A stretch of 64,000 nt of DNA. Source: a virus. Location of the stretch: positions 851-64,850 of IMG/VR virus record IMGVR_UViG_3300002855_000209; one strand, 5' to 3'. The notes beneath the pieces are model-generated. The model saw nothing but the letters and a program-made list of their open reading frames with translations. It did not search any database and was not told the origin of the DNA. The position numbers and the translations under genes were made by a program. Shown here one piece after another: positions 1 through 64,000 of the stretch (positions within the stretch are counted from its first letter, which is position 1; each line of letters begins with the position of its first letter).

Positions 1-1040
1 AATGACGCAATAATTGCACCAAAGCCATACTCAGAAGCCGTATTCATCACTGCTAAAAGTGAGCCGCCAATACTGGCATTAATGCCCTCTTTAAAATTCG
101 TCACGACACGTTGGTAATCAAACAAAATTGCAGTAATAATCCCGACAATGAGCGCAAGACCAACCGCCCAGATCGCACCAGTTTTTGCTACATCTACGGT
201 GTAGTCAGCTAAACCGACAGTGGCAAAATCAAAGCCATTTGGGTACCACTCTTTGATTGCTTTAGACAAATATTTATTCATTACTGCAACAAGAATAAGG
301 GGTACAAACGCTAAAAACTGACGAGCTGTACTTCCATTATTTTGCAGAGTCATTTCGGCTTCAATTTCTTGAGATGGCGTATCGTCTACACCAAACCCAG
401 AAAACCCTTCTCCAGCTTTTGCAGCAGCGCGACGACGCCATTCTAAGTAGCTCAAACCCATACATAGAACAAAAATAGCGCCGATAATTCCGAGGAATGG
501 TGCAGCATAAATATTGGTGCCAAAGAATGTAGTTGGAATTACGTTTTGAATTTGTGGCGTACCCGGCAATGCATCCATGGTAAATGTAAATGCACCAAGC
601 GCAATGGTTCCCGGAATTAAACGTTTTGGAATATTGGCTTGTCTAAATAGCTGGTTTGCAAATGGATAAATGGCAAATACAGCAACAAATAAACTTACTC
701 CACTGTAGGTCAAAATTGCACCTAAAAGTACAACGGTTAAAATTGCCTTTTTCGCCCCAATCCATCTTACAATGGTTCTAGCGATAGACTCAGCAATTCC
801 TGACATTTCAACAACTTTACCGAAAATTGCGCCAAGCAAGAATACAAGAAAGTAATCTTTAATAAAGTTCACCATTTTGGGCATAAAAACACCCGAATAA
901 AACGGTAAAACATTGGCCGGGTTTATCAGTAAAACTGCAAGTAAGGCACAAATTGGCGCCATAAGAATGACAGAAAAGCCCTTGTAAGCTGTATACATCA
1001 ACAGCCCAAGTGAAAGTAGAATTACAAATAATTCCCACAT
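1..1040 (-). CDS. GntP family permease (host gene, 3' part outside window)
   Basis: Manual translation from ATG at 1040: MWELFVILLSLGLLMYTAYKGFSVILMAPICALLA...FLLGAIFGKVVEMSG...ALPGTPQIQNVIP; multi-TM, GntP-like motifs; open to window edge. Confidence 0.85.
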   Translation of the reverse strand, partial: MWELFVILLSLGLLMYTAYKGFSVILMAPICALLAVLLINPANVLPFYSGVFMPKMVNFIKDYFLVFLLGAIFGKVVEMSGIAESIARTIVRWIGAKKAILTVVLLGAILTYSGVSLFVAVFAIYPFANQLFRQANIPKRLIPGTIALGAFTFTMDALPGTPQIQNVIPTTFFGTNIYAAPFLGIIGAIFVLCMGLSYLEWRRRAAAKAGEGFSGFGVDDTPSQEIEAEMTLQNNGSTARQFLAFVPLILVAVMNKYLSKAIKEWYPNGFDFATVGLADYTVDVAKTGAIWAVGLALIVGIITAILFDYQRVVTNFKEGINASIGGSLLAVMNTASEYGFGAIIAS

Positions 1041-1366
1041 ATATTCTTTCTCCATAAAGAATAAATATTTTCGAAATTCCATATCTATTTGATTAATTTT
1101 AAGTTTATTAGATTTATTCCGATTTTCTGCAAAATAAATGCAAAATTCCTGCAAAACAGTTAAATCTAATAATCATTTTACTGACATAAGTGACAACATC
1201 TATTTTGAAGCATTCTATAAAGATTTCTTTTTTAAGATGTTGTAATTTTCATGTAAATAACCATCTAGACATTACATCTATTGGAGTCATTTTTGTACTG
1301 ATATTTGAGAGGAATTACAAAAGCATAAAGATATTAATTTTCTAGTTTTTATATGCTCATTACATC

Positions 1367-1389
1367 AAAAAGCCCTCCGAAGAGAGCTT
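1367..1389 (-). terminator. Intrinsic terminator (UUCG-loop hairpin)
   Basis: Minus strand AAGCTCTC-TTCG-GAGGGCTT-TTT downstream of the antirepressor gene. Confidence 0.7.
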
Positions 1390-1394
1390 CTAAA

Positions 1395-1423
1395 GACGCG
1401 GGTTCAACTCCCGCCATCGCCAC
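1395..1423 (+). other. tmRNA (ssrA) 3'-end-like fragment, candidate prophage att site
   Basis: GACGCGGGTTCAACTCCCGCCA matches the gammaproteobacterial tmRNA T-arm; acceptor part degenerate (TCGCCAC); no full-length tmRNA upstream; lies at the host/phage junction. Confidence 0.7.
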
Positions 1424-1430
1424 TGAACTA

Positions 1431-2246
1431 TTAGTTTCTATTCAGCAAATGATAACGGTCCATTGGAGGTAAATGCCAAGGATGAGTATCTATACGTTTG
1501 TGTAGCTCAGCTCTCTTATCTTTCTCAATGAATGACCAAGCAACAAAGCCACCATCATTGAAATAGTCATGGATTGCTGCGGCCATATGCGGGTTAATAC
1601 CTCTTACCGCAGGTCCAAACTGTCTCCACCACCCGCTTAACCAAGCTAGGTATATCGCCATGGCTTTAACGTTGGTATCTAATCCAGTATTACTGTTTTT
1701 ATTGCTCATAAGAGCAATGAGGTGATGAACGTATTCAACCGCCACTGGAATCATGTCGTAAGGAATCTCTTCAATGTGATCCACATTGAACCGCTGATGA
1801 ATTAATTTCCATGCATCACTTGAGCTGAGATGCTTTGTTTTAGCTACAAGAAGAGCATGTGCATCATGTAAAGAGGTACGCTCGGATTTATGGGTTTTTG
1901 CAACTGATACACCCACTTCTTTATCAAGAATATCTAAAACCCATTTACGAAATTGTTTGGCGATTTTAGTTTTAGCAAAGAAACCAATTGCATGACAACC
2001 ACGAGTATTAAAAACCCTAACCTCTTTTGCTGAGTTACCATTGCCAAACCCCTTGACACTCAAATTGAGGGTCAAGGTCATATTGCTATTAAACTCATCT
2101 TTGTTACGTTCATAAATCTGAGTTACTGCATCAGTTTTTGCATATCCAAGTGCTTTAGCTAACTCGCTTGCTGTCAGCCAGATTTGCTGATTGTGTTGAA
2201 TAGGTTGCAAATTTACATCGTTAAAGCTTAATGCTAAACTAGCCAT
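1431..2246 (-). CDS. Phage antirepressor (BRO-N-like N-terminus, P22 Ant-like C-terminus)
   Basis: N-terminal IWLTASELAKALGY motif; downstream of an Arc-family gene; C-half homologous to 42647-43507. Confidence 0.8.
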   Translation of the reverse strand: MASLALSFNDVNLQPIQHNQQIWLTASELAKALGYAKTDAVTQIYERNKDEFNSNMTLTLNLSVKGFGNGNSAKEVRVFNTRGCHAIGFFAKTKIAKQFRKWVLDILDKEVGVSVAKTHKSERTSLHDAHALLVAKTKHLSSSDAWKLIHQRFNVDHIEEIPYDMIPVAVEYVHHLIALMSNKNSNTGLDTNVKAMAIYLAWLSGWWRQFGPAVRGINPHMAAAIHDYFNDGGFVAWSFIEKDKRAELHKRIDTHPWHLPPMDRYHLLNRN

Positions 2247-2275
2247 AGTTCATATCTCACTGTTATGACTACATC

Positions 2276-2308
2276 AAAGCCCCATCCGCCAAGACTGTGG
2301 GCTTTTTT
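2276..2308 (-). promoter_or_regulatory. Hairpin/attenuator with TTGGCG loop in antirepressor leader
   Basis: Minus strand AAAGCCCACAGTC-TTGGCG-GATGGGGCTTT between arc and ant. Confidence 0.5.
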
Positions 2309-2322
2309 GTTGCCTATTGATT

Positions 2323-2475
2323 TCATGCTTTTACATTCTCTTGTTTAAGAAACTGTTCAACAGCCTTATTAATTAAATAATTCATTGAACGCTCTTCTTT
2401 TACCGCATCCTCTTTTAAACGCTTATGCATTTCAGGTGGAATACGAATTGCTACTTGTGTATCTGTACGTGCCAT
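2323..2475 (-). CDS. Arc-family ribbon-helix-helix repressor (50 aa, missing from ORF track)
   Basis: Manual translation MARTDTQVAIRIPPEMHKRLKEDAVKEERSMNYLINKAVEQFLKQENVKA; RHH pattern; divergent from a second RHH gene. Confidence 0.85.
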   Translation of the reverse strand: MARTDTQVAIRIPPEMHKRLKEDAVKEERSMNYLINKAVEQFLKQENVKA

Positions 2476-2490
2476 TCTCTTGCCTCTAAA

Positions 2491-2549
2491 TAAAGCACCG
2501 TGATCACATTAAAGCATAGTGCTTTATTGATGTAAAGCACAGTGATGCA
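2491..2549. promoter_or_regulatory. Three tandem ~17-bp operator-like sites between divergent RHH genes
   Basis: TAAAGCACCGTGATCAC (2491), perfect inverted repeat TAAAGCA-TAG-TGCTTTA (2510), TAAAGCACAGTGATGCA (2533). Confidence 0.65.
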
Positions 2550-2584
2550 ATACTATTTAATATATATTAGATAGTGGATTTCCC

Positions 2585-2950
2585 ATGGCACGTAATGACC
2601 CACAAATGAATCTTCGTGTTCCAATGGAACTTAAAGAAAAGATAGAAACTGCTGCTCTAAACAGTGGTAGAACAATTACAGCAGAAGCTGTAATTCGCTT
2701 AGAACAAAGCTTTGAACCCGATTTTTTTAGAATAACGAAGTTTAATGATCTAAAAGAACCAGCAGCTTCGATCGAAATCGGAGCTATAACAATTGGCTTG
2801 TATGAATCTCAATATAAAGAAATTGAACTCTTTCAAATGGGTATTAATTCTTGGATACTAAGTTATCATGCAGTCAGATGTTATCTTAGAGATAAGAGTG
2901 CCCAGCAGCTTATTGAATTGGGTTGTACTAACACTGGATCAAGAATCTAG
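2585..2950 (+). CDS. Arc/Mnt-family DNA-binding protein
   Basis: MARNDPQMNLRVPMELKEKIETAALNSGRTITAE is a typical Arc-like RHH N-terminus. Confidence 0.85.
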   Translation: MARNDPQMNLRVPMELKEKIETAALNSGRTITAEAVIRLEQSFEPDFFRITKFNDLKEPAASIEIGAITIGLYESQYKEIELFQMGINSWILSYHAVRCYLRDKSAQQLIELGCTNTGSRI

Positions 2951-2953
2951 ATT

Positions 2954-2977
2954 AAAAAAGCACCTTAAGGTGCTTTT
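2954..2977. terminator. Bidirectional intrinsic terminator
   Basis: AAAAAAGCACC-TTAA-GGTGCTTTT between convergent genes. Confidence 0.7.
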
Positions 2978-3956
2978 ATTTTTGTGGCAAATATTCATGT
3001 TGCCATAAAGGTTTTCTTTGGGCTTTTAGTACTCGCATAGGTACACAAGAGTATTCTTCTAACACCATTCTAAACTCAGTTTGATTGACTGGATACGAGC
3101 TAAAAATACTCAATCCAGGACCTATTGAACAAACGTACTTATCAAAACTAATGAAACGTTCATGAGAGAGTGATTTAAAGTATGTATCTGTCTTTGATAT
3201 CAAATTAATTTTGTTGAAACTTCTAGAAAGATTTGAGTTAGCTATATCTGAGAAAATTAAATCAATACCAAAATGTTCATCACTATTTTTTTCACCACCC
3301 GCAGATATAAAAGTTAAATTAAATCTTTTTTTGTATTTCAATAAAAAATTTAAAAAAACAACAACACTTGTCACTAATTTTTTCCCTGAATCCTCTCTTA
3401 AGTTTTGAAAAAAATATCGATCTAATAGAACAATATCTTTCGTATATTTTGCTAAATAATGAAATTTACTTTCCCATATTTTTTCATTATCAGTATCTTT
3501 CATAATATCTGTATTACATTCCAGCTCTGATTTTATAAAATTTTCAGAAATACTTTGGTCATCTATATCCAATATTTCAAAATTTGTCTTATTACAGAAA
3601 CTTATATAGTTAGGTAAACATTTAATCCATTCATTTGTGGTATCTTCTGTTATACCAGTTTTAAAATGCTTATGAAGATTTAACAATTCCTTATAATCTT
3701 TATAATCACAGAAATTTTTCCAATTATTTTTTGATTTAATACTAATATTTTCCTCAAAAGATTCTTTCCAATTTTGATAAACTTCAGGCGGAATTTTATT
3801 TCTTAACTGTTTAAGAATTTCGTCAACATCTTGATTTTCCCCAAGAATCAATACACCATATTTTTTCCATAATTTCAAAAACTCTCTATTTGTCGTCTTT
3901 GTCTTTAATGCATCTGATTCAAAGAAAGATTTATCTAAGGCAAATTCAGTTAACAT
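2976..3956 (-). CDS. Hypothetical protein with C-terminal PLD-like (MIT_C-type) nuclease motifs
   Basis: IVLLDRYFF and HERFISFDKYVCSIGPGLSIF resemble the DPY...HDRxIxxxxGxxxxIGRGL pattern. Confidence 0.5.
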   Translation of the reverse strand: MLTEFALDKSFFESDALKTKTTNREFLKLWKKYGVLILGENQDVDEILKQLRNKIPPEVYQNWKESFEENISIKSKNNWKNFCDYKDYKELLNLHKHFKTGITEDTTNEWIKCLPNYISFCNKTNFEILDIDDQSISENFIKSELECNTDIMKDTDNEKIWESKFHYLAKYTKDIVLLDRYFFQNLREDSGKKLVTSVVVFLNFLLKYKKRFNLTFISAGGEKNSDEHFGIDLIFSDIANSNLSRSFNKINLISKTDTYFKSLSHERFISFDKYVCSIGPGLSIFSSYPVNQTEFRMVLEEYSCVPMRVLKAQRKPLWQHEYLPQK

Positions 3957-3967
3957 ACCACTATCTC

Positions 3968-5374
3968 TTATCTTCTTTCTTTAATACGTTCTTCAAAAAA
4001 ACCTTCAGGCCAAAAATCCATAAAGTCACCATCTTCATCTAGGCGAATTTGAACTACTTCAGCTCCCATCTGCTCTTCTTCTTTATTACTAGGAATTACA
4101 TATAAAATTGATATATCTTCGGGTTTTAATTTTTTTCCATTAATGAGTTTTTTACTTCGAATTAGCTTTTGAATTCTCAACATTAAAGCTTCACTATGTG
4201 TTTCAATAATCCACTGATTATTATTGCAAGTTTCGGCAAAAAACTCAGCTAATTCAGCTTGAAGTTTTGGATGCAAATGAATTTCAGGTTGTTCAACACA
4301 GATTATTGATTCTTTTCTAACAATACCCTCAACTAGAATAGGTAAAATTTGTCCTATACCAAATCCAACATCAAGTGGAGAAACAGATACATTATTTCTT
4401 AAATCTACTAACTCAATTTGAATTAATGGTTCTGAATGTTTAGTACCAACTGGTTTTGGTGTAAATTCATATGGAATATTAAATTTCTTAAACCACTCAT
4501 TAATAAATTTTGATAAATTTTCATTATCACTTTTTAAGAAGTATGCAATATTTTCTCCTTCTTTACCTACGGAAACTTCGAACTCGCTATCAACAGAATA
4601 ATAACGTTTTGGATTACTCCTCAGCGGTCCTAAATAAGATATTTTTTTTAATTCTTTTTGAATAAAATTTGAATTACTTCGGATTTTTTCATTTAGAAAA
4701 TTGTGTATTTTAAACAAATCTTTATGAAAATTCTCTTTCTCAAGTTGTTCCCATACTTGCAAGTGCTTTCGGCCATCGACAGTTATTCGTTTAGGAATAG
4801 AAAATTCTTCTTCAGCCTCATATAAATAAACTCCCATTATTTTACTTATATATTCTTTTGGTAGATTATTTTTATTTAAAGGTAATTTAAAAGTTTTAGG
4901 TATTTCTAAGTCAAAACTCTTAGTAGAGGTTTCATCTCTACTATTGAATTTATTTTTAAAATTATATCCAAAGGAATCTCTCCGATTCTTATCCTCAAAT
5001 TCAATATTTTTTAAATAGGAAAAACCTTGCTTATCGTTATCATCATATGAATAAACAAAACTAGAATTCAATCTTTCAGATGAGCTTACTCGTCCTGTTC
5101 TATTTATAAAGTTTAAACTAAAAGAAATATCTTTTGTAATATCATGTGAGTAGACCATTGTAGAATAACTTCCTACATCTAAAATTTTTTTATCAGAGTA
5201 AATACCACTTTTTAAGTTAGAAAATAAAATAGATTGTTTTAGAACCATTAAAGCATGAATAATAGAGCTTTTACCTGATGAGTTTGCCCCATAAATTAAT
5301 GTAATTGGAGCTAAATCTATTTTTTGCAAATCAGCAAAAGCTTTAAAATTCTCAATACCTATTTGTTTTAACAT
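3968..5374 (-). CDS. ABC/AAA_15-21 ATPase with DUF3696-like C-terminus (OLD/Menshen NsnB-like)
   Basis: Walker A GANSSGKS; signature DVGFGIGQ; Walker B/D-loop VEQPEIHLHP; H-loop IETHSE; C-terminal LDEDGDFMDFWPEGFF. Confidence 0.85.
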   Translation of the reverse strand: MLKQIGIENFKAFADLQKIDLAPITLIYGANSSGKSSIIHALMVLKQSILFSNLKSGIYSDKKILDVGSYSTMVYSHDITKDISFSLNFINRTGRVSSSERLNSSFVYSYDDNDKQGFSYLKNIEFEDKNRRDSFGYNFKNKFNSRDETSTKSFDLEIPKTFKLPLNKNNLPKEYISKIMGVYLYEAEEEFSIPKRITVDGRKHLQVWEQLEKENFHKDLFKIHNFLNEKIRSNSNFIQKELKKISYLGPLRSNPKRYYSVDSEFEVSVGKEGENIAYFLKSDNENLSKFINEWFKKFNIPYEFTPKPVGTKHSEPLIQIELVDLRNNVSVSPLDVGFGIGQILPILVEGIVRKESIICVEQPEIHLHPKLQAELAEFFAETCNNNQWIIETHSEALMLRIQKLIRSKKLINGKKLKPEDISILYVIPSNKEEEQMGAEVVQIRLDEDGDFMDFWPEGFFEERIKERR

Positions 5375-5418
5375 GTAAGTTACCTAAAGTCTTAATATTA
5401 GCTTTATAAAATTCTTAA

Positions 5419-5916
5419 TTACTGAATTTGATTATTTTCTGAAAATACTAATTTAGTCATTTCATTTAAATAACTACAATCAGCATAATCAAAAACCGAA
5501 ATTGATAAGTTTAATGCATCAATAATATTTCTAATCCCTTTATCATATGTCACGATCATTTTTGCATTGTTTGCCAGTGCAATACCCAAAATCTGAATAT
5601 CCACCTTTACTTTCTGGTGAGGATTTTGAGATTTTTGATTCTTAGGAAGCTTTTTATAATCTTTATAGATACGTGCAGATATTAAAGCTGATTTAGCATC
5701 AAAATCTAGATTCTTAAATTTAGAATTTGGGCTTAAGAGCATGCTACTTCTAGATTCATTTTCATCGCCAGCAATGAACTCCGCTATTACTGGCATGGGT
5801 AAAGCAAGTGTCAAGCGTTCACATTGCTTAAGATAAGCAACCAGATTTAAATACTCAGCACTAGCCTTGTCAGCCGTCAATAATGTTATTAACGCATTAG
5901 TATCCAAGATGATCAA
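5419..5916 (-). CDS. PIN-domain ribonuclease
   Basis: Acidic quartet IILDTN, PVIAEF, KVDIQI, TYDKG; likely TTG start at 5916 overlapping upstream stop (TTGA) with AAGGAG RBS; track start is 5937. Confidence 0.8.
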   Translation of the reverse strand: MIILDTNALITLLTADKASAEYLNLVAYLKQCERLTLALPMPVIAEFIAGDENESRSSMLLSPNSKFKNLDFDAKSALISARIYKDYKKLPKNQKSQNPHQKVKVDIQILGIALANNAKMIVTYDKGIRNIIDALNLSISVFDYADCSYLNEMTKLVFSENNQIQ

Positions 5917-6731
5917 TCCTGACGCTCCTTCAGCCACTCGGCAATAGGATCATCAAATTTAGTCCAATTGGATGCCCCCTGCGCTCTAAAACTATCAATC
6001 CATTGATCAAGGCCAATATCTTCAATCACAATAAATTTAGTAATCGAGTATTTCTTGAGTTTTAATTGATAAGTGTTAGTTTTCGATGAATATGATGCTA
6101 TGCCTTCAAATCTTAGACATTTGTTAGTATTAAAGTAGGGATGTAATTCTTCTAATAATTTATGAGAACATTCTGCTGGGACTTCATCACCGTTATTTAA
6201 AATAATAGTGATGTGATCTGACTTATCTTTACCTTTTTGCAGTCGAGTTAAGTACCCATCTATTGATTCGTCTTGAGTGAAACTCTCTTCATAATCAAGT
6301 TCGGGAACAGAATACAAAATTTGAGATGGTTGGTATGGTTGCCCTTCTTTCAAATGTCCATTCGAAATTTCAGCATTGTGAAAACCATACTTACTTAATT
6401 CTTTCTGTATACGAGTAACTTGTTTCCTCTTTAATGCTGTGTCCTTAAGGACATTAGCCATAGCAATATTTTTGCAATCTTGAGGAACTGTTACTGCTAT
6501 AGTTGTCGAACCTTCTTTAATTGTTTTGAAACTAGCTTGTTTAACACCAACGATTTGACCTAGTGCAGATAATAAATTTGCAACACTCGAAATTTCTAGA
6601 TCATGAAGATGTCCGTCATGGATTTTTAAGACGAAATCAAGATTATCCTCGAGTTCTTGATGAACTGATGAATCCTCGAGATCAAGTCTATCCTGAGTAG
6701 GCTTTCTACCCTTTTTATCCAATTTTGTCAT
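5913..6731 (-). CDS. Hypothetical protein, partner of PIN gene (putative antitoxin-like)
   Basis: 272-aa ORF translationally coupled to the PIN gene; no catalytic motif recognised. Confidence 0.65.
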   Translation of the reverse strand: MTKLDKKGRKPTQDRLDLEDSSVHQELEDNLDFVLKIHDGHLHDLEISSVANLLSALGQIVGVKQASFKTIKEGSTTIAVTVPQDCKNIAMANVLKDTALKRKQVTRIQKELSKYGFHNAEISNGHLKEGQPYQPSQILYSVPELDYEESFTQDESIDGYLTRLQKGKDKSDHITIILNNGDEVPAECSHKLLEELHPYFNTNKCLRFEGIASYSSKTNTYQLKLKKYSITKFIVIEDIGLDQWIDSFRAQGASNWTKFDDPIAEWLKERQD

Positions 6732-6900
6732 TTTCGGCTATCTAAAAAAACCTTGCTTATAGTATGTTCAAAGTAATAAACAAATGAAAGCAAACTTACT
6801 AAATTAACTATTCCTCGTTTTATGACTAATATAATGATTTGTCAACCAAAATATTTGACTATTTCAAAGGTTTGTCAACTAACAACCTTAGCCCAATATA

Positions 6901-7101
6901 TCACTTACTTCTAGGGTCATTAGACGTAAATCGGCACTTATCTTTTTGAGGATCCCATGCACCTCCTGAATCAGCACAAGCATCTTTCATAGCAGCATTA
7001 TCAAAAAATTTATTTGAGATCAGTCCGGTTACGCCCAGTAATAGAACAAACATTAAAAGGATGATAATAAACCATTTCAATATTTTTTTAATGGTATACA
7101 T
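6901..7101 (-). CDS. Small membrane protein
   Basis: One N-terminal hydrophobic helix; C-terminal Cys pair (CADSGGAWD...C). Confidence 0.55.
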   Translation of the reverse strand: MYTIKKILKWFIIILLMFVLLLGVTGLISNKFFDNAAMKDACADSGGAWDPQKDKCRFTSNDPRSK

Positions 7102-7147
7102 TTCTTAAGCACCTTTAATTTATTCTTAGTAAAACGCCCTTAAAAAT

Positions 7148-7453
7148 TTAAAACAATGCGACAATTAAAAAACCAAATTCTACCAAAACAAAAAGAAGAA
7201 GAAGAGTCACCCTTGCGTACATAAGAAGGTCGTCACTATCTTCTTTAACTTCAGGAATAAGTGGAAATCTATAATTTTTTAATAATAGAAAAATATTTAA
7301 ATAGCCACAAACAGCTCCAATTGCAAAATCAATTTCAAGTACCCCTTTAAAAAAGATAGCCATCATAAAGGCTACAACAATTAAGCCCAGAGTTAATAAA
7401 ACATATCTTTTTATCAAGGAGTTATATATAAAGAATGTTTTCATTTTTAGCAA
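7148..7453 (-). CDS. Small multi-TM membrane protein
   Basis: Three hydrophobic stretches in 101 aa. Confidence 0.55.
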   Translation of the reverse strand: MLKMKTFFIYNSLIKRYVLLTLGLIVVAFMMAIFFKGVLEIDFAIGAVCGYLNIFLLLKNYRFPLIPEVKEDSDDLLMYARVTLLLLFVLVEFGFLIVALF

Positions 7454-7585
7454 CCATCCCCATGAATTTACTCAAATAAATATTTAATTTCTACAGAGAG
7501 TGACATAGGATCACACCCTTTTCCATAGTTCTAAATATTATAATTATTTATATATTCCGAGCATTTTTCGCACAAATAAAAAGTT

Positions 7586-7660
7586 TTATACAGATATCAC
7601 ATTAACATTATTATTGATCATATGAGCAGTGCATCCTGATAAATAAAACTATACAGCACT
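7586..7660 (-). pseudogene. Relic copy 3 of lysis-linked micro-lipoprotein gene
   Basis: Minus frame reads LSGCTAHMINNNVNVISV*, homologous to 12046-12141 and 14046-14143; no intact start. Confidence 0.6.
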
Positions 7661-7715
7661 GTCTACCCCTCTTTGCTATCATTTCTGCACTTCACGAAAA
7701 TAAGAAGGAATAGTT

Positions 7716-8531
7716 TTGGCAACCCCATATATAACTATTGGCTGCCCCACCACTGGCGGTGGTCAAGTAATTTCTGGGAACAGTATGTTTCTAGTCGACG
7801 GAATTCCTGTTGCGTGTGTCGGTGATAAAGCTACATGCCCAACTCATAAAGTTGTCGCCACTATTGTATCGGGCGATCCGTGCATGCAAATCTTTGGTAA
7901 AGCTGCTGCTCGAGTAAATGATTCACTCTCTTGTGGTTGTAAATTACTGCCTCAACAAAACTTAGTTGTGCAAGACAACGGCGGTAGCGCTGTATCATCT
8001 ACTAAATCTTCTTCAACTTCAATGTCACAAAAACAGCAGTCTACTGATAGTTTTAGAGAAGATAAATATGAAAACTATTACATTGAACAGTATAAAACTG
8101 ATGTCTACATTAGCCATAAAGCTGTTCTTTTAGGTGATGAAGGTGTAACACCTTTGGATGGAGCTGTGAGCTATTTTCTAAACTACAAAGTTCAAGGTAA
8201 GGAATTATTTTTAAGTGTAGTTATTAATGCAGCTCCATTGAGCCACAAGGGAACTGTTTACCCTTTTGGGACCGCAATTGTTTCACGGGAAGGTAAAGAG
8301 ATTGCCAGAACCAAGTTGAAAAGCGATCAAGGATATTGGCCAACAGATAAAAATAAGGCCCCTTTGGGAAGTTGCACTATCAAGTTGCCAGAACCAAATT
8401 TACAGCTTGTTGATGTAGAGCTTGAACTAGGATATACCGCAGTTATTTCAGATACAGTAGGTTCTGTGCATCCAATGCCCCCTATTAAAAAATATAAGTT
8501 CTCCTTAAATTCTGCGGCTCGCAAGGTATAA
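7716..8531 (+). CDS. PAAR-domain protein with C-terminal extension
   Basis: YITIGCPTTGGGQV...VACVGDKATCPTH...AAARVNDSLSCGCKL PAAR pattern; Ser-rich linker; ~170-aa extension; TTG start. Confidence 0.85.
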   Translation: MATPYITIGCPTTGGGQVISGNSMFLVDGIPVACVGDKATCPTHKVVATIVSGDPCMQIFGKAAARVNDSLSCGCKLLPQQNLVVQDNGGSAVSSTKSSSTSMSQKQQSTDSFREDKYENYYIEQYKTDVYISHKAVLLGDEGVTPLDGAVSYFLNYKVQGKELFLSVVINAAPLSHKGTVYPFGTAIVSREGKEIARTKLKSDQGYWPTDKNKAPLGSCTIKLPEPNLQLVDVELELGYTAVISDTVGSVHPMPPIKKYKFSLNSAARKV

Positions 8532-8537
8532 AAAGTT

Positions 8538-9221
8538 ATGAATAAACTATTAACGATTCTGTTATTAAGTGCTGCGGTTACTGCATGTAACAACCCTAAT
8601 AGCGCGACCAAAATTGCACAAGTGCAGAGTGAGCAATCGAATAATTCAAAAGAAGTATTAAAACCCCTTGTGGCAGAGTTTGATGAAATTATGAGTTCTC
8701 TTCAGACTGAAGCTGACATTACATCTACGCAAGCAAAATTGGAAAAACTTTTAAAGAAATTTCCAGATGACAATGACTCAAGCATACAAGTGCAAAAGTT
8801 AAAATTAAAAGTCCTGCTTCAACTAGGCTATTTAAATGAAGCGGATATTTTGGCAACAAAAATTCTTGCTTTAGATAGCACGGCAAGCATTCAAGAAACA
8901 CAGTGTTTAATTCAAAGAAAATTGCAAAAGCCAGAAAGCCAAATTAATAGCTGTTATGAAAAAGCAGCTAAGCTATATCAAGCACAATACGAAAAATTAA
9001 GTAATGATAATCCACAAAAGCAATATACTCTCTGGTCAAGTTACGCTGCCATGTACCAAGGTGGTCATACTAAATATAAACAAAAGTTGAAAGATCTAGT
9101 TAATGCTCAAACCACTGAAGATGAGAAGCATACTTTTAATACGATGTATGAGAACGTAGTGGACCCAACAGTTATTAAAGAAATTCTTGAATCTATGCCT
9201 TATAAGCAAAAAGCTCATTGA
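8538..9221 (+). CDS. Helical (TPR-like) lipoprotein, putative immunity protein
   Basis: Lipobox VTAC; 6 bp after the PAAR gene; distant paralogue of 9342-9971. Confidence 0.6.
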   Translation: MNKLLTILLLSAAVTACNNPNSATKIAQVQSEQSNNSKEVLKPLVAEFDEIMSSLQTEADITSTQAKLEKLLKKFPDDNDSSIQVQKLKLKVLLQLGYLNEADILATKILALDSTASIQETQCLIQRKLQKPESQINSCYEKAAKLYQAQYEKLSNDNPQKQYTLWSSYAAMYQGGHTKYKQKLKDLVNAQTTEDEKHTFNTMYENVVDPTVIKEILESMPYKQKAH

Positions 9222-9341
9222 AGATCATTTTTTACATCCATATATTAGAATAGCTCTAATTATTTAGGGCTTTTTATAGTGCTTTAATCTAAATGTGGTC
9301 CAGAAAAAGGCATACTCCCTAAAGTAGACTCAATCATAAGT

Positions 9342-9971
9342 ATGAAAAAGTATTTAACCATATTTATCGTTTATTCATCATTTCTTGGTGGCTGTAGCAA
9401 TGTTTCGGATAGTAAAAAACAAAGCGAAATCACAGCACCTAAGCCGATATCTGCCGAAGATCAGAAAATTATAGATAAACATAATGAGTATGTTGAAAAA
9501 TATTCTATGGAAGATAGAGAAGTCTTCCAGAAGCACATGCGGGAAATACTCCCTGAGGTCGATAAAATTACGAACAAACGTAAACGTGAACTACTTCAAA
9601 TGAATATTTATATGATTTTGAATGACTATGAGAAAGCACACGCATTGAATGATAAGCAACTTGCGGAGAAGTCAAATGACACAGCAAGACTTACATTTAG
9701 ATGTCAGTTGTTTACCATTCAAGGGAAAGAAGCAACTTTGGTTAATAAATGCTATGACCATGTTGCAGAGGTTCTAAAAATGGAACTAGGCAAACCAGAA
9801 AACAAGACCGATCCTGATTATAAGATAGGCGAGTTCTCATACTTGTATGCAAAATATAAAGCTGGACACCCTGAGTATAAAGAGAAAATGCAAGAGTACA
9901 TTGCAGAAATTAAAGATGAAAAATTAAAGGCAACTTTAACATCACTTTATAATGTGGAATTTGAAAATTAG
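9342..9971 (+). CDS. Helical lipoprotein, putative immunity paralogue
   Basis: Lipobox LGGC; shares CQL...CY(D/E) and Y..GH..YK.K motifs with 8538-9221. Confidence 0.6.
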   Translation: MKKYLTIFIVYSSFLGGCSNVSDSKKQSEITAPKPISAEDQKIIDKHNEYVEKYSMEDREVFQKHMREILPEVDKITNKRKRELLQMNIYMILNDYEKAHALNDKQLAEKSNDTARLTFRCQLFTIQGKEATLVNKCYDHVAEVLKMELGKPENKTDPDYKIGEFSYLYAKYKAGHPEYKEKMQEYIAEIKDEKLKATLTSLYNVEFEN

Positions 9972-10245
9972 ACAAAAATAGCCCTGATTCCTCAGGGCTT
10001 TTTCTTGAATCATTATTTTTACTTTTTTATAAAGACAATATTTTTCAGTAGTTTATAAAATAATAGCCTGTAATTATAGTAGATATAAAAATCATGTAAT
10101 TTAAAAATATAAAAAAACAAACGGTTATGAGTTTTTTACCAATTGATACAAAAAAGGCTTCCATAAATAAACAAAAACAAGATAAGAATATAGATTATAA
10201 AATCACTATGTAACTATTTTTAGCTTGAGAAACGAATTACCTCTT

Positions 10246-10737
10246 ATGAAAAAGAATATTATTTTACTTTCAGCTTCATTATTAATTATCACACTAAATG
10301 GATGTGATTTTAATAATTATAAATCGGAAAATTTAGAAAGAGAAAAAACATCTTCTGTAATAAATAAAAATCAAAAAAACCAACAAGATTCGTTATTTAT
10401 AGCTTCATTTCCTAATACTCAAATTGTTGATAATGTATTTTTTCTTGATAAAGAAGTGCCTATAAAAATACAAGTTAAAGATAATTGTCTATCAGTCCAC
10501 TTAGAGGATGATAGCAATAAAGATTATTTATTAATTTTAAATAAAAAACAAAAAGTTATTTACAACTCAAATGGAGGTTTAGAAGCAATTCAAGATACTA
10601 AAACGAATAAAACAATTAAGTTAAATACGAAAGCAGGCATTGGAGGTGTCTCTTTTGAAAGCTCAAAAGTAAAATTTAATATTAATCCCCCAGAAAATTG
10701 CCCGAATGAATATATTATTTTAGGAGATTTCCTTTGA
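10246..10737 (+). CDS. Lipoprotein (two-Cys/GG family, paralogue A)
   Basis: Probable ATG at 10246 (MKKNIIL); lipobox LNGC; NCL...GIGG...PENC. Confidence 0.65.
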   Translation: MKKNIILLSASLLIITLNGCDFNNYKSENLEREKTSSVINKNQKNQQDSLFIASFPNTQIVDNVFFLDKEVPIKIQVKDNCLSVHLEDDSNKDYLLILNKKQKVIYNSNGGLEAIQDTKTNKTIKLNTKAGIGGVSFESSKVKFNINPPENCPNEYIILGDFL

Positions 10738-11987
10738 AAACGTTAAGTAATAAAATAACATTATTTTTAATGAGTGGATTATTTGCTACTTGTACTTATG
10801 CAAATCCTTCTATTTCTTCTGTTGAAAAGAAATACAAACTTAGTAAATCGGAAGCAAAAAAGAGAATCGATTTACAAGAAAAAGTAATAGCTTTATCTGA
10901 GAAATTAAATCAGATGAATGATCCAAATTACGCGGACATGTATATACAGCATGTTCCTGTATATAAAATTATAGTGATGTTTTCCGACAATAAGGATCGC
11001 TTTGATTTTTTAAAATCATTAGATCCTGAGATAAGACAATTTGTTCAGGTCAAACAAGTGAAAAAATCTCGTAATGAGACCAATAAAAAATTAGATGAAA
11101 TTAACCAATTATTTACTACTTCTAATATTCCTTTTTCATCTGTGTATGATCTTGAAAAACAAAAGTTCTTAGTAACTGTAGAAAACAATAGCAATTTACA
11201 AACTCTGCAAAGATTATTTACGTCGAAACAAAATCTACTTTCCAGTCCAGATGAAATTTCCTTTAACATTGGAAACATTCCTAAAATACAAGCTGCTCCA
11301 ACGGGCGTACAACCTGGCGATAGATTATATGGTGGTAATCCTGTTTGGAGTAGCGCTGGTGCTACTGGTTATAGATGTACTTTAGGCTATGCTGTTAGTT
11401 ATATTTCGGGAGGCGTATCAAAGAAAGGAATTTTAACAGCAGGTCATTGTGATAATGCATATTTTGCCAATATGGGTAACCATGATGTGCTTCTATATAG
11501 CCCTATTATTGAAAAGCCTCATCAAGCACAAGATGGTATTGCAGATAAGTATGACTATCAGATTTGGGAAACCACTGGTCTAGTTGTTGATAATAAAATC
11601 CAATACAAAGATTTAAATGGTATTCCTGAGTTTCCTGCCTCTGGAATACTAAACTTAACTTCAATTACTACTTTCCTCAACCAAAAAAAAGGTATGTTTG
11701 TTTGTAAATCAGGAGCAGTAACAGGAATTACATGTGGTGAAATTTTAAATGGAAATGCAACGCATGACGGTGTTGCTGGATGGATTCAAGTTGGAAATAG
11801 TAGTCAGGCTAATATAAGTACAGGCGGTGATAGCGGTGGACCATGGTTCATATATCCTGGCTCCTCTTCTAACATTTCTGGTGTGGGTATTCACACAGCA
11901 GGTTCAGATAATCCTGATATAGCTATTTATATGCCTATTGATTATATTGATGATCATATTTCATCTGTAAACACAATTAAGCAATAA
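10734..11987 (+). CDS. Secreted S1 (alpha-lytic/chymotrypsin-like) serine protease with prodomain
   Basis: Signal peptide; CTLG, TAGHC, DY, GDSGGP catalytic motifs; 4-bp overlap with upstream lipoprotein. Confidence 0.85.
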   Translation: MKTLSNKITLFLMSGLFATCTYANPSISSVEKKYKLSKSEAKKRIDLQEKVIALSEKLNQMNDPNYADMYIQHVPVYKIIVMFSDNKDRFDFLKSLDPEIRQFVQVKQVKKSRNETNKKLDEINQLFTTSNIPFSSVYDLEKQKFLVTVENNSNLQTLQRLFTSKQNLLSSPDEISFNIGNIPKIQAAPTGVQPGDRLYGGNPVWSSAGATGYRCTLGYAVSYISGGVSKKGILTAGHCDNAYFANMGNHDVLLYSPIIEKPHQAQDGIADKYDYQIWETTGLVVDNKIQYKDLNGIPEFPASGILNLTSITTFLNQKKGMFVCKSGAVTGITCGEILNGNATHDGVAGWIQVGNSSQANISTGGDSGGPWFIYPGSSSNISGVGIHTAGSDNPDIAIYMPIDYIDDHISSVNTIKQ

Positions 11988-12045
11988 TTATTTCAAACTA
12001 AATCTTGATAATTATGCATGTTAACCTGCCTAAAAAGAGCCCTCA

Positions 12046-12141
12046 TTAGAGGGCTTTCAAACCAATATCTACACTAACATTGCTATTAATCGTATGAGCG
12101 GCATCGTGTAATAGAGTACATTCCAATAAGGCTTTAAACAT
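12046..12141 (-). pseudogene. Relic copy 2 of lysis-linked micro-lipoprotein gene
   Basis: MFKALLECTLLHDAAHTINSNVSVDIGLKAL*; lipobox lost; stop embedded in the same terminator hairpin as copy 1. Confidence 0.65.
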
Positions 12142-12371
12142 CGATTGGCACTATATCGACAATTTGACCAGCTACTCATAATGACATTTATCACCATTAA
12201 TCAAAAACAAATGAGATCGGTCCGCTGAGTAAAGCTTAAAGCTGTAGTCCTGTTTATTCGGGTGAAAGGAACAGCCTTAGTTAAAGGTAATGGAATCGAG
12301 CAATGTGATGAATACTATTACATGTCTACTGACGAACTTTATAATTTAGGCTTTTCATTAGTATATTAATT

Positions 12372-12800
12372 ATGAATAAAAGACGTATTTTAATCACTTT
12401 TCAAACTGGATTGATTATCTTGCTTAATGGATGTACCAATCCTCCTCAGCCTCAAAATAAAGTTATTGTGCCAAAAATTGCTTACTCAGGTGGTGCTGAT
12501 AATGCGAGCTATAGTGAAGCACAAATCAAAATTGAAGGTTCTTGTGTTTATTTAATGCATGAAAGTGATCGAGTCCTTCCTGTTTTTGCAACTAAAGATG
12601 CTCATTGGGATAGCAATAAGCATCTTTTAATTGTTGACTCAAAAGAATATAAAGATCGTGACACTATTGCTTATGGTAGTGGAGAGGCTTATCCCCTTAA
12701 TTTGAATGACTACAACTGGATCGTTAAACCTGATACTACATGTGATCTAAGTAAAGGGATTATTATCAATCAACTTATAGAACCTATTACTAAAAAGTAA
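12372..12800 (+). CDS. Lipoprotein (two-Cys/GG family, paralogue B)
   Basis: Lipobox LNGC; GSCVYL...GSG...PDTTC. Confidence 0.65.
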   Translation: MNKRRILITFQTGLIILLNGCTNPPQPQNKVIVPKIAYSGGADNASYSEAQIKIEGSCVYLMHESDRVLPVFATKDAHWDSNKHLLIVDSKEYKDRDTIAYGSGEAYPLNLNDYNWIVKPDTTCDLSKGIIINQLIEPITKK

Positions 12801-12815
12801 AGAAAAAGCCCTTAT

Positions 12816-13235
12816 ATGAAAATACAACTCTTATTATCTTTAATGACTATTAGCCTTACATCTTGCATGGTAAAGCCTACTATAGCTAACAATGAAGAGA
12901 TCTTTATTCAACCGATACTTATCACAAGCAATACGAGAAGTAATGTTTCAATGATGGCTTCAACACATGGAAAGCTTATTGCAGATAAAAATGGATGTAT
13001 CAGACTCGGCGATGAAACGGGTCCATTAATTATTTGGCGCTATGGCAGCAAATTAGAAAATCTAGGAAATAATATATTTAAAATTACCAATGGTTTTTCA
13101 AATCGATCTGCTTTAATTGGCGAAGAGGTATCAATAGGAGGTGGTTCATATGAAGTAAAATCTACACAAGTCACCCCTTCTGTTCCGGAGGCTTGCACAA
13201 ATCATGGTTACTGGCTAGCTGGACCTATGGACTAA
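12816..13235 (+). CDS. Lipoprotein (two-Cys/GG family, paralogue C)
   Basis: Lipobox LTSC; GKL...NGCIRL...IGGG...PEAC. Confidence 0.65.
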   Translation: MKIQLLLSLMTISLTSCMVKPTIANNEEIFIQPILITSNTRSNVSMMASTHGKLIADKNGCIRLGDETGPLIIWRYGSKLENLGNNIFKITNGFSNRSALIGEEVSIGGGSYEVKSTQVTPSVPEACTNHGYWLAGPMD

Positions 13236-13371
13236 TATATATAATAGTTATCACCTAGAGATTATCACAATAAAATTTGTTCTTATTAATTTTGTTTACT
13301 ATTAATTAAAATAACTATAATATTTTGCATTAATAAAAATTAATTTATAAATTCTCACTAAAGGAATAAAA

Positions 13372-13986
13372 ATGGAATTTTTACCCATCGAAAACAATGG
13401 TGAAAAGGTCTTTGCTGGTTTTTGGAAACGTCTAGGTGCTGCAATTATTGATATAATTGTATTCCTACCTGTAATGTTTATCAGTTATTACATTCAAAGT
13501 ATCTCAATGCTAACCGCAATGCTCACTACAATTATTTTAACTCCTTTATTTTATTTATATATAATTTATTTTCATTACAAATTTGGTGCGACTATCGGAA
13601 AAATGGTAGTAGCTATCCAGATAACTCTACCTAATGGTCATAAGATCGGTCTTAAAGAAGCTGTACTAAGATCTTCAGTAGAAATTGTCATTACCTGTTT
13701 TGTAGTTACAGCCCAACTCATAGCTTTAAACCATGCTGATTCAGTTATTTATCTTAATGCGGAATTGTTAGATCGGGCAAAATACTTAGTACTATTGTTA
13801 CCCACTTGGTATGGTTTAATAAACCTATTGAATCAAGCATGGTTCTGGAGTGAGTTCATAGTTTTACTTTTTAATAAAAGAAAACGTGCAATACATGACT
13901 TTATTGCAGGAACTGTGGTGATCAAAAAAAAATATTCTAAAGATCAAATCCCTAACCCATTTACCAGAAAAGTTATCGCTAGTTAA
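13372..13986 (+). CDS. RDD-family membrane protein
   Basis: FAGFWKRLGAAIID, GATIGK, RAIHDFIAGTVV RDD signatures. Confidence 0.85.
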   Translation: MEFLPIENNGEKVFAGFWKRLGAAIIDIIVFLPVMFISYYIQSISMLTAMLTTIILTPLFYLYIIYFHYKFGATIGKMVVAIQITLPNGHKIGLKEAVLRSSVEIVITCFVVTAQLIALNHADSVIYLNAELLDRAKYLVLLLPTWYGLINLLNQAWFWSEFIVLLFNKRKRAIHDFIAGTVVIKKKYSKDQIPNPFTRKVIAS

Positions 13987-14045
13987 ATTAATACGGACAA
14001 TTATGCACTAGGTTTTTCAGTTAAAAATTTTATAAAAAGCTCTCA

Positions 14046-14143
14046 TTAGAGAGCTTTCACACAAATTTCTACACTCACATTATTTTGATAGCATGAGCTG
14101 TACATCCTGATAATAGAAAGCACAGCAGTACTAAAGCTTTCAT
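14046..14143 (-). pseudogene. Micro-lipoprotein downstream of endolysin, 1-nt frameshift (copy 1)
   Basis: ATGA overlap with endolysin stop; MKALVLLCFLLSGCTAHAI then frameshift, shifted frame continues NNVSVEICVKAL*; span 98 nt; in-frame product stops at 14075 (22 aa). Confidence 0.65.
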
Positions 14144-14715
14144 AAAGAAACCCTATTAGCGATCCAACCGTAAAAGAATTGCTCTTGGCTTGAATTGCGT
14201 TCACAGATTTCAATATAGCGTTGACCTTGCATGATGTTAAGAACTCGAATTAATACCTTCTCTCCTTCTTTCCCACGTTTGGCCAGATAAGTTTTAAGTG
14301 CATTCAAAGTTGCTGGTCCATATATTCCATCTACTGATAAATCTGGCCAACCTGCCTTACCTTGATTATTAAGCAAATTTAAAGCGCGCTGTAAAAGTGG
14401 TTTCGCAAAGCCAGTACCGCAGTTCACACCAGTATCTAAAAGCTCTTCAGCTATAGCTGAAGAAATATAATTCACTTGGTCAAATCGCGGAACCGTCCAA
14501 TAGTTTTTGCGATAAATTGTTTTCGCCACATCCAGCGGCAAATCTTTCATATTGCCTTTGAATCCATTTGCTCGAGCAACTGCTTCAGTAATGCCGTACT
14601 TTGTTGCGCCGCCACGGTCCGCAGGGTTATTTACATAGCCGCCTTCACGTTTAATAAGTTCTTCAAGATATTGATCAATGTTCATTTCGGTTTCCTTTAG
14701 TCGTAAAAAAGCCAC
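14140..14715 (-). CDS. Endolysin, glycoside hydrolase family 108 with peptidoglycan-binding C-terminus
   Basis: REGGYVNNPADRGGATKYGIT catalytic motif; DGIYGPAT; FFYGW. Confidence 0.92.
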   Translation of the reverse strand: MAFLRLKETEMNIDQYLEELIKREGGYVNNPADRGGATKYGITEAVARANGFKGNMKDLPLDVAKTIYRKNYWTVPRFDQVNYISSAIAEELLDTGVNCGTGFAKPLLQRALNLLNNQGKAGWPDLSVDGIYGPATLNALKTYLAKRGKEGEKVLIRVLNIMQGQRYIEICERNSSQEQFFYGWIANRVSL

Positions 14716-14746
14716 CCGTAGGTGGCGCAGTTTTTTTCAAGTTGGT

Positions 14747-14896
14747 TCATGCTTTTATAGAAGCAATTATTACATCCAACTTCCACATTAAGATTGGTAT
14801 GGAAAACAAAAGAATAAATGCAACTATTGTTTGCCATAAGCCGTACTTTTCAATAGATACTTTCATAAGCTCCACTATTGGTTTAAAATGCTCCAT
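14747..14896 (-). CDS. 49-aa single-TM peptide behind conserved leader (unit A)
   Basis: MEHFKPIVELMKVSIEKYGLWQTIVAFILLFSIPILMWKLDVIIASIKA; AAGGAG RBS; leader hairpin 14939-14972. Confidence 0.6.
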   Translation of the reverse strand: MEHFKPIVELMKVSIEKYGLWQTIVAFILLFSIPILMWKLDVIIASIKA

Positions 14897-15082
14897 ATAG
14901 ATATATCTTCTCCTTAATCTAGCTTTGGTTAAGTTGATAAAAAAACCTCAGTGCGCCAACACTGGGGTTTTTGCTTTTTGATCATAGAAAACTTAACTAT
15001 GAGTTTCCTCCGGCCCGGTTTCCATGTAATAAAAAACCGCCCGAAGGCGGCTGTTGAAAGAAATTTGTTACTTATATAGTTT

Positions 15083-15955
15083 TTACAAAGCTACCCCGCA
15101 AATGTCCTTAGCGCCAGTAGGATAAGTAAACTGCATTTTTGACTTATCTGTAACCAACTGAAGCCCAACCGTTTTACCAGTCAAGGTAGAGTTAGCAAAG
15201 TGGTCTTGATTGATTACTCCCGTATAGCTCATATATTTTAATTTATTTTCCATAATGAGATTCGTATAACCATAGTTCATTCCATTAATGATATAACCAA
15301 CTTGTTTAGTATTCTGGTTTACATAAATACCAACTCTTACTTTTCCATCAGCAGGAACTTGTACTGGATTAGTTGTATTAGCTAAGCTTAAAGGTGCTAA
15401 CTTACCTGTACCATCGGCTTTATAACTTAATCCTAATAAATAAATAGCATCGCCATTCATTACACCAGAATAATTATTACCTTTACTAAATATCACATTT
15501 AATGTGAATTCTGCTCTATTCTGAGAAGAACCAGTAAGAAAAAAACCATATTGGTACATCTGAGAACTAGTACCAAGATTAATTTTTATATTATTTACAT
15601 CAAAAATGAATTCCTGAACAAATATATCTGATGTAGCAATAGTCTTATCGATTAAAGGAACATTATCTGGAGTATCTAACACATACTGTGTTTTAAACTG
15701 CGTATATTTTTTTGAAGCCAGATATAAATCAACATCTTTGTTTGAGTAATATTTGATAAGGTCATAACCTGATTGATTAGCGCTATTAATATTAGCAACT
15801 TGCTCAATATAGCGATAATTGGCTGAACTTCCTCCTTTTGCAGCTTCTAAAGCTTTTAAATCCTGTAGGGTTGCATCAAAGCTATATGTACATTCTGCAA
15901 AAGCACCAGTTACACTACTGAAACCCATTATTGTTGCTAAAATTATCTTTTTCAC
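15083..15955 (-). CDS. Secreted DUF4882-like protein (copy 1)
   Basis: Signal peptide then CTYSFDAT; GKVRVGIYVNQ...GYIING.NYGY; paralogue at 36382. Confidence 0.7.
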   Translation of the reverse strand: MKKIILATIMGFSSVTGAFAECTYSFDATLQDLKALEAAKGGSSANYRYIEQVANINSANQSGYDLIKYYSNKDVDLYLASKKYTQFKTQYVLDTPDNVPLIDKTIATSDIFVQEFIFDVNNIKINLGTSSQMYQYGFFLTGSSQNRAEFTLNVIFSKGNNYSGVMNGDAIYLLGLSYKADGTGKLAPLSLANTTNPVQVPADGKVRVGIYVNQNTKQVGYIINGMNYGYTNLIMENKLKYMSYTGVINQDHFANSTLTGKTVGLQLVTDKSKMQFTYPTGAKDICGVAL

Positions 15956-16073
15956 GGCGTTATCCTGTTTTTATTTTGAACATTTAGTATAAACAAGTCT
16001 CTAAATCATTTGATTAATTCCGACAGATGACAGAAATATATATGAACTATTAAAAAATACCGCCCGAAGGCGG

Positions 16074-16463
16074 TTAACTATTTTGAATATCATCTTTGGC
16101 TTTTTTAACTTCTTTAATTACTTCGACAATCGTCTTGCCTTCTTGTTTATCAATAAAGTTAAAGATCCAACGGACCAGTGCCCAACCAGGAATACCGCAT
16201 ATAAAGAAGAAGCCCCCTAAGGCAATCATTCCCCATACATCAGTAACCCATTCATGAAGTCCCCACTTCACGATAATGAATGAGCCACCAGCTAAACTAG
16301 ATACAACTGTACAAATGAGCCCTACAGCCCACTCTTGAGGTGAGCGTGGCATACGTGTCATCAATACAACTGCTGCAACTAAAGCGACCGCTAAAGTCAC
16401 CATGATTGCCGCACCGTAAAATTTTAAAAGTGCTGTTAGACCACTAGTGGAAACTGGTTCCAT
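16074..16463 (-). CDS. Putative holin
   Basis: Three TM segments and charged C-tail; position between tail genes and endolysin. Confidence 0.7.
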   Translation of the reverse strand: MEPVSTSGLTALLKFYGAAIMVTLAVALVAAVVLMTRMPRSPQEWAVGLICTVVSSLAGGSFIIVKWGLHEWVTDVWGMIALGGFFFICGIPGWALVRWIFNFIDKQEGKTIVEVIKEVKKAKDDIQNS

Positions 16464-16579
16464 TTATATCTCCAAAAATTTTAGACAATAAAAAAGCCCT
16501 GTGCTGTTAAGCAAAGGGCCAAAAGTAAAAAAATTTAGTTTCTATACTTGAATAAAAACCATAAAGTATTTTTATTCAA

Positions 16580-18451
16580 TTAATATAGATATCTTCCAAT
16601 AGCAATTACATCAAAATTGACTGTTGAACTTGTAGAAGAGCTTAAAGCAAAACCAAAAATGTTAGCTGAAGATGCTGTGATATTTTGAGCTTTAGCTGAA
16701 ATACATACATTATCAAGAGATATCGCAACTATAGTCGGTGGTTCAATGAAGGCCTTAGGAAATATCCAATTAAGGTCAGTTGTTTTATATCCGCCCGCAT
16801 GAGCTGTATTAATTGGTACGGTACCACTAATACGATGCCGACAAATCATTGTGCCATCTGCCTGTTGAATCCAAGTACCTGGTGCTCCATCTGTACGAAG
16901 ACCAGATCTATCAAATACTAGCTTACGTGTACCATCTGCAATTTTACTATTAGCGTCTGATGAAATAATTGTTATTTCACCAAGATTAGATTTAGGTCTA
17001 GTACACTGGATATAACTTGGTTTTTGAGCACCTGCTTGAACAGCATTTGATATTAATCTTGTTAAAGTTGGTGGAACTCCTTCTAAAAACTCAAAACCAT
17101 CAATAATAAAGTAGCATTGAGCGCTAGTATAATTAACCGCATTCATTAATCCAATTAATGCACTAGCTTTGCCTATTTTGACATCTTGTAATATAAATCC
17201 AAAAGGCTTTGTATTATATGATGCCGTAACAGATGATGCCCAGTTCATTAGGGAAGCAGCTAAACCACAATCAACAATATAATCTCCAATTGAATAAACC
17301 GGTCCTGAACACTCGGTAACAAAAATTGGTGAACGCACTTCATCCTTATGCATAGTGATTTTGTTTTCAATAGACTTATTATGTCTACCACCTAAACCGA
17401 CCATACCTCTAATAGTACAATTCTTATAGTGAGATTGAGTTGTATTACCATGAAAGTCAGCACAGTGAATCCCAGTATCTACCCCATTCTCTAATATTGC
17501 TTCTTCAATGTATATACGGCGGCAAGGTACACATCCATTTATATTACCTCCTCCTGTGGCTACAGCATGTCTGTACCCAAAACAGTATTTTGGTTTAGCA
17601 ATAATATCTTGACAGTTACTAAAACAAATACCGTAATCAGTTCCAGTAGTTGAATCTCCTTTTTTTATATATTTACCACCCGTAATTCTACAGTTAAAAG
17701 ACCTTTCCAATAAGAATGCATATGATGTACCAACTTTACCCGATAGAGATAGCACCTCCATGTCATTGAATACACTGTCAGCACAATAGGTAACTTTCAA
17801 ACCATATTGATAATCAGACTTAAATTTGATATTTCCTGTGATCCGTAACTTTATTGGTTCTAGCTTAAATACCTTATCCGTTGAAATACCAGTATATGTA
17901 GTTTCTAATTCATCAGTTAATTTAATAGTTGAGCCTTCAACAATGGCAACCCGTTTAATTTCTCCATCTTTATAGTAAGAGCGATACTCACTAAATGAGA
18001 AATCCAATTGATTATGAATAACAATAATATCTTCTTGTTTCAATGTACTAGGTGCTTCTGAAACAATGATTTGTCTATCGTTGGGCAATGGAGCGCTAGC
18101 TATATTACCAAGTAAAGTCAATGATCCTGAAAATGAAAATGCACCATTAATCGATTCAAATGTAATATTACCTTCTATCTCAATTGTCTTATTTACTCCA
18201 TTTACAACAATGTTCCCAACATGTTTATAAATGCTTCCTGAATAGTCATAGAACTTTGTATTATTAGCAATCATATGATCAAAGCAATTTTTAATAGCTT
18301 GTGTATCATCTGCAATACCATCACCTACTGCTCCAAACATTTTTGGATTAACAAAATTATTAATAGCCAAGTTTAAGTTGTTTTGTTCAGTATTTATTTC
18401 ATGCTGACTCTTATTACCATCAATTACATCTATTGCATTTACTGTAGTCAT
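16580..18451 (-). CDS. Tailspike/capsule depolymerase (beta-helix) with tail-fibre-type C-terminal domain
   Basis: VNPKMFGAVGDGIADDTQAI pectate-lyase-3 entry motif; beta-helix-like repeats; C-terminal WIQQADGTMIC...WIFPKAF..PP; likely ATG at 18451. Confidence 0.8.
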   Translation of the reverse strand: MTTVNAIDVIDGNKSQHEINTEQNNLNLAINNFVNPKMFGAVGDGIADDTQAIKNCFDHMIANNTKFYDYSGSIYKHVGNIVVNGVNKTIEIEGNITFESINGAFSFSGSLTLLGNIASAPLPNDRQIIVSEAPSTLKQEDIIVIHNQLDFSFSEYRSYYKDGEIKRVAIVEGSTIKLTDELETTYTGISTDKVFKLEPIKLRITGNIKFKSDYQYGLKVTYCADSVFNDMEVLSLSGKVGTSYAFLLERSFNCRITGGKYIKKGDSTTGTDYGICFSNCQDIIAKPKYCFGYRHAVATGGGNINGCVPCRRIYIEEAILENGVDTGIHCADFHGNTTQSHYKNCTIRGMVGLGGRHNKSIENKITMHKDEVRSPIFVTECSGPVYSIGDYIVDCGLAASLMNWASSVTASYNTKPFGFILQDVKIGKASALIGLMNAVNYTSAQCYFIIDGFEFLEGVPPTLTRLISNAVQAGAQKPSYIQCTRPKSNLGEITIISSDANSKIADGTRKLVFDRSGLRTDGAPGTWIQQADGTMICRHRISGTVPINTAHAGGYKTTDLNWIFPKAFIEPPTIVAISLDNVCISAKAQNITASSANIFGFALSSSTSSTVNFDVIAIGRYLY

Positions 18452-18511
18452 TTTTGTACCTTTAAAAGTTTTAATAAATAAAAAAGCACCCTTCATAGAG
18501 TGCTAATAACA

Positions 18512-21500
18512 TTAAACTGTCTGTAAGATTTTTCCTCCATTTATCATTTTAGTTGTTAGAGGTGCTACACCGACAATTGCGGTACCACCCGCACCCGGTT
18601 GACCTTCAGTTGTTCCATGGTAATTCCAGTTCCATGTTCCATCATTTATGGATTTGGTACCACGTTGGCCCCAGCCACCACCATCACCTGATAATGGCGA
18701 TCCATAGCGGTCATTTTGAGTTCGGTAACCTTTACCAGGTACTGAAGCTTCAGCATCAGTACCCTTAACCACCATAAAATAGCCAGTAAAGTACCAACGC
18801 CAGTCCTGAGTATCATTGTAAATTGGCTGACCCGTCATAACCCGTCCAAAAGGTGCACCTGCTCCACCAGGTACTCCTTGAACTCCATATGTTAGTTCAG
18901 TGTAGATACCACTCGGTGTAGCCCCGCCTCCAGAACCACCTCTAGCTAAAGTGCCTCCGTCAATAATTAGATTCAATTTGCTGTGTCGGTTCATTAAACC
19001 GGGTGCGCCTTGGAACCCATCACGGCGAGTTTTGGTGAAGTTGTAATCTGGATCACTAGACCACGCACCGAATGCAAGATGAGGCAAACCTCCATCACCT
19101 CCACGCCCAACCACAGAACCTTTAATCGTAAGATTTACAGTAAGACCAGGAGGAAACTCTCCTGTATCAATTGCTGGCAGTTCTGGTGCTGCAGGTACAA
19201 TAAACTCTTGTTTTGCTGGACTAGAGTTATAGTCAAACTTATATACCATTCTTGTTTCTGGTCGAAGTGAACTGGAACTCGAAACCAAAGCACCGGCTTC
19301 AACAATAAAGCTAATTTCACCGGTTATTGGTAGGTCGCCTCGTTGCATCTGATATAAGCGAGCTAGATTTAGGTCTAGCTGGTCATATCGAATGTAAATT
19401 GGTGAATCATCAACAGGCACATCAATAAAGTCTTTATCGTTGAGGTAATACCGAATATCGTAATTTACTGCCGTAATGGTATTAGAAAACTTATCAACCG
19501 GATCTTTTTTAGCAACCAAGTAAGGTAATGAGTCCTTTGTATCGTCATTAACAACTGTATAGATCGTATTAACAAAATCATCTGGACTTAGTTTTAAAGC
19601 TCCGTTGGGCAACCGTCCTAAAACTACTTTGTTCTTAGCAGATCCGGCAGTAACAGGAAGTAGATCAACGGTACCATCTCCCATTTGCAAATAAATCACG
19701 TAGCTCTTGCCAGCTATAAAATCTACGTCGTGGCTTAGAGTGAGAATTAAGCCCTCTTGTTTCACCACATCACCGCTTTGATGGATGCCATTTCGATAAT
19801 CCGCTACAGCAATACGGTCCCGTAATACCAATAATTCTGATTCAGGAGCCGCATCAAAAGTAATCGATTTACGCTGGAAGCGGAGCTTGTTCCAAAGCCG
19901 GTACGCATTAAAACGGGCTTGCCATTTGTTACGCACACCAACAGATTTTACTTCTTTGGGGTTTTTGACTCCTTTATCCGGTAAATATATATTGATACGG
20001 CTATCATCGGCCGGATCCGTATATTCATAGATCAACCCATCATAGTCATCCATCATTCCAAGCGTAAGATCATGCTTATAACTATCCGGAATGATATTCC
20101 TGAAGTTAAACAGCAACACCGAATTATCGGTCGGACGTTCAAAGTAGATCTTTAGCTTGTTGTTCTGACGATATGCTGTACAAAACACAGCATCACAAAG
20201 ATTAGTGACCAATTCTTCAAATGAAAGATTGGTGTCATCAATCGTCGTACAGAACTCGGCTGCTAGAGGTGTACCAAAGTAATCGACAATATCGTTATAA
20301 GTACGATAGATGTTTTCAACATCAATCTCGTCGACCGTACGGCGGCCAATCTTGTCATCCAGTGCCATCGATACCAGTGCATCTGCAAAGCTTGAAGTTG
20401 GAAACAACTCTGCTGTCATCGCTCCATTTTTATAGGTTGGCAACATCCGCTGAAGATCGAAATTGATCTTGCGCGACTTAACAGATAAAGCTCCAGTCGT
20501 TGCATATGTACGTGCACGGAAAACTGTTTCATGTTCATACATTGTGCTTTGCAATGGATAAGCACCGTATAGCGCTTGCCATTTCACTTCATCAACTACG
20601 GTTGTCACTGCTGGAGTTGGTGTTAATCGGCGAGCACGTACACTACAGCGCCCCTGAAATGTGACCATATCGAGCGTTGCACCAACAGTTTGCCGCGACT
20701 TAGCCGAACCCTTGAGAATGATCTGCTTCAGCATTGGATTACCAATAGCTGCGCCAGACTCATTCACTGGAGTTACTTCAACTTCAATCGTGACATTAAC
20801 AGCTGCCTGATTGCCTCCTGAAGAGACTGTATAAAGTCCATTATTCGCGACAAAGTTAAAGATGACGCGACTACGTTCAAGGTTGTCCAGTATAAACGGG
20901 CCGATCCACTTCTCGCCAATAGATGAAAGCTTTGGAGATATAGCACCTGTTTGCTGGTTTGTGAGTTCTTTTAGCTTTAACCAGTTCGGATTTACTGCTG
21001 CCGGGTTAGACAAAGCCATACGGTCATCAGCAACGGATAAGACGCTGTACGTACCGTTTAAATCGTAGGTTTGACCGTTATAAGTAAAAGAAGCATTAGT
21101 GATTTCAACTCGGTCATTGCTGACAAACTTAGTCGTTAAATCGGTATTGTTAGCAGCTGCTCGCAGGATCTCGTTTGGGTATGCAAATTGAAGATAATTG
21201 ATGCCTTCCAGACTTTGAGTATCAGCTGGTCGCAATATCTGGCCATTCACTGAGTTTTGATGCTGAACAGTTAAAGGCGGTATAGTAATTTCACTACCAA
21301 GCGAAAAATATGGTTGTCCAGAAACAATATCTACACCTGGTCGAAAGACCTCGACCGATGCACCTGCAATATCAACAATATTGGTTTCACCATCGTAAGC
21401 ATCTTTAATGTGATAGTAGCCGCGACCAATACACCCCACAAGATGCTCAACCTCGACGTTGTTTTCATAGACCTTGTAAGGAACTGCAATTAAATCAGGC

Positions 21501-21949
21501 GTATCCCAAGCAGCCCCATAAATATCAGCGATACGGCCATTCACCCGCATTTTATTTTCGCGATTTGAAAGCTCGTTATTTGCAGATGAGGATTGGTTGT
21601 TATTCTGAGTGGTTTGGGCAATTGACGGCGCGGGCATTAAAAATGCAATCGCCACACTTAAAACAATAGAAACGATAGCAGCAATAAGCGCAGGCATACC
21701 TTTCGGATTTTCAATCACAATGAAAGTGCCAGGTAAGAAATCAAGCTGCTTTAAGTCGTGAGCATTCTTAGGTGTAACTTCATTGGCAAAAGAGATCTCC
21801 GCATGATCCATGTTGCTTGAAGTATGAAAAATACGGACATGCTCAGGCAAATATTCATATTTTGAAGTAAGCCATTGCCCGATAGTTTCGGCATGCTCAA
21901 TTGTCTTCTCTTCAGACAAAGGATCCTGTTTATAAATAATCTTAATCAT
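18512..21949 (-). CDS. Tail tip/host specificity protein (lambda J-like)
   Basis: 1145 aa after the NlpC-like gene; RIADIYG..PDL motif; Gly-rich C-terminal domain. Confidence 0.8.
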   Translation of the reverse strand: MIKIIYKQDPLSEEKTIEHAETIGQWLTSKYEYLPEHVRIFHTSSNMDHAEISFANEVTPKNAHDLKQLDFLPGTFIVIENPKGMPALIAAIVSIVLSVAIAFLMPAPSIAQTTQNNNQSSSANNELSNRENKMRVNGRIADIYGAAWDTPDLIAVPYKVYENNVEVEHLVGCIGRGYYHIKDAYDGETNIVDIAGASVEVFRPGVDIVSGQPYFSLGSEITIPPLTVQHQNSVNGQILRPADTQSLEGINYLQFAYPNEILRAAANNTDLTTKFVSNDRVEITNASFTYNGQTYDLNGTYSVLSVADDRMALSNPAAVNPNWLKLKELTNQQTGAISPKLSSIGEKWIGPFILDNLERSRVIFNFVANNGLYTVSSGGNQAAVNVTIEVEVTPVNESGAAIGNPMLKQIILKGSAKSRQTVGATLDMVTFQGRCSVRARRLTPTPAVTTVVDEVKWQALYGAYPLQSTMYEHETVFRARTYATTGALSVKSRKINFDLQRMLPTYKNGAMTAELFPTSSFADALVSMALDDKIGRRTVDEIDVENIYRTYNDIVDYFGTPLAAEFCTTIDDTNLSFEELVTNLCDAVFCTAYRQNNKLKIYFERPTDNSVLLFNFRNIIPDSYKHDLTLGMMDDYDGLIYEYTDPADDSRINIYLPDKGVKNPKEVKSVGVRNKWQARFNAYRLWNKLRFQRKSITFDAAPESELLVLRDRIAVADYRNGIHQSGDVVKQEGLILTLSHDVDFIAGKSYVIYLQMGDGTVDLLPVTAGSAKNKVVLGRLPNGALKLSPDDFVNTIYTVVNDDTKDSLPYLVAKKDPVDKFSNTITAVNYDIRYYLNDKDFIDVPVDDSPIYIRYDQLDLNLARLYQMQRGDLPITGEISFIVEAGALVSSSSSLRPETRMVYKFDYNSSPAKQEFIVPAAPELPAIDTGEFPPGLTVNLTIKGSVVGRGGDGGLPHLAFGAWSSDPDYNFTKTRRDGFQGAPGLMNRHSKLNLIIDGGTLARGGSGGGATPSGIYTELTYGVQGVPGGAGAPFGRVMTGQPIYNDTQDWRWYFTGYFMVVKGTDAEASVPGKGYRTQNDRYGSPLSGDGGGWGQRGTKSINDGTWNWNYHGTTEGQPGAGGTAIVGVAPLTTKMINGGKILQTV

Positions 21950-22304
21950 AGTAACTGACCCGACTAAACCCCATTGCTTTAATGACGTCTTCAGCTAAAT
22001 AAGTGACTCCACTCTCCATCAGGTGTAAAACCTTCTGCCCACGAAAAAGCCCCACATGCGGGGGCTTATTTCGTTGTCTTGGATGGAAGGCGACTATGCA
22101 GCCTTCCTTGGGCATGGGCAGCGGATTTAAGAGTTTTAATCGTGAGACTTTAAATTCGATATGGCCTTTAGGTTGCATGAACAAATCCAAAGCTTCACTC
22201 CGGTCTACTCCATATAGGTCTAAAGCAGCTTCATGTGCAAAGTGAACACAGTTGTAGTGCTCTTCGTCGTATTGCTTATCAAGTAAATGATCATGACTTT
22301 TCAT
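21942..22304 (-). CDS. Tail tip assembly protein (NlpC/P60, lambda K-like)
   Basis: YNCVHF, HVGLF, VLHL motifs; position. Confidence 0.7.
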   Translation of the reverse strand: MKSHDHLLDKQYDEEHYNCVHFAHEAALDLYGVDRSEALDLFMQPKGHIEFKVSRLKLLNPLPMPKEGCIVAFHPRQRNKPPHVGLFRGQKVLHLMESGVTYLAEDVIKAMGFSRVSYYD

Positions 22305-22807
22305 ACAGCCCCCTTCAGCCCACTAAATCGATCTAATGAAAAGATGTCACCAGTTTTGGAGGTATTTAAACGAGGTGATTCAGCTTTAAATGTCACAGCT
22401 TTATGGTTCATTGAAACACCTGCAAGTTGGAGGCCTAGCAAATAATGGATTGGTGTATTCAAGTTATCTGAACTATAAAGACGGTAATTGACAGTAGGTT
22501 TCACATCCGCAAATTGGCCTTCTAAAACTCGCTCAAACTCATCCGGCAATATATCTCCAAGACCAGAAACTGAGACAGTTAAAGTCTGGTCCAGATCACC
22601 TAACATTCCGGATCTTTGAATCGTTAATGGCAAATATTCATAGTAGAACTGACCTGACCCTTCTTTGTGCTGTACATAGACACCTCGATCATCATTACGA
22701 ACAACACGATAAGTATTTAAAAAAGATGGGTGTGATAACTCAATACACTCCAGTTGATAGATATCGACTTTACGATTGAGAAAGAACTTGGCGTATTCGT
22801 TATCCAT
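22301..22807 (-). CDS. Minor tail protein (DUF1833-like)
   Basis: LECIELSHPSF motif; position after distal tail protein. Confidence 0.7.
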   Translation of the reverse strand: MDNEYAKFFLNRKVDIYQLECIELSHPSFLNTYRVVRNDDRGVYVQHKEGSGQFYYEYLPLTIQRSGMLGDLDQTLTVSVSGLGDILPDEFERVLEGQFADVKPTVNYRLYSSDNLNTPIHYLLGLQLAGVSMNHKAVTFKAESPRLNTSKTGDIFSLDRFSGLKGAV

Positions 22808-23205
22808 TAGACCTCCCAATCTTTAATCAATGCGACATCAGCTATAAGGTTTGGCTGGTTCTGAACAACTTCTATTTGAGCAGTTACCCGGTAAAGGTTG
22901 CCATTCACCTCATTGGTCTTGAAAGAATTAGGAATAAAGTTGCATTGATATTGCTGGCGTGCTCCCTGATCAATAACAAGATCCGCATAAAATGATGCTG
23001 GCTTGTTTTGGTAGACCCGCCAGAAAGCCATCATCTTATTGAAATCGGTTTTACTTAAATTCCAGTTCACATCGACAATATGGCTATTACGTTTTACATC
23101 GATGTAATAGCGTCCTCGCCCTCCATCCATTTGCTGACGCTTTACATCATCACCTGGTGTTACGCCATAGCCATTTGTTTGAGGATTTAACTTTAACTTG
23201 TACAT
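22807..23205 (-). CDS. Distal tail protein (lambda M-like)
   Basis: Position after tape measure; MDGGRGRY motif. Confidence 0.65.
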   Translation of the reverse strand: MYKLKLNPQTNGYGVTPGDDVKRQQMDGGRGRYYIDVKRNSHIVDVNWNLSKTDFNKMMAFWRVYQNKPASFYADLVIDQGARQQYQCNFIPNSFKTNEVNGNLYRVTAQIEVVQNQPNLIADVALIKDWEV

Positions 23206-23266
23206 AACTTTCCTTCAGGCAATAAAAAACCGCCCGAGGGCGGTACCAAAAGATAAAAACTATTTA

Positions 23267-23428
23267 TCAATCATCATCTTTATCTTTCCAAATTGCTTTA
23301 ATTAATTCAGGAGATTTCCACGCAAGAATGCATAGAAGCACTGAGATTAGTAAAAATATTAACATTCCAATAGGTAAACTTGATGTCATTTTGATCAATC
23401 CTGAAATTGCTATGATATAATCGGTCAC
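23267..23428 (-). CDS. 53-aa single-TM peptide behind conserved leader (unit B)
   Basis: GTG start at 23428 after AAGGAG; VTDYIIAISGLIKMTSSLPIGMLIFLLISVLLCILAWKSPELIKAIWKDKDDD. Confidence 0.6.
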   Translation of the reverse strand: MTDYIIAISGLIKMTSSLPIGMLIFLLISVLLCILAWKSPELIKAIWKDKDDD

Positions 23429-23434
23429 AAGTAG

Positions 23435-23499
23435 TTTCTCCTTAACTTTCGCTGGTTGAGTTGAATTAAAAAGCTCATGATTGCAGTCATGGGCTTTTT
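23435..23499 (-). repeat. 65-bp leader repeat (hairpin + RBS), copy B
   Basis: 62/65 identical to 41268-41332 by manual alignment. Confidence 0.85.
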
Positions 23500-23672
23500 C
23501 TTTAGGTACTAAAAAAGCCGACTTGTTAGATCGGCTTCGCATTGTTAAATCCTAAAACTTATAAATAGGATTTAAAACTTATTGATTTTGTATATAACTC
23601 ACATACAAATGTCAGATAAAAAAACATCCGAAGATGATTGCTCTTTTTCCTCTTATACGTGTACTTCTAAAA

Positions 23673-26600
23673 CTATCGATTCCGTCTTGTGGTCGTATTC
23701 TCAGTCAAAGAGCGGCTAATTAGAGAGTTTGGATTTTTAATATCCTCGCTTACTAATCTTGGTACCGCTTTTGGAAGTTGCTTATCAAGTTCTTCTTTTA
23801 CGATGATCCGGACTGTTTTCTCATCCAGTTGCTCAGCTTCAACTGTTGCTCCACTTACCTGATTCACAACTTCAATCTTGAAGTTGATAGTTGGAGCAGC
23901 TGACTCAATTGAAGGCATAATCTCAGCCTGTGGACGTGAAGATTGCCCTAAAGTAAAGTCCTGCACATCATCCAGATTTGAACGATCCTGAACTAAACCA
24001 TTTGAGGAGAAATAGACTTTTCCATCGTGGTATAGATCTGAGTTTGCTGAAGCAGTTGGATTAGTAGAACTTGTATTACCTCTATAGATAATCTGATCAT
24101 CTTGATAAGACTGATTAAAGATATTCGAGATATCTCTATTTTGATTAAATGCTCGTGAACTCTGATTAGCCCGGTTCATGATGTTTTCAAAAGTAGAATT
24201 GCTTTGAGAATAGTTAGTAATGTTCTGAACATCTCCTGATTTTGACACTGTGCTATTTCTTGGCTTGAGGGCTTTAACAATAATCTGATTCTCTCGAGTA
24301 GGTTGATTAAAAATATTCGAGATATTTTGACTATCATTAAAAGCTTTTGAGCTTAAGAAAGAACGATTAAAAACATTCTCTGTTGAAGTGTTGTTTTGAG
24401 CATGGTTATTGATAAATGCTTCAGGGCTTGCGCTCTTACGCATATTCTCAACTAAACCGACACCACCCCAACGGCGGATGTCATCCTGTGACCAGACCAC
24501 CTCGCCTTTATGGACAATACCCGCAGCTTCATACTTGCCACCAGATCCAGTGTAACCACCATCCGCAAAGCCCTGATCCTTGATTGCCCGGATGTTTGCA
24601 ATAATGCTGACACCTTGTGCAACTGCCCCAGCAATTAAAGGCAAGTTGTAAGGAAAACCAACTTTTGCAGCTGCTGCAATGTTTTGCTGAATGGCAAGAC
24701 CAGCCGCAGCGATCGCATAAGCCTTATCCGCAGCAAACATGAGCTTGTAAGCTTTGGATTGTTCACCAAACATAGAACCGAACATTGAGGTGACTGAACC
24801 CATCATTTGCCCACCAAGAGCTATTTGGGTGTTCAGTCGATCCTGTTGATATTTGTCTTCAATATCTTTAGCGTTTTGAGCATATTCAGTACCAATCTGA
24901 GTGCGTTGATCTTGAGCAGCTTGAATGATTGCAGTCTTCTGGTTTTCGAAATCTTGCTGACTAATAAGCTGCTGCTCAAACTGAGCATTGAGTGTTTCCA
25001 ATGAGTTTTGTTCATTTAAGTTCACCACTCCTTTTTGACTATCAAAAAAATTGGTCGCGGAGCTCATACGACTAGATCGCTCCTGATCCTGTCTATAAAA
25101 CTCACTAGTGCCATTCATATCAGCTTGTACGCCACCCCATGTTTGTCCAGCTTTTGTCGCCCGATCAAGTGTTTCAAGCTGCTCTTGTGATTTCGATAAA
25201 GCAATTCGCTTTCTTCTTTCTTCCTCATCCTTTACTGTTTTTTGGATTTCAAGGCGCTCTAATCTGTAACGTTCTTGCATTGCTTCTGTTTCAGATAGCA
25301 GAAAAATACGAGCCTGAAATAAACGCTGCTCTTGAGCCAATTTCATAAGCGCGTTTTCTTGCTGATATTGCTGTTCCAGTAATTCCACTGCCTGTTTCTG
25401 TTCAGACTTACTTAATTCAATGTCATGAGCTGCATTGAACTTTTTACGGTTAAAGCTCTCTTCAAGTAACTGTTCCTCGGTTTTCTGGAACTCCTTATAA
25501 TCTTCAAGTTTCGTTCTCAAAGCTTGTTTAGCGATCGCGATATCATTATCAGCACGGCGATTTATTTCCGCCTTGATTTCTGCTGTTCGCTCAGGACTAA
25601 AATTAGCTTTATCAACATCCTCCAGTCTTGCCTTTCTATTATTGTCAATCCGTCCAACTTCACTCGCTACCTCATTTTCTAGTGACCGCTGAAGGTCCTG
25701 CTGACGATCAAGTTGTGATTGAATATCACCTGAAGCCTTATCACTTCCTTTACTTGCCCCACCTTTAACCTTGCTTTGCATACTTGGTGATTGGTGAAGA
25801 AGTTTTAGGGATACACCATCTTCAAATATCACCTCACTAACATAGCCGCCACCTTTGCTGTCATATCTTGTCTTGATATCTTTCACAGCAACATTGGTTG
25901 TGATCGGCGTACCTTCAGGCATTGAGAAATCAATACCCTTATGAAATGAAGAAGCCCCTTTGGTAGGGGCTTTTCGTGGACCGTAATTTGAACTGATCTT
26001 GTAGGATGACAATGGTTTGCCACCCGCCTGCAATCTGGCCAGATGCTCATTAGAGACTTTCTGGCCAGACATTGAACCGCCATAACGGACATCAAGATGA
26101 GGGCCTGTACCAATACCTGATTGGCCTGACACACCAACTAGACGTTTCGATAGTTTTTGCTGTTTAGATAGTTCATTCGTAGTTTCCTTTAATGCTTTAT
26201 TCTTGGCATCAATTACCTTCTTGTTTTGTTCCTCTATTGAAAGAGTCTGCAAACCAATCTGATATAACTCATTAGAAACTTCTACTCCGCTTTTCCGCGC
26301 CCAGCTTGCCGTTTCTACCATTTGCTTCACTTGCTCAGGTGAGTAACCCTTTGCAAGTAAACCTTTGGTAACTAATGCTTCAAATTTACGATCTGCCAAT
26401 GAATCGGCATATTGCTTTTGCGCATTTTTAGCTGCTAATGCTGCTCTCTCATTTTCATTTAAGGACTTGGTATTTTTATCAACTCCGACAACAGCATTCT
26501 CCGCCTTATTGCCTGCAATTATTACCTCAAAACCAAATAAGCTATACGTTTGCTTAGTCTTGGCAGCAGTTTCAGCTGCTTCATCATAGGCATTCACTTG

Positions 26601-28361
26601 TTTAAGCAATGCATCCATTAAATCAGCAGGAATTTTTTGACTCTTTAATTGTTCAATCGCCTCTGTATATGAAATGGTGCCAAGTCTGGCCTTATTCGAA
26701 ATTTCAGCAACTTTAGCATTACCCACCGCATAGTTCTGGATATTGATCAATGCCGACCCGACCGACAGTTCTTGCCGCTCTAAGGCCTTGTTTTGATCTT
26801 CAATTGTCGCTGCTAAATCACCTAATTTTTCCTTACGTTGTTCATCATTCAGGGCTTTAATTTCTTCCTTAGTCAGCTTTGCAGCTTCGGCTTGCTCTTT
26901 TAGCTTTGCTGTAGCCTCAGCAGATTTACTAGAGAAATACATATAAGTCGCAGCCAAAGCAGTCACGCCTAAAGTGATTGCCCCAATTGGGCCACCAATC
27001 AATCCCCATGCTCCGCTCAATAAACCTGCCATTGAAGCGCTTTTACCTTGAGCTAACGTAACGGCCTTCGTTGCGTTCTCAACATTTTTGGCTGCAAGTA
27101 CATATCTGGCACTAGCTGCACTTGCTCCAAATTTGGCTTGAGTTTCGGCATTTGTTGCTCGTACATTAACTAAATGCGCTTCAGCTTCAGCCAGTGCTGC
27201 TTTTGCGCTTTCGATCGCCTTTTGCTTTTGTAATTGTGATGCAGCATTGTCAGCAACTAAAGCCCCTAATTTGGTATTTAAAGCTGATACTTGAGTTGCG
27301 ATTGCTTTGGTAAGTAATGCTGTACCACCGAGAATAGCTACATAAGAGATTGATTCTAAGTTTTCAGCTAAAACCTTAATTGAACCAGATAAAACGTTAG
27401 CTGCACCACTTCCTTGACTAGCCTCGCCGACAAATTTAGTAATCTCATTATTAAGAAGAGTTAATGACTGGCTGATCGTAATATCAGTTTTGCCAAATAA
27501 TGCATCTACATCAGACTCTACATTTCTTAAGGCTTTCACAATTTCTTGCGATGTGATTTTTCCTTCAGCAGCAACCGTACGCAACTCTCCTGCGGTAATA
27601 CCCATACCCTGAGCAATAGCCTTTGCTAAAGCTGGAGTTTGCTCCATGACAGAGTTCAGCTCCTCACCACGTAAGGTACCACTCGCTAATGCCTGCCCGA
27701 ACTGAACTAAAGCAGCATCTGCAGCAGAAGCACTCGCGCCACTAATCGCCACAGCTTTTGAAACTGTTTCAGTTAAACGCGCTGTATCATCCATTGTTAG
27801 ATTTAAAGTTTTAGCATTATCACTAAATCGTTGATAAACCTGTAAAACAGAATCCCATGCTGAATAGGTATTTTGAGCAATTCTGAATGTATCTTCAGTC
27901 GCCTTATTTAACTCCGTCTGGTCTTTAGTAACTAGCTTTAAACGGTTTTGTAGTCCTGTATAAGCATCTATTTGACCAATTGCAGCATTGACCGTAGCCA
28001 AGCCAGCCATATATCCAGCCAAAGCTTTAATTGAAGTACCGAAAGTGTTAGCCGTTTTATCCTGTTTATCCAGCTCATTGGTTGTGGCTTTAATTTCTTG
28101 AGCAAATTTATGATTTTGTTGAGTTGCTTGCTTAGTCACTTCAACCGTTTTTTGAACTGATGTATTGGAATTATTAACTGTGGTATTAAAGTTTTGAACA
28201 ATGTTATTGGTAACAGAAAGCTGTTTCCCCATATCTTTCGATGACTTAGATGCGGAATCACCTCGATCAGTAAATTTTGACAATTCTTCTGCCAAGGCTT
28301 TGACATTACGTTCAGCATTCTGTGAATCAATAACAATGACCAGACGAGATTCTTGTGCCAT
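23673..28361 (-). CDS. Tape measure protein with internal M23 peptidase domain
   Basis: Ala-rich helical body; AQFGQALASGTLRGEELNSVME tape-measure motif; GPHLDVRY and HKGIDF M23 motifs; likely ATG at 28361. Confidence 0.9.
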   Translation of the reverse strand: MAQESRLVIVIDSQNAERNVKALAEELSKFTDRGDSASKSSKDMGKQLSVTNNIVQNFNTTVNNSNTSVQKTVEVTKQATQQNHKFAQEIKATTNELDKQDKTANTFGTSIKALAGYMAGLATVNAAIGQIDAYTGLQNRLKLVTKDQTELNKATEDTFRIAQNTYSAWDSVLQVYQRFSDNAKTLNLTMDDTARLTETVSKAVAISGASASAADAALVQFGQALASGTLRGEELNSVMEQTPALAKAIAQGMGITAGELRTVAAEGKITSQEIVKALRNVESDVDALFGKTDITISQSLTLLNNEITKFVGEASQGSGAANVLSGSIKVLAENLESISYVAILGGTALLTKAIATQVSALNTKLGALVADNAASQLQKQKAIESAKAALAEAEAHLVNVRATNAETQAKFGASAASARYVLAAKNVENATKAVTLAQGKSASMAGLLSGAWGLIGGPIGAITLGVTALAATYMYFSSKSAEATAKLKEQAEAAKLTKEEIKALNDEQRKEKLGDLAATIEDQNKALERQELSVGSALINIQNYAVGNAKVAEISNKARLGTISYTEAIEQLKSQKIPADLMDALLKQVNAYDEAAETAAKTKQTYSLFGFEVIIAGNKAENAVVGVDKNTKSLNENERAALAAKNAQKQYADSLADRKFEALVTKGLLAKGYSPEQVKQMVETASWARKSGVEVSNELYQIGLQTLSIEEQNKKVIDAKNKALKETTNELSKQQKLSKRLVGVSGQSGIGTGPHLDVRYGGSMSGQKVSNEHLARLQAGGKPLSSYKISSNYGPRKAPTKGASSFHKGIDFSMPEGTPITTNVAVKDIKTRYDSKGGGYVSEVIFEDGVSLKLLHQSPSMQSKVKGGASKGSDKASGDIQSQLDRQQDLQRSLENEVASEVGRIDNNRKARLEDVDKANFSPERTAEIKAEINRRADNDIAIAKQALRTKLEDYKEFQKTEEQLLEESFNRKKFNAAHDIELSKSEQKQAVELLEQQYQQENALMKLAQEQRLFQARIFLLSETEAMQERYRLERLEIQKTVKDEEERRKRIALSKSQEQLETLDRATKAGQTWGGVQADMNGTSEFYRQDQERSSRMSSATNFFDSQKGVVNLNEQNSLETLNAQFEQQLISQQDFENQKTAIIQAAQDQRTQIGTEYAQNAKDIEDKYQQDRLNTQIALGGQMMGSVTSMFGSMFGEQSKAYKLMFAADKAYAIAAAGLAIQQNIAAAAKVGFPYNLPLIAGAVAQGVSIIANIRAIKDQGFADGGYTGSGGKYEAAGIVHKGEVVWSQDDIRRWGGVGLVENMRKSASPEAFINNHAQNNTSTENVFNRSFLSSKAFNDSQNISNIFNQPTRENQIIVKALKPRNSTVSKSGDVQNITNYSQSNSTFENIMNRANQSSRAFNQNRDISNIFNQSYQDDQIIYRGNTSSTNPTASANSDLYHDGKVYFSSNGLVQDRSNLDDVQDFTLGQSSRPQAEIMPSIESAAPTINFKIEVVNQVSGATVEAEQLDEKTVRIIVKEELDKQLPKAVPRLVSEDIKNPNSLISRSLTENTTTRRNR

Positions 28362-28497
28362 TTTTACTTTTCTCCAGGCAATAAAAAACCCACTCATTGA
28401 GTGGGTCTATTTAAGTTAAATATATTTACTAAGTTGGACAGTTAAACAAATTTGGTCTTGCTGCAAATCGTTGCCCAAGTGCTTTTAAATCCATTCA

Positions 28498-29042
28498 TTA
28501 ATCAATCAATTTCACACATTTAGCAACAACATCCTGTGCATACAATCCCTTATCCTTGAAATTACTGTTATATGCACGATCGATATCTTTTAAGCCTTCT
28601 TCAATTTCTGCTTTTGATGCATTTTTGTCTGTTAGTATTTCAGTCCTTAAACTTTCTTTGGAAACCCCTTTAAGCCTTGCATCCATTATGAGGGACTGAT
28701 TGTATGCATCCTTGACACAATTACTGCGATCTTTTACAGATAACTTATTCGGAGTACAGTGTGCTTCCCAAATTATTGCAAATGTTTCTGGATCAATACC
28801 CTCTGAGTCCTCCAATAAGACTGCACCCTCAATGGTTACATATTTCCTAAAGCCAACATAACCGCCATAGCTATTCTTTGAATTTACTTCTCCACAATAT
28901 CCTTTTATATTTTGGAATTGTGCTGAATCTGGATCTTTTAAGGTGTTTAAGACAGCTTCTTTGGACTCTTTCTCCACCTTTGAGCAACCGTTCCCCCCCC
29001 CACTACACCTAAAACCAAACTCAATAAAATAATCTTTTTCAT
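28498..29042 (-). pseudogene. Lipoprotein moron frameshifted at a G9 tract in the signal peptide
   Basis: ATG 29042 MKKIILLSLVLGVV is out of frame with (N)GCSKVEKE...LKDPDSAQF...CGEVNSKNSYGGYVGF; C9 at 28993-29001 on + strand. Confidence 0.7.
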
Positions 29043-29068
29043 ATTAATTAGCTCACTTAAGAGGCGCT

Positions 29069-29605
29069 TTAATTATCTAAACTTTTAACAATATCATCCA
29101 AATACCAGTCCCTTGCAAAAGTATTTAAGTCTTCCATCTGCTTACCCATTACACCCAACAAACCACCTTCCCATATAGCATAAGCATGCTCACCATCTAA
29201 CATATAAACATTCTCTGGCATGGTTCTTAGGGTATAAACAGGATTTTGAAACTCATACTCTTTTCCAAGTGTCTGGAAATACTCTCCTTTCAGATAGAAC
29301 TTATCATCCCCTCTAAAACCGAGATAAACTTTGTTAAACTCCTTATCTTTTATTTTCTCAGCAAATTGTAGTAGAACCCTGTTTACATCTATTGGGCTAT
29401 TTTTCCCTGATACATCCCGCAAATCATATTTAAGCTCTGTCGGATTAATAAACCACTTATAGTGAACCCAGACTTCAACCCCTTTATTTCTGGGATCCTC
29501 TAGCAATACTGTATTCATATGCCGTTGAAGCAAGTAATAATTTAGTGAAAAAACAATAGCAACAAAACCAACTAATACCACAATGAATTTATATACCTTA
29601 GACAT
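29069..29605 (-). CDS. Membrane-anchored periplasmic moron protein
   Basis: N-terminal TM helix; 178 aa; no family recognised. Confidence 0.6.
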   Translation of the reverse strand: MSKVYKFIVVLVGFVAIVFSLNYYLLQRHMNTVLLEDPRNKGVEVWVHYKWFINPTELKYDLRDVSGKNSPIDVNRVLLQFAEKIKDKEFNKVYLGFRGDDKFYLKGEYFQTLGKEYEFQNPVYTLRTMPENVYMLDGEHAYAIWEGGLLGVMGKQMEDLNTFARDWYLDDIVKSLDN

Positions 29606-29607
29606 AG

Positions 29608-30180
29608 TTAAATCACTTTCTCTGCATTATTAAACTTTGAAGTATCAAACTTGAATTGACGAGTTCCATTCGAATAAAAAGGTAGCTCAACCATTAGTGA
29701 ATTAACTTTTCGAATATTGTCTAAAAAAGCTTTAGAATTTTCAGTAAAAATTAATATAGTGCCATCACTACCAGATGTCTCATATTTTTGGAAATTAAGA
29801 TATTGAATTGGGCTATTTCCAAACTTAACTGCTGTATAACAGTAATCATTACAGTCATACTGGCCTTTATCTATTGTTAGAAATATTTTTGGGTCATCTG
29901 ATTTAGAGTCAAGAATATCAAATTGGAGTTTATTCTCCCCGTCATAAGGAAAGTTTAGATCAGCATTATTCTCAGAACGCAAAGCAAGCCACTTAGACTC
30001 TGTGTTCCGCATTTCATCTTTGCTAACTACAGTTCGCCATTTCCCTGTTTGAGATTCAAGACTTGAGTCATTTGTATTGCTACTAACGCTTGAGGCTTTT
30101 TTAGCATTATCACTATTACTACAGCCGATCAAACCCAAAAGAACACTTAAAAATAATATTTTTTTCAAGTTTTTCACCAT
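29608..30180 (-). CDS. Lipoprotein moron
   Basis: Lipobox LIGC; Ser-rich linker. Confidence 0.65.
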   Translation of the reverse strand: MVKNLKKILFLSVLLGLIGCSNSDNAKKASSVSSNTNDSSLESQTGKWRTVVSKDEMRNTESKWLALRSENNADLNFPYDGENKLQFDILDSKSDDPKIFLTIDKGQYDCNDYCYTAVKFGNSPIQYLNFQKYETSGSDGTILIFTENSKAFLDNIRKVNSLMVELPFYSNGTRQFKFDTSKFNNAEKVI

Positions 30181-30271
30181 TTGTTATAAAATGTACTAAC
30201 TTTAACAAAGTGGTTACTAATTGTCACATAAAGAAAAACCACCAGAAGGTGATTATTTATTGTTTAAAAAT

Positions 30272-30640
30272 TCATTTAGAAGCTTCATAGCCTATTATGC
30301 ATTTATTGAAAAACATTGATGAATAATCTTTCCTGTATACTTTTCTTTCCCTTTCATTCACAGGAAATGGTATATAGTCGTAGGCAAAATCAATTAATTT
30401 CTTACTAAAAACAATCCCCACTTCATCTTGGATCTTTTCTTCGACTAAATTATATTGCTCCTCTCGACTTTGACCATTGAAATAATTATCCCAATAGACC
30501 AATGCTAGCTCTGTATATAATTCACACCTTTTCTTTATTTCCATATTTTCCAATGATTTGGCTTGAACCGTACCTATCAATGTAAACATAAGTGTAAATA
30601 GATAAAGCCTTTTCATTAGATTTCTCTTAGATTTTGTCAT
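30272..30640 (-). CDS. Secreted moron protein
   Basis: Signal peptide ending VQA; 122 aa in track. Confidence 0.55.
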   Translation of the reverse strand: MTKSKRNLMKRLYLFTLMFTLIGTVQAKSLENMEIKKRCELYTELALVYWDNYFNGQSREEQYNLVEEKIQDEVGIVFSKKLIDFAYDYIPFPVNERERKVYRKDYSSMFFNKCIIGYEASK

Positions 30641-30674
30641 TTTATAAATCAGTGTCTATTAAATTAATAATATT

Positions 30675-31313
30675 CTAGTAGTGAAGAGTAGAAAACTTAG
30701 TTAACGTTAAATTTGTAGTATCCCTAATCGGATAAGATTTGCCGTTAATTATCAAAGGGAAAAATTTTGCTTTTTTACGGAATTCATCTAAAACAAAATT
30801 ATCTAATTCTTGAAAGCCGGTACTTATTTGAATCTTTGCAACTGTGATATTGCCATTCTCATCTGCTTCTGAATAAATACTCATATATCTGATTTGCCCT
30901 TTAAGATCATCTTTATTCACCTTAATTTCAGGAAAAAATTCAAATATTGGCTTTCTAGAAACATCAAAACTGAATGGCTGCTTACCATAAAATCCAACAT
31001 AAAAACCATTTTCTTGATAAGGGTAAAAGCTAGCATTCTTCATGGCTTTTAAGCTTTTTCTATCTAGAGATTCAATACCACTACTTTTAATGATTGTCGT
31101 ATCTATTACTTTACCCTTTTCATTCGCTAAAAAACCTACAACAACCTCTCTGTCATATCCTTGAAGCTCCTGATCGCTAATATTAATTTTAGGGATTTGC
31201 TTCCAGTGTAAATTTGGAGGCATTACTTCGATTAAATTTTTAGGATCACTAGCATACACATTAAGCGCAAAACAAAATGATAAACTTAATAAAATTTTTA
31301 AGAGAATTTTCAT
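30675..31313 (-). CDS. Secreted protein with two TonB C-terminal-like domains
   Basis: Signal peptide (VYA); GKVIDTTIIKSSG..LD...KAM...FYPY.ENG and GNI..AKIQISTG..ELD...FFP..ING. Confidence 0.7.
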   Translation of the reverse strand: MKILLKILLSLSFCFALNVYASDPKNLIEVMPPNLHWKQIPKINISDQELQGYDREVVVGFLANEKGKVIDTTIIKSSGIESLDRKSLKAMKNASFYPYQENGFYVGFYGKQPFSFDVSRKPIFEFFPEIKVNKDDLKGQIRYMSIYSEADENGNITVAKIQISTGFQELDNFVLDEFRKKAKFFPLIINGKSYPIRDTTNLTLTKFSTLHY

Positions 31314-31560
31314 ATTAATCCAAGATTTAAAATATTTTTTGAAAGTATAGAAAGTGATTAAATTATAAATGATTTCAACCGCAATTAACGACAAAAGTTT
31401 TTTGTAGAAATTAATTACAGCATCAAAATCTCTAGTTAAAGTTTGCTCGGTTTATTCATGCTGTGAAAGCTTGAATAGAGCTGGCATGTACTGTTTTTTG
31501 AAGACTTTAGAGTATGTGTGACGCAATAACTAAAATAGCCATCACGTAGATAGCTATTTA

Positions 31561-31896
31561 TTACTTTTTGAATTTAGTAGAAATCTTCTTATGAGCCTCT
31601 TCAATAAATAGATTATCCAAGGCAAATATAGAGTCATTAAAGATATGAGCATCAACAGGCAAATCATTATGCTCAGCATATACATTGATAGCCTGCTGAT
31701 CTAAAGATAATGGAATGCCCTGCTCATATCGTCTAGATCTGATAATCGTGCTAAAGGCTGCAAGAATTGATTCAGCCGCATAAGAATATTCTGGTGGGTC
31801 TGGAACATGACCACCTAAGAACTTGATTTGTTCGATTTCGTGCGGCGTTTTCGACGCATACGTTTTCTGGTATTTGTAGAGCTCGATGACTTTCCC
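31561..31896 (-). CDS. Tail assembly chaperone, -1 frameshift extension (gpGT-like)
   Basis: -1 frame from GGGAAAG reads GKVIELYKYQKTYAS...ISTKFKK* and is open to 31561. Confidence 0.75.
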   Translation of the reverse strand, partial: GKVIELYKYQKTYASKTPHEIEQIKFLGGHVPDPPEYSYAAESILAAFSTIIRSRRYEQGIPLSLDQQAINVYAEHNDLPVDAHIFNDSIFALDNLFIEEAHKKISTKFKK

Positions 31897-32324
31897 AGTA
31901 TTGTCGCCTTGTCCTTATCAGCTTCCTCCTGAATCTTTTGCGCCTGCTCTTTAATAAATGACCAGATAACAATACCTATATCACCAAGATTAAGAAGCTT
32001 TGACGCATTTTCAGGTGTATACGGTTTTTCAGTTTCAACTGTTTCGCCTTCAACCACCTCAGCAAAAACAACACCTTTCCAGTCTTCAATTAAATGCGCT
32101 CCAGCCGCATCTAATAAAAGCTCATGATAAAGCTTTCCGTTTTCATCTTTTGCCATCACATCATAGCCTTTAGACGAGATCTGATTGCCAGCCTTTTCCA
32201 ACGCAACTTGAAAAGGTTTATAACCGATCCCACGAATTTTAAACTCTGCCTGTCCAGCTGCAGTTTCAAACGTGTACCACTTAGATACTTCTGAACTTCG
32301 TACAATTCCAACTTTTAAAGCCAT
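31815..32324 (-). CDS. Tail assembly chaperone (gpG-like)
   Basis: Between major tail protein and tape measure; in-frame slippery G GGA AAG at 31890-31896. Confidence 0.8.
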   Translation of the reverse strand: MALKVGIVRSSEVSKWYTFETAAGQAEFKIRGIGYKPFQVALEKAGNQISSKGYDVMAKDENGKLYHELLLDAAGAHLIEDWKGVVFAEVVEGETVETEKPYTPENASKLLNLGDIGIVIWSFIKEQAQKIQEEADKDKATILGKSSSSTNTRKRMRRKRRTKSNKSSS

Positions 32325-32394
32325 ACCTACCTCTGAAATTTAGAAAATAAAAAAGCCCATGGGATTCCATAGGCTTAAGGTTTCATGATTTGAA

Positions 32395-33312
32395 TTACAC
32401 AAGTGCACGCACAATCGTAGGGGCTGTACGAACTTGGGCAAAGTTGATATCTACAGTAATAATATCGTCTCCACCGCCATCGGGATGATTTGCTTCCATG
32501 ACTTCTAATTGAGGGAAGTTAAACGAGTATTTACTGCCTTTGCTGTCTTTAATATCAAAGGCCAGCGTAAATACATCTCGGGTTTTAATGGCATCAATCC
32601 AGCCTGCCGCAGTAGCTGAGAACATGAATGATGCATTAGCTTCGATATCCATCATCTTCTCTAAGTAAAACTCTGGCGTGTACTTACCTGAACCAATACA
32701 GCGAATAGCTTCAAGATTATTATTAATTGATAGTGTGAGTGACTGCATACATGCCTTACCTTGAATGGATTGACCATTCACAAGTAAGTTTTCAACGTTA
32801 GGCATACTGACCAGTGGGCGGCTTGATGCTGCTACTGGATTGGTAACCGGATTGACCTGTTGACGGGTAAATGAATTACCAACCAAGCCAAAGTTACCAG
32901 TAATCTTTCCTGTGGTCTGAATTGTAATTTCACCCGTATTTACCTGAACACCTCGGTAAATAAAAACCTGTCCAACATCTTCAAAGACTTTAACCACGGT
33001 AAATGATTTACGTACGGTTCCTCCAAAGCTAAGTGCATTTGCTGCCCAGTTATTAAATGCGAGCGCACTTAAGAATAAGTCAAATGTACCAACTGACAAT
33101 TCAAACTCTAACTGACCAGCCACCTCAGCTTCAGTAACCACTCCACCTTGTCGGAAGCGAGAATCAACAACTTCACTACTTTCTTCTGTAGAAACATTTT
33201 CAGATAAGCCATCTGAAACACGGCGAACGGTATACCAGATCGGGTTTGCCGGAGTAGTTCCTAGTACTGCTTCTTCACAAGCGTATAATCGAATTTTTGC
33301 GCCTGAACTCAT
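32395..33312 (-). CDS. Major tail tube protein
   Basis: Position and size; upstream of chaperone; beta-rich composition. Confidence 0.8.
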   Translation of the reverse strand: MSSGAKIRLYACEEAVLGTTPANPIWYTVRRVSDGLSENVSTEESSEVVDSRFRQGGVVTEAEVAGQLEFELSVGTFDLFLSALAFNNWAANALSFGGTVRKSFTVVKVFEDVGQVFIYRGVQVNTGEITIQTTGKITGNFGLVGNSFTRQQVNPVTNPVAASSRPLVSMPNVENLLVNGQSIQGKACMQSLTLSINNNLEAIRCIGSGKYTPEFYLEKMMDIEANASFMFSATAAGWIDAIKTRDVFTLAFDIKDSKGSKYSFNFPQLEVMEANHPDGGGDDIITVDINFAQVRTAPTIVRALV

Positions 33313-33364
33313 TTATGGTTCTCCAAAATTTTGGTAATAAAAAACCCGCTGATTTAGCGGGTTA

Positions 33365-34462
33365 TTAAAGTGTTTCATGTGTATTTGAGATTTCAGGCGG
33401 TTCAACACCAGCCAATGCTGCAGCTACTGCTTCAGATAAGTTGGTAGGCTGAAAATCAACGGGTGTTTCACTCCCTGGTTCCTCAGGCTCTGATTCGGGT
33501 TCTTCATGCAATCGAATATCAATCCAGCGGGATTCAGGGATATCTACCGGATTATCGAAATCAGGAACAATTGAGGCTGTCTCGATATCGAACTTTTTCT
33601 TGTAGGTTTTTACTGAAATGTCTCCATCTTCAAGCTGCTCATAAGACACAGCTACAACAACATTGCCGTTAGCATCCTTCGGCATTTCGATATACCAGCC
33701 TTCTTTAGCAAAACCCAACGAGTCTTTAATCAGGTAGTCACCAACATCTAATTTTTCAAAACTGATTGGCTGTTTTGAAGCATCTTCATTCAGTTCAAGT
33801 GAATCAGCAAACAGTCTTGCAATCGGTGAAGCTGCTTTATAAACCCCGTTAGAATCGACAGTAAAGCCTTTTGAACTCAGTTCGCCTGTATTAGCCACAG
33901 TAACCAACTTCCCACTTGTGGCACTATTATCAGTGGCATAAACAATATTGTTCTTACTTGTATAAACAATTTGCTCGGTTTTACTAAGATTTCCAGTAGA
34001 AGAGTTATAACTCCATGCGATTACTGCCATGTTATTGGCACGAGTTGAGGTATAATACGGTAAGAATAACTCCGTTCCAGTAAGACCTCCACGTGTAATC
34101 ACAATTGAAGGTCCATAACCTGCAACAAACGGATTGGCATATATATTGGAGGGTGCATTTTTAAAACGTGTTTTTTGAGTACCAGACTTATAAACTAAAT
34201 CCAAATCTGTCTCCGGTTCAGATACTGGTGAAGCTCCATATCCAAAATCAGCAACACCGTAAGGACCAAAAGTTGCAACCTCTCCATTTCCAGTACCGAC
34301 ATTTTTTGTGGCCGCTGTACCGAGTCCTGTTACTTGAGACCAATCTGGCGTTAAATTTGGAATACCTGAGGCAAAAGGAAGCATAAACTGCCGCTTTCCT
34401 TGAGCAGAGTTATATTGAAAGGGCCGATGATCCCATGAAAATTTAAAAACTAGATTTGCCAT
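33365..34462 (-). CDS. Tail fibre-like protein
   Basis: GLGTAAT..VGT fibre-shaft motif; KAASPIARLF...WIDIRL fibre C-terminal motif. Confidence 0.55.
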   Translation of the reverse strand: MANLVFKFSWDHRPFQYNSAQGKRQFMLPFASGIPNLTPDWSQVTGLGTAATKNVGTGNGEVATFGPYGVADFGYGASPVSEPETDLDLVYKSGTQKTRFKNAPSNIYANPFVAGYGPSIVITRGGLTGTELFLPYYTSTRANNMAVIAWSYNSSTGNLSKTEQIVYTSKNNIVYATDNSATSGKLVTVANTGELSSKGFTVDSNGVYKAASPIARLFADSLELNEDASKQPISFEKLDVGDYLIKDSLGFAKEGWYIEMPKDANGNVVVAVSYEQLEDGDISVKTYKKKFDIETASIVPDFDNPVDIPESRWIDIRLHEEPESEPEEPGSETPVDFQPTNLSEAVAAALAGVEPPEISNTHETL

Positions 34463-34812
34463 TATGCTGTTACTCCATCAATTACTTGGAATGTCAGAGT
34501 TTCAGTATGTTGAATTACTCCACCTACAACTGCTTTGATATCCATCTGGCATAGACCCAAAGGCCATGCAACAGTGCTGGCAGTTGATTTCACGTTCAAC
34601 CATCCTTTCTGAGTCGCTTGGCTCAGTGCGGCGCAAGTTAATGTTGCTACAGCGGTACCATCCAAAGTTTTGACCTGAGAAGTAAAGGTATAACCCGTTA
34701 AATCAATCGCTCGACGTACATCATTGGCTGGATATTGCAGGGCATCATCAGTATCGACCAACTGCAAATTTAAGTTAAATGTGTCACCACGCTTAAAGAC
34801 ATGATTGCTCAT
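34462..34812 (-). CDS. Virion-associated protein (BppU N-terminal-like)
   Basis: FKRGDTF...IDLTGYTFTSQVK pattern; coupled to fibre-like gene. Confidence 0.45.
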   Translation of the reverse strand: MSNHVFKRGDTFNLNLQLVDTDDALQYPANDVRRAIDLTGYTFTSQVKTLDGTAVATLTCAALSQATQKGWLNVKSTASTVAWPLGLCQMDIKAVVGGVIQHTETLTFQVIDGVTA

Positions 34813-34907
34813 AAGTGATTCCTATAGACATAAAAAAACCACCGATGAGGTGGTAGTGAATATGAAGTCAAAAAACCGCCTATTAGCGGTCATTTAATTA
34901 AAGAGAA

Positions 34908-35126
34908 TTAGGGTTTGTAATCTAGATCAACACTTACTCCAGTAACAATATTGTGTTTACTTCCACCAATACTATTTATATTGGCCAATCGAATATTCAC
35001 ATCAGAAACACATAGCTTATTTTCACTTTGCCATTTGCTCAGCTCTACAGACATAACATCCTCAAGATGTCGTTCCAGTTCTTGCCGTTTAATTTCGATT
35101 TCTTCTAAAGTCAGCATACATGACAT
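34908..35126 (-). CDS. Phage hypothetical protein
   Basis: 72-aa ORF co-oriented in tail cluster, bracketed by terminator-like hairpins. Confidence 0.55.
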   Translation of the reverse strand: MSCMLTLEEIEIKRQELERHLEDVMSVELSKWQSENKLCVSDVNIRLANINSIGGSKHNIVTGVSVDLDYKP

Positions 35127-35182
35127 TTCAATTCACCTTGTTTTGTTCAAATTATTCACTAAATGCACCACTAAACTTATCA

Positions 35183-35557
35183 TTATTGTTGTTTTGGCTC
35201 ATTTTTAGCTCTCAAACATTCCTCCTCCACTTGGCGTGGAAAATTCACCATAGCAAGCATGCTATTTTCATCTTTTTCGCTTACTTCAGGAAAATCATAG
35301 ACCTTATCTACCGCATCACTCACATCATCTCTATAATCGTCACCCAAAAAACTTGTAAAAACTAATTTTATTGCATCCTTACTAACATTAGCCCACTTGG
35401 CGTTAAAAGTAGAAAAAGCAACTTTACCAATGTTCTCACAATATATTCCATTAGATATTTGGATAGGCGTAGGTGCAGTTTCTGGAATAGCAAACGCATT
35501 GCTCGATAAACATAATAATAGTGCAATAAATAGGCTTTTACTTTTCATGATTTTCAA
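35183..35557 (-). CDS. Secreted moron protein
   Basis: Signal peptide ending AFA; overlaps upstream stop by 4 bp. Confidence 0.55.
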   Translation of the reverse strand: MKIMKSKSLFIALLLCLSSNAFAIPETAPTPIQISNGIYCENIGKVAFSTFNAKWANVSKDAIKLVFTSFLGDDYRDDVSDAVDKVYDFPEVSEKDENSMLAMVNFPRQVEEECLRAKNEPKQQ

Positions 35558-35952
35558 TTAACTCTAAATTGTACTGATACATTGTACTGGATAAAATCGC
35601 TATCATTGCCTGCATTGATGGCTTGCCCCTGCAAACACTCCAGATGATCAATAATGAAATATTCGAAATGAGCGAGTAATGCATCGCTGAGCTCGGTAAT
35701 CGCTTTCTCTCCAGTATGAAGCCGATCGAAGCATTGGATCATGATATTACCCGTTCGTCGGGTGCAAGGTTTATCCGCAATGCCCGAGGTAAAACTCGGA
35801 CCACCTGCAATTGTTAAACGGCACCATATGCCGTCCTTTGGCACCTTAAAATCCGGAGCATTTGGATACTGAATTCTGTCTTGGGCAATACCTGTAAAGC
35901 TTTGCATACGGCTGATAATAGCTTGCCTTGTCTGCTCTAAAGTCATTGCCAT
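35554..35952 (-). CDS. Tail terminator protein
   Basis: IQYPNAP.F; position after HK97 gp10-like gene; likely start MAMTLEQ at 35952. Confidence 0.7.
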   Translation of the reverse strand: MAMTLEQTRQAIISRMQSFTGIAQDRIQYPNAPDFKVPKDGIWCRLTIAGGPSFTSGIADKPCTRRTGNIMIQCFDRLHTGEKAITELSDALLAHFEYFIIDHLECLQGQAINAGNDSDFIQYNVSVQFRVN

Positions 35953-35953
35953 T

Positions 35954-36334
35954 CTAGCCACCATACTTTTGAGAAATATAAGTAAACGTAGTGCTGTAAA
36001 TACCTTGCGGTGCTTGATCAGACCAGCCATTTTCTAAGCGTTCAGCATATGGCTGGTTGTTTTGTATGTAGACCAAATTGCCGAGCTTAAACTTCACAGC
36101 TTGAATAGCAGCATCCTGAACGGCGTTTGTTTCTGGTCCACGTACCCCATAGTCACCAGATCCAATCGATACAATATGGGAAGCACGATAAACACCCGTA
36201 TCAACTGGACTTGAAACAACTAATGATTGCACTGTATCCATCGTAATTTTCTTTACCTTATCTTCTGCTGCTTTAGAGACATCAAGACTAAAACTAGTCG
36301 GTTTTTTTCCCTTCCACCCCATAAATTTCTCCAT
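35954..36334 (-). CDS. HK97 gp10-like tail completion protein
   Basis: SPVDTG..RAS and NN.PYA.RLE.GWS.QAP.G motifs. Confidence 0.8.
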   Translation of the reverse strand: MEKFMGWKGKKPTSFSLDVSKAAEDKVKKITMDTVQSLVVSSPVDTGVYRASHIVSIGSGDYGVRGPETNAVQDAAIQAVKFKLGNLVYIQNNQPYAERLENGWSDQAPQGIYSTTFTYISQKYGG

Positions 36335-36381
36335 TAAAAAACCACTCAGATAAGAGTGGTTTTTTCTTTTTCAAAAGGTTC

Positions 36382-37257
36382 TTAATTAGCGCTTCCACAA
36401 ATATCAGTAGTACCTGTTGGATATGTAAACTGCATATTTGCTTTATTAGTAATTAACTGGACTGAAACAGTTTTACCTAGAAATTTAGAATTAGGATTTG
36501 GTGATTGTATACCCGCCCCTTTAAAACCAATACTTTTTAAAGAGTTTTCCGTAAGTAAGTTAAGGTATCCATAATTTGTACCATTGATGATATACCCCAT
36601 TTGTTTACTAACCTGATTAAAATAAAGACCTACTCTAACTTTGCCATCTGTTGGCACCGTAACAGGGATTACCTTGCGATCAAGCTCCTTTGCAACTACT
36701 GAACCGGAACTATCTCTTTTAGTACTTGCTCCAGTGAGTGTCACATAACTTCCATCAGCATAATTTGCATCTTTATTAGATAACCCATAACCAAGATCTA
36801 AACTAATTTCATTTTTTAAATTAGAAGCTCCTAATATATTGAAGGCTAGCTGTTGAGTTTCATGGCTATCTCCTAATGCGATGTTTTTAATATTTAAAAC
36901 ATCAAATATAAACTCTGCTGCTATAATATTTGTTCCTATTACTGATTTATCAACTAAAGTAGTCTGAATAGAAGGTAAACTTATCATTTTACCGGAAGTT
37001 ACAATTTGGTCAGCTGGTGTACTTCCTATATAACCAATTGTTGCCGTACCTTTTTGCTCAGCAATACTAATTGGAGACATTAATTTAATCGGCCTTCCTC
37101 CTGCTGCATTTACCGCATCGACTTGAGACTGAGTTGCATCAAAACTATAAGTACAGGCAGCATAAGTATTTACTGAAACTCCACTGCTGATTAATAAACC
37201 CAAAATAATTTTATTCATGTAATCTTCCTTTTTTATTTGAGCAAACAGTATAGCCAA
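36382..37257 (-). CDS. Secreted DUF4882-like protein (copy 2)
   Basis: ACTYSFDAT...GKVRVGLYFNQ...GYIINGTNYGY...MQFTYPTG..DICG shared with 15083-15955. Confidence 0.7.
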   Translation of the reverse strand: MAILFAQIKKEDYMNKIILGLLISSGVSVNTYAACTYSFDATQSQVDAVNAAGGRPIKLMSPISIAEQKGTATIGYIGSTPADQIVTSGKMISLPSIQTTLVDKSVIGTNIIAAEFIFDVLNIKNIALGDSHETQQLAFNILGASNLKNEISLDLGYGLSNKDANYADGSYVTLTGASTKRDSSGSVVAKELDRKVIPVTVPTDGKVRVGLYFNQVSKQMGYIINGTNYGYLNLLTENSLKSIGFKGAGIQSPNPNSKFLGKTVSVQLITNKANMQFTYPTGTTDICGSAN

Positions 37258-37452
37258 GCATATAAAAAGATTGATTAAAAACTGACAAGTGGTAATTTTT
37301 ATTTCTTTAAAAACTTTTTCTTATTTAACTTCTAACCAGCGTGTACTGCACATGTTGAAATGGAGAGATATGCCATAAGGGAATGTAATCTGTACTTATC
37401 ATTCACACTCCTAAATTATGGTCAATAAAAAACCCGCCGAAGCGAGTTAGAA

Positions 37453-38112
37453 TCACCTATCAGTAACTTTTAACGTTATTGCCTCTTCATTCAAATTATT
37501 AATCTTTTCTATTACTTCATTGATTTTTTGATCAATTTCATGAAAGTTAGGAACGTAGATAGAAATTTCATGATCGGTATTCATTTGAAACTCTTTATCT
37601 AACATATAAATATCACCAATAATACTTTTAAGTTTACCGGTAATTTCTTTAGCCAAATTTATAAAATTATCGATATTAATGTTAGTTTTCTTAATTCGGT
37701 TCATGTCACCTACAACTGCGGATACTCTCATTAATAATATATTCTTTGTATTATTAATTGCTAATCCTCGCTTTTCATCATTCTTTTCACCTGCGCAACA
37801 ATTGCTATAGAAATCCATAATCGCATACATAATTTGGTTTAATTCTTTTATAACTGCTTCACTCTCACTTTCTAACTTTTTTTCTAAGTGTTCCTTTCTC
37901 CAATCACTAAAGACTAGCCATGCTATCGCAGGTGCTAAAAAATATGCCAACAATGTTAAAGAATCTCTTAATACAACATAAAAATCTTTGTATTCAATAG
38001 TTTTTTTAAGATCAGAGTTTGTAATAAATCCCATAATAAAAAAAGATAAACAAAACATGCATAACCAAAAAATTGTGAGTTCTGTTTTTGCTTTTAATGT
38101 TGATTTAGTCAT
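37453..38112 (-). CDS. Membrane moron protein (2 TM + helical domain)
   Basis: AT-rich insertion among neck genes; two N-terminal TM segments. Confidence 0.6.
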   Translation of the reverse strand: MTKSTLKAKTELTIFWLCMFCLSFFIMGFITNSDLKKTIEYKDFYVVLRDSLTLLAYFLAPAIAWLVFSDWRKEHLEKKLESESEAVIKELNQIMYAIMDFYSNCCAGEKNDEKRGLAINNTKNILLMRVSAVVGDMNRIKKTNINIDNFINLAKEITGKLKSIIGDIYMLDKEFQMNTDHEISIYVPNFHEIDQKINEVIEKINNLNEEAITLKVTDR

Positions 38113-38149
38113 ATATCCCCCTATTTTAGAAGGATATTAGACCAAGTAT

Positions 38150-38518
38150 TTAAACCTTCCTCAACTGACATTTCCAAATAGTTGCAGCCGGATCTTGTTG
38201 AATATGAATAACTCTGAATGAACCTGATGTTGTTACCCATTCATCATCTATTTTAAGGGCCATAGACACTTCATTTTGAAGTACGGTCGCTTTCTTATCT
38301 GTGGCCAGTACTCCAAGCGTTTGTATTTCATATTGACTGTATGAGCCAAATAGAACGCCACGACCCGTATAGTTTTCTTTAACTTCAACATAAGTTTCTG
38401 TCTTAGGATCCCAATTTGATTTAGTGACTCGCTCACACGTAAATGTATGAACGGCGTCTGCTAAATCTTCATTAAATGCTTCAGCAACTTCTGCCTGAAT
38501 TTCTTCACGTAAGCCCAT
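38150..38518 (-). CDS. Head closure/head-tail joining protein
   Basis: Position in neck cluster; IHIQQDPAAT.WKCQLR. Confidence 0.6.
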   Translation of the reverse strand: MGLREEIQAEVAEAFNEDLADAVHTFTCERVTKSNWDPKTETYVEVKENYTGRGVLFGSYSQYEIQTLGVLATDKKATVLQNEVSMALKIDDEWVTTSGSFRVIHIQQDPAATIWKCQLRKV

Positions 38519-38898
38519 TAAATTTTCCTGACAAAAAATACACGTTTACGTTTGCAATATGGCTTGATCAAATCAAGAATAAACTGCTCAGTTGCCGTTA
38601 GTTTTACCAATCCGTCTTGATATTCTGTTTCCGTCTCAACCGTATCAGCCTTTACTTTCTTGCGCTTTAATGCCTGTTCCTGACCTTGGTATAACTCCCC
38701 TTTCATGATGCCCTTGATGATCTGATAAGAGGCTGTTTTCAGGGGCTCAGGAACCAGAGTGACATCTTCATAAGGTTTAACATTACGTGCTAATAGATAA
38801 GCTTCTGACATCTGAAGGTATTGAGCCTTATCACTGGCAGATAAAGCATCAAAGCCTTCAACATGTTCTATCGCTTCTTGTTCAGTGATAAAGCTCAT
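38518..38898 (-). CDS. Head-tail connector (DnaT-like ssDNA-binding family)
   Basis: SFIT..EA start, VPEPLK.A, KVKADTVETEY; position after capsid. Confidence 0.65.
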   Translation of the reverse strand: MSFITEQEAIEHVEGFDALSASDKAQYLQMSEAYLLARNVKPYEDVTLVPEPLKTASYQIIKGIMKGELYQGQEQALKRKKVKADTVETETEYQDGLVKLTATEQFILDLIKPYCKRKRVFFVRKI

Positions 38899-38901
38899 GG
38901 T

Positions 38902-39228
38902 TTATTCCTTTGGAATTAATGCTAAAAGTTCGTCTTTTTTAGCGCCTGATTCAAATACAATGCCTTTTTCAGTTAAAACAGCACGAAGCTCATCAACTTT
39001 AAGCCCTGCGTAGTTGATTGGTTGAACTTCATTAGACTTTTGATCACCTTCAGGGTTCTGACTACCTTCACCAGATTCAAGCTCAGCAATACGTGCTTTC
39101 ATTGCCTCAGGATCATTCTGAAAGGCAATAAACTCACCTTTCAGTGTTGCCAGTTGTTCTGCGATTTCAGTTACTTTTGCTTGTGTCATTTGACGTTCTC
39201 TCATGCGGTTAAATGCGGATAGGCCCAT
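38902..39228 (-). CDS. Phage protein with C-terminal HeH/LEM-like motif
   Basis: LKVDELRAVLTEKGIVF...AKKDELLALI. Confidence 0.65.
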   Translation of the reverse strand: MGLSAFNRMRERQMTQAKVTEIAEQLATLKGEFIAFQNDPEAMKARIAELESGEGSQNPEGDQKSNEVQPINYAGLKVDELRAVLTEKGIVFESGAKKDELLALIPKE

Positions 39229-39270
39229 TGATTTATCTCCAAAAGAAAAGGCGGATAATTCCGCCCGTCT

Positions 39271-40221
39271 TTATTTAACTTTGTGCTTGAACGCCACAAT
39301 ACGAATCTGCTTTGGATCGTAGACGCGTTCCCAGTTGGTATCAGATGAAAGACCAGCATTGTTCGGTGCAACGCCCATTGCACCAGCCCATTTGATGCCA
39401 CGAGGATGCAAGACAAAGTGACGGCGGTTAATGAGAATGTCAGAACCTGCTAGGCTGTCTCGGTCAGTCTCAACCCCTACAGGAGCACCGATATCCTGAA
39501 AGCCGATAGCGCCTTGCCCGAACAGGAATGATGTGAATACATCACCATCAACTGGCATACCGTCGTCGACAATCACACGGCGATCCATGAAGGTTTTGTA
39601 GAGCACCACGCCATCTGCATCACGTACGGTTTCAATCAAGCCCTGTTTGGCTAGTGCAGCCATGGTTGCTGAATGCATAGCAATAGCCGTTAATTTATCG
39701 ACTGCATCCCCTAGCTTGTATGAGGCATCGATAAATGAAACACCATCAATAACTGCCGCAGCTCCAGTACCAGCAGAGATATCATGTGTATTACTTGCCA
39801 TACTTGTAGAACCAAATACACCTTTAAGCGTATTTACGGTAAATCCTTGAAACTCACGTGCCCAGTAATCTGCAACCAGATCACCCACCGCACCAAGTGG
39901 ATCGTCACCAGATAAAGCTTTTGCAAGATCATTGGCACCCCATGCCTTACCACGTGCATGCAAAATGGCAATATCCTGACCCGCAGCAATGTTGTTTACG
40001 GTTAGAGGCGTCGCATCTGATAGTACTTCAGATTCCCCGTCCAAATCGTTCCAGAACGGGATATTTACGGTTGAACCGCCTTGTGTTCCGAAAGCAACTT
40101 CGACATCCAGCTCACCTACAATGCCCGACTGCCATAAGGCAGATTTCTTGGCAGTTTTATTTAAAACGTACTGAGTGAATAACTCGGGTACGATTACATC
40201 AGCAATTTTTGTCTCAGCCAT
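39271..40221 (-). CDS. Major capsid protein
   Basis: 316 aa directly after scaffold; GGSTVNIPFWNDLDG, HARGKAW. Confidence 0.85.
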   Translation of the reverse strand: MAETKIADVIVPELFTQYVLNKTAKKSALWQSGIVGELDVEVAFGTQGGSTVNIPFWNDLDGESEVLSDATPLTVNNIAAGQDIAILHARGKAWGANDLAKALSGDDPLGAVGDLVADYWAREFQGFTVNTLKGVFGSTSMASNTHDISAGTGAAAVIDGVSFIDASYKLGDAVDKLTAIAMHSATMAALAKQGLIETVRDADGVVLYKTFMDRRVIVDDGMPVDGDVFTSFLFGQGAIGFQDIGAPVGVETDRDSLAGSDILINRRHFVLHPRGIKWAGAMGVAPNNAGLSSDTNWERVYDPKQIRIVAFKHKVK

Positions 40222-40234
40222 TAGGCTTTACTCC

Positions 40235-41032
40235 TTAAAGATTAATACCGTGTTTTGCAGCCAGCTCTTTAGCTAGCTGTGGATTTTCATTTCGTAATTG
40301 GGCAAGTTTGGTCAGGTTCACCGAACCGTCTGGCTTGGTAATATCGACCTGTCCTTTTGTATTGGTACTACCTGGTGAACCTGTTCCATTTGCTTTAGGC
40401 CAGAAATAAGGCTTTTGCTCACGTAAGGTTTCGACCCATTCTTTTGGTGATAACGCCGTCTTACCGTCTTTACCAATGATCACTTCGCCTTGGGTATCGA
40501 CTGCTACGGCCTTGCCGTTTTCATCGAGTACAAATTTAGAATGGGCAAGAAATGCGATATCTGCTGTTGCTTCTGGCAAAGCCTCCAGTTCAAGAGCAGC
40601 TTGTACAATCTGACTCTGAACAACCGACTGCTTGAACTTGTTGGCATAAGCTTCTGCTTTATCAGCTCGTTCTTTTTCGGCATTGAGTAACTTGTCATGC
40701 TGTTCACGCATCTTTTCGGTACGCTTCTGGATGACTTCACTCACCTTACCTTCCGCAATTAATTTTGCATCTTCATCCTGTTCCAGTTGGGCAAACAGTT
40801 TTTTGACTGTTTCAGGATCAATACCTTCATACTGTTTTTGAAGCTTCTGGAGTTCCTGCTTTGCTGTCTTGACGGCATCACGCTCGCTTTGAAGTGCAGT
40901 TTTAAGGCCCTTCGGATCTTCGTAGCCATCCAGATCAAGGCGAAACTTCCCGTCTTCCTCGACATACAGGCTACGATGTTCTTCTTTAACGTCTTCCAGT
41001 GAATCAACAATAAATGGCAGTGACATGTTCAA
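40235..41032 (-). CDS. Capsid scaffolding protein
   Basis: Coiled-coil ORF immediately upstream of capsid. Confidence 0.75.
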   Translation of the reverse strand: MNMSLPFIVDSLEDVKEEHRSLYVEEDGKFRLDLDGYEDPKGLKTALQSERDAVKTAKQELQKLQKQYEGIDPETVKKLFAQLEQDEDAKLIAEGKVSEVIQKRTEKMREQHDKLLNAEKERADKAEAYANKFKQSVVQSQIVQAALELEALPEATADIAFLAHSKFVLDENGKAVAVDTQGEVIIGKDGKTALSPKEWVETLREQKPYFWPKANGTGSPGSTNTKGQVDITKPDGSVNLTKLAQLRNENPQLAKELAAKHGINL

Positions 41033-41110
41033 ACCTCTCGTTTGATTAAGTTGAGCCTTATCTCAAGGCAATAAAAAACCGCCCGAAGGCGGTACGTTGT
41101 AAGAGTGCGA

Positions 41111-41260
41111 TTATTTCAGTGCCAAAATAATCGCGATAACAATGATTCCTAAGGCTAAGCCCAAATTAGTAATTGCCTGCATTAGGCCTGCACGATCAGC
41201 ACCTTTCTCGCTCATTTTTCCATCTACCTTTAACTCAGTTTTTGATGTATGCTTATGCAC
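41111..41260 (-). CDS. 49-aa C-terminal-TM peptide behind conserved leader (unit C)
   Basis: GTG after AAGGAG; VHKHTSKTELKVDGKMSEKGADRAGLMQAITNLGLALGIIVIAIILALK; internal ATG at 41215 is an alternative start. Confidence 0.55.
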   Translation of the reverse strand: MHKHTSKTELKVDGKMSEKGADRAGLMQAITNLGLALGIIVIAIILALK

Positions 41261-41267
41261 AGAGATA

Positions 41268-41332
41268 TTTCTCCTTAACTTTCACCGGTTGAGTTGAATT
41301 AAAAAGCTCATGATTGCCGTCATGGGCTTTTT
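41268..41332 (-). repeat. 65-bp leader repeat, copy C
   Basis: 62/65 identical to 23435-23499. Confidence 0.85.
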
Positions 41333-41413
41333 GCTTTTTTGAACTTCAGGTTTGTTGTGTAATTTCGGGTATAAAAAACCACCCTAGTGTTAAGGTGGTT
41401 TTCATTTACTCAT

Positions 41414-41953
41414 CTAGATTAAAAGAGGTTGTATCTTGAGCTTTAACTCTTCAACTTTATGTTTTGCTTTAGGCTTATATTGCTTACCGACTAAACATAA
41501 GGTTCGACCTGCTTTAGATGCAATATCCGTCAAGTTCTCAAAGTCTAATACCGCTCGATTAAACTGATCTATTAAGCTAAAAGCAGATTGGCGTAATACT
41601 TTTTCACATTGGATAAAGTAACGACGTGCGATTCGCCCCTGATCATTGTTTTCCACCATTGATAGTTCTTTGGCAACATCTAAGGTTAAAAGATAATCCG
41701 TTTGTCTTGCCTTACCTTTTTGGCCATCTTTTCTTTGGGTTTCGGAAATTGCCGAAAGGCAAGCAAAGTCTTCATTTTCAATGAATCCATATGTTTTGAT
41801 TCGCTTCTTTATCCAATCAGCAAAACGATCTCCACTTTTCAGCCATTGATGTAAAGTACGGGCGTCAACACAAGGTTGAACCTCTCCACCAATTGTGGCA
41901 TCCACAACTGGAATTAAAGAATTGTGTAATGTATGGGGTTTATGCATATGCAA
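41414..41953 (-). CDS. AntA/AntB-family antirepressor
   Basis: VDARTLHQWLKSGDRFADWIKKRI..YGF.EN.DF; LTLDVAKELSMVE; RRYFI.CEK. Confidence 0.85.
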   Translation of the reverse strand: MHMHKPHTLHNSLIPVVDATIGGEVQPCVDARTLHQWLKSGDRFADWIKKRIKTYGFIENEDFACLSAISETQRKDGQKGKARQTDYLLTLDVAKELSMVENNDQGRIARRYFIQCEKVLRQSAFSLIDQFNRAVLDFENLTDIASKAGRTLCLVGKQYKPKAKHKVEELKLKIQPLLI

Positions 41954-42188
41954 GTCCTCTTATAAAGAGTTCCGCTACGCTACAAAATCAAGGAAATAAA
42001 ACGAAAAAATAAATTTTATTAGTTAGTTATAAATTAGGAAAAGAGAAACCTACCAAACGAAATGTTTAGTGGATTAAACCAAAGGTTTAATAAAGTAAAC
42101 AAAATGTTTACTTACATAAACCTCTAGACTAATATTTACTAACTAAAGTTAGTAAAGCATGCTTTACTAAAGTTAATTTTTAACCGTT

Positions 42189-42319
42189 TTACATGTTAAG
42201 TATCCTTAATTTGTGCTGGTCAGCAGCGGTTAGAAATTAAGGTCTCTCGTGATTGCAGTTACGAGAAACCACCTGAACCACAAAAAAGATCAAGTATTGC
42301 AGTACTTGGTCTTTTTTTT
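42189..42319 (-). promoter_or_regulatory. Tandem CTGCAA-loop hairpins, RBS and start-stop (ATG-TAA) element
   Basis: Hairpins 42282-42319 and 42241-42270 both with CTGCAA loops; AAGGA RBS then ATG TAA at 42194-42189. Confidence 0.45.
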
Positions 42320-42646
42320 ATCCACAAAGTTAACAAGCTGGTTAAAACAGTTTTCTATATGGAAGAGTTCTGGCTTTTACTTTATAAGAGTTGCACTTAA
42401 ATAACTAGATGTTTACTAAACAACTGCTGTATTTTGTAACATCCCAATTATTCATATATAAATAACTTTGTTATTAAATAAATTATAAAATTCATTATCT
42501 AACTTATAACTTACCTTGTATGAAACTAAAGTCATAATCTAAGTTATAAATTAATAACGCAGTTATTATTCATTTATGAATATTTGATTCTTTATAGAAA
42601 TATTTAATTACAAAATTACCGCCCTTACGAGCGGTAAAAATTAAAA

Positions 42647-43507
42647 TTAAGAATGAATTATTCCTGAGCCAGCACAGTCATTTAGGTCTTTAAATCCCAT
42701 CCCTCCTTTATGCCAGTCATGAGTTTTAGCTAATTCAAATATAGGCATGTAGACGTTTCGCCCTACCAACTGTCTTGCATCTTCAGCACCGAACTTAAAA
42801 TGGTCGTGGATGCCATGTCCCACAGATGGGCCAAGTTTTCGGATAGACTCACCAAACTCAGACCACCAGTGATTAAGCCAAAGCATGTGACGAGCTATAG
42901 AATCCACATGCTTAGACTCATATTGCTGTTTCTTATCTGCTTGGCTGTATAAAACTATTAAGTGATGCACATACTCAACGGCGACTGGAACCACATCGTA
43001 CGAAATTTCGTCGATGCTTTTAACATTGAACCGTTGATGAACTAATTTATATGCTTCGCTATAGTTCAAGTGCTTGGTTTTAGACACAAGCATATTTACT
43101 GCGCTGGTGAGTGGTTCACGTTCTGATTTATGGGTTTTGGCTAAGATTTCTTTTCGGTGAAAGTAGCAATCTTCAAGTTGCTCAAACACTTCCCATGCTT
43201 GATCCGTGTCTAGCATCTTGGCATGACGTGCAGCACCACGTTCTGTCCAGAGTGTTAATGCTCGTGCATTTGGACTGACTATCTTTAAGCTAGTTAGTGC
43301 TTTTTTAAAATTTCTTAATTCTTCACCAACTAATTTAAAAAAATGTTTACCTTCAATAAAACGTTCCAAATTTCTTATGTGGTTTTGTTGGATACGAATA
43401 TTTTCAGTTCCATATAAGTCTGCCAGCATTTCAGTAGTGACCACTGGAATAGCCTTATAGTTAATAACGGAAATTTCTTTATCATTTATATTTGCAATAG
43501 TATTCAT
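42647..43507 (-). CDS. ORF6N-domain antirepressor with P22 Ant-like C-terminus
   Basis: VVTTEMLADLYG, FIEGKHFFKL, LWTERGAARHAKMLDTDQAW ORF6N motifs. Confidence 0.85.
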   Translation of the reverse strand: MNTIANINDKEISVINYKAIPVVTTEMLADLYGTENIRIQQNHIRNLERFIEGKHFFKLVGEELRNFKKALTSLKIVSPNARALTLWTERGAARHAKMLDTDQAWEVFEQLEDCYFHRKEILAKTHKSEREPLTSAVNMLVSKTKHLNYSEAYKLVHQRFNVKSIDEISYDVVPVAVEYVHHLIVLYSQADKKQQYESKHVDSIARHMLWLNHWWSEFGESIRKLGPSVGHGIHDHFKFGAEDARQLVGRNVYMPIFELAKTHDWHKGGMGFKDLNDCAGSGIIHS

Positions 43508-43606
43508 ATATCACCCTACGGATATAAGCCGCCCCTAGTGAGCATGCTTCACATTGCAATAATGTACCTAAATTAAGGTACAAGTCAATATTATTCCTAC
43601 TTATGC

Positions 43607-43870
43607 TTAATTTTTTATTGAATCAAATACCTGTTGCAAGTTTTCAGCATATGCTGCGGTATTTTTACTATTAGAATTTAATAGCTCTATAACTTCAGTC
43701 CACAAACCTTTTGGAATGGGTCTATCACCAGAGAGCCATTGACGAACGCGTCTAGCATCTACATCGATAGCTCTTGCAAAATCAGTCTGCCATTGAGTGC
43801 CATATAGCAACTCACCAGCTTGTCGTAACTGTTCTGGAGTCATATGAGTGCTATCGATTTGTTCAGACAT
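43607..43870 (-). CDS. Small HTH DNA-binding protein
   Basis: WQTDFARAIDVDARRVRQWLSGDRPIP. Confidence 0.7.
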   Translation of the reverse strand: MSEQIDSTHMTPEQLRQAGELLYGTQWQTDFARAIDVDARRVRQWLSGDRPIPKGLWTEVIELLNSNSKNTAAYAENLQQVFDSIKN

Positions 43871-44062
43871 AGTGACGAAAATTCCAAAATATAAACAGGC
43901 TATATAAATATAGGCAAAAACCTATAAATTTATAGCCCATTTTATGCGTAAACGTATAAAAATTAGAGAAAATATACATAAACGTATAAAAAAATTAGGT
44001 AAAGATAGTTTTTTCTTTATTTTTTTAGAAAAAACTTTTATATCCATTTATATTTTGGATAT

Positions 44063-44088
44063 AAAAAAGCAGCCTTAGGCTGCTTTTT
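44063..44088. terminator. Bidirectional intrinsic terminator
   Basis: AAAAAAGCAGCC-TTA-GGCTGCTTTTT. Confidence 0.7.
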
Positions 44089-44106
44089 ACTATCTGGAGT
44101 CAATCA

Positions 44107-44245
44107 CTAGAAACTTTTGGGTTCTTGCCCATCTGTTAAAAAATTAGTTCTCATAACCCCATTTTCTGTATCTGCTTCACACTCTATTTTAGCTGGAACA
44201 TTGGTATACAAAAATACATTTTCCGACTGCTTAAGATACTCAAAA
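44107..44245 (-). pseudogene. Start-less ORF remnant downstream of KAP NTPase
   Basis: Open frame ...EYLKQSENVFLYTNVPAKIECEADTENGVMRTNFLTDGQEPKSF* with no start codon; inferred 3' remnant of a displaced gene. Confidence 0.3.
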
Positions 44246-44246
44246 T

Positions 44247-46085
44247 CTATGTACCATCATATGCTGAAGTACTAATTTCACTAAATAAAGGTAATATTCG
44301 TTGTTCAATTTTTGCTTTCTTTAAGCGCTCAGATTGCGGTAATATTACAATATTTATATTTTCAACAACTTGATCAAGCCAATCTTTTTCTTTTGGATAA
44401 ATAGGGTCTTGCATTATGAGTTGATAACGTTTTCTTAATGCAGGCAAAATACTTGACAGTTCAGATTTAGATAGATTACATAACTCCTCTGAAAATTTTA
44501 GAGGTTCAATTTCTTTTAATACTGGAACGTCATAGAATAAATTATCACTATTATTTGTCAAATTTATTCTATGATAAAACAAGCTAGGATTACTTTTCAT
44601 TAAAGCTACTAACTCATTAGCTTTTTCCTTTAAATTACTGTTATATTTATTCTCATATATAGTATTTATTTCATTTAAAAAATCATTAAAGTAATCAATT
44701 CCTCTTGCGAAATAACTATATCCTGAAGAATGCTCTTTATACTCTATTTCTCTTAAGCTTTTTAAATTATCTACAACGGGAAAAACTTTATCAAATGATC
44801 GCAAAGCATGAGTCTTTAAGACCTCTAAATCAATTTCAATAATAGAAATATTATTAAAATATACTAACATACTAAAAGTATGTATAACATCAGCCCAATT
44901 TTCAAAATTTTCTTGTTCAAGAGCATACTTTGCTTGATCAATTAAGCTATCAAATTCAACCTCTGCCATATCAAAGTAATTCATTAGTTTAAACCAAATT
45001 GGTTTCTCAATTTCAGTTCTAAAGTATCCTTCATTAAGTTCCTTATTTATTAATTCTTTTTCAATGATTCTATTCAATAATATATTAGTCCAATTTTCTT
45101 TACTAAATACCATATCAGTTATAGATAAATTATATTTATTATAAAATTCACTGGCTTCTTTACCATTTATTCCTCTACAACTTGCTGCTATTTTTTTACT
45201 CAATTCGACGTCTTGAAAAAAACTATCATCAGGATTAAAATTTAAAATACCATTTTTAAAAACTCCTCTCTTATTTTCCAATGAAAGAATTAAATATATT
45301 TTAAAAGTTTTTAAAAATACATCATTATAAAATAAATCATTCCTAGTAAAAAAATCCTTACTATAAAAATGTTCAAAACTGTATATAGATTGTTTTAAGC
45401 TTCTTAAATTTTTATATCCTGCAAGTGTAAATAAATTCATAATTTCTTCTTTATTTGACTCAAGCATTGATCTTAGATGATCATCAGCAACTCCTTCTAT
45501 AATAGAATCAATAACAACTAAAGTATCTTCAGTGTATGTAAAAGTGGCATCTATTAGTTTTTCTTTAATTTTTAAATACGCACCTTCTTCGATTTGATTT
45601 TCATCAGCAATTACTACAGTTTTAATACCAATATTTTCGACAAAGTTATTTATGTGACCAAATAATTCTTCTGTATTAATTTTACATCGCTCCATATCAT
45701 CAATAAAAATAATAACAGAGTCCTTAATTCTATAAAATCTCTCAAAATCAAATCCTGTAAGATCTACTTTCATACCTTTTAACAAAGTCCCTATTCCCTT
45801 TGTTAAGAATTTACTAGTTTTACCATTAACAATAGGATATAACTCTGAGTATATTAAACCATCCAGTTGTTCAAAACCTTTAATCCCATTCAGGCTTATA
45901 TAAACAACTTTTTTATTCTCAAGTTTCAATTTTTCAATATATTGATTAACGAACCACGTTTTTCCACACCCCCAAGCTCCATTAATCATAATTGCATAAT
46001 TGAGTTTCTTCTTATCATCATTAAAGTAATAATCCAAATAATCTTCAATATGCTTGTTAGATTCTGATATATATTTAGTTATCAT
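44247..46085 (-). CDS. KAP-family P-loop NTPase
   Basis: YAIMINGAWGCGKT Walker A; IIFIDDMERC Walker B; LKIKEKLI; KNLRSLKQ. Confidence 0.85.
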   Translation of the reverse strand: MITKYISESNKHIEDYLDYYFNDDKKKLNYAIMINGAWGCGKTWFVNQYIEKLKLENKKVVYISLNGIKGFEQLDGLIYSELYPIVNGKTSKFLTKGIGTLLKGMKVDLTGFDFERFYRIKDSVIIFIDDMERCKINTEELFGHINNFVENIGIKTVVIADENQIEEGAYLKIKEKLIDATFTYTEDTLVVIDSIIEGVADDHLRSMLESNKEEIMNLFTLAGYKNLRSLKQSIYSFEHFYSKDFFTRNDLFYNDVFLKTFKIYLILSLENKRGVFKNGILNFNPDDSFFQDVELSKKIAASCRGINGKEASEFYNKYNLSITDMVFSKENWTNILLNRIIEKELINKELNEGYFRTEIEKPIWFKLMNYFDMAEVEFDSLIDQAKYALEQENFENWADVIHTFSMLVYFNNISIIEIDLEVLKTHALRSFDKVFPVVDNLKSLREIEYKEHSSGYSYFARGIDYFNDFLNEINTIYENKYNSNLKEKANELVALMKSNPSLFYHRINLTNNSDNLFYDVPVLKEIEPLKFSEELCNLSKSELSSILPALRKRYQLIMQDPIYPKEKDWLDQVVENINIVILPQSERLKKAKIEQRILPLFSEISTSAYDGT

Positions 46086-46214
46086 TAATAAATTTCCTTA
46101 TCAAATAATATAATTAAATTTCCCCCGCCCTGACACATCATACAAAAAAACTTCAATTTTTCAATACTTAACATCACGATTACTGAACCATTTTAATTAA
46201 TACTTATGTATATT

Positions 46215-47333
46215 CTATTCTTTACTCTTCCTAAAAGGTGGAAACAAAAAAGCCTTCTCATCCAACTTTTTTAACTCATCCAAAGTATAAAAACGCCCCT
46301 CCGGATCAAAGAACTTATCAAAATCAAACTTTCCTTCTTTATAAAGTTTGTACCGCTTTGGTCCTAGCCATTCTTTCTGAAAAAACTCATCTGTTTTCTT
46401 AAAGAACTCTCTGAATGTTGTATTGGCATCCAGTTGGCCGATGAGTTGACTTCGCTCATCTTTCGGAATGTCTTTTACTCGTCGTTCATCCATCACAAAC
46501 GGGCGTTCACCGACTAATTGTCCATCTTTACCAACTCCAACCAGAATACTGCGACAATTCGGGTGCAACGGCGGTACACGTTTTGCTGGATCGTTAATCT
46601 CCCACACAGTGCCATCTAAAGATGCACATAGTTTTGATGTTCTTCCATCCAGCGTTGCAACCAATCGAACATATTCAAAACCAATCTGGTTAAAGCTATT
46701 AAGATAAGCTTGATTCGCGACATGGCTACGTACAGTCCTCACGGTACGATCGATATCAGATTTAGATGTACTTAATAGACCATCCTCAAAATTAAGACGC
46801 TTGGTACCACGAATACGCTGAACAATCTCTTGATTGGTTTTACCTGAGCTAATCCCATCCCGAATGGCATATTCAACCTTTTGGCGGGCGCTTTCAGCTA
46901 TTTTAGAAAGAAGTTCATCAACCAGTGCACCACCAACTAAAGGGATCTTCTTAGCGGCAATAAAAAGCTTTTCACCGTTAGGTTTCTTAATCTTGCCTCC
47001 ATAAAGCTTCGCCGAGTAATTAGCTTCATAAACAGCTAAAGCAGTTGCTGAAACAGCGAATGCTTCAGGTAACGAAGTATTAATTGCCGTAAACCACTGA
47101 GAGATTAAATCCCGAATCTCCTTGAGATTGGTTGTAGTGTAGTGACCGCCTGCAAGTGCCACTTTTTCAGAATCATTTAACTCATCCAGCAAGTCCCGAA
47201 GCTTTGCCAGCATCAAAACCGACTCATTATTAAATATCTTTAGTAACTCATTCACTGAATGAGAAGAAGCCCGATATAAGTACGCCTGGTGTTGTGTAAG
47301 TACTTCGATCAACGTTTTATCTTTTGAAGTCAT
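46215..47333 (-). CDS. Minor head morphogenesis protein (SPP1 gp7/Mu F-like)
   Basis: ATLDGRTSKLC..LDG and PPLHPNCRS motifs; follows portal. Confidence 0.9.
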   Translation of the reverse strand: MTSKDKTLIEVLTQHQAYLYRASSHSVNELLKIFNNESVLMLAKLRDLLDELNDSEKVALAGGHYTTTNLKEIRDLISQWFTAINTSLPEAFAVSATALAVYEANYSAKLYGGKIKKPNGEKLFIAAKKIPLVGGALVDELLSKIAESARQKVEYAIRDGISSGKTNQEIVQRIRGTKRLNFEDGLLSTSKSDIDRTVRTVRSHVANQAYLNSFNQIGFEYVRLVATLDGRTSKLCASLDGTVWEINDPAKRVPPLHPNCRSILVGVGKDGQLVGERPFVMDERRVKDIPKDERSQLIGQLDANTTFREFFKKTDEFFQKEWLGPKRYKLYKEGKFDFDKFFDPEGRFYTLDELKKLDEKAFLFPPFRKSKE

Positions 47334-47342
47334 TTAACACCT

Positions 47343-48689
47343 CTAAAGCGGCATGCTATCTCGCTCACCTTCAACCCGTTTCAACTCTTCCTTGAAATCA
47401 TGAACTGGCAGCTTTCCAGTAGCGATATATTCCCAATACGTCTGGAACGAATTCTTTCCAGCAATAGCACCTTCATAAAGTTGTTTAGCAAGATTGATAT
47501 CGTATTGTTCAACAATAAACTCAGGCTCTACCGTGAATGCATACTTAGATGATTCTAGCTTTAACCACTGGGCTGCATATTTAATGGACTGCTCAATAGC
47601 AGCAGCTGCACACATCACAATGCTATGTAAACTTGCATGCTGATCATCTTGACGTGCACGGCGTGCTTCACCTGATTCCTGTGAATTTGTATCAACCACC
47701 TTTGCGCCTGCTTCTAATGCTGCATTTTTTTGTGCATCCATTTCACTCTTAGTAAGTTCTATGCCATTACCTGAAATTTCTAAGTAACCGCATTGAGATT
47801 CACCAGGAAGGCTCCAGACTGCCATCACACCAGTAACACTAATATCTGGATCATCATCATTGTCGATGCCATTTATCCAAGGTTGCGGATGTGCTGTATG
47901 GTGAAGTGACTGAAAGTAATCCGCACTGAGCTGGTAACTCTTAAGAGCTGTTTTCGCCATAGTCAAAAGCGGAATAGTTCCTACACTAGGGGAATTATCC
48001 GTGGCACCACAAAATACAAATGGTGTGAATGAAAGCTGATTACCTCCAAGATCTGGAGTTTTATCTTCTTCACTAGAGCCATCAAACAAGCGGACAGTTA
48101 AAGCACCTTCCTGCATAGCTAAAACGCGGTGAACCGTTTTAGTATCGTGCCCGAATTCATCTTCGCTATTATCAAATTGCTCCTCGAGCACTAACAGCTT
48201 CAGATCCTTACGGCCACCAATACTGTTTTCCTTCCAGTTAATAATGGATAACGCATCATAGAGCGCGAAGTAAGGCACGCCTTTAGCATCTACATCAACC
48301 AGCAAGCCACAGCGACCATATTCCAGTAATTCTAAGCAAATTCGGATAAAAAGCTGTTTAAGCCCAAATCCGTCATTGGTTGCATTCTCTATAAGCCCTT
48401 TTAATAAAGAACTTTCAATCACGATGTTTGGTTCAAGCTTAGAGACCAGACCAATCATCGTGCGAAGAGAATCTTGAACCCATAATGGATACTGAGCACG
48501 ACTGAGATAAGCTTTATAAATTTCTCCGGTCTTATCTCCCTGCTTCTCTGCTTCGATCATTCCAGCCGACTTAGGAAGATACTTGGTTTGTGCCTGTTTA
48601 ATCTGCTCTTCACCGGCAACGGCGTCGCGCATAATCAACCAGCTTTTTTGTGCAGCACTATACTGCGGATGTTTATCCGTAACTGCCAT
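47343..48689 (-). CDS. Portal protein (DUF4055-like)
   Basis: 448 aa directly after terL; HPQY start; position. Confidence 0.85.
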   Translation of the reverse strand: MAVTDKHPQYSAAQKSWLIMRDAVAGEEQIKQAQTKYLPKSAGMIEAEKQGDKTGEIYKAYLSRAQYPLWVQDSLRTMIGLVSKLEPNIVIESSLLKGLIENATNDGFGLKQLFIRICLELLEYGRCGLLVDVDAKGVPYFALYDALSIINWKENSIGGRKDLKLLVLEEQFDNSEDEFGHDTKTVHRVLAMQEGALTVRLFDGSSEEDKTPDLGGNQLSFTPFVFCGATDNSPSVGTIPLLTMAKTALKSYQLSADYFQSLHHTAHPQPWINGIDNDDDPDISVTGVMAVWSLPGESQCGYLEISGNGIELTKSEMDAQKNAALEAGAKVVDTNSQESGEARRARQDDQHASLHSIVMCAAAAIEQSIKYAAQWLKLESSKYAFTVEPEFIVEQYDINLAKQLYEGAIAGKNSFQTYWEYIATGKLPVHDFKEELKRVEGERDSMPL

Positions 48690-48728
48690 AAAAACACCAA
48701 TAAAAAAGCACCTGTAAGGGTGCGTTGT

Positions 48729-50030
48729 TTAAGCCATACCCCGAATCCGTCTGACCTGAACAATCCGTTTAATAATCGGGAACCGTTTCGCTAATGGATA
48801 ACCACCTGCATCACCTACGTGGTCGAGTCCTGATTTCTTGTCAGGCATTCCAAAGTCATCATAAATCTGCTGTTCCAATGTCTCGGTAAACCGTGGGCAC
48901 TTATAAGTATTAACCTTTAACGTCCGTTCTCCATCACCATTCAGGATCAAAGCATTCACGGCATTTAAACGGTCTTTAATGGTCGGGTTAGTGTTATTTA
49001 CCTCTACCCGTAAACCATGCTGCCTTAAGATGGCATGATCCGATTCACTGCTATTTTTTGATGAAGTAGATTGTCCGGCAGCATCAGGAATAATCGTAAT
49101 TTCATGACCAGGGAAACGTTCAATAATCAGTTTGGCCATAGTTGGCGTATCACGAACTCCTACCAGCTCATCCAGCGCCAGAGGTTTACCGTCACGAATC
49201 ACATATACCACGGCGGCCATTTTCAGAACGTTAAAGTCCATACCGATAATTAACGGCTCATTCGGCTTAATCTCTTCATCGGTATGGTTGAGCCTACGGT
49301 CAAAGTCAGGATAAACAGCACCACTGGTTAAGTTAACGAACTGCCCACGTAAATATGCCTCAATGAGCTGAGGTGGATAGGATTCCCGTAAAGATGCAAT
49401 ATAGTCATCTGGTAGATTGGCCTCATTGTCATAGGTTGAAGCCTGAATCATTCCATAGAGCTTTCGCTTGGCCTCTGATTTATTCGCCTCTTTAACGAAT
49501 TGCTCGTACGTAAATTTAAAACCTTCCGGTGTAGTCGCTACATCAATACCATTCAGCAAACCTCCCTGTTTAAAGCGCATACGTGCGATGATCTTACGCC
49601 ACGCTTGCTGAGCCTTGTGGGTAGCCATAACATCGAGCTCATCAATCAGTGCATGACCAATCTTGAAACCGACAATTGTTGCCGGCTTCTCCATAGACCG
49701 GCAGATAATCGTGCTTCGATACTGACGACCGTAATAAAGATCGACCTCTTTATTCGATTCATAGATTTTGGTCTTTAAACCCCAGTCAAAAGCAACCTCA
49801 TCGACTGTTGGATAAAAGATATCCCGAATCTGAGGATATGTCGGTGCAAAGTAGCCCAGCCTAACTTTGGGGAATTCCCAAGCCTTATGGCATAAAGAAC
49901 CACAACCTACCCAAGTTTTTCCTCCACCAAATCCAGATATAAATGCCCTGAATTTGTTTTCCATTTGAAGAAATCTAGCCTGAGGCACATTCAGTGTCGG
50001 ATTGATATTCGGCATCTTTTTTACTCGCAT
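48729..50030 (-). CDS. terL: Terminase large subunit
   Basis: GFGGGKT Walker A; LIDE Walker B; TTPEG; IGMDFN and DH..DA nuclease motifs. Confidence 0.92.
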   Translation of the reverse strand: MRVKKMPNINPTLNVPQARFLQMENKFRAFISGFGGGKTWVGCGSLCHKAWEFPKVRLGYFAPTYPQIRDIFYPTVDEVAFDWGLKTKIYESNKEVDLYYGRQYRSTIICRSMEKPATIVGFKIGHALIDELDVMATHKAQQAWRKIIARMRFKQGGLLNGIDVATTPEGFKFTYEQFVKEANKSEAKRKLYGMIQASTYDNEANLPDDYIASLRESYPPQLIEAYLRGQFVNLTSGAVYPDFDRRLNHTDEEIKPNEPLIIGMDFNVLKMAAVVYVIRDGKPLALDELVGVRDTPTMAKLIIERFPGHEITIIPDAAGQSTSSKNSSESDHAILRQHGLRVEVNNTNPTIKDRLNAVNALILNGDGERTLKVNTYKCPRFTETLEQQIYDDFGMPDKKSGLDHVGDAGGYPLAKRFPIIKRIVQVRRIRGMA

Positions 50031-50496
50031 CTACAACTTGAATGGTTACCTTGACCGGTGTTGGATCATCTGCACCCTCACCATCGCCTGTCCTGATCTT
50101 TTCAATCTCAAGTTGTTTTAACTCAATATTCAGCAGTGTTAAGTCATGGCCCTGCATTTCTTCCCGAACCTGTTTAATCACACCTTGCTTCATTAGCCGG
50201 TTGTTCTTCCAGCCTTCATAAATTTTCTGAAGTTCTTTAATGCGATAGGCTTTATTAGCAAGTGGAATGTCATAAACATTTTTTTGAAAATCTGCTCTGG
50301 TTTTATTAAACAAAGTCACCAGTTTCTTACTTAGGTTTTTTCCCGTTGCTTTTGTTGGGTCATATAAAGCGACCTGCTGACGTTCAATTTCAATGTTAAA
50401 TTCTTGCTTTACAGCATCTGCCACCTGTTGAGGGGTTTCAAAGCAGGCAAGAGACTGAACTATAAAGATTTTTACAGGCTCTCTTAGTGTTGCCAT
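49975..50496 (-). CDS. terS: Terminase small subunit (DUF2280-like)
   Basis: KIFIVQSLACFETPQQVADAVKQEF, YDPTK; immediately upstream of terL. Confidence 0.8.
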   Translation of the reverse strand: MATLREPVKIFIVQSLACFETPQQVADAVKQEFNIEIERQQVALYDPTKATGKNLSKKLVTLFNKTRADFQKNVYDIPLANKAYRIKELQKIYEGWKNNRLMKQGVIKQVREEMQGHDLTLLNIELKQLEIEKIRTGDGEGADDPTPVKVTIQVVDASKKDAEYQSDTECASG

Positions 50497-50555
50497 ACTT
50501 GCCCCTTCGTAAAGCTACGTAAAGCAAAACAGGCAAAAAAAAGAGCCTTTTGGGC

Positions 50556-51203
50556 TCAATTGATTACGCAGTTTCCGCAGCATTTGGAAATATCTAGATT
50601 TGAAACAAACGGCGGATTCTTCGCAACCTCAACAAGACGTTTTACGCTCTTACTTGCTCCCCACCGTTTGGTTACACCAATAAATTCTTCAACATCATGA
50701 CCAGCTAAATAATGCTTAGGTAATCCAGTTGAGCTGCTAAAGATCATCTCACCGTCTTCATCACGTTCTACGCCTATATGATAAAGCTCATGCTCAAGCA
50801 AAGCGCAGAATTCACTATCGTTGGCTTTATCGCTAAAGGAAGCATCGATCGTAATCAGGTAAGTTGGTACAAATCCGAACCAGTCCCGCATCTGTTGTTC
50901 TTGTCTAGCTTTACGCCAGCCACCGACATTAAACATTACTTTCTCACACTGACCAAGAACCATGGCCTGTTTGCTTTTAAATGCTGACGAAGCCCACGCA
51001 AAAGCTAAGAATTCTTCATTATCATGAAGCAGCTCAGCAATATGGTCATGATCTGGATTGTGAAGTAGTCCACCAAGCGTTAGAAAGTTTGCTATAACCC
51101 ATTCCTTTAATTCTGGTGCAGGTTTTAAACGAATTGCTTCATCTTCTTCGGCTTTATCAATCAAGTCCTGTGGAGGAAATGGTCTGATCTGTTCCATTTT
51201 CAA
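50556..51203 (-). CDS. Phage putative metallopeptidase
   Basis: LLEHELYHIG HExxH motif; HDVEEF. Confidence 0.8.
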   Translation of the reverse strand: MKMEQIRPFPPQDLIDKAEEDEAIRLKPAPELKEWVIANFLTLGGLLHNPDHDHIAELLHDNEEFLAFAWASSAFKSKQAMVLGQCEKVMFNVGGWRKARQEQQMRDWFGFVPTYLITIDASFSDKANDSEFCALLEHELYHIGVERDEDGEMIFSSSTGLPKHYLAGHDVEEFIGVTKRWGASKSVKRLVEVAKNPPFVSNLDISKCCGNCVIN

Positions 51204-51594
51204 TTCTCGCTAATTCGCTTCTTATCCAGTTGATTGCATAACCTGATTCAATTTGATGAGGTTCAAGACGCTCAAATTTATAACCCTTATCTAAAGCTAG
51301 GTCATATTTTCCTAATGCATTAGCAATCTTTCTTCCGCCACGACCAACTGCCCAAGGACTTCCAGCAATTTCGATAAGAATATTCAACTTCACAATATAA
51401 AAATCGAACCGCCAATTTTTGGTTGAATCAAATTGAAATTTCCGTCGATAACCAATTAGATGCTCTTCTAGTTCTTGAAATAATGTTTCTTCAGCCTCTA
51501 AGTACTTCTGTGTTGCTTTAGGAAGTGGTCTACTCTTGGGTTTGGTTTTAGGTTCTTTTTTTCTTGTAAGCCAAAAATAATTTTTATCGTCCAT
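51157..51594 (-). CDS. PD-(D/E)XK/DUF559-like endonuclease-domain protein
   Basis: WRFDFYI...ILIEIAG. Confidence 0.6.
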   Translation of the reverse strand: MDDKNYFWLTRKKEPKTKPKSRPLPKATQKYLEAEETLFQELEEHLIGYRRKFQFDSTKNWRFDFYIVKLNILIEIAGSPWAVGRGGRKIANALGKYDLALDKGYKFERLEPHQIESGYAINWIRSELARIENGTDQTISSTGLD

Positions 51595-51631
51595 ATTTCA
51601 CCCATAAAAAAACCCACCGAAGTGGGCTTTT

Positions 51632-51847
51632 TTATTCATCAATTTGATCATGAAGTTTTTTGATGAACTCTAGCAATCTTTCTCTATTCTGATCATTGAT
51701 TGCAACCAAACCGCTACTAGCTGCGTTATTTAAAACAGCTACAGTTATTGCTGCTTTAGCCTTAATAATTTCGCTTTCAATAATTGTTTCAGTTTCAATC
51801 TTATTCATTACCATTAATTGGTTTCTCATTTTATAAAGTGAAAACAA
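51632..51847 (-). CDS. Small hypothetical protein
   Basis: Co-oriented ORF followed by terminator-like hairpin. Confidence 0.45.
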   Translation of the reverse strand: MFSLYKMRNQLMVMNKIETETIIESEIIKAKAAITVAVLNNAASSGLVAINDQNRERLLEFIKKLHDQIDE

Positions 51848-51901
51848 TTAATAGTATGTAAATAAAAATTAATCAAGCATATACTTAAAACTTTCAGTTG
51901 A

Positions 51902-52141
51902 TCATAATATCTGTGGAGCAAACGCAAGTAAATCTTTATAAAGCTTCTCTTCCGCTGCTCCACTTAATTTTTTATTACAATAGATGTAATAAAACGCATC
52001 CGGATATTCAAATCGATGAAGGTAATGTTTTCCATTAGTTGTATCTATCTCTGGAGCTGCATTACAAGGCAATGAAACTTCGAATTTATACTCTTCATAT
52101 TGTGGTTGGTATGTGGCAATAAAATAGTGTGAAGCTCTCAT
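51902..52141 (-). CDS. Small hypothetical protein
   Basis: 79-aa co-oriented ORF. Confidence 0.5.
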   Translation of the reverse strand: MRASHYFIATYQPQYEEYKFEVSLPCNAAPEIDTTNGKHYLHRFEYPDAFYYIYCNKKLSGAAEEKLYKDLLAFAPQIL

Positions 52142-52250
52142 TTTTTTATACTCAAGTTCTAGAACATTGAATATATCAAAATAAATCCTGATCTTTAAGA
52201 GTTAACAATCTCCCTCTTAAGAAAACAAAAGCCTCACCAATAATAGAGAT

Positions 52251-52478
52251 TTAGGCAATTTGGTCTAAACATGTTCCAATTTGCATTTCATTAAGTAATG
52301 CCAAATCCTTAATACTCATTTCTTCAATATTTTTATCAAAGTGTTTCTCAATATATGACAATCGCTCAGGATCTAAATCCAGATTACGGCTAAGATCTTT
52401 TATGAGATTATTGGTGTTAATAAGATGCTCTTTTACTATTTCTTCTTGTGTCATTGAAGTTGTCATTGGTATCTCCAA
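52251..52478 (-). CDS. Small hypothetical protein
   Basis: 75-aa co-oriented ORF with GGAG RBS. Confidence 0.5.
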   Translation of the reverse strand: MEIPMTTSMTQEEIVKEHLINTNNLIKDLSRNLDLDPERLSYIEKHFDKNIEEMSIKDLALLNEMQIGTCLDQIA

Positions 52479-52511
52479 ATTATTAGATACAAATATATAT
52501 CAAAAAAATGT

Positions 52512-52540
52512 AAAAAGCCCATCTTTCGATGAGCTCTTTT
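52512..52540 (-). terminator. Terminator after tandem peptide genes
   Basis: Imperfect hairpin GAGCTCATC-GAAA-GATGGGCTTTTT on minus strand. Confidence 0.55.
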
Positions 52541-52545
52541 AAAGA

Positions 52546-52650
52546 TTATCTTGGTTTCTTGATTAATTTTTCTGGCATTGAATCGCCAACAATCTTAATG
52601 GGTGGTGTTGGAGCTGGTGGCGGTACTGGCTTAGATGCACTTATACCCAT
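52546..52650 (-). CDS. 34-aa Pro-rich peptide 2
   Basis: MGISASKPVPPPAPTPPIKIVGDSMPEKLIKKPR; GGAG RBS; 1 nt after peptide 1 stop. Confidence 0.6.
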   Translation of the reverse strand: MGISASKPVPPPAPTPPIKIVGDSMPEKLIKKPR

Positions 52651-52651
52651 A

Positions 52652-52753
52652 TTATTTATGCTCCAGTTTACTTTTATCACTTCTTTCTTCAATAACTATT
52701 GGTGGTCTATCAACCTCTGGAGGAACAGGCTTATTAAATCGAATCTTTTCCAT
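52652..52753 (-). CDS. 33-aa Pro-rich peptide 1
   Basis: MEKIRFNKPVPPEVDRPPIVIEERSDKSKLEHK; 5 nt after stop of TM gene. Confidence 0.6.
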   Translation of the reverse strand: MEKIRFNKPVPPEVDRPPIVIEERSDKSKLEHK

Positions 52754-52758
52754 ATAAC

Positions 52759-53283
52759 TTAAATGATCAAAATATCAACTATAATCAATAATACAGTTAA
52801 CACAAACATTAATCCACAGAATTTTATCTCCATAAAAGCCTTATTCAAATAATTAACTTTTATAGTATTTCTATCTTCATATGTTTTAATAACCTCAGCC
52901 ATATCGATGGAAAGATAATAATAGATAGTTGGTAGCTCATTCTGTGTAAAGTAATTTACCATATCCTTATTATTTTCTAGTTTCCCCACCTTACTAACTT
53001 CTAGAACATGAAATAAATTTCTAGCTATACTGGATAATGACAAAAAAACAAAAATCATCAAAACGACAATTAAGTAAAATATAAAAGATTTTTTTTCAAC
53101 ATCAAACAAATACTGTTTTGAAAATATACTCATAGCCGCAATAATTATTGATGTAAATGTTAGATATTTAGCAGCTTTATCTTCATGTTTTGCATGTAAT
53201 GCCTTTACACTTTCAAGCCCTTTCAATTGAAACTCATAAAGTGTTTTATAAACTTCTTTATCAAATTGATCTTCGGCAGTCAT
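52759..53283 (-). CDS. 3-TM membrane protein (Pycsar-effector-like topology)
   Basis: N-terminal helix, TM hairpin, soluble loop, C-terminal TM; likely ATG at 53283 with GGAG RBS. Confidence 0.65.
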   Translation of the reverse strand: MTAEDQFDKEVYKTLYEFQLKGLESVKALHAKHEDKAAKYLTFTSIIIAAMSIFSKQYLFDVEKKSFIFYLIVVLMIFVFLSLSSIARNLFHVLEVSKVGKLENNKDMVNYFTQNELPTIYYYLSIDMAEVIKTYEDRNTIKVNYLNKAFMEIKFCGLMFVLTVLLIIVDILII

Positions 53284-53297
53284 TAAAAACTCCAAAT

Positions 53298-53320
53298 AAA
53301 AACCCCGCATTGCGAGGTTT
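53298..53320 (-). terminator. tR'-like terminator
   Basis: AAACCTCGC-AAT-GCGGGGTTTTT about 30 nt downstream of the late promoter. Confidence 0.65.
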
Positions 53321-53347
53321 ATCCAATGGTTTACTTACACTTCGACC

Positions 53348-53387
53348 ACTATAACGCAAAAATAGCATTTACCCTGTACAGGGTCAA
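53348..53387 (-). promoter_or_regulatory. Late promoter pR'-like with palindromic Q-binding candidate and -10-like pause element
   Basis: TTGACC-17 nt-TATTTT; palindrome ACCCTGTACAGGGT (53371-53384) in spacer; TATAGT near +1. Confidence 0.6.
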
Positions 53388-53416
53388 GTTCTGAAGCCCT
53401 AAACGATTCAATTATC

Positions 53417-54325
53417 TCAAACACCTAAGATTTTTTTAACTACAAGAGCATCATCTAAATATCCAACAATATAATGTGGTTGGAAATATTGTGTTTTTGC
53501 CCTTAAATTCTGAATTTCTGGTTTAACATTATAGGGAGGATTCGTTAACAAATAAGCCGAAACAAAGTCATCCGTGTCATAAAAGTTAAACCAATCTCCT
53601 TTTAATGAAGAGGGTTTAGTACGATCTTTGAAATAATCATAAAATACAGGGATGCCCAAAGGAGAGCCTAAAGTTACTAACCGAGAAATCTTATAAGAGG
53701 AATTTAAATGCTGTAGAGCATCTAGACAAACAGCACTACCAAGAGAATGCCCAACCAATACAATTTCTTTCTTAGAATCCTCTTTTATCTTACTTAATAA
53801 TCTTTCCCTCACTTTGGATCTATATTGCTCATTCTCAAGAAATAGATTTGCCTCTTTAGCAAATATCTTAAGCACCCATGTATGAAGCTTTTGAAATCTA
53901 CTCGTAATTTTAATTAATGCCTTCGCACCTTTATCTATAAAAGAATATGGAGTTAAAGTACTTTTTAAATTAACAGGAATTCCTTCAATCGGTAATGTTC
54001 CCATCTGATCAGTAGTATCTCCCTCCATCGAATCAGCAATATTGATTAAAATATCCTGCTCATCTAATGACAAATCATTAAAGTTTTTTTCAAAAGCATG
54101 AAATCCACTGGTCTGTAAATCAAACAAGACTTTATTAGAAGTTGGTGTATTTAAATAATCCTTTACTAGATCTCCATAATAAATAAACTCAAATTCTGTT
54201 GTCGCTGGAACATTCGGTATATGTGCCTGAAATACTCCCTCTAAGAAGGCCTCTATCCATATTTTTTTCAATGTTTCAGGATCCTTATCAGTCTGGTTGA
54301 TCCCGTGTACCATTATTATTTTCAT
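53417..54325 (-). CDS. Alpha/beta hydrolase (lipase-like)
   Basis: IMVHGI; GHSLG nucleophile elbow; VTLGSPL; N.YD.DD.V; C-terminal His. Confidence 0.8.
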   Translation of the reverse strand: MKIIMVHGINQTDKDPETLKKIWIEAFLEGVFQAHIPNVPATTEFEFIYYGDLVKDYLNTPTSNKVLFDLQTSGFHAFEKNFNDLSLDEQDILINIADSMEGDTTDQMGTLPIEGIPVNLKSTLTPYSFIDKGAKALIKITSRFQKLHTWVLKIFAKEANLFLENEQYRSKVRERLLSKIKEDSKKEIVLVGHSLGSAVCLDALQHLNSSYKISRLVTLGSPLGIPVFYDYFKDRTKPSSLKGDWFNFYDTDDFVSAYLLTNPPYNVKPEIQNLRAKTQYFQPHYIVGYLDDALVVKKILGV

Positions 54326-54439
54326 GACTTTATCCTTTTAATTATATTGAAATTTTATTATATTCTTTTAAATATTAAGTGCAAACATAAGCCAGTTCAA
54401 AGCATAATATTTATATTGAACTCATCTAAAATATTTTGC

Positions 54440-54850
54440 ATGAAATCTCTAGAAGTCGTTGCCGCAGTCATCCAACACCAGGATAAAATCTTATGTGCCC
54501 TTAAAGGTGAGCATAAGTATCCCTATCTATCGAATAAGTATGAATTCCCGGGCGGCAAAGTCGAAGCTGAAGAAACACTCGAGCAAGCGCTCATTCGAGA
54601 AATTAAAGAAGAGCTCAATCTTGATATTGAAGTAACAGAGTATCTATTAACTGTAGAGCACGCCTACCCCAACTTTAATATCGAGCTGGCCACTTTTATG
54701 TGCGTGACTAAGACTATCGAAGAATTGGCTTTAAGTGAGCACCAGGATGTACAATGGTGCACAATCGATGAATTAGATCAGCTCGACTGGGCTGCTGCTG
54801 ATATCCCCATCGTGAAATACTTACTTGATAATAAGACTGCAGCATGTTGA
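54440..54850 (+). CDS. NUDIX hydrolase (MutT/NudG-like dNTP pyrophosphohydrolase)
   Basis: EFPGGKVEAEETLEQALIREIKEEL Nudix box; VEHAYP; LDWAAADIP; ATG at 54440. Confidence 0.9.
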   Translation: MKSLEVVAAVIQHQDKILCALKGEHKYPYLSNKYEFPGGKVEAEETLEQALIREIKEELNLDIEVTEYLLTVEHAYPNFNIELATFMCVTKTIEELALSEHQDVQWCTIDELDQLDWAAADIPIVKYLLDNKTAAC

Positions 54851-55677
54851 AAGATTTTAGACAATTAAAACCAGGTACCATTTTAGATAATGATGGATTA
54901 CGTGATTACTTCCTTTGCTCACCTCAGGGCGGAATGCGTCGGTCTCACAAGACCAACACCCTCATCATCGTTTCAAACCATGTAGAGTCCGTCTATGAAG
55001 ATCGATGGATTGGCGATGAGCTACACTACACCGGCATGGGCCAGCTCGGTGACCAGGGATTAACAAGTCAAAATAGAACATTAGCTGAAAGTCATACTAA
55101 CGGCGTTTCAGTTCATCTTTTTGAAGTATTTGTCGATAAAGAATATATCTATCAAGGTCCAGTTACTCTCGTAGCAGATCCATATCAAAAAATTCAACCT
55201 GATGCTAATAAACAAGATCGGTTAGTCTGGATATTCCCCGTTAAATTATCTGATTCCAATACGGCGATTAGTGTAGAGACCATAGAGCGCACTAGTCAGA
55301 AAAAGCAGCGTAAGTATAAGAAGAAATCGATTGAGCAGTTGATGGCAGATGCTCATGCTACAGCACAAACGCAAGTCAGCTACCGTAATACCAAAACAAA
55401 ATACTTTATTCGTTCCGATGCTATTGCCCAGCTTGCTAAGCGTTTAGCTAATGGCATTTGTCAGCTCTGTGAACAGCCTGCCCCTTTTAAAGACAAAAGT
55501 GGTGAGCCTTACCTGGAAACTCACCATATTGAATGGTTGGCACATGGTGGACCAGATACCGCTGAAAATACGGTAGCACTTTGCCCGAATTGCCATAAGA
55601 AAATGCATGTTGTGAATGCTGAGGCAGATCGGAAAAAGCTTTTATTAAATACAAGAAATTTACAAACACATTCTTAA
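54844..55677 (+). CDS. SRA-like domain + HNH endonuclease (McrA-like, modification-dependent)
   Basis: QGGMR, YEDRW, HYTGMGQLGDQ, QNRTL SRA-like motifs; CQLC...LETHHIEWL..GG.D...N.VALCPNCH HNH. Confidence 0.8.
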   Translation: MLKDFRQLKPGTILDNDGLRDYFLCSPQGGMRRSHKTNTLIIVSNHVESVYEDRWIGDELHYTGMGQLGDQGLTSQNRTLAESHTNGVSVHLFEVFVDKEYIYQGPVTLVADPYQKIQPDANKQDRLVWIFPVKLSDSNTAISVETIERTSQKKQRKYKKKSIEQLMADAHATAQTQVSYRNTKTKYFIRSDAIAQLAKRLANGICQLCEQPAPFKDKSGEPYLETHHIEWLAHGGPDTAENTVALCPNCHKKMHVVNAEADRKKLLLNTRNLQTHS

Positions 55678-55714
55678 AACATACTCATTTCATAGAAAAT
55701 TTAATGGATAAATA

Positions 55715-56395
55715 ATGGAACAGTTTTTAAAACGTATATCTTTTTTTCTTATCTACTTACCCGCATTAGTATATGCCTGTCAATTTGCCTATTATGCAGG
55801 ATTAGGCGAGCCTTTAAATATTCACGTTACTTCTTTGGGTTTAAATTACCCAGAAGTAGTGTTAATGGGATATTTATATATTTCTCTACCAGTTCTTGAA
55901 TCTATTTTTTGGTTGGCAATATCAATAACTTTCATCTTATGCCTTGTGTTTGTGACTTTCAGTATTCGCTGGTTACAAAAGCATAAAGGTACTGAAATAG
56001 AATATCGTGAATATATTGAAAAAAGTTTCAGAAGAGTAAGAATCTGTTTATATAAACAAAAAAAGGATTTAATAAAAGCAATTAATTCTTTCATTGGAGT
56101 TTTAGGCTTATATTTTGTCATATTTGTTTTTACTTTTTTATTAATTTTATTTTACTACAAATTAGGGACAAAAGAGATTGAAAATAAAGTTCAAGATATT
56201 TTAAATTCACAGACTTGTAATACTTCAGATGGATATATAACTTCCAACAATATAAAAGTACGAGTCAAAACTATTTTATGCGGTTACAACAAATGCTATG
56301 GAATTTCTTTAGATAATAAAGAAGCTATAATTTATCCACCAGAACAATCTGCACAACCGATTGATGAATCAAAGTTTAAAAATAAAGTACCATAA
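55715..56395 (+). CDS. Multi-TM membrane protein
   Basis: About 4 hydrophobic segments and a small C-terminal Cys-containing domain. Confidence 0.6.
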   Translation: MEQFLKRISFFLIYLPALVYACQFAYYAGLGEPLNIHVTSLGLNYPEVVLMGYLYISLPVLESIFWLAISITFILCLVFVTFSIRWLQKHKGTEIEYREYIEKSFRRVRICLYKQKKDLIKAINSFIGVLGLYFVIFVFTFLLILFYYKLGTKEIENKVQDILNSQTCNTSDGYITSNNIKVRVKTILCGYNKCYGISLDNKEAIIYPPEQSAQPIDESKFKNKVP

Positions 56396-56432
56396 GGTAC
56401 TTTATTTTATCTATATAGTCCTTATTTTTAAA

Positions 56433-57224
56433 CTAAATATCAGTTAATATTCCTTGTAAGCCAGCACTTATCAAAATACCATATACAATAATTACCAGAA
56501 TAAAAATTACTATACCAGGAGTATTAATCTTATTATCAGCAAAAATATTCAAACTATATATACTTGAGAAAACATATGCACCAATTAAACTGCAATTAAA
56601 AATCATTATTAACCCCATTTGTATTGTAGCTGAAATGCTTAAATATATAACTTCATGTTGCTTGCATAAAAAATATGCATAGTAACTACACAAAAATATG
56701 AGTAATACTCCGCTAAAAAACAGCATATAGTTTTTTAGTTTTTTATCGTATATATACAAAATTAAGAAAACTACTAACAAATAACCCGAAAATAGGCTAT
56801 AATCGAAAAATTCCACATATTTATATTTTTTTAAAATAATTTTAGCAAAAATAATTGTCGTAATATATAATGCCAATAAAGTTGATTGACTTAAAATAAA
56901 AGAAAACACTTCTCTTTTTAAATCAAAACGCTTTTTTTCATCATGTATCTTATTGATATTTAATCTAGATACATCATCTTGAAGACTGATTAATTCTTCA
57001 GAATTTATTTCATAAATATTTCCATCTTTTTTCCAGAGTCTTTCATCAAATTTTTTTAAAATATCGCTTGAATTACTTTGACTTATATCTATACATGTCA
57101 CAAGTCTAGCTCTTAACTCACTAGCTTTACTTTTATGACAACATTTTCCATCTAATAAAGACACCTCATACAACCAAGTTTTTATGGCATTCTTTTCATT
57201 GTTCTGGTTGAATTGTTCTTGCAT
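56433..57224 (-). CDS. Multi-TM membrane protein with soluble N-terminus
   Basis: About 5 C-terminal TM segments; AT-rich. Confidence 0.6.
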   Translation of the reverse strand: MQEQFNQNNEKNAIKTWLYEVSLLDGKCCHKSKASELRARLVTCIDISQSNSSDILKKFDERLWKKDGNIYEINSEELISLQDDVSRLNINKIHDEKKRFDLKREVFSFILSQSTLLALYITTIIFAKIILKKYKYVEFFDYSLFSGYLLVVFLILYIYDKKLKNYMLFFSGVLLIFLCSYYAYFLCKQHEVIYLSISATIQMGLIMIFNCSLIGAYVFSSIYSLNIFADNKINTPGIVIFILVIIVYGILISAGLQGILTDI

Positions 57225-57424
57225 GTCTAAATTCTCTAATTTATAAGTAAAAAATAAACAAAATATTATACATTAAAATATATTGTTTTAAAAATCAGAC
57301 ATGTAATCGCTATTAAAAATTTAATAAAACCACCTAAAGGTGGCTTACTATTTAATTGGTGTATTAAACTAGTCTGGATTAGTTTCTAACCTCCCCCATT
57401 TGAAAAAATACCAACAGCATGTTA

Positions 57425-57943
57425 CTAATACCCAATAAACCCATATCGACAATGCAACACCGCTAACCCACACTTAACATCGCTACGTGCATCTGATTGC
57501 GAGCGATCTTCTCTCACCATTTCAGACCATGACTGCCCGCGAAAGTAACGGTCAATAATCGCCCCCATCCATTCATCCATGACTTCACTCTGCCCCATTA
57601 AATCTAAAACTAAGCGCTGTACTGCACGTGCTTCATTGTCATCAATCTGGCACTGGGTTTTAGATTTGGTTTTACGAAACGGATCTGATTCGCTCACGAA
57701 GTAATTGGCAATAATTTCCCGTTGTTTCTTCTTACCTAACCGCTTTAAACGGCGCTGCTTTTCAGCCTGAACCATTGCTGAGGCAATCGGATTACTGTAA
57801 GCACCTGAAGGAATGCCCGTAAAACTCTTTTGATCTAACCATGCACCGAACTGATATAACCAGCCCTCTAGATCGAATCGTGTCCACTCCACTGAGTGCA
57901 TAACATGCTTCTTATCGATCATTAGTGTCATTCGTTCCCCCAA
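57425..57943 (-). CDS. Late antitermination protein Q
   Basis: LEGWLYQFGAW, IDDNEARAVQRL, VKCGLAVL; last early gene; cognate pR'-like element present. Confidence 0.7.
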   Translation of the reverse strand: MGERMTLMIDKKHVMHSVEWTRFDLEGWLYQFGAWLDQKSFTGIPSGAYSNPIASAMVQAEKQRRLKRLGKKKQREIIANYFVSESDPFRKTKSKTQCQIDDNEARAVQRLVLDLMGQSEVMDEWMGAIIDRYFRGQSWSEMVREDRSQSDARSDVKCGLAVLHCRYGFIGY

Positions 57944-58334
57944 TCATTTTCTCTATCTGCTGAACCGCTAAACCTGACTTCACTTGCTCTGTGCTGAACC
58001 GTAAAACTGTAAAACCCATCATTGCCGCCGAGTTATATTTCTCCATATCCCCCATATAACCTTTGCCCCTTGTGTGACGTCCACCACCTGCCATCCAGAT
58101 ACCGCCCTCTACCTCAACCAGAATCCTTGTTCCCGTAATCACAAAATCAGCTCTCCATTTGCGTTTCGGGTGGAATTTATATTCCTGCTCAAAACTGATC
58201 TTGCATGCTCTTAAGTGTGTTGCCAGTACGGTCTCGCCTTCACTTGGCTGTCTAGTACCTTGCTTTGCTGAACAGCGTTTCTTTGTCTTCACTGGAAATA
58301 ATTCACGGTATTCAGCAAGGCTCATTGATGTCAT
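57912..58334 (-). CDS. DUF559/RusA-like endonuclease
   Basis: EYKFHPKRKWRADF, VEVEGG, DMEKYN; ATGA overlap with replication gene. Confidence 0.75.
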   Translation of the reverse strand: MTSMSLAEYRELFPVKTKKRCSAKQGTRQPSEGETVLATHLRACKISFEQEYKFHPKRKWRADFVITGTRILVEVEGGIWMAGGGRHTRGKGYMGDMEKYNSAAMMGFTVLRFSTEQVKSGLAVQQIEKMIGGTNDTNDR

Positions 58335-59272
58335 GCTGCCCCCTGCAATGTGCCTTTGAACCCAACTTGCTTGAGATACGGTTCCCATTGTTTAGCCTGA
58401 ACTGGATCGCTAAGTTTTACGGCGATACGTGCTGCGAGTTGATCGTAGCTTTCCCCTGCAGCTGCAAACTGACTTGCGAACTCAGGATGTTGTGAGAGTT
58501 TTTGAGCGAAGGTGTGAACCTGTTTATCGCTCAACTGGTGCGGTGCGCCCGGCGAGCACCGAACTGATGACCCTGAATTTCGGAAACCTGTCTGTTCACG
58601 AGCTTGGTATTTGCCACTTGCGTTGATTAACCAATCTGCAAAGTGGTAATGCTTGAGTTCATCACAAAGATTCTTATCGGCGTTGTAGAGTTCAAATGCT
58701 CGAAGCTCCCGATCAAACCAAGTTGCGTTTTTGATCTGCTCGTAAGTTTCCTGATCAGTTGCCAAACGAATTTCTTCACCAAGTTTTTTCAAACTCAACC
58801 ATGTTTTTTTATTTTTAGATTCATCTGATAGATTCCCTGATAGGTTCTGTGTCCCAATATTGGGACTGGTCTCGGTACCGTTTTTGGGACTGGTTGCGGT
58901 CCCATTATTGGTACTAGTACCGTTTTTGGAACCAGTACCGAAATTGGAACTAGTTCCGTTATTGGTACTAGTCCCCTTTTTGGGACTGGTTAAGTCATTT
59001 TCTTCACGGCCCATTACACCAATTAACTGGTAAACCTTCACACCATTTCCTGTGATTTCACCTGTAAATCTAATTAATGAAATTGCTTCAAGCTCATCTA
59101 ATACTTTGATCACTGTTTTACGGTTAAGGACAGTGTCTTTAACCATTCGTTTAATGCTTGGGTAGCACTTGTGAGATTCTCCCGCTCTATCAGCTAAGGC
59201 CAATAAAACGAGTCTTTGACTTGAGGTTTTAACCTCTGCTTTGAAAGCCCAAATGGTTGCGTCCAGACTCAT
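58331..59272 (-). CDS. Replication initiator (HTH N-terminus, lambda O-like)
   Basis: RLVLLALADRA..CYPSI; central xNGT repeats encoded by iterons. Confidence 0.85.
   Translation of the reverse strand: MSLDATIWAFKAEVKTSSQRLVLLALADRAGESHKCYPSIKRMVKDTVLNRKTVIKVLDELEAISLIRFTGEITGNGVKVYQLIGVMGREENDLTSPKKGTSTNNGTSSNFGTGSKNGTSTNNGTATSPKNGTETSPNIGTQNLSGNLSDESKNKKTWLSLKKLGEEIRLATDQETYEQIKNATWFDRELRAFELYNADKNLCDELKHYHFADWLINASGKYQAREQTGFRNSGSSVRCSPGAPHQLSDKQVHTFAQKLSQHPEFASQFAAAGESYDQLAARIAVKLSDPVQAKQWEPYLKQVGFKGTLQGAA
58852..58990. repeat. Iteron-like repeats (putative phage origin) inside initiator gene
   Basis: TTGGGACTGGT x3, ATTGGTACTAGT x2, GTACCGTTTTTGG x2. Confidence 0.65.
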
Positions 59273-59565
59273 TACTCACCAACCTTAGGCTTTACATATC
59301 CGCCCATGTATTCAATCTTTTGAGCCTTATACAAACTCGTTTCTATTTCCCCCGCCAAATACAAAGTAATGCGGCCACGACGAGCAAGTTCTTGTCTAAA
59401 CTCTTCGCGTGTAATGGCTGCATTCTTTTCGTTGTATCCACGCTTACGGAGATTTGCTTTGTTTCGTTCAAGCATTTTGTTTAAAAGATTGAGAGCGGGT
59501 TCATACCAAGATTGAATACCTTCTCTCTGCTTATGTTCAGGAAGGTGTTTAAATTGCTGATTCAT
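59272..59565 (-). CDS. Phage hypothetical protein
   Basis: Coupled early ORF. Confidence 0.65.
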   Translation of the reverse strand: MNQQFKHLPEHKQREGIQSWYEPALNLLNKMLERNKANLRKRGYNEKNAAITREEFRQELARRGRITLYLAGEIETSLYKAQKIEYMGGYVKPKVGE

Positions 59566-59837
59566 GACACCTCCGCCCGAGCTAATTCTTCTGCAGTTAA
59601 ACGACGTTTTGCTTCTAACTCGGCAATTGATGCCGATCTAAAGAATTGAACCGGTAAAGCTAACTGCTTTCCGCATACTGACTTAACAAAAAGTCGTATA
59701 GGTGTGCTGTAGTAAAAACCAAATACTTCAAAAATTTCGTTATGATCCAGTTCATTAATAACCACCATGTCACCTATTACAAATTCTTGTGAGTTGAGTT
59801 CGATTAGTTGTTCTGATAAATTAGTTTGCATATTCAT
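59562..59837 (-). CDS. Phage hypothetical protein
   Basis: Coupled early ORF. Confidence 0.6.
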   Translation of the reverse strand: MNMQTNLSEQLIELNSQEFVIGDMVVINELDHNEIFEVFGFYYSTPIRLFVKSVCGKQLALPVQFFRSASIAELEAKRRLTAEELARAEVS

Positions 59838-59893
59838 GGGTTCCTAAATTTGTGAATTGAAACCACTCCTGTTTAGCGCAGGTAGTGGTTTTT

Positions 59894-60178
59894 TTAATGC
59901 TCTGAATTTGACTGTGTATTCTCATGGCATCCTCTGGCATCTCTTGTTTCCTTAGGATGACCCCATACCTTTCGCATACGATTGAACTTGCGTCTCTCCA
60001 CCAAGAGTTTTTCAATGCAAGCTTCTCGTATCCAGTCTGCTTTCGTCATGTCGCTGGCATTGGCCACACCTTCGATGGATTCATCGGTCAAGTCATTAAA
60101 TTTGACCGTTACAGGGTTATCGAGCTTTCCACCTAAAAAGCCCAATTCTCTTGCTTCATTCATTTCATCGGTTCTCAT
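59894..60178 (-). CDS. CII-like/RHH regulator
   Basis: After cro; LDNPVTVKF...KADWIREAC. Confidence 0.5.
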   Translation of the reverse strand: MRTDEMNEARELGFLGGKLDNPVTVKFNDLTDESIEGVANASDMTKADWIREACIEKLLVERRKFNRMRKVWGHPKETRDARGCHENTQSNSEH

Positions 60179-60207
60179 GAAAAGAGCAGCTCCCTTGCCT
60201 ATTAAAT

Positions 60208-60462
60208 TTACGTCTGAGCTACTTCATTACTATTTTGGTTGGATAGATTTGAGTCTGGATATAACCCGAAATGTTGTAATACTTCTCGCTCTGAAACTTT
60301 TCCATCACTATATTCAGCTAAAGCTTTACGTAAATTTTTACGTGGTTCTTTATATCCATATAAAAGATGAGTCTTTAGATAACCACTTGTTGTACCAGCA
60401 GCTTTTGCATATTGCTCTAATTCATCTGGAGTCATATTCAGGATGAAATCACGAAATCGCAT
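60208..60462 (-). CDS. cro: Cro-like repressor
   Basis: YAKAAGTTSGYL HTH; divergent from cI; ATG at 60462 with GAGG RBS. Confidence 0.75.
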   Translation of the reverse strand: MRFRDFILNMTPDELEQYAKAAGTTSGYLKTHLLYGYKEPRKNLRKALAEYSDGKVSEREVLQHFGLYPDSNLSNQNSNEVAQT

Positions 60463-60486
60463 AAGTTGATCCTCATTAACCAACAC

Positions 60487-60578
60487 AATATTACCTTATT
60501 GGTAATATTTAATACAACCTTTTTTCTTGTTTACCTTAAAGGTGATAAAGATAAAATACTTAAGTAAGTACTTACTTA
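60487..60578. promoter_or_regulatory. Immunity operator region
   Basis: AATATTACC-TTATT-GGTAATATT (60487-60509); TTACC-TTAAA-GGTGA (60531); perfect palindrome TAAGTAAGTACTTACTTA (60561-60578). Confidence 0.6.
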
Positions 60579-60663
60579 TTAATTACGAACTTGTTTTTCT
60601 ATTAAGAGATTCAGAAACAATAACTTACATGATCAGTATTAACTGATAATTTTTGAGAGTTTT

Positions 60664-61329
60664 ATGGACAGTAAAAGTATCCGCTACATTAATACCCGTT
60701 TTCTTGTAGACCAAGTTGGTGGCGTATCGAACTTTGCTGATAAAATTAATAAAGGGCAATCTCAAACTAGCCAATTTGCAGGTACAAACCCCATAAAAGG
60801 GATTGGTAATAAAGTAGCGCGTGAAATTGAAGATGCTTTTGGTAAACCGCATGGTTGGTTAGATATTCCCCATGCTGAAACAGAATTAGACAATAATATT
60901 GATCTGCAAAGAAGAATAAATGTTGAAGGAAAACTGATTCCTGTTATTTCATGGATTAGAGCTGGTACGTGGACAACTATTGATAGTATTCCTATGGATA
61001 CTGAATTTGCAGAATGGTTACCCCCCAATCCTAAATGTGGCAAAAATGGTTATGGACTAATTGTACGAGGCGAATCTATGTCTCCAAGATTTGAACCAGA
61101 AGATCGAATTTATGTAAACCCAGATATCCCTGTAAGTGATTTAAAAACCGGAGATCTTGTTATTGTTGCGTGTGAGGGAGAAAAAGAGGCAACTTTTAAA
61201 AAGTTAGTTATAGAAACTGATGGAATGTATTTAGAAGCACTGAACCCTAAGTGGCATGAAAAAATTATGGAGCTACACGAGGGCTGTAAACTAGTAGGAA
61301 AAGTTGTGGGATTATATCGTGAAGTATAG
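60664..61329 (+). CDS. cI: CI repressor (HTH + S24 autopeptidase)
   Basis: IPVISWIRAG cleavage region; VRGESM Ser; ATFKKL Lys. Confidence 0.92.
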   Translation: MDSKSIRYINTRFLVDQVGGVSNFADKINKGQSQTSQFAGTNPIKGIGNKVAREIEDAFGKPHGWLDIPHAETELDNNIDLQRRINVEGKLIPVISWIRAGTWTTIDSIPMDTEFAEWLPPNPKCGKNGYGLIVRGESMSPRFEPEDRIYVNPDIPVSDLKTGDLVIVACEGEKEATFKKLVIETDGMYLEALNPKWHEKIMELHEGCKLVGKVVGLYREV

Positions 61330-61419
61330 TCCTTCAAAGCAAACAGAACTTAGATAAAACTGATATCTATGTTAATCTTAATAGGCAAAAATCACCTTAT
61401 GTCTTTGGAGTTTCATTAA

Positions 61420-62382
61420 TTGGCTACAGCAGAACAAATTAAAATGCTTATAAAAAGCCATGGTGAAAATGATCACCAAAGATTCTATTCAACAGCACTT
61501 CAAATCGCAGCGAGAGAGGCACGCCTAGGGCATAATAAGCTTGCCACTGATATTAAAAATTTAATCGAATCATACCAATTTAAAGCCCCGTCTACTAACG
61601 ATCTTTTTCAAAACTATACTAATCAAAAAGATTTAGATGGACTTTTTGATTTTTCGATGCCTCATGTTAACAAACAGACCTTAGTTTTGGACAATGTAAC
61701 TATAGAAAGAGTTAACATCATTATTCATGAGCAAAAACAAAAAAATCTTTTAAAAAAATTTGATTTGAAGCCCCGTAATAAAATCTTATTTGTAGGAGCC
61801 CCAGGTACAGGAAAAACTTTAACAGCCAGTATTCTTGCTTCTGAATTAAAAATGCCTCTATATAAAGTGATTTTAGAATCTTTAATTTCTAAGTTTATGG
61901 GGGATACAGCAACAAAGTTACGTAGTATTTTTGAATTTATGTCAAATAATATTGGCGTTTATCTTTTTGATGAATTCGATGCTATTGGCTCACAAAGAAA
62001 CCTTACAAATGATGTAGGTGAGATTAGAAGAATATTAAATTCTTTTTTAATTCTATTAGAACAAACTACAACTGAAAGTATAATTATTGCAGCAACAAAT
62101 CATCCTGAACTATTAGATGCAGCATTAAATAGAAGATTTGATGACATCATAAAATTTGAAAAACCTAGTGAAATTGAAATTAAGAAATTTATTAAGACTA
62201 AAATAAATATTTTTGAACATGAAGAAATACTTTGGGAAAAAATCATAGAAATAGCATCTAATTTAAGCCTTGGAGATATTTCAAAAGCATTTGACGACGC
62301 AGCAAAAGAGTCTATACTTTATAATAATAGTTACTTTACGAATAAAATTTTTCTTTCTTCACTTTCTCGTAGAAAGAAATAA
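61420..62382 (+). CDS. ietA: AAA+ ATPase of IetAS system
   Basis: MATAEQIK.LI start; GAPGTGKT; LFDEFDAI; ATNHPELLDAAL.RRFD; upstream of S8 protease. Confidence 0.82.
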   Translation: MATAEQIKMLIKSHGENDHQRFYSTALQIAAREARLGHNKLATDIKNLIESYQFKAPSTNDLFQNYTNQKDLDGLFDFSMPHVNKQTLVLDNVTIERVNIIIHEQKQKNLLKKFDLKPRNKILFVGAPGTGKTLTASILASELKMPLYKVILESLISKFMGDTATKLRSIFEFMSNNIGVYLFDEFDAIGSQRNLTNDVGEIRRILNSFLILLEQTTTESIIIAATNHPELLDAALNRRFDDIIKFEKPSEIEIKKFIKTKINIFEHEEILWEKIIEIASNLSLGDISKAFDDAAKESILYNNSYFTNKIFLSSLSRRKK

Positions 62383-62415
62383 TTACTTTTATTTTTTTGT
62401 TATATGGAGGGAAGT

Positions 62416-64000
62416 ATGAGCAATAGGCCTCATATTAATTTTATATGTTCAAACCATGCTTTTAGTTATACTTCAAAAAATAGTCCTCCAAAATCTTCTA
62501 TACCTTCACGTGATTATTATAAGCATGCAAGAAACTTATTGATTGAATTCTCTGATGCTGAAATGCTTTTTAATGAAAAAAAATATGAAGTTTTATCTAC
62601 TAATGAAGTAGTAGAGAATCAAGGAATTTACTTATCTATTACTAGTGCTCCTCACCATCAACTTCCTTTAGAATCCTTTGATACAAAAGATATTCATTTA
62701 GCAAAAGTTCAATATAATACAATTTCAGAAACTGAAGAAGCGGTCATCTTCATTCCTGACAGTAAAAGAAGTATTTTTTTAAATAAATTTAGCGAATATT
62801 TAAAAACAATTAGCAAAGATCCAAATAAGAATCCATCAAATAAAAGTTTTGTGAATAGTATTGAAAGTATAAAATTATCTAACTTAAAAGACTTCTGGAC
62901 AGATGATAAAAAGCTTTATCCACAAGATAAAAATGCTCCAATTTGGTGGGAAGTTTGGATCAAAAAAGTTGAAGATAATGCAGAATACACTTTTGAAAAA
63001 GTAAAAGAGTTTTCAAACAATATTAAAGCTGAATTAGGTAATCATTATTTAAACTTCTTTAATAATATGGTTTTCCTTATTAGAACTAGTGAAAACAATC
63101 TAGAAAAATCTCTTTTCCTTATGACAAATCTTTTAGAACTGAGATATGTTCCCGAAACCCCATCTTTTTTCGTAAATCTAAACAGTAAAGAACAAAAAGA
63201 ATGGGTAAAAGATTTTTCAGCGAGATTAACTATTAATAATAATCCTAAAACATCCATATGTATATTGGATACAGGAATTAACTATAATCACCCCCTACTT
63301 ACATATATTTCTTCTGAAGAAAACTCTTTATCATATGATCCTAAATGGCCTAAATATGATATCAAACCTACTAGTTATTCTAGAGAGCCTTATACTCCCC
63401 ACGGATCAATGCAAGCAGGAATAGCTGGGTTTGGTAATCTAAAGAAATGTTTAGAAAGCGAAGCTAACATTTATGTACCTCATATTTTAGAGTCTGGAAG
63501 AATCTTACCGCCCAAAGGTTATAATAAGCCAGAGTTATATGGTGCGATCGTTACTGAGACCTCTTATAAAGTAGAAATACAAAACACACAAATACAAAAC
63601 CGGATCTTCTCATTAGCTGTTTCTGCCAACTCTGAAAATACAGGAGTTCCTTCTTCATGGTCCTCAGAAATAGACCGGTTTACATTTGGAGAGTTTTCTG
63701 ATTCCTACAAAAGACTTTTTATAATTTCTACTGGAAATAACATCAATTTAAATTCCAATCTTGATCTTTGGGATCAAGCTCATTTAGCAAAAATTGAAGA
63801 TCCTGCTCAAAGTTGGAATGCAATAACTGTAGGTTCAATAACTCATTTAACCACCATTACAGATCCTAATTTCGATCAATGGCAACCATGGAGCAGTAAA
63901 GGAAATATTTCCCCTTCTGCAAGATCCTCAGTAAATTGGGAATGGAAAAAACAAGCTCCTCTCAAACCTGAATTTGTAGTTGAAGGTGGAAATAGGCTTT
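62416..64000 (+). CDS. ietS: S8 (subtilisin-like) peptidase of IetAS system, truncated by window edge
   Basis: Manual translation from ATG 62416: WWEVW, ICILDTGIN..HPLL, PHGS.QAG, STGN, DPAQSWNAITVGS, KPEFVVEGGN. Confidence 0.85.
   Translation, partial: MSNRPHINFICSNHAFSYTSKNSPPKSSIPSRDYYKHARNLLIEFSDAEMLFNEKKYEVLSTNEVVENQGIYLSITSAPHHQLPLESFDTKDIHLAKVQYNTISETEEAVIFIPDSKRSIFLNKFSEYLKTISKDPNKNPSNKSFVNSIESIKLSNLKDFWTDDKKLYPQDKNAPIWWEVWIKKVEDNAEYTFEKVKEFSNNIKAELGNHYLNFFNNMVFLIRTSENNLEKSLFLMTNLLELRYVPETPSFFVNLNSKEQKEWVKDFSARLTINNNPKTSICILDTGINYNHPLLTYISSEENSLSYDPKWPKYDIKPTSYSREPYTPHGSMQAGIAGFGNLKKCLESEANIYVPHILESGRILPPKGYNKPELYGAIVTETSYKVEIQNTQIQNRIFSLAVSANSENTGVPSSWSSEIDRFTFGEFSDSYKRLFIISTGNNINLNSNLDLWDQAHLAKIEDPAQSWNAITVGSITHLTTITDPNFDQWQPWSSKGNISPSARSSVNWEWKKQAPLKPEFVVEGGNRL

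Follow-up and report, generated by a model that had tools for sequence, protein, structure and literature searches.

The pair of genes described here is best read as a predicted type IV restriction module in which a NUDIX hydrolase would clear from the nucleotide pool the very bases that its partner nuclease targets, most likely for self-protection; the probability given to this reading is about 0.5. A pairing of NUDIX genes with nucleases that read modified cytosine recurs across bacteria, yet it has been mentioned only in passing and never explained.

Both genes are on the plus strand of the window (the whole stretch of DNA analysed, 64,000 nucleotides). The NUDIX gene (54440..54850; product P0001, 136 aa), a predicted 5-substituted (d)CTP pyrophosphohydrolase, is followed by the SRA-HNH gene (54844..55677; product P0002, 277 aa), a predicted type IV (modified-cytosine-dependent) restriction endonuclease. 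As a preliminary description of this DNA had proposed, the two ORFs overlap by 7 bp on the same strand: read off the sequence, the start of the SRA-HNH gene lies within the stop of the NUDIX gene (ATGTTGA, 54844..54850, plus strand). The same overlap is present in three further loci (L001-L003), and it suggests translational coupling. An AT-rich divergent intergenic region (54326..54439) is the presumed promoter of the pair; it carries no Shine-Dalgarno sequence ahead of the NUDIX ATG, and a scan for promoters and terminators near the pair returned matches no commoner than in shuffled sequence.

The pair occupies a variable slot for accessory genes in an Acinetobacter provirus and is oriented opposite to the phage late genes, and thus the module probably serves the lysogen. 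It is GC-richer than its neighbours, as had been claimed (0.41-0.43 vs 0.25-0.32 on either side, at 51600-54400 and 55600-57300); this value matches that of the phage backbone (0.42-0.47), and it is the adjoining accessory genes that are unusually AT-rich, which rules out the higher GC as a sign of recent foreign insertion. Alignments with other Acinetobacter prophages and with RNA-seq contigs begin at 54436-54441, at the NUDIX start codon, and the block shared with the other prophages stops just past the stop codon of the nuclease, with dissimilar flanks; judged from these alignments, the pair is inherited as a unit. Megablast of 53400-56400 against a phage collection gave no match. Furthermore, both genes were found on single RNA-seq-derived contigs from four studies (assembled contigs, in which other prophage regions are represented too), and one such assembled contig of 1253 nt ends within a few bases of the two-gene unit.

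P0002 joins an SRA/YDG-like reader domain (aa 1 to ~140; 54844..55263, plus strand), seen as a beta-barrel in the AF2 model (pLDDT 88) and in SRA structural matches, to an HNH (beta-beta-alpha-Me) nuclease domain with a zinc finger (aa 176-277; 55369..55677, plus strand), supported by Pfam, EcoKMcrA and conservation. With this model, Foldseek retrieved ScoMcrA (6.5e-13) and TagI (5e-9), and further EcoKMcrA, the SRA domain of SUVH5 (TM 0.65-0.74), UHRF1/2, MspJI and AspBHI. The sequence score against Pfam SAD_SRA is below threshold (19 bits vs a cut-off of 30.7), and the SRA fold is confirmed by the structure search. Pfam HNH matches aa 206-255 (1.9e-10), EcoKMcrA shares 40% identity with P0002 in the HNH domain (4e-17), and the PADLOC profile mREase_IV also matches P0002 (1.6e-18). 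The SRA-like and HNH motifs and the TagI-type architecture that had been read from the protein are therefore upheld by Foldseek, Pfam and the conserved residues.

In an alignment of 36 homologues, the pocket residues Y51, D53, Y62, T63, G64 and G66 of P0002 are invariant or nearly so, as are C206, C209, H227, H228, N242, C247, C250, H251 and H255. The elements of a flipped-base pocket are present, namely two aromatic walls, a carboxylate at the cytosine edge and a conserved Thr-Gly. The pocket residues align with TagI Asp58, Tyr67 and Thr68, while TagI Tyr55 is offset by one position; this shift of the first pocket Tyr makes the width of the pocket (5mC vs 5hmC) unreadable from the alignment. 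We infer from these comparisons that cleavage by P0002 would depend on 5mC or 5hmC. In line with a TagI-type enzyme, a search for cytosine-C5 methyltransferase (PF00145) found none in the provirus record or in five module-carrying Acinetobacter genomes, whereas its control was positive in 9 of 14 reference genomes.

The arrangement of an N-terminal SRA and a C-terminal HNH with zinc finger is that of TagI, ScoA3IV (Sco5333) and TbiR51I (PDB 6GHS), which are of similar length (~285-311 aa vs 277 aa in P0002), and P0002 has in common with TagI its HNH residues and the Asp, Tyr and Thr of the pocket. However, the similarity of P0002 to TagI in sequence is marginal (1.3e-4), its first pocket Tyr lies one position nearer the Asp, and its second zinc motif is CxxC where TagI has CxxD. 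The published TagI-type enzymes have been described as single genes with no conserved neighbour, whereas P0002 is prophage-borne and NUDIX-coupled, and the NUDIX goes unmentioned in the papers on the SRA-HNH family (Lutz 2019; Han 2015). ScoMcrA (PDB 5ZMM), the best structural match across SRA and HNH, has extra head and sulfur-binding domains, and EcoKMcrA (PDB 6GHC) differs in its N-terminal reader; neither has been described with a NUDIX partner.

The Nudix box of P0001, previously called intact, is complete (G39-x5-E45-x7-R53-E54-x2-E57-E58) but for its terminal non-catalytic Gly, which is Asn60. Pfam assigns the protein to NUDIX_4 (2.4e-17) and NUDIX (5.1e-17), and E35, G38, G39, K40, E45, R53, E54, E57, E58, H101 and D121 are invariant among 43 homologues. 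The closest solved structure is 3GWY (6.7e-34; ~50% identity over 129 residues), followed by E. coli NudG (2RRK; 1e-16). P0001 has in common with 3GWY the residues E35, Y76, E100-H101 and D121, the K-x-x-Y-x-S insertion ahead of YEFPGGK, and the EH and AD(I/K)P motifs. His101 and Asp121 are as in NudG, where MutT has Gly and Asn119, yet His74 and Phe79 align with NudG Arg72 and Arg77. P0001 thus falls with the pyrimidine (NudG-like) enzymes of the MutT group, in agreement with the earlier comparison to NudG. It scores below the cut-offs of the NCBIfam equivalogs for NudG (PRK10546; 92.5 bits vs 156) and MutT (TIGR00586; 75.9 bits vs 97.9), and thus represents a related clade and no orthologue of either; its specificity is for the same reason extrapolated from one ~50%-identical relative. 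The PADLOC profile PDC-S07 matches P0001 end to end (1.2e-47; residues 1-131 against profile positions 3-131 of 135).

The relative in question, Q5LBB1_BACFN of Bacteroides fragilis (3GWY), was reported in a 2016 study to hydrolyse 5-Me-CTP, 5-Me-dCTP and 5-hydroxymethyl-dCTP at 4-7e6 M-1 s-1 (kcat 14-45 s-1, Km 3-10 uM), rates near the diffusion limit, while 5-OH-dCTP was turned over 50-fold slower and canonical NTPs far less. The enzyme splits modified CTPs at the alpha-beta bond, setting pyrophosphate free. A preference for 5-methyl-dCTP over canonical NTPs has been measured for both Q5LBB1 and NudG, and one for 5-hydroxymethyl-dCTP for Q5LBB1; by analogy, the predicted substrates of P0001 are 5-methyl-(d)CTP and 5-hydroxymethyl-dCTP. 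All three proteins are small, single-domain members of the MutT group, but Q5LBB1 and NudG have been viewed as antimutators that clean the nucleotide pool, unconnected with restriction, whereas P0001 is paired with a nuclease. Q5LBB1 was not among the 120 best matches of the NUDIX homology search, and a back-translated Q5LBB1 peptide pattern found no stretch in genome contigs.

A survey of NUDIX/SRA-HNH synteny, which the preliminary description had called for, located a NUDIX gene within <=331 bp of the SRA-HNH gene in 34 of 49 full-length, species-level homologues, across four phyla (13 NUDIX-first, 20 nuclease-first and 1 divergent). Given three to four such NUDIX genes per 2-3 Mb genome, chance would place ~0.1 per 49 there, and the adjacency is far above chance. 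In most of the other NUDIX/nuclease pairs, whichever gene comes first, the two overlap by a few bases or lie one to two bases apart. The NUDIX gene is missing beside the remaining 15 SRA-HNH homologues (~30%), one of which occupies the same prophage slot; no MazG-like substitute pyrophosphatase was found in the 13 of these 15 loci examined, a search in which 10 small neighbours from 7 loci were put to Pfam.

The survey was extended to the 80 nearest relatives of the NUDIX protein, 50 of which flank PLD-helicase-DUF3427 (SauUSI-type) proteins; four are beside SRA-HNH genes (one broken), one is beside an SRA-NOV_C gene, two are themselves SRA-NUDIX fusions (L141 and L157; 461-462 aa), and some come after McrC-like genes. 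For ~25 of the 80, no reader nuclease was recognised alongside, some of the contigs being truncated. The NUDIX tree requires at least four partner switches, and in the clade of P0001, 20 SRA-HNH and 18 SauUSI-type partners are mixed. NUDIX linkage hence tracks the base being read, not the type of nuclease. Most pairs come from Bacillota, Bacteroidota, Saccharibacteria and Methanobrevibacter. A complex prediction for P0002 with P0001 (custom alignments) scored 0.00, which counts neither way.

The preliminary description had not recognised the pairing as a characterised system. For SRA-HNH with NUDIX this stands, as no literature describing that pairing was found, nor any on Nudix and hydroxymethylcytosine in an anti-phage context; it does not stand for NUDIX linkage to SauUSI, since the 2011 SauUSI paper already noted an adjacent conserved MutT/NUDIX gene. 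SauUSI with its upstream NUDIX (SAUSA300_2432; Sae2385 in Newman) is likewise a modified-cytosine-dependent type IV nuclease with an adjacent NUDIX, but it is an ATP-dependent PLD-helicase-DUF3427 protein of ~950 aa, not an SRA-HNH enzyme. In S. aureus Newman, deletion of the NUDIX gene with sauUSI intact was viable and plasmid DNA was still restricted (2012). The NUDIX is therefore an accessory and not a subunit that restriction requires, nor is it an obligate antitoxin; a strict antitoxin is excluded for the SauUSI pair, and any protection must be conditional. The other precedent, PDC-S07, is catalogued by PADLOC as a single-gene candidate with no mechanism or partner described, whereas P0001 is nuclease-paired; a literature search for functional or phage assays of PDC-S07 members found none.

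Under the reading favoured here, the module would be a two-gene type IV restriction unit carried as accessory cargo by an Acinetobacter prophage. The SRA domain of P0002 would flip out 5-methyl- or 5-hydroxymethyl-cytosine and the HNH domain would cut close by, so that incoming phage or plasmid DNA bearing 5mC or 5hmC would be destroyed. P0001 would convert 5-methyl-(d)CTP and 5-hydroxymethyl-dCTP to the monophosphate, thereby removing the triphosphate form of exactly the bases that P0002 targets. Such nucleotides may arise from degraded restricted DNA, from phage enzymes of aborted infections and from turnover of m5C-containing rRNA and tRNA, and their hydrolysis would keep modified cytosine out of the host chromosome, which would otherwise be targeted by the cell's own nuclease. 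Self-protection of this kind presupposes that bacteria re-phosphorylate 5m-dCMP or 5hm-dCMP efficiently. Where phages use hm-dCTP or 5m-dCTP, draining of their precursor pool would be a secondary benefit. Against self-protection count that 15 of the 49 SRA-HNH homologues do without a NUDIX, that the S. aureus Newman deletion is viable and that the specificity of P0001 is extrapolated from a single relative.

The main competitor, which we consider a good deal less probable yet well ahead of the others, turns the secondary benefit into the purpose: the NUDIX would be a second antiviral arm that hydrolyses phage hm-dCTP or 5m-dCTP and so blocks cytosine-replacing phages, including those whose sugar-decorated hmC DNA evades the SRA-HNH nuclease. 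The TagI paper reports that glucosylated hmC DNA is left uncut by TagI, a gap that an enzyme acting at the nucleotide level would fill. The activity of Q5LBB1 on 5-hydroxymethyl-dCTP as well as 5-methyl-dCTP fits such a role, and by our own rough estimate, keeping pace with the flux of hm-dCTP in a T4-type infection would take ~1000 NUDIX copies per cell. Moreover, PADLOC lists the family as a stand-alone defence candidate, and the ~25 of 80 relatives that lack a reader nuclease alongside (some on truncated contigs) point the same way. Acinetobacter is a host of T4-like phages, which also counts in favour of this alternative.

The distribution of the pairs speaks against it, as most are from Bacillota, Bacteroidota, Saccharibacteria and Methanobrevibacter, whereas the TagI paper gives Proteobacteria as the only known hosts of phages that use modified dCTP to build their DNA. 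The foreign 5mC that staphylococci, gut anaerobes and methanogens encounter is produced by methyltransferases acting on DNA, and starvation would therefore have no target; self-protection, we infer, accounts for the pairs in these organisms. The equal activity of Q5LBB1 on the ribonucleotide 5-Me-CTP would be useless for starving a phage and fits pool cleaning better. In addition, phage kinases can re-phosphorylate the monophosphate product, and the literature yielded no phage assay of PDC-S07 members.

Much less probable is an absence of functional coupling, with the NUDIX being a MutT/NudG-type general antimutator or pool cleaner that only happens to travel with defence genes. Its best NCBIfam matches (generic Nudix, NudG and MutT, all under cut-off), its database annotation as MutT or 8-oxo-dGTP diphosphatase and the lack of a restriction phenotype in the S. 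aureus deletion would agree with this. However, adjacency to at least three unrelated nuclease architectures that have only the read base in common is hard to reconcile with mere co-travel, as are the occurrence of both gene orders, the frequent stop/start overlaps, the spread over at least four phyla plus archaea and the SRA fusions. The edges of the homology block coincide exactly with the two-gene unit, and the Asp at the position of MutT Asn119 is that of NudG.

Marginally less probable again is a role as physical partner or regulator, in which the NUDIX would bind the reader nuclease or DNA/RNA ends and tune or license cleavage. The two SRA-NUDIX fusion proteins and the tight coupling of expression by overlapping genes favour this idea, as does the match of P0001 to NUDIX_4, a Pfam model that also includes the DNA-reading C-terminal domain of MutY. 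Against it, restriction in S. aureus continues when the NUDIX is deleted, the catalytic Nudix residues are invariant in the 43 homologues, one NUDIX clade swaps among unrelated nucleases, and the Q5LBB1 homologue by itself is a fast hydrolase of free nucleotides. Clean-up of pyrophosphate left by ATP or dATP hydrolysis of the nuclease, as proposed for SauUSI in the 2011 paper, is very improbable, since SRA-HNH enzymes need no NTP (TagI paper) yet have the same NUDIX partner, and the Q5LBB1 homologue yields pyrophosphate and consumes none.

Type IV restriction enzymes are regarded as single-protein systems that need no protection of host DNA. The linkage of a hydrolase for the read bases to at least three unrelated nuclease architectures, in bacteria and archaea, suggests that these nucleases face a self-protection problem, or have a second mode of attack, that is solved in the nucleotide pool. 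P0001 would act on the dNTP pool as do the dCTP deaminase and dGTPase depletion defences and human DCTPP1, all of which have folds unrelated to NUDIX; the depletion defences limit viral replication by removing canonical dNTPs upon infection, whereas P0001 is predicted to act on modified cytosine only and is nuclease-paired. Human DCTPP1 keeps 5-modified dCTP out of DNA. If the second-arm alternative were true, selective destruction of a phage-specific nucleotide (hm-dCTP or 5m-dCTP) would for the first time be shown for a defence enzyme, and the pair would hit one phage trait twice, in the precursor and in the polymer. The idea of a solution in the nucleotide pool joins three items left unconnected in the literature found, namely the partner gene of 2011-2012, the orphan activity of 2016 and the PADLOC candidate, and opens all three to standard phage and plasmid assays. 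It is also relevant to how cells keep epigenetically marked nucleotides from being recycled into DNA.

P0001 (a NUDIX hydrolase of 136 aa) and P0002 (an SRA-HNH protein of 277 aa) are encoded by plus-strand ORFs at 54440-54850 and 54844-55677, respectively, with the ATG of P0002 lying inside the stop of P0001 (ATGTTGA), which confirms the 7-bp overlap reported in the preliminary description. The pair is indeed more GC-rich than its neighbours, as had been noticed (0.41-0.43, versus 0.25-0.32 at 51600-54400 and 55600-57300); however, with the phage backbone at 0.42-0.47, the flanking genes are the GC outliers and the pair is not. The window belongs to a 70.9-kb provirus record in IMG/VR and is most closely related to prophages from the Acinetobacter calcoaceticus/pittii group. 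The pair occupies a slot of AT-rich cargo genes: on the minus strand, very AT-rich genes encode a 183-aa membrane protein (52759-53310; weak PADLOC PycTM match, 1.6e-4) and a 302-aa lipase_3/PGAP1-like alpha/beta hydrolase (53417-54325), while a plus-strand gene for a 226-aa multi-pass membrane protein (55715-56395) starts 38 nt past the nuclease stop and is followed by another membrane-protein gene (56433-57224). Most other Acinetobacter prophages lack the 55715-56395 gene beside the module. The surrounding phage genes, namely the large terminase (48729-50030), a small ORF read as the putative small terminase (49975-50496), a metallopeptidase (50556-51203), an ORF (57425-57943) whose counterpart position in the related locus L009 holds a weakly Q-like protein and a DUF559 protein (57912-58388), are all on the minus strand, thus the pair is antisense to phage late transcription.

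Inspection of the sequence ahead of the NUDIX ATG found no Shine-Dalgarno, and promoter scans around the pair were uninformative. Four studies yielded RNA-seq-derived contigs (91-94% identical) in which both genes are contiguous. One, of 1253 nt, starts 6 nt ahead of the ATG and extends ~50 nt past the last matching base at 55637; a second starts at 54441 beside adapter sequence and continues to 56360, across the membrane-protein gene downstream. These contigs hint at a bicistronic transcript with almost no leader, but only as a lead: the ends of a transcript cannot be read from contigs, and the libraries also contain other regions of the prophage. Two RNA-seq assemblies retain homology across the 55715-56395 gene as far as ~56360, so this gene may be co-transcribed with the module. 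Separately, a conserved element of ~60 nt at 53330-53389 (…ACTTCGACCACTATAACG…CCCTG..CAGGGTCAAG…) is shared with related Acinetobacter prophages; in L004, L006 and L008 the NUDIX gene follows it directly, while in the window the lipase-like gene intervenes. Its minus strand has a short palindrome framed by TTGACC-17 nt-TATTTT, on which basis it may be the late promoter of the phage or a Q-utilisation site, marking the border of the cargo slot. Its fold is no better than that of shuffled sequence (z = -0.6).

The SRA-like and HNH motifs described for P0002 were borne out. Pfam identified HNH at aa 206-255 (1.9e-10) and SAD_SRA below threshold only (19 bits; aa 27-105), and the PADLOC type IV methyl-directed model matched the C-terminal part (1.6e-18). 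Sequence search matched the HNH domain to its EcoKMcrA counterpart (40% identity, 4e-17) and, more weakly, retrieved ScoMcrA and TagI. The predicted structure (mean pLDDT 88, pTM 0.78) retrieved ScoMcrA (6.5e-13), TagI (5e-9) and EcoKMcrA from the PDB with Foldseek, together with the 5mC/5hmC-binding SRA domains of SUVH5 (TM 0.65-0.74 on target), UHRF1 and UHRF2 and the readers of MspJI, AspBHI and LpnPI. The pocket described in the TagI paper (walls of Tyr55 and Tyr67, the Asp58 carboxylate, and Thr68) has counterparts in Y51 (offset by one position), D53, Y62 and T63, each of them invariant or conserved in at least 90% of 36 homologues, and the zinc/catalytic set (C206, C209, H227, H228, N242, C247, C250, H251 and H255) is kept in all or nearly all of them. 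Therefore, the architecture and motifs match an active SRA-HNH type IV enzyme, and, by sequence and modelled fold, P0002 is a further member of this known family; its cleavage is predicted to depend on cytosine modification.

The preliminary description had proposed a neighbourhood survey for NUDIX/SRA-HNH synteny. Among 49 loci with a full-length P0002 homologue (one genome per species), 34 harbour a P0001 homologue within 331 bp of the nuclease gene, versus ~0.1 of 49 expected by chance. Gene order varies (13 NUDIX-first, 20 nuclease-first and one divergent), and stop/start codon overlaps or gaps of 1-2 bases are found in the majority of pairs, which occur in Pseudomonadota (Acinetobacter, Vibrio and Providencia), Bacillota (Paenibacillus, Bacillus, Listeria and others), Bacteroidota and Saccharibacteria. 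The NUDIX gene is missing from the other 15 loci; in the 13 of these examined, no substitute pyrophosphatase was found by Pfam among 10 candidate small neighbours. Other Acinetobacter prophages match the window at the DNA level from 54436-54441 (the NUDIX ATG) to a point between 55624 and 55880, with different flanking cargo; the two genes thus form a single inherited block within a variable slot. Acinetobacter sp. HY1485 carries SRA-HNH alone in the equivalent slot (L009:4001-4843), with 311 nt of empty sequence upstream and conserved flanks matching 50218-51636 and 57967-58184, and is a natural comparison strain without the NUDIX. In A. proteolyticus NIPH 809 (L006:3557-4804), the NUDIX is intact and persists beside a decaying nuclease, split into ORFs 4055-4351 and 4565-4804. 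A. calcoaceticus DSM 30006 harbours two copies of the module (L001 and L002) ~225 kb apart on contig NZ_KB849780.1, apparently within separate prophages whose flanking cargo differs, with nucleases 96% and 93% identical to P0002.

For P0001, Pfam returned NUDIX and NUDIX_4 (both ~1e-17), and NCBIfam ranked a generic Nudix model before NudG (92.5 bits) and MutT (75.9 bits), all below their respective equivalog cut-offs; the profile of the PADLOC candidate PDC-S07 covers the protein end to end (1.2e-47). Its top PDB match is 3GWY (6.7e-34; ~50% identity, counted by hand on the alignment), followed by E. coli NudG (2RRK; 1e-16) and MutT (1e-11). The Nudix box, described earlier as intact, is invariant across 43 aligned sequences, as are E35, H101 and D121 outside it. 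H101 and D121 are common to NudG and 3GWY, whereas MutT has Gly and Asn119, the latter with a role in 8-oxoG recognition. The 3GWY protein, Q5LBB1_BACFN of Bacteroides fragilis, was screened against 74 Nudix substrates by Nguyen et al. 2016 (PMC5158307), with kcat/Km values of 6.7e6 M-1 s-1 on 5-Me-CTP, 4.8e6 on 5-Me-dCTP, 4.4e6 on 5-hydroxymethyl-dCTP and 8.5e4 on 5-OH-dCTP, much weaker activity on canonical NTPs, and cleavage at the alpha-beta bond. NudG too prefers 5-methyl-dCTP. The earlier guess of a modified-dCTP substrate is thus backed by the kinetics of a close relative and extrapolated to P0001 itself, which is a predicted hydrolase of 5-methyl- and 5-hydroxymethyl-(d)CTP.

The most informative result came from the reciprocal survey, which looked at the genes directly beside the 80 closest P0001 relatives retrieved. 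For 50, the neighbour is a ~970-aa PLD, SF2 helicase and DUF3427 protein with the architecture of SauUSI, the S. aureus nuclease that cuts 5mC/5hmC DNA; four adjoin SRA-HNH (including the broken gene of L006) and one an SRA joined to a NOV_C domain, two are SRA-NUDIX fusions of 461-462 aa, and several more directly follow McrC-like genes. The fusions, from Erysipelotrichaceae/Bacilli MAGs (L141:2503-3888 and L157:2497-3885), join SRA-like aa 8-112 to NUDIX aa 166-283, with no HNH and with ~175 C-terminal aa that have no Pfam match. In L102, L103, L105 and L125 (Flavobacteriaceae, Methanobrevibacter and Bacteroidaceae), the McrC-like gene (DUF2357 plus PDDEXK_7) is directly upstream, overlapping the NUDIX by 4 bp in L102, and in three of the four a SauUSI-type gene follows, which places the NUDIX between two different modified-cytosine restriction systems. 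In a NUDIX tree (a quick search on 132 columns, many forks unresolved), P0001 falls in a supported clade of 45 rows, 20 partnered with SRA-HNH and 18 with SauUSI-type genes, and at least four partner switches are required. Thus the NUDIX tracks the base that is read and not the nuclease, which favours a function tied to modified cytosine over a specific protein interface.

That function is most likely self-protection by pool cleaning, with a probability of about one-half. No C5 DNA methyltransferase was found in the provirus or in five module-carrying Acinetobacter genomes, so host DNA is unmarked and the nuclease safe unless modified cytosine enters from the nucleotide pool. It could do so as nucleotides freed from restricted foreign DNA, as hm-dCTP from the early enzymes of an infection aborted by the nuclease, or through turnover of m5C-containing rRNA and tRNA; the NUDIX would then prevent its incorporation into host DNA. 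Such protection is applicable in every taxon with pairs, including staphylococci, gut anaerobes and methanogens, accords with the equal activity of Q5LBB1 on the ribonucleotide, and is compatible, as a conditional benefit, with the viable S. aureus deletion of Monk et al. 2012. In that work, strain Newman without its sauUSI-linked NUDIX was still not transformable, thus the NUDIX is dispensable for SauUSI restriction. The main rival is a true second arm, in which the NUDIX deprives phages with fully substituted cytosine of their hm-dCTP or 5m-dCTP. This is attractive for Acinetobacter, and also because glucosylation blocks TagI-type enzymes but not a nucleotide step, and the kcat of the homologue makes drainage of a phage pool quantitatively possible; yet in staphylococci, gut anaerobes and methanogens foreign 5mC is made on DNA by methyltransferases, leaving no modified precursor to starve, and overall it is considered clearly less likely than self-protection. 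The two are not mutually exclusive. The components of the earlier two-role interpretation stand, and of its two alternatives self-protection is, provisionally, the more probable. A regulator or subunit of the nuclease is unlikely given the mixed partners, as are mere hitch-hiking, set against the 34 adjacent pairs, and the removal of pyrophosphate, given that SRA-HNH enzymes require no NTP and that Q5LBB1 generates pyrophosphate instead of using it up.

Pyrophosphate breakdown was the guess of Xu et al. 2011, who linked a MutT/NUDIX gene to sauUSI and at least 60 SauUSI-like genes and left its function open. The SRA-HNH papers report no conserved neighbour, and no tie in the literature between the 2016 Q5LBB1 biochemistry and restriction was found. 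The coupled module is a variant of type IV restriction that had been seen before and had never been accounted for; a concrete biochemical activity now supports it.
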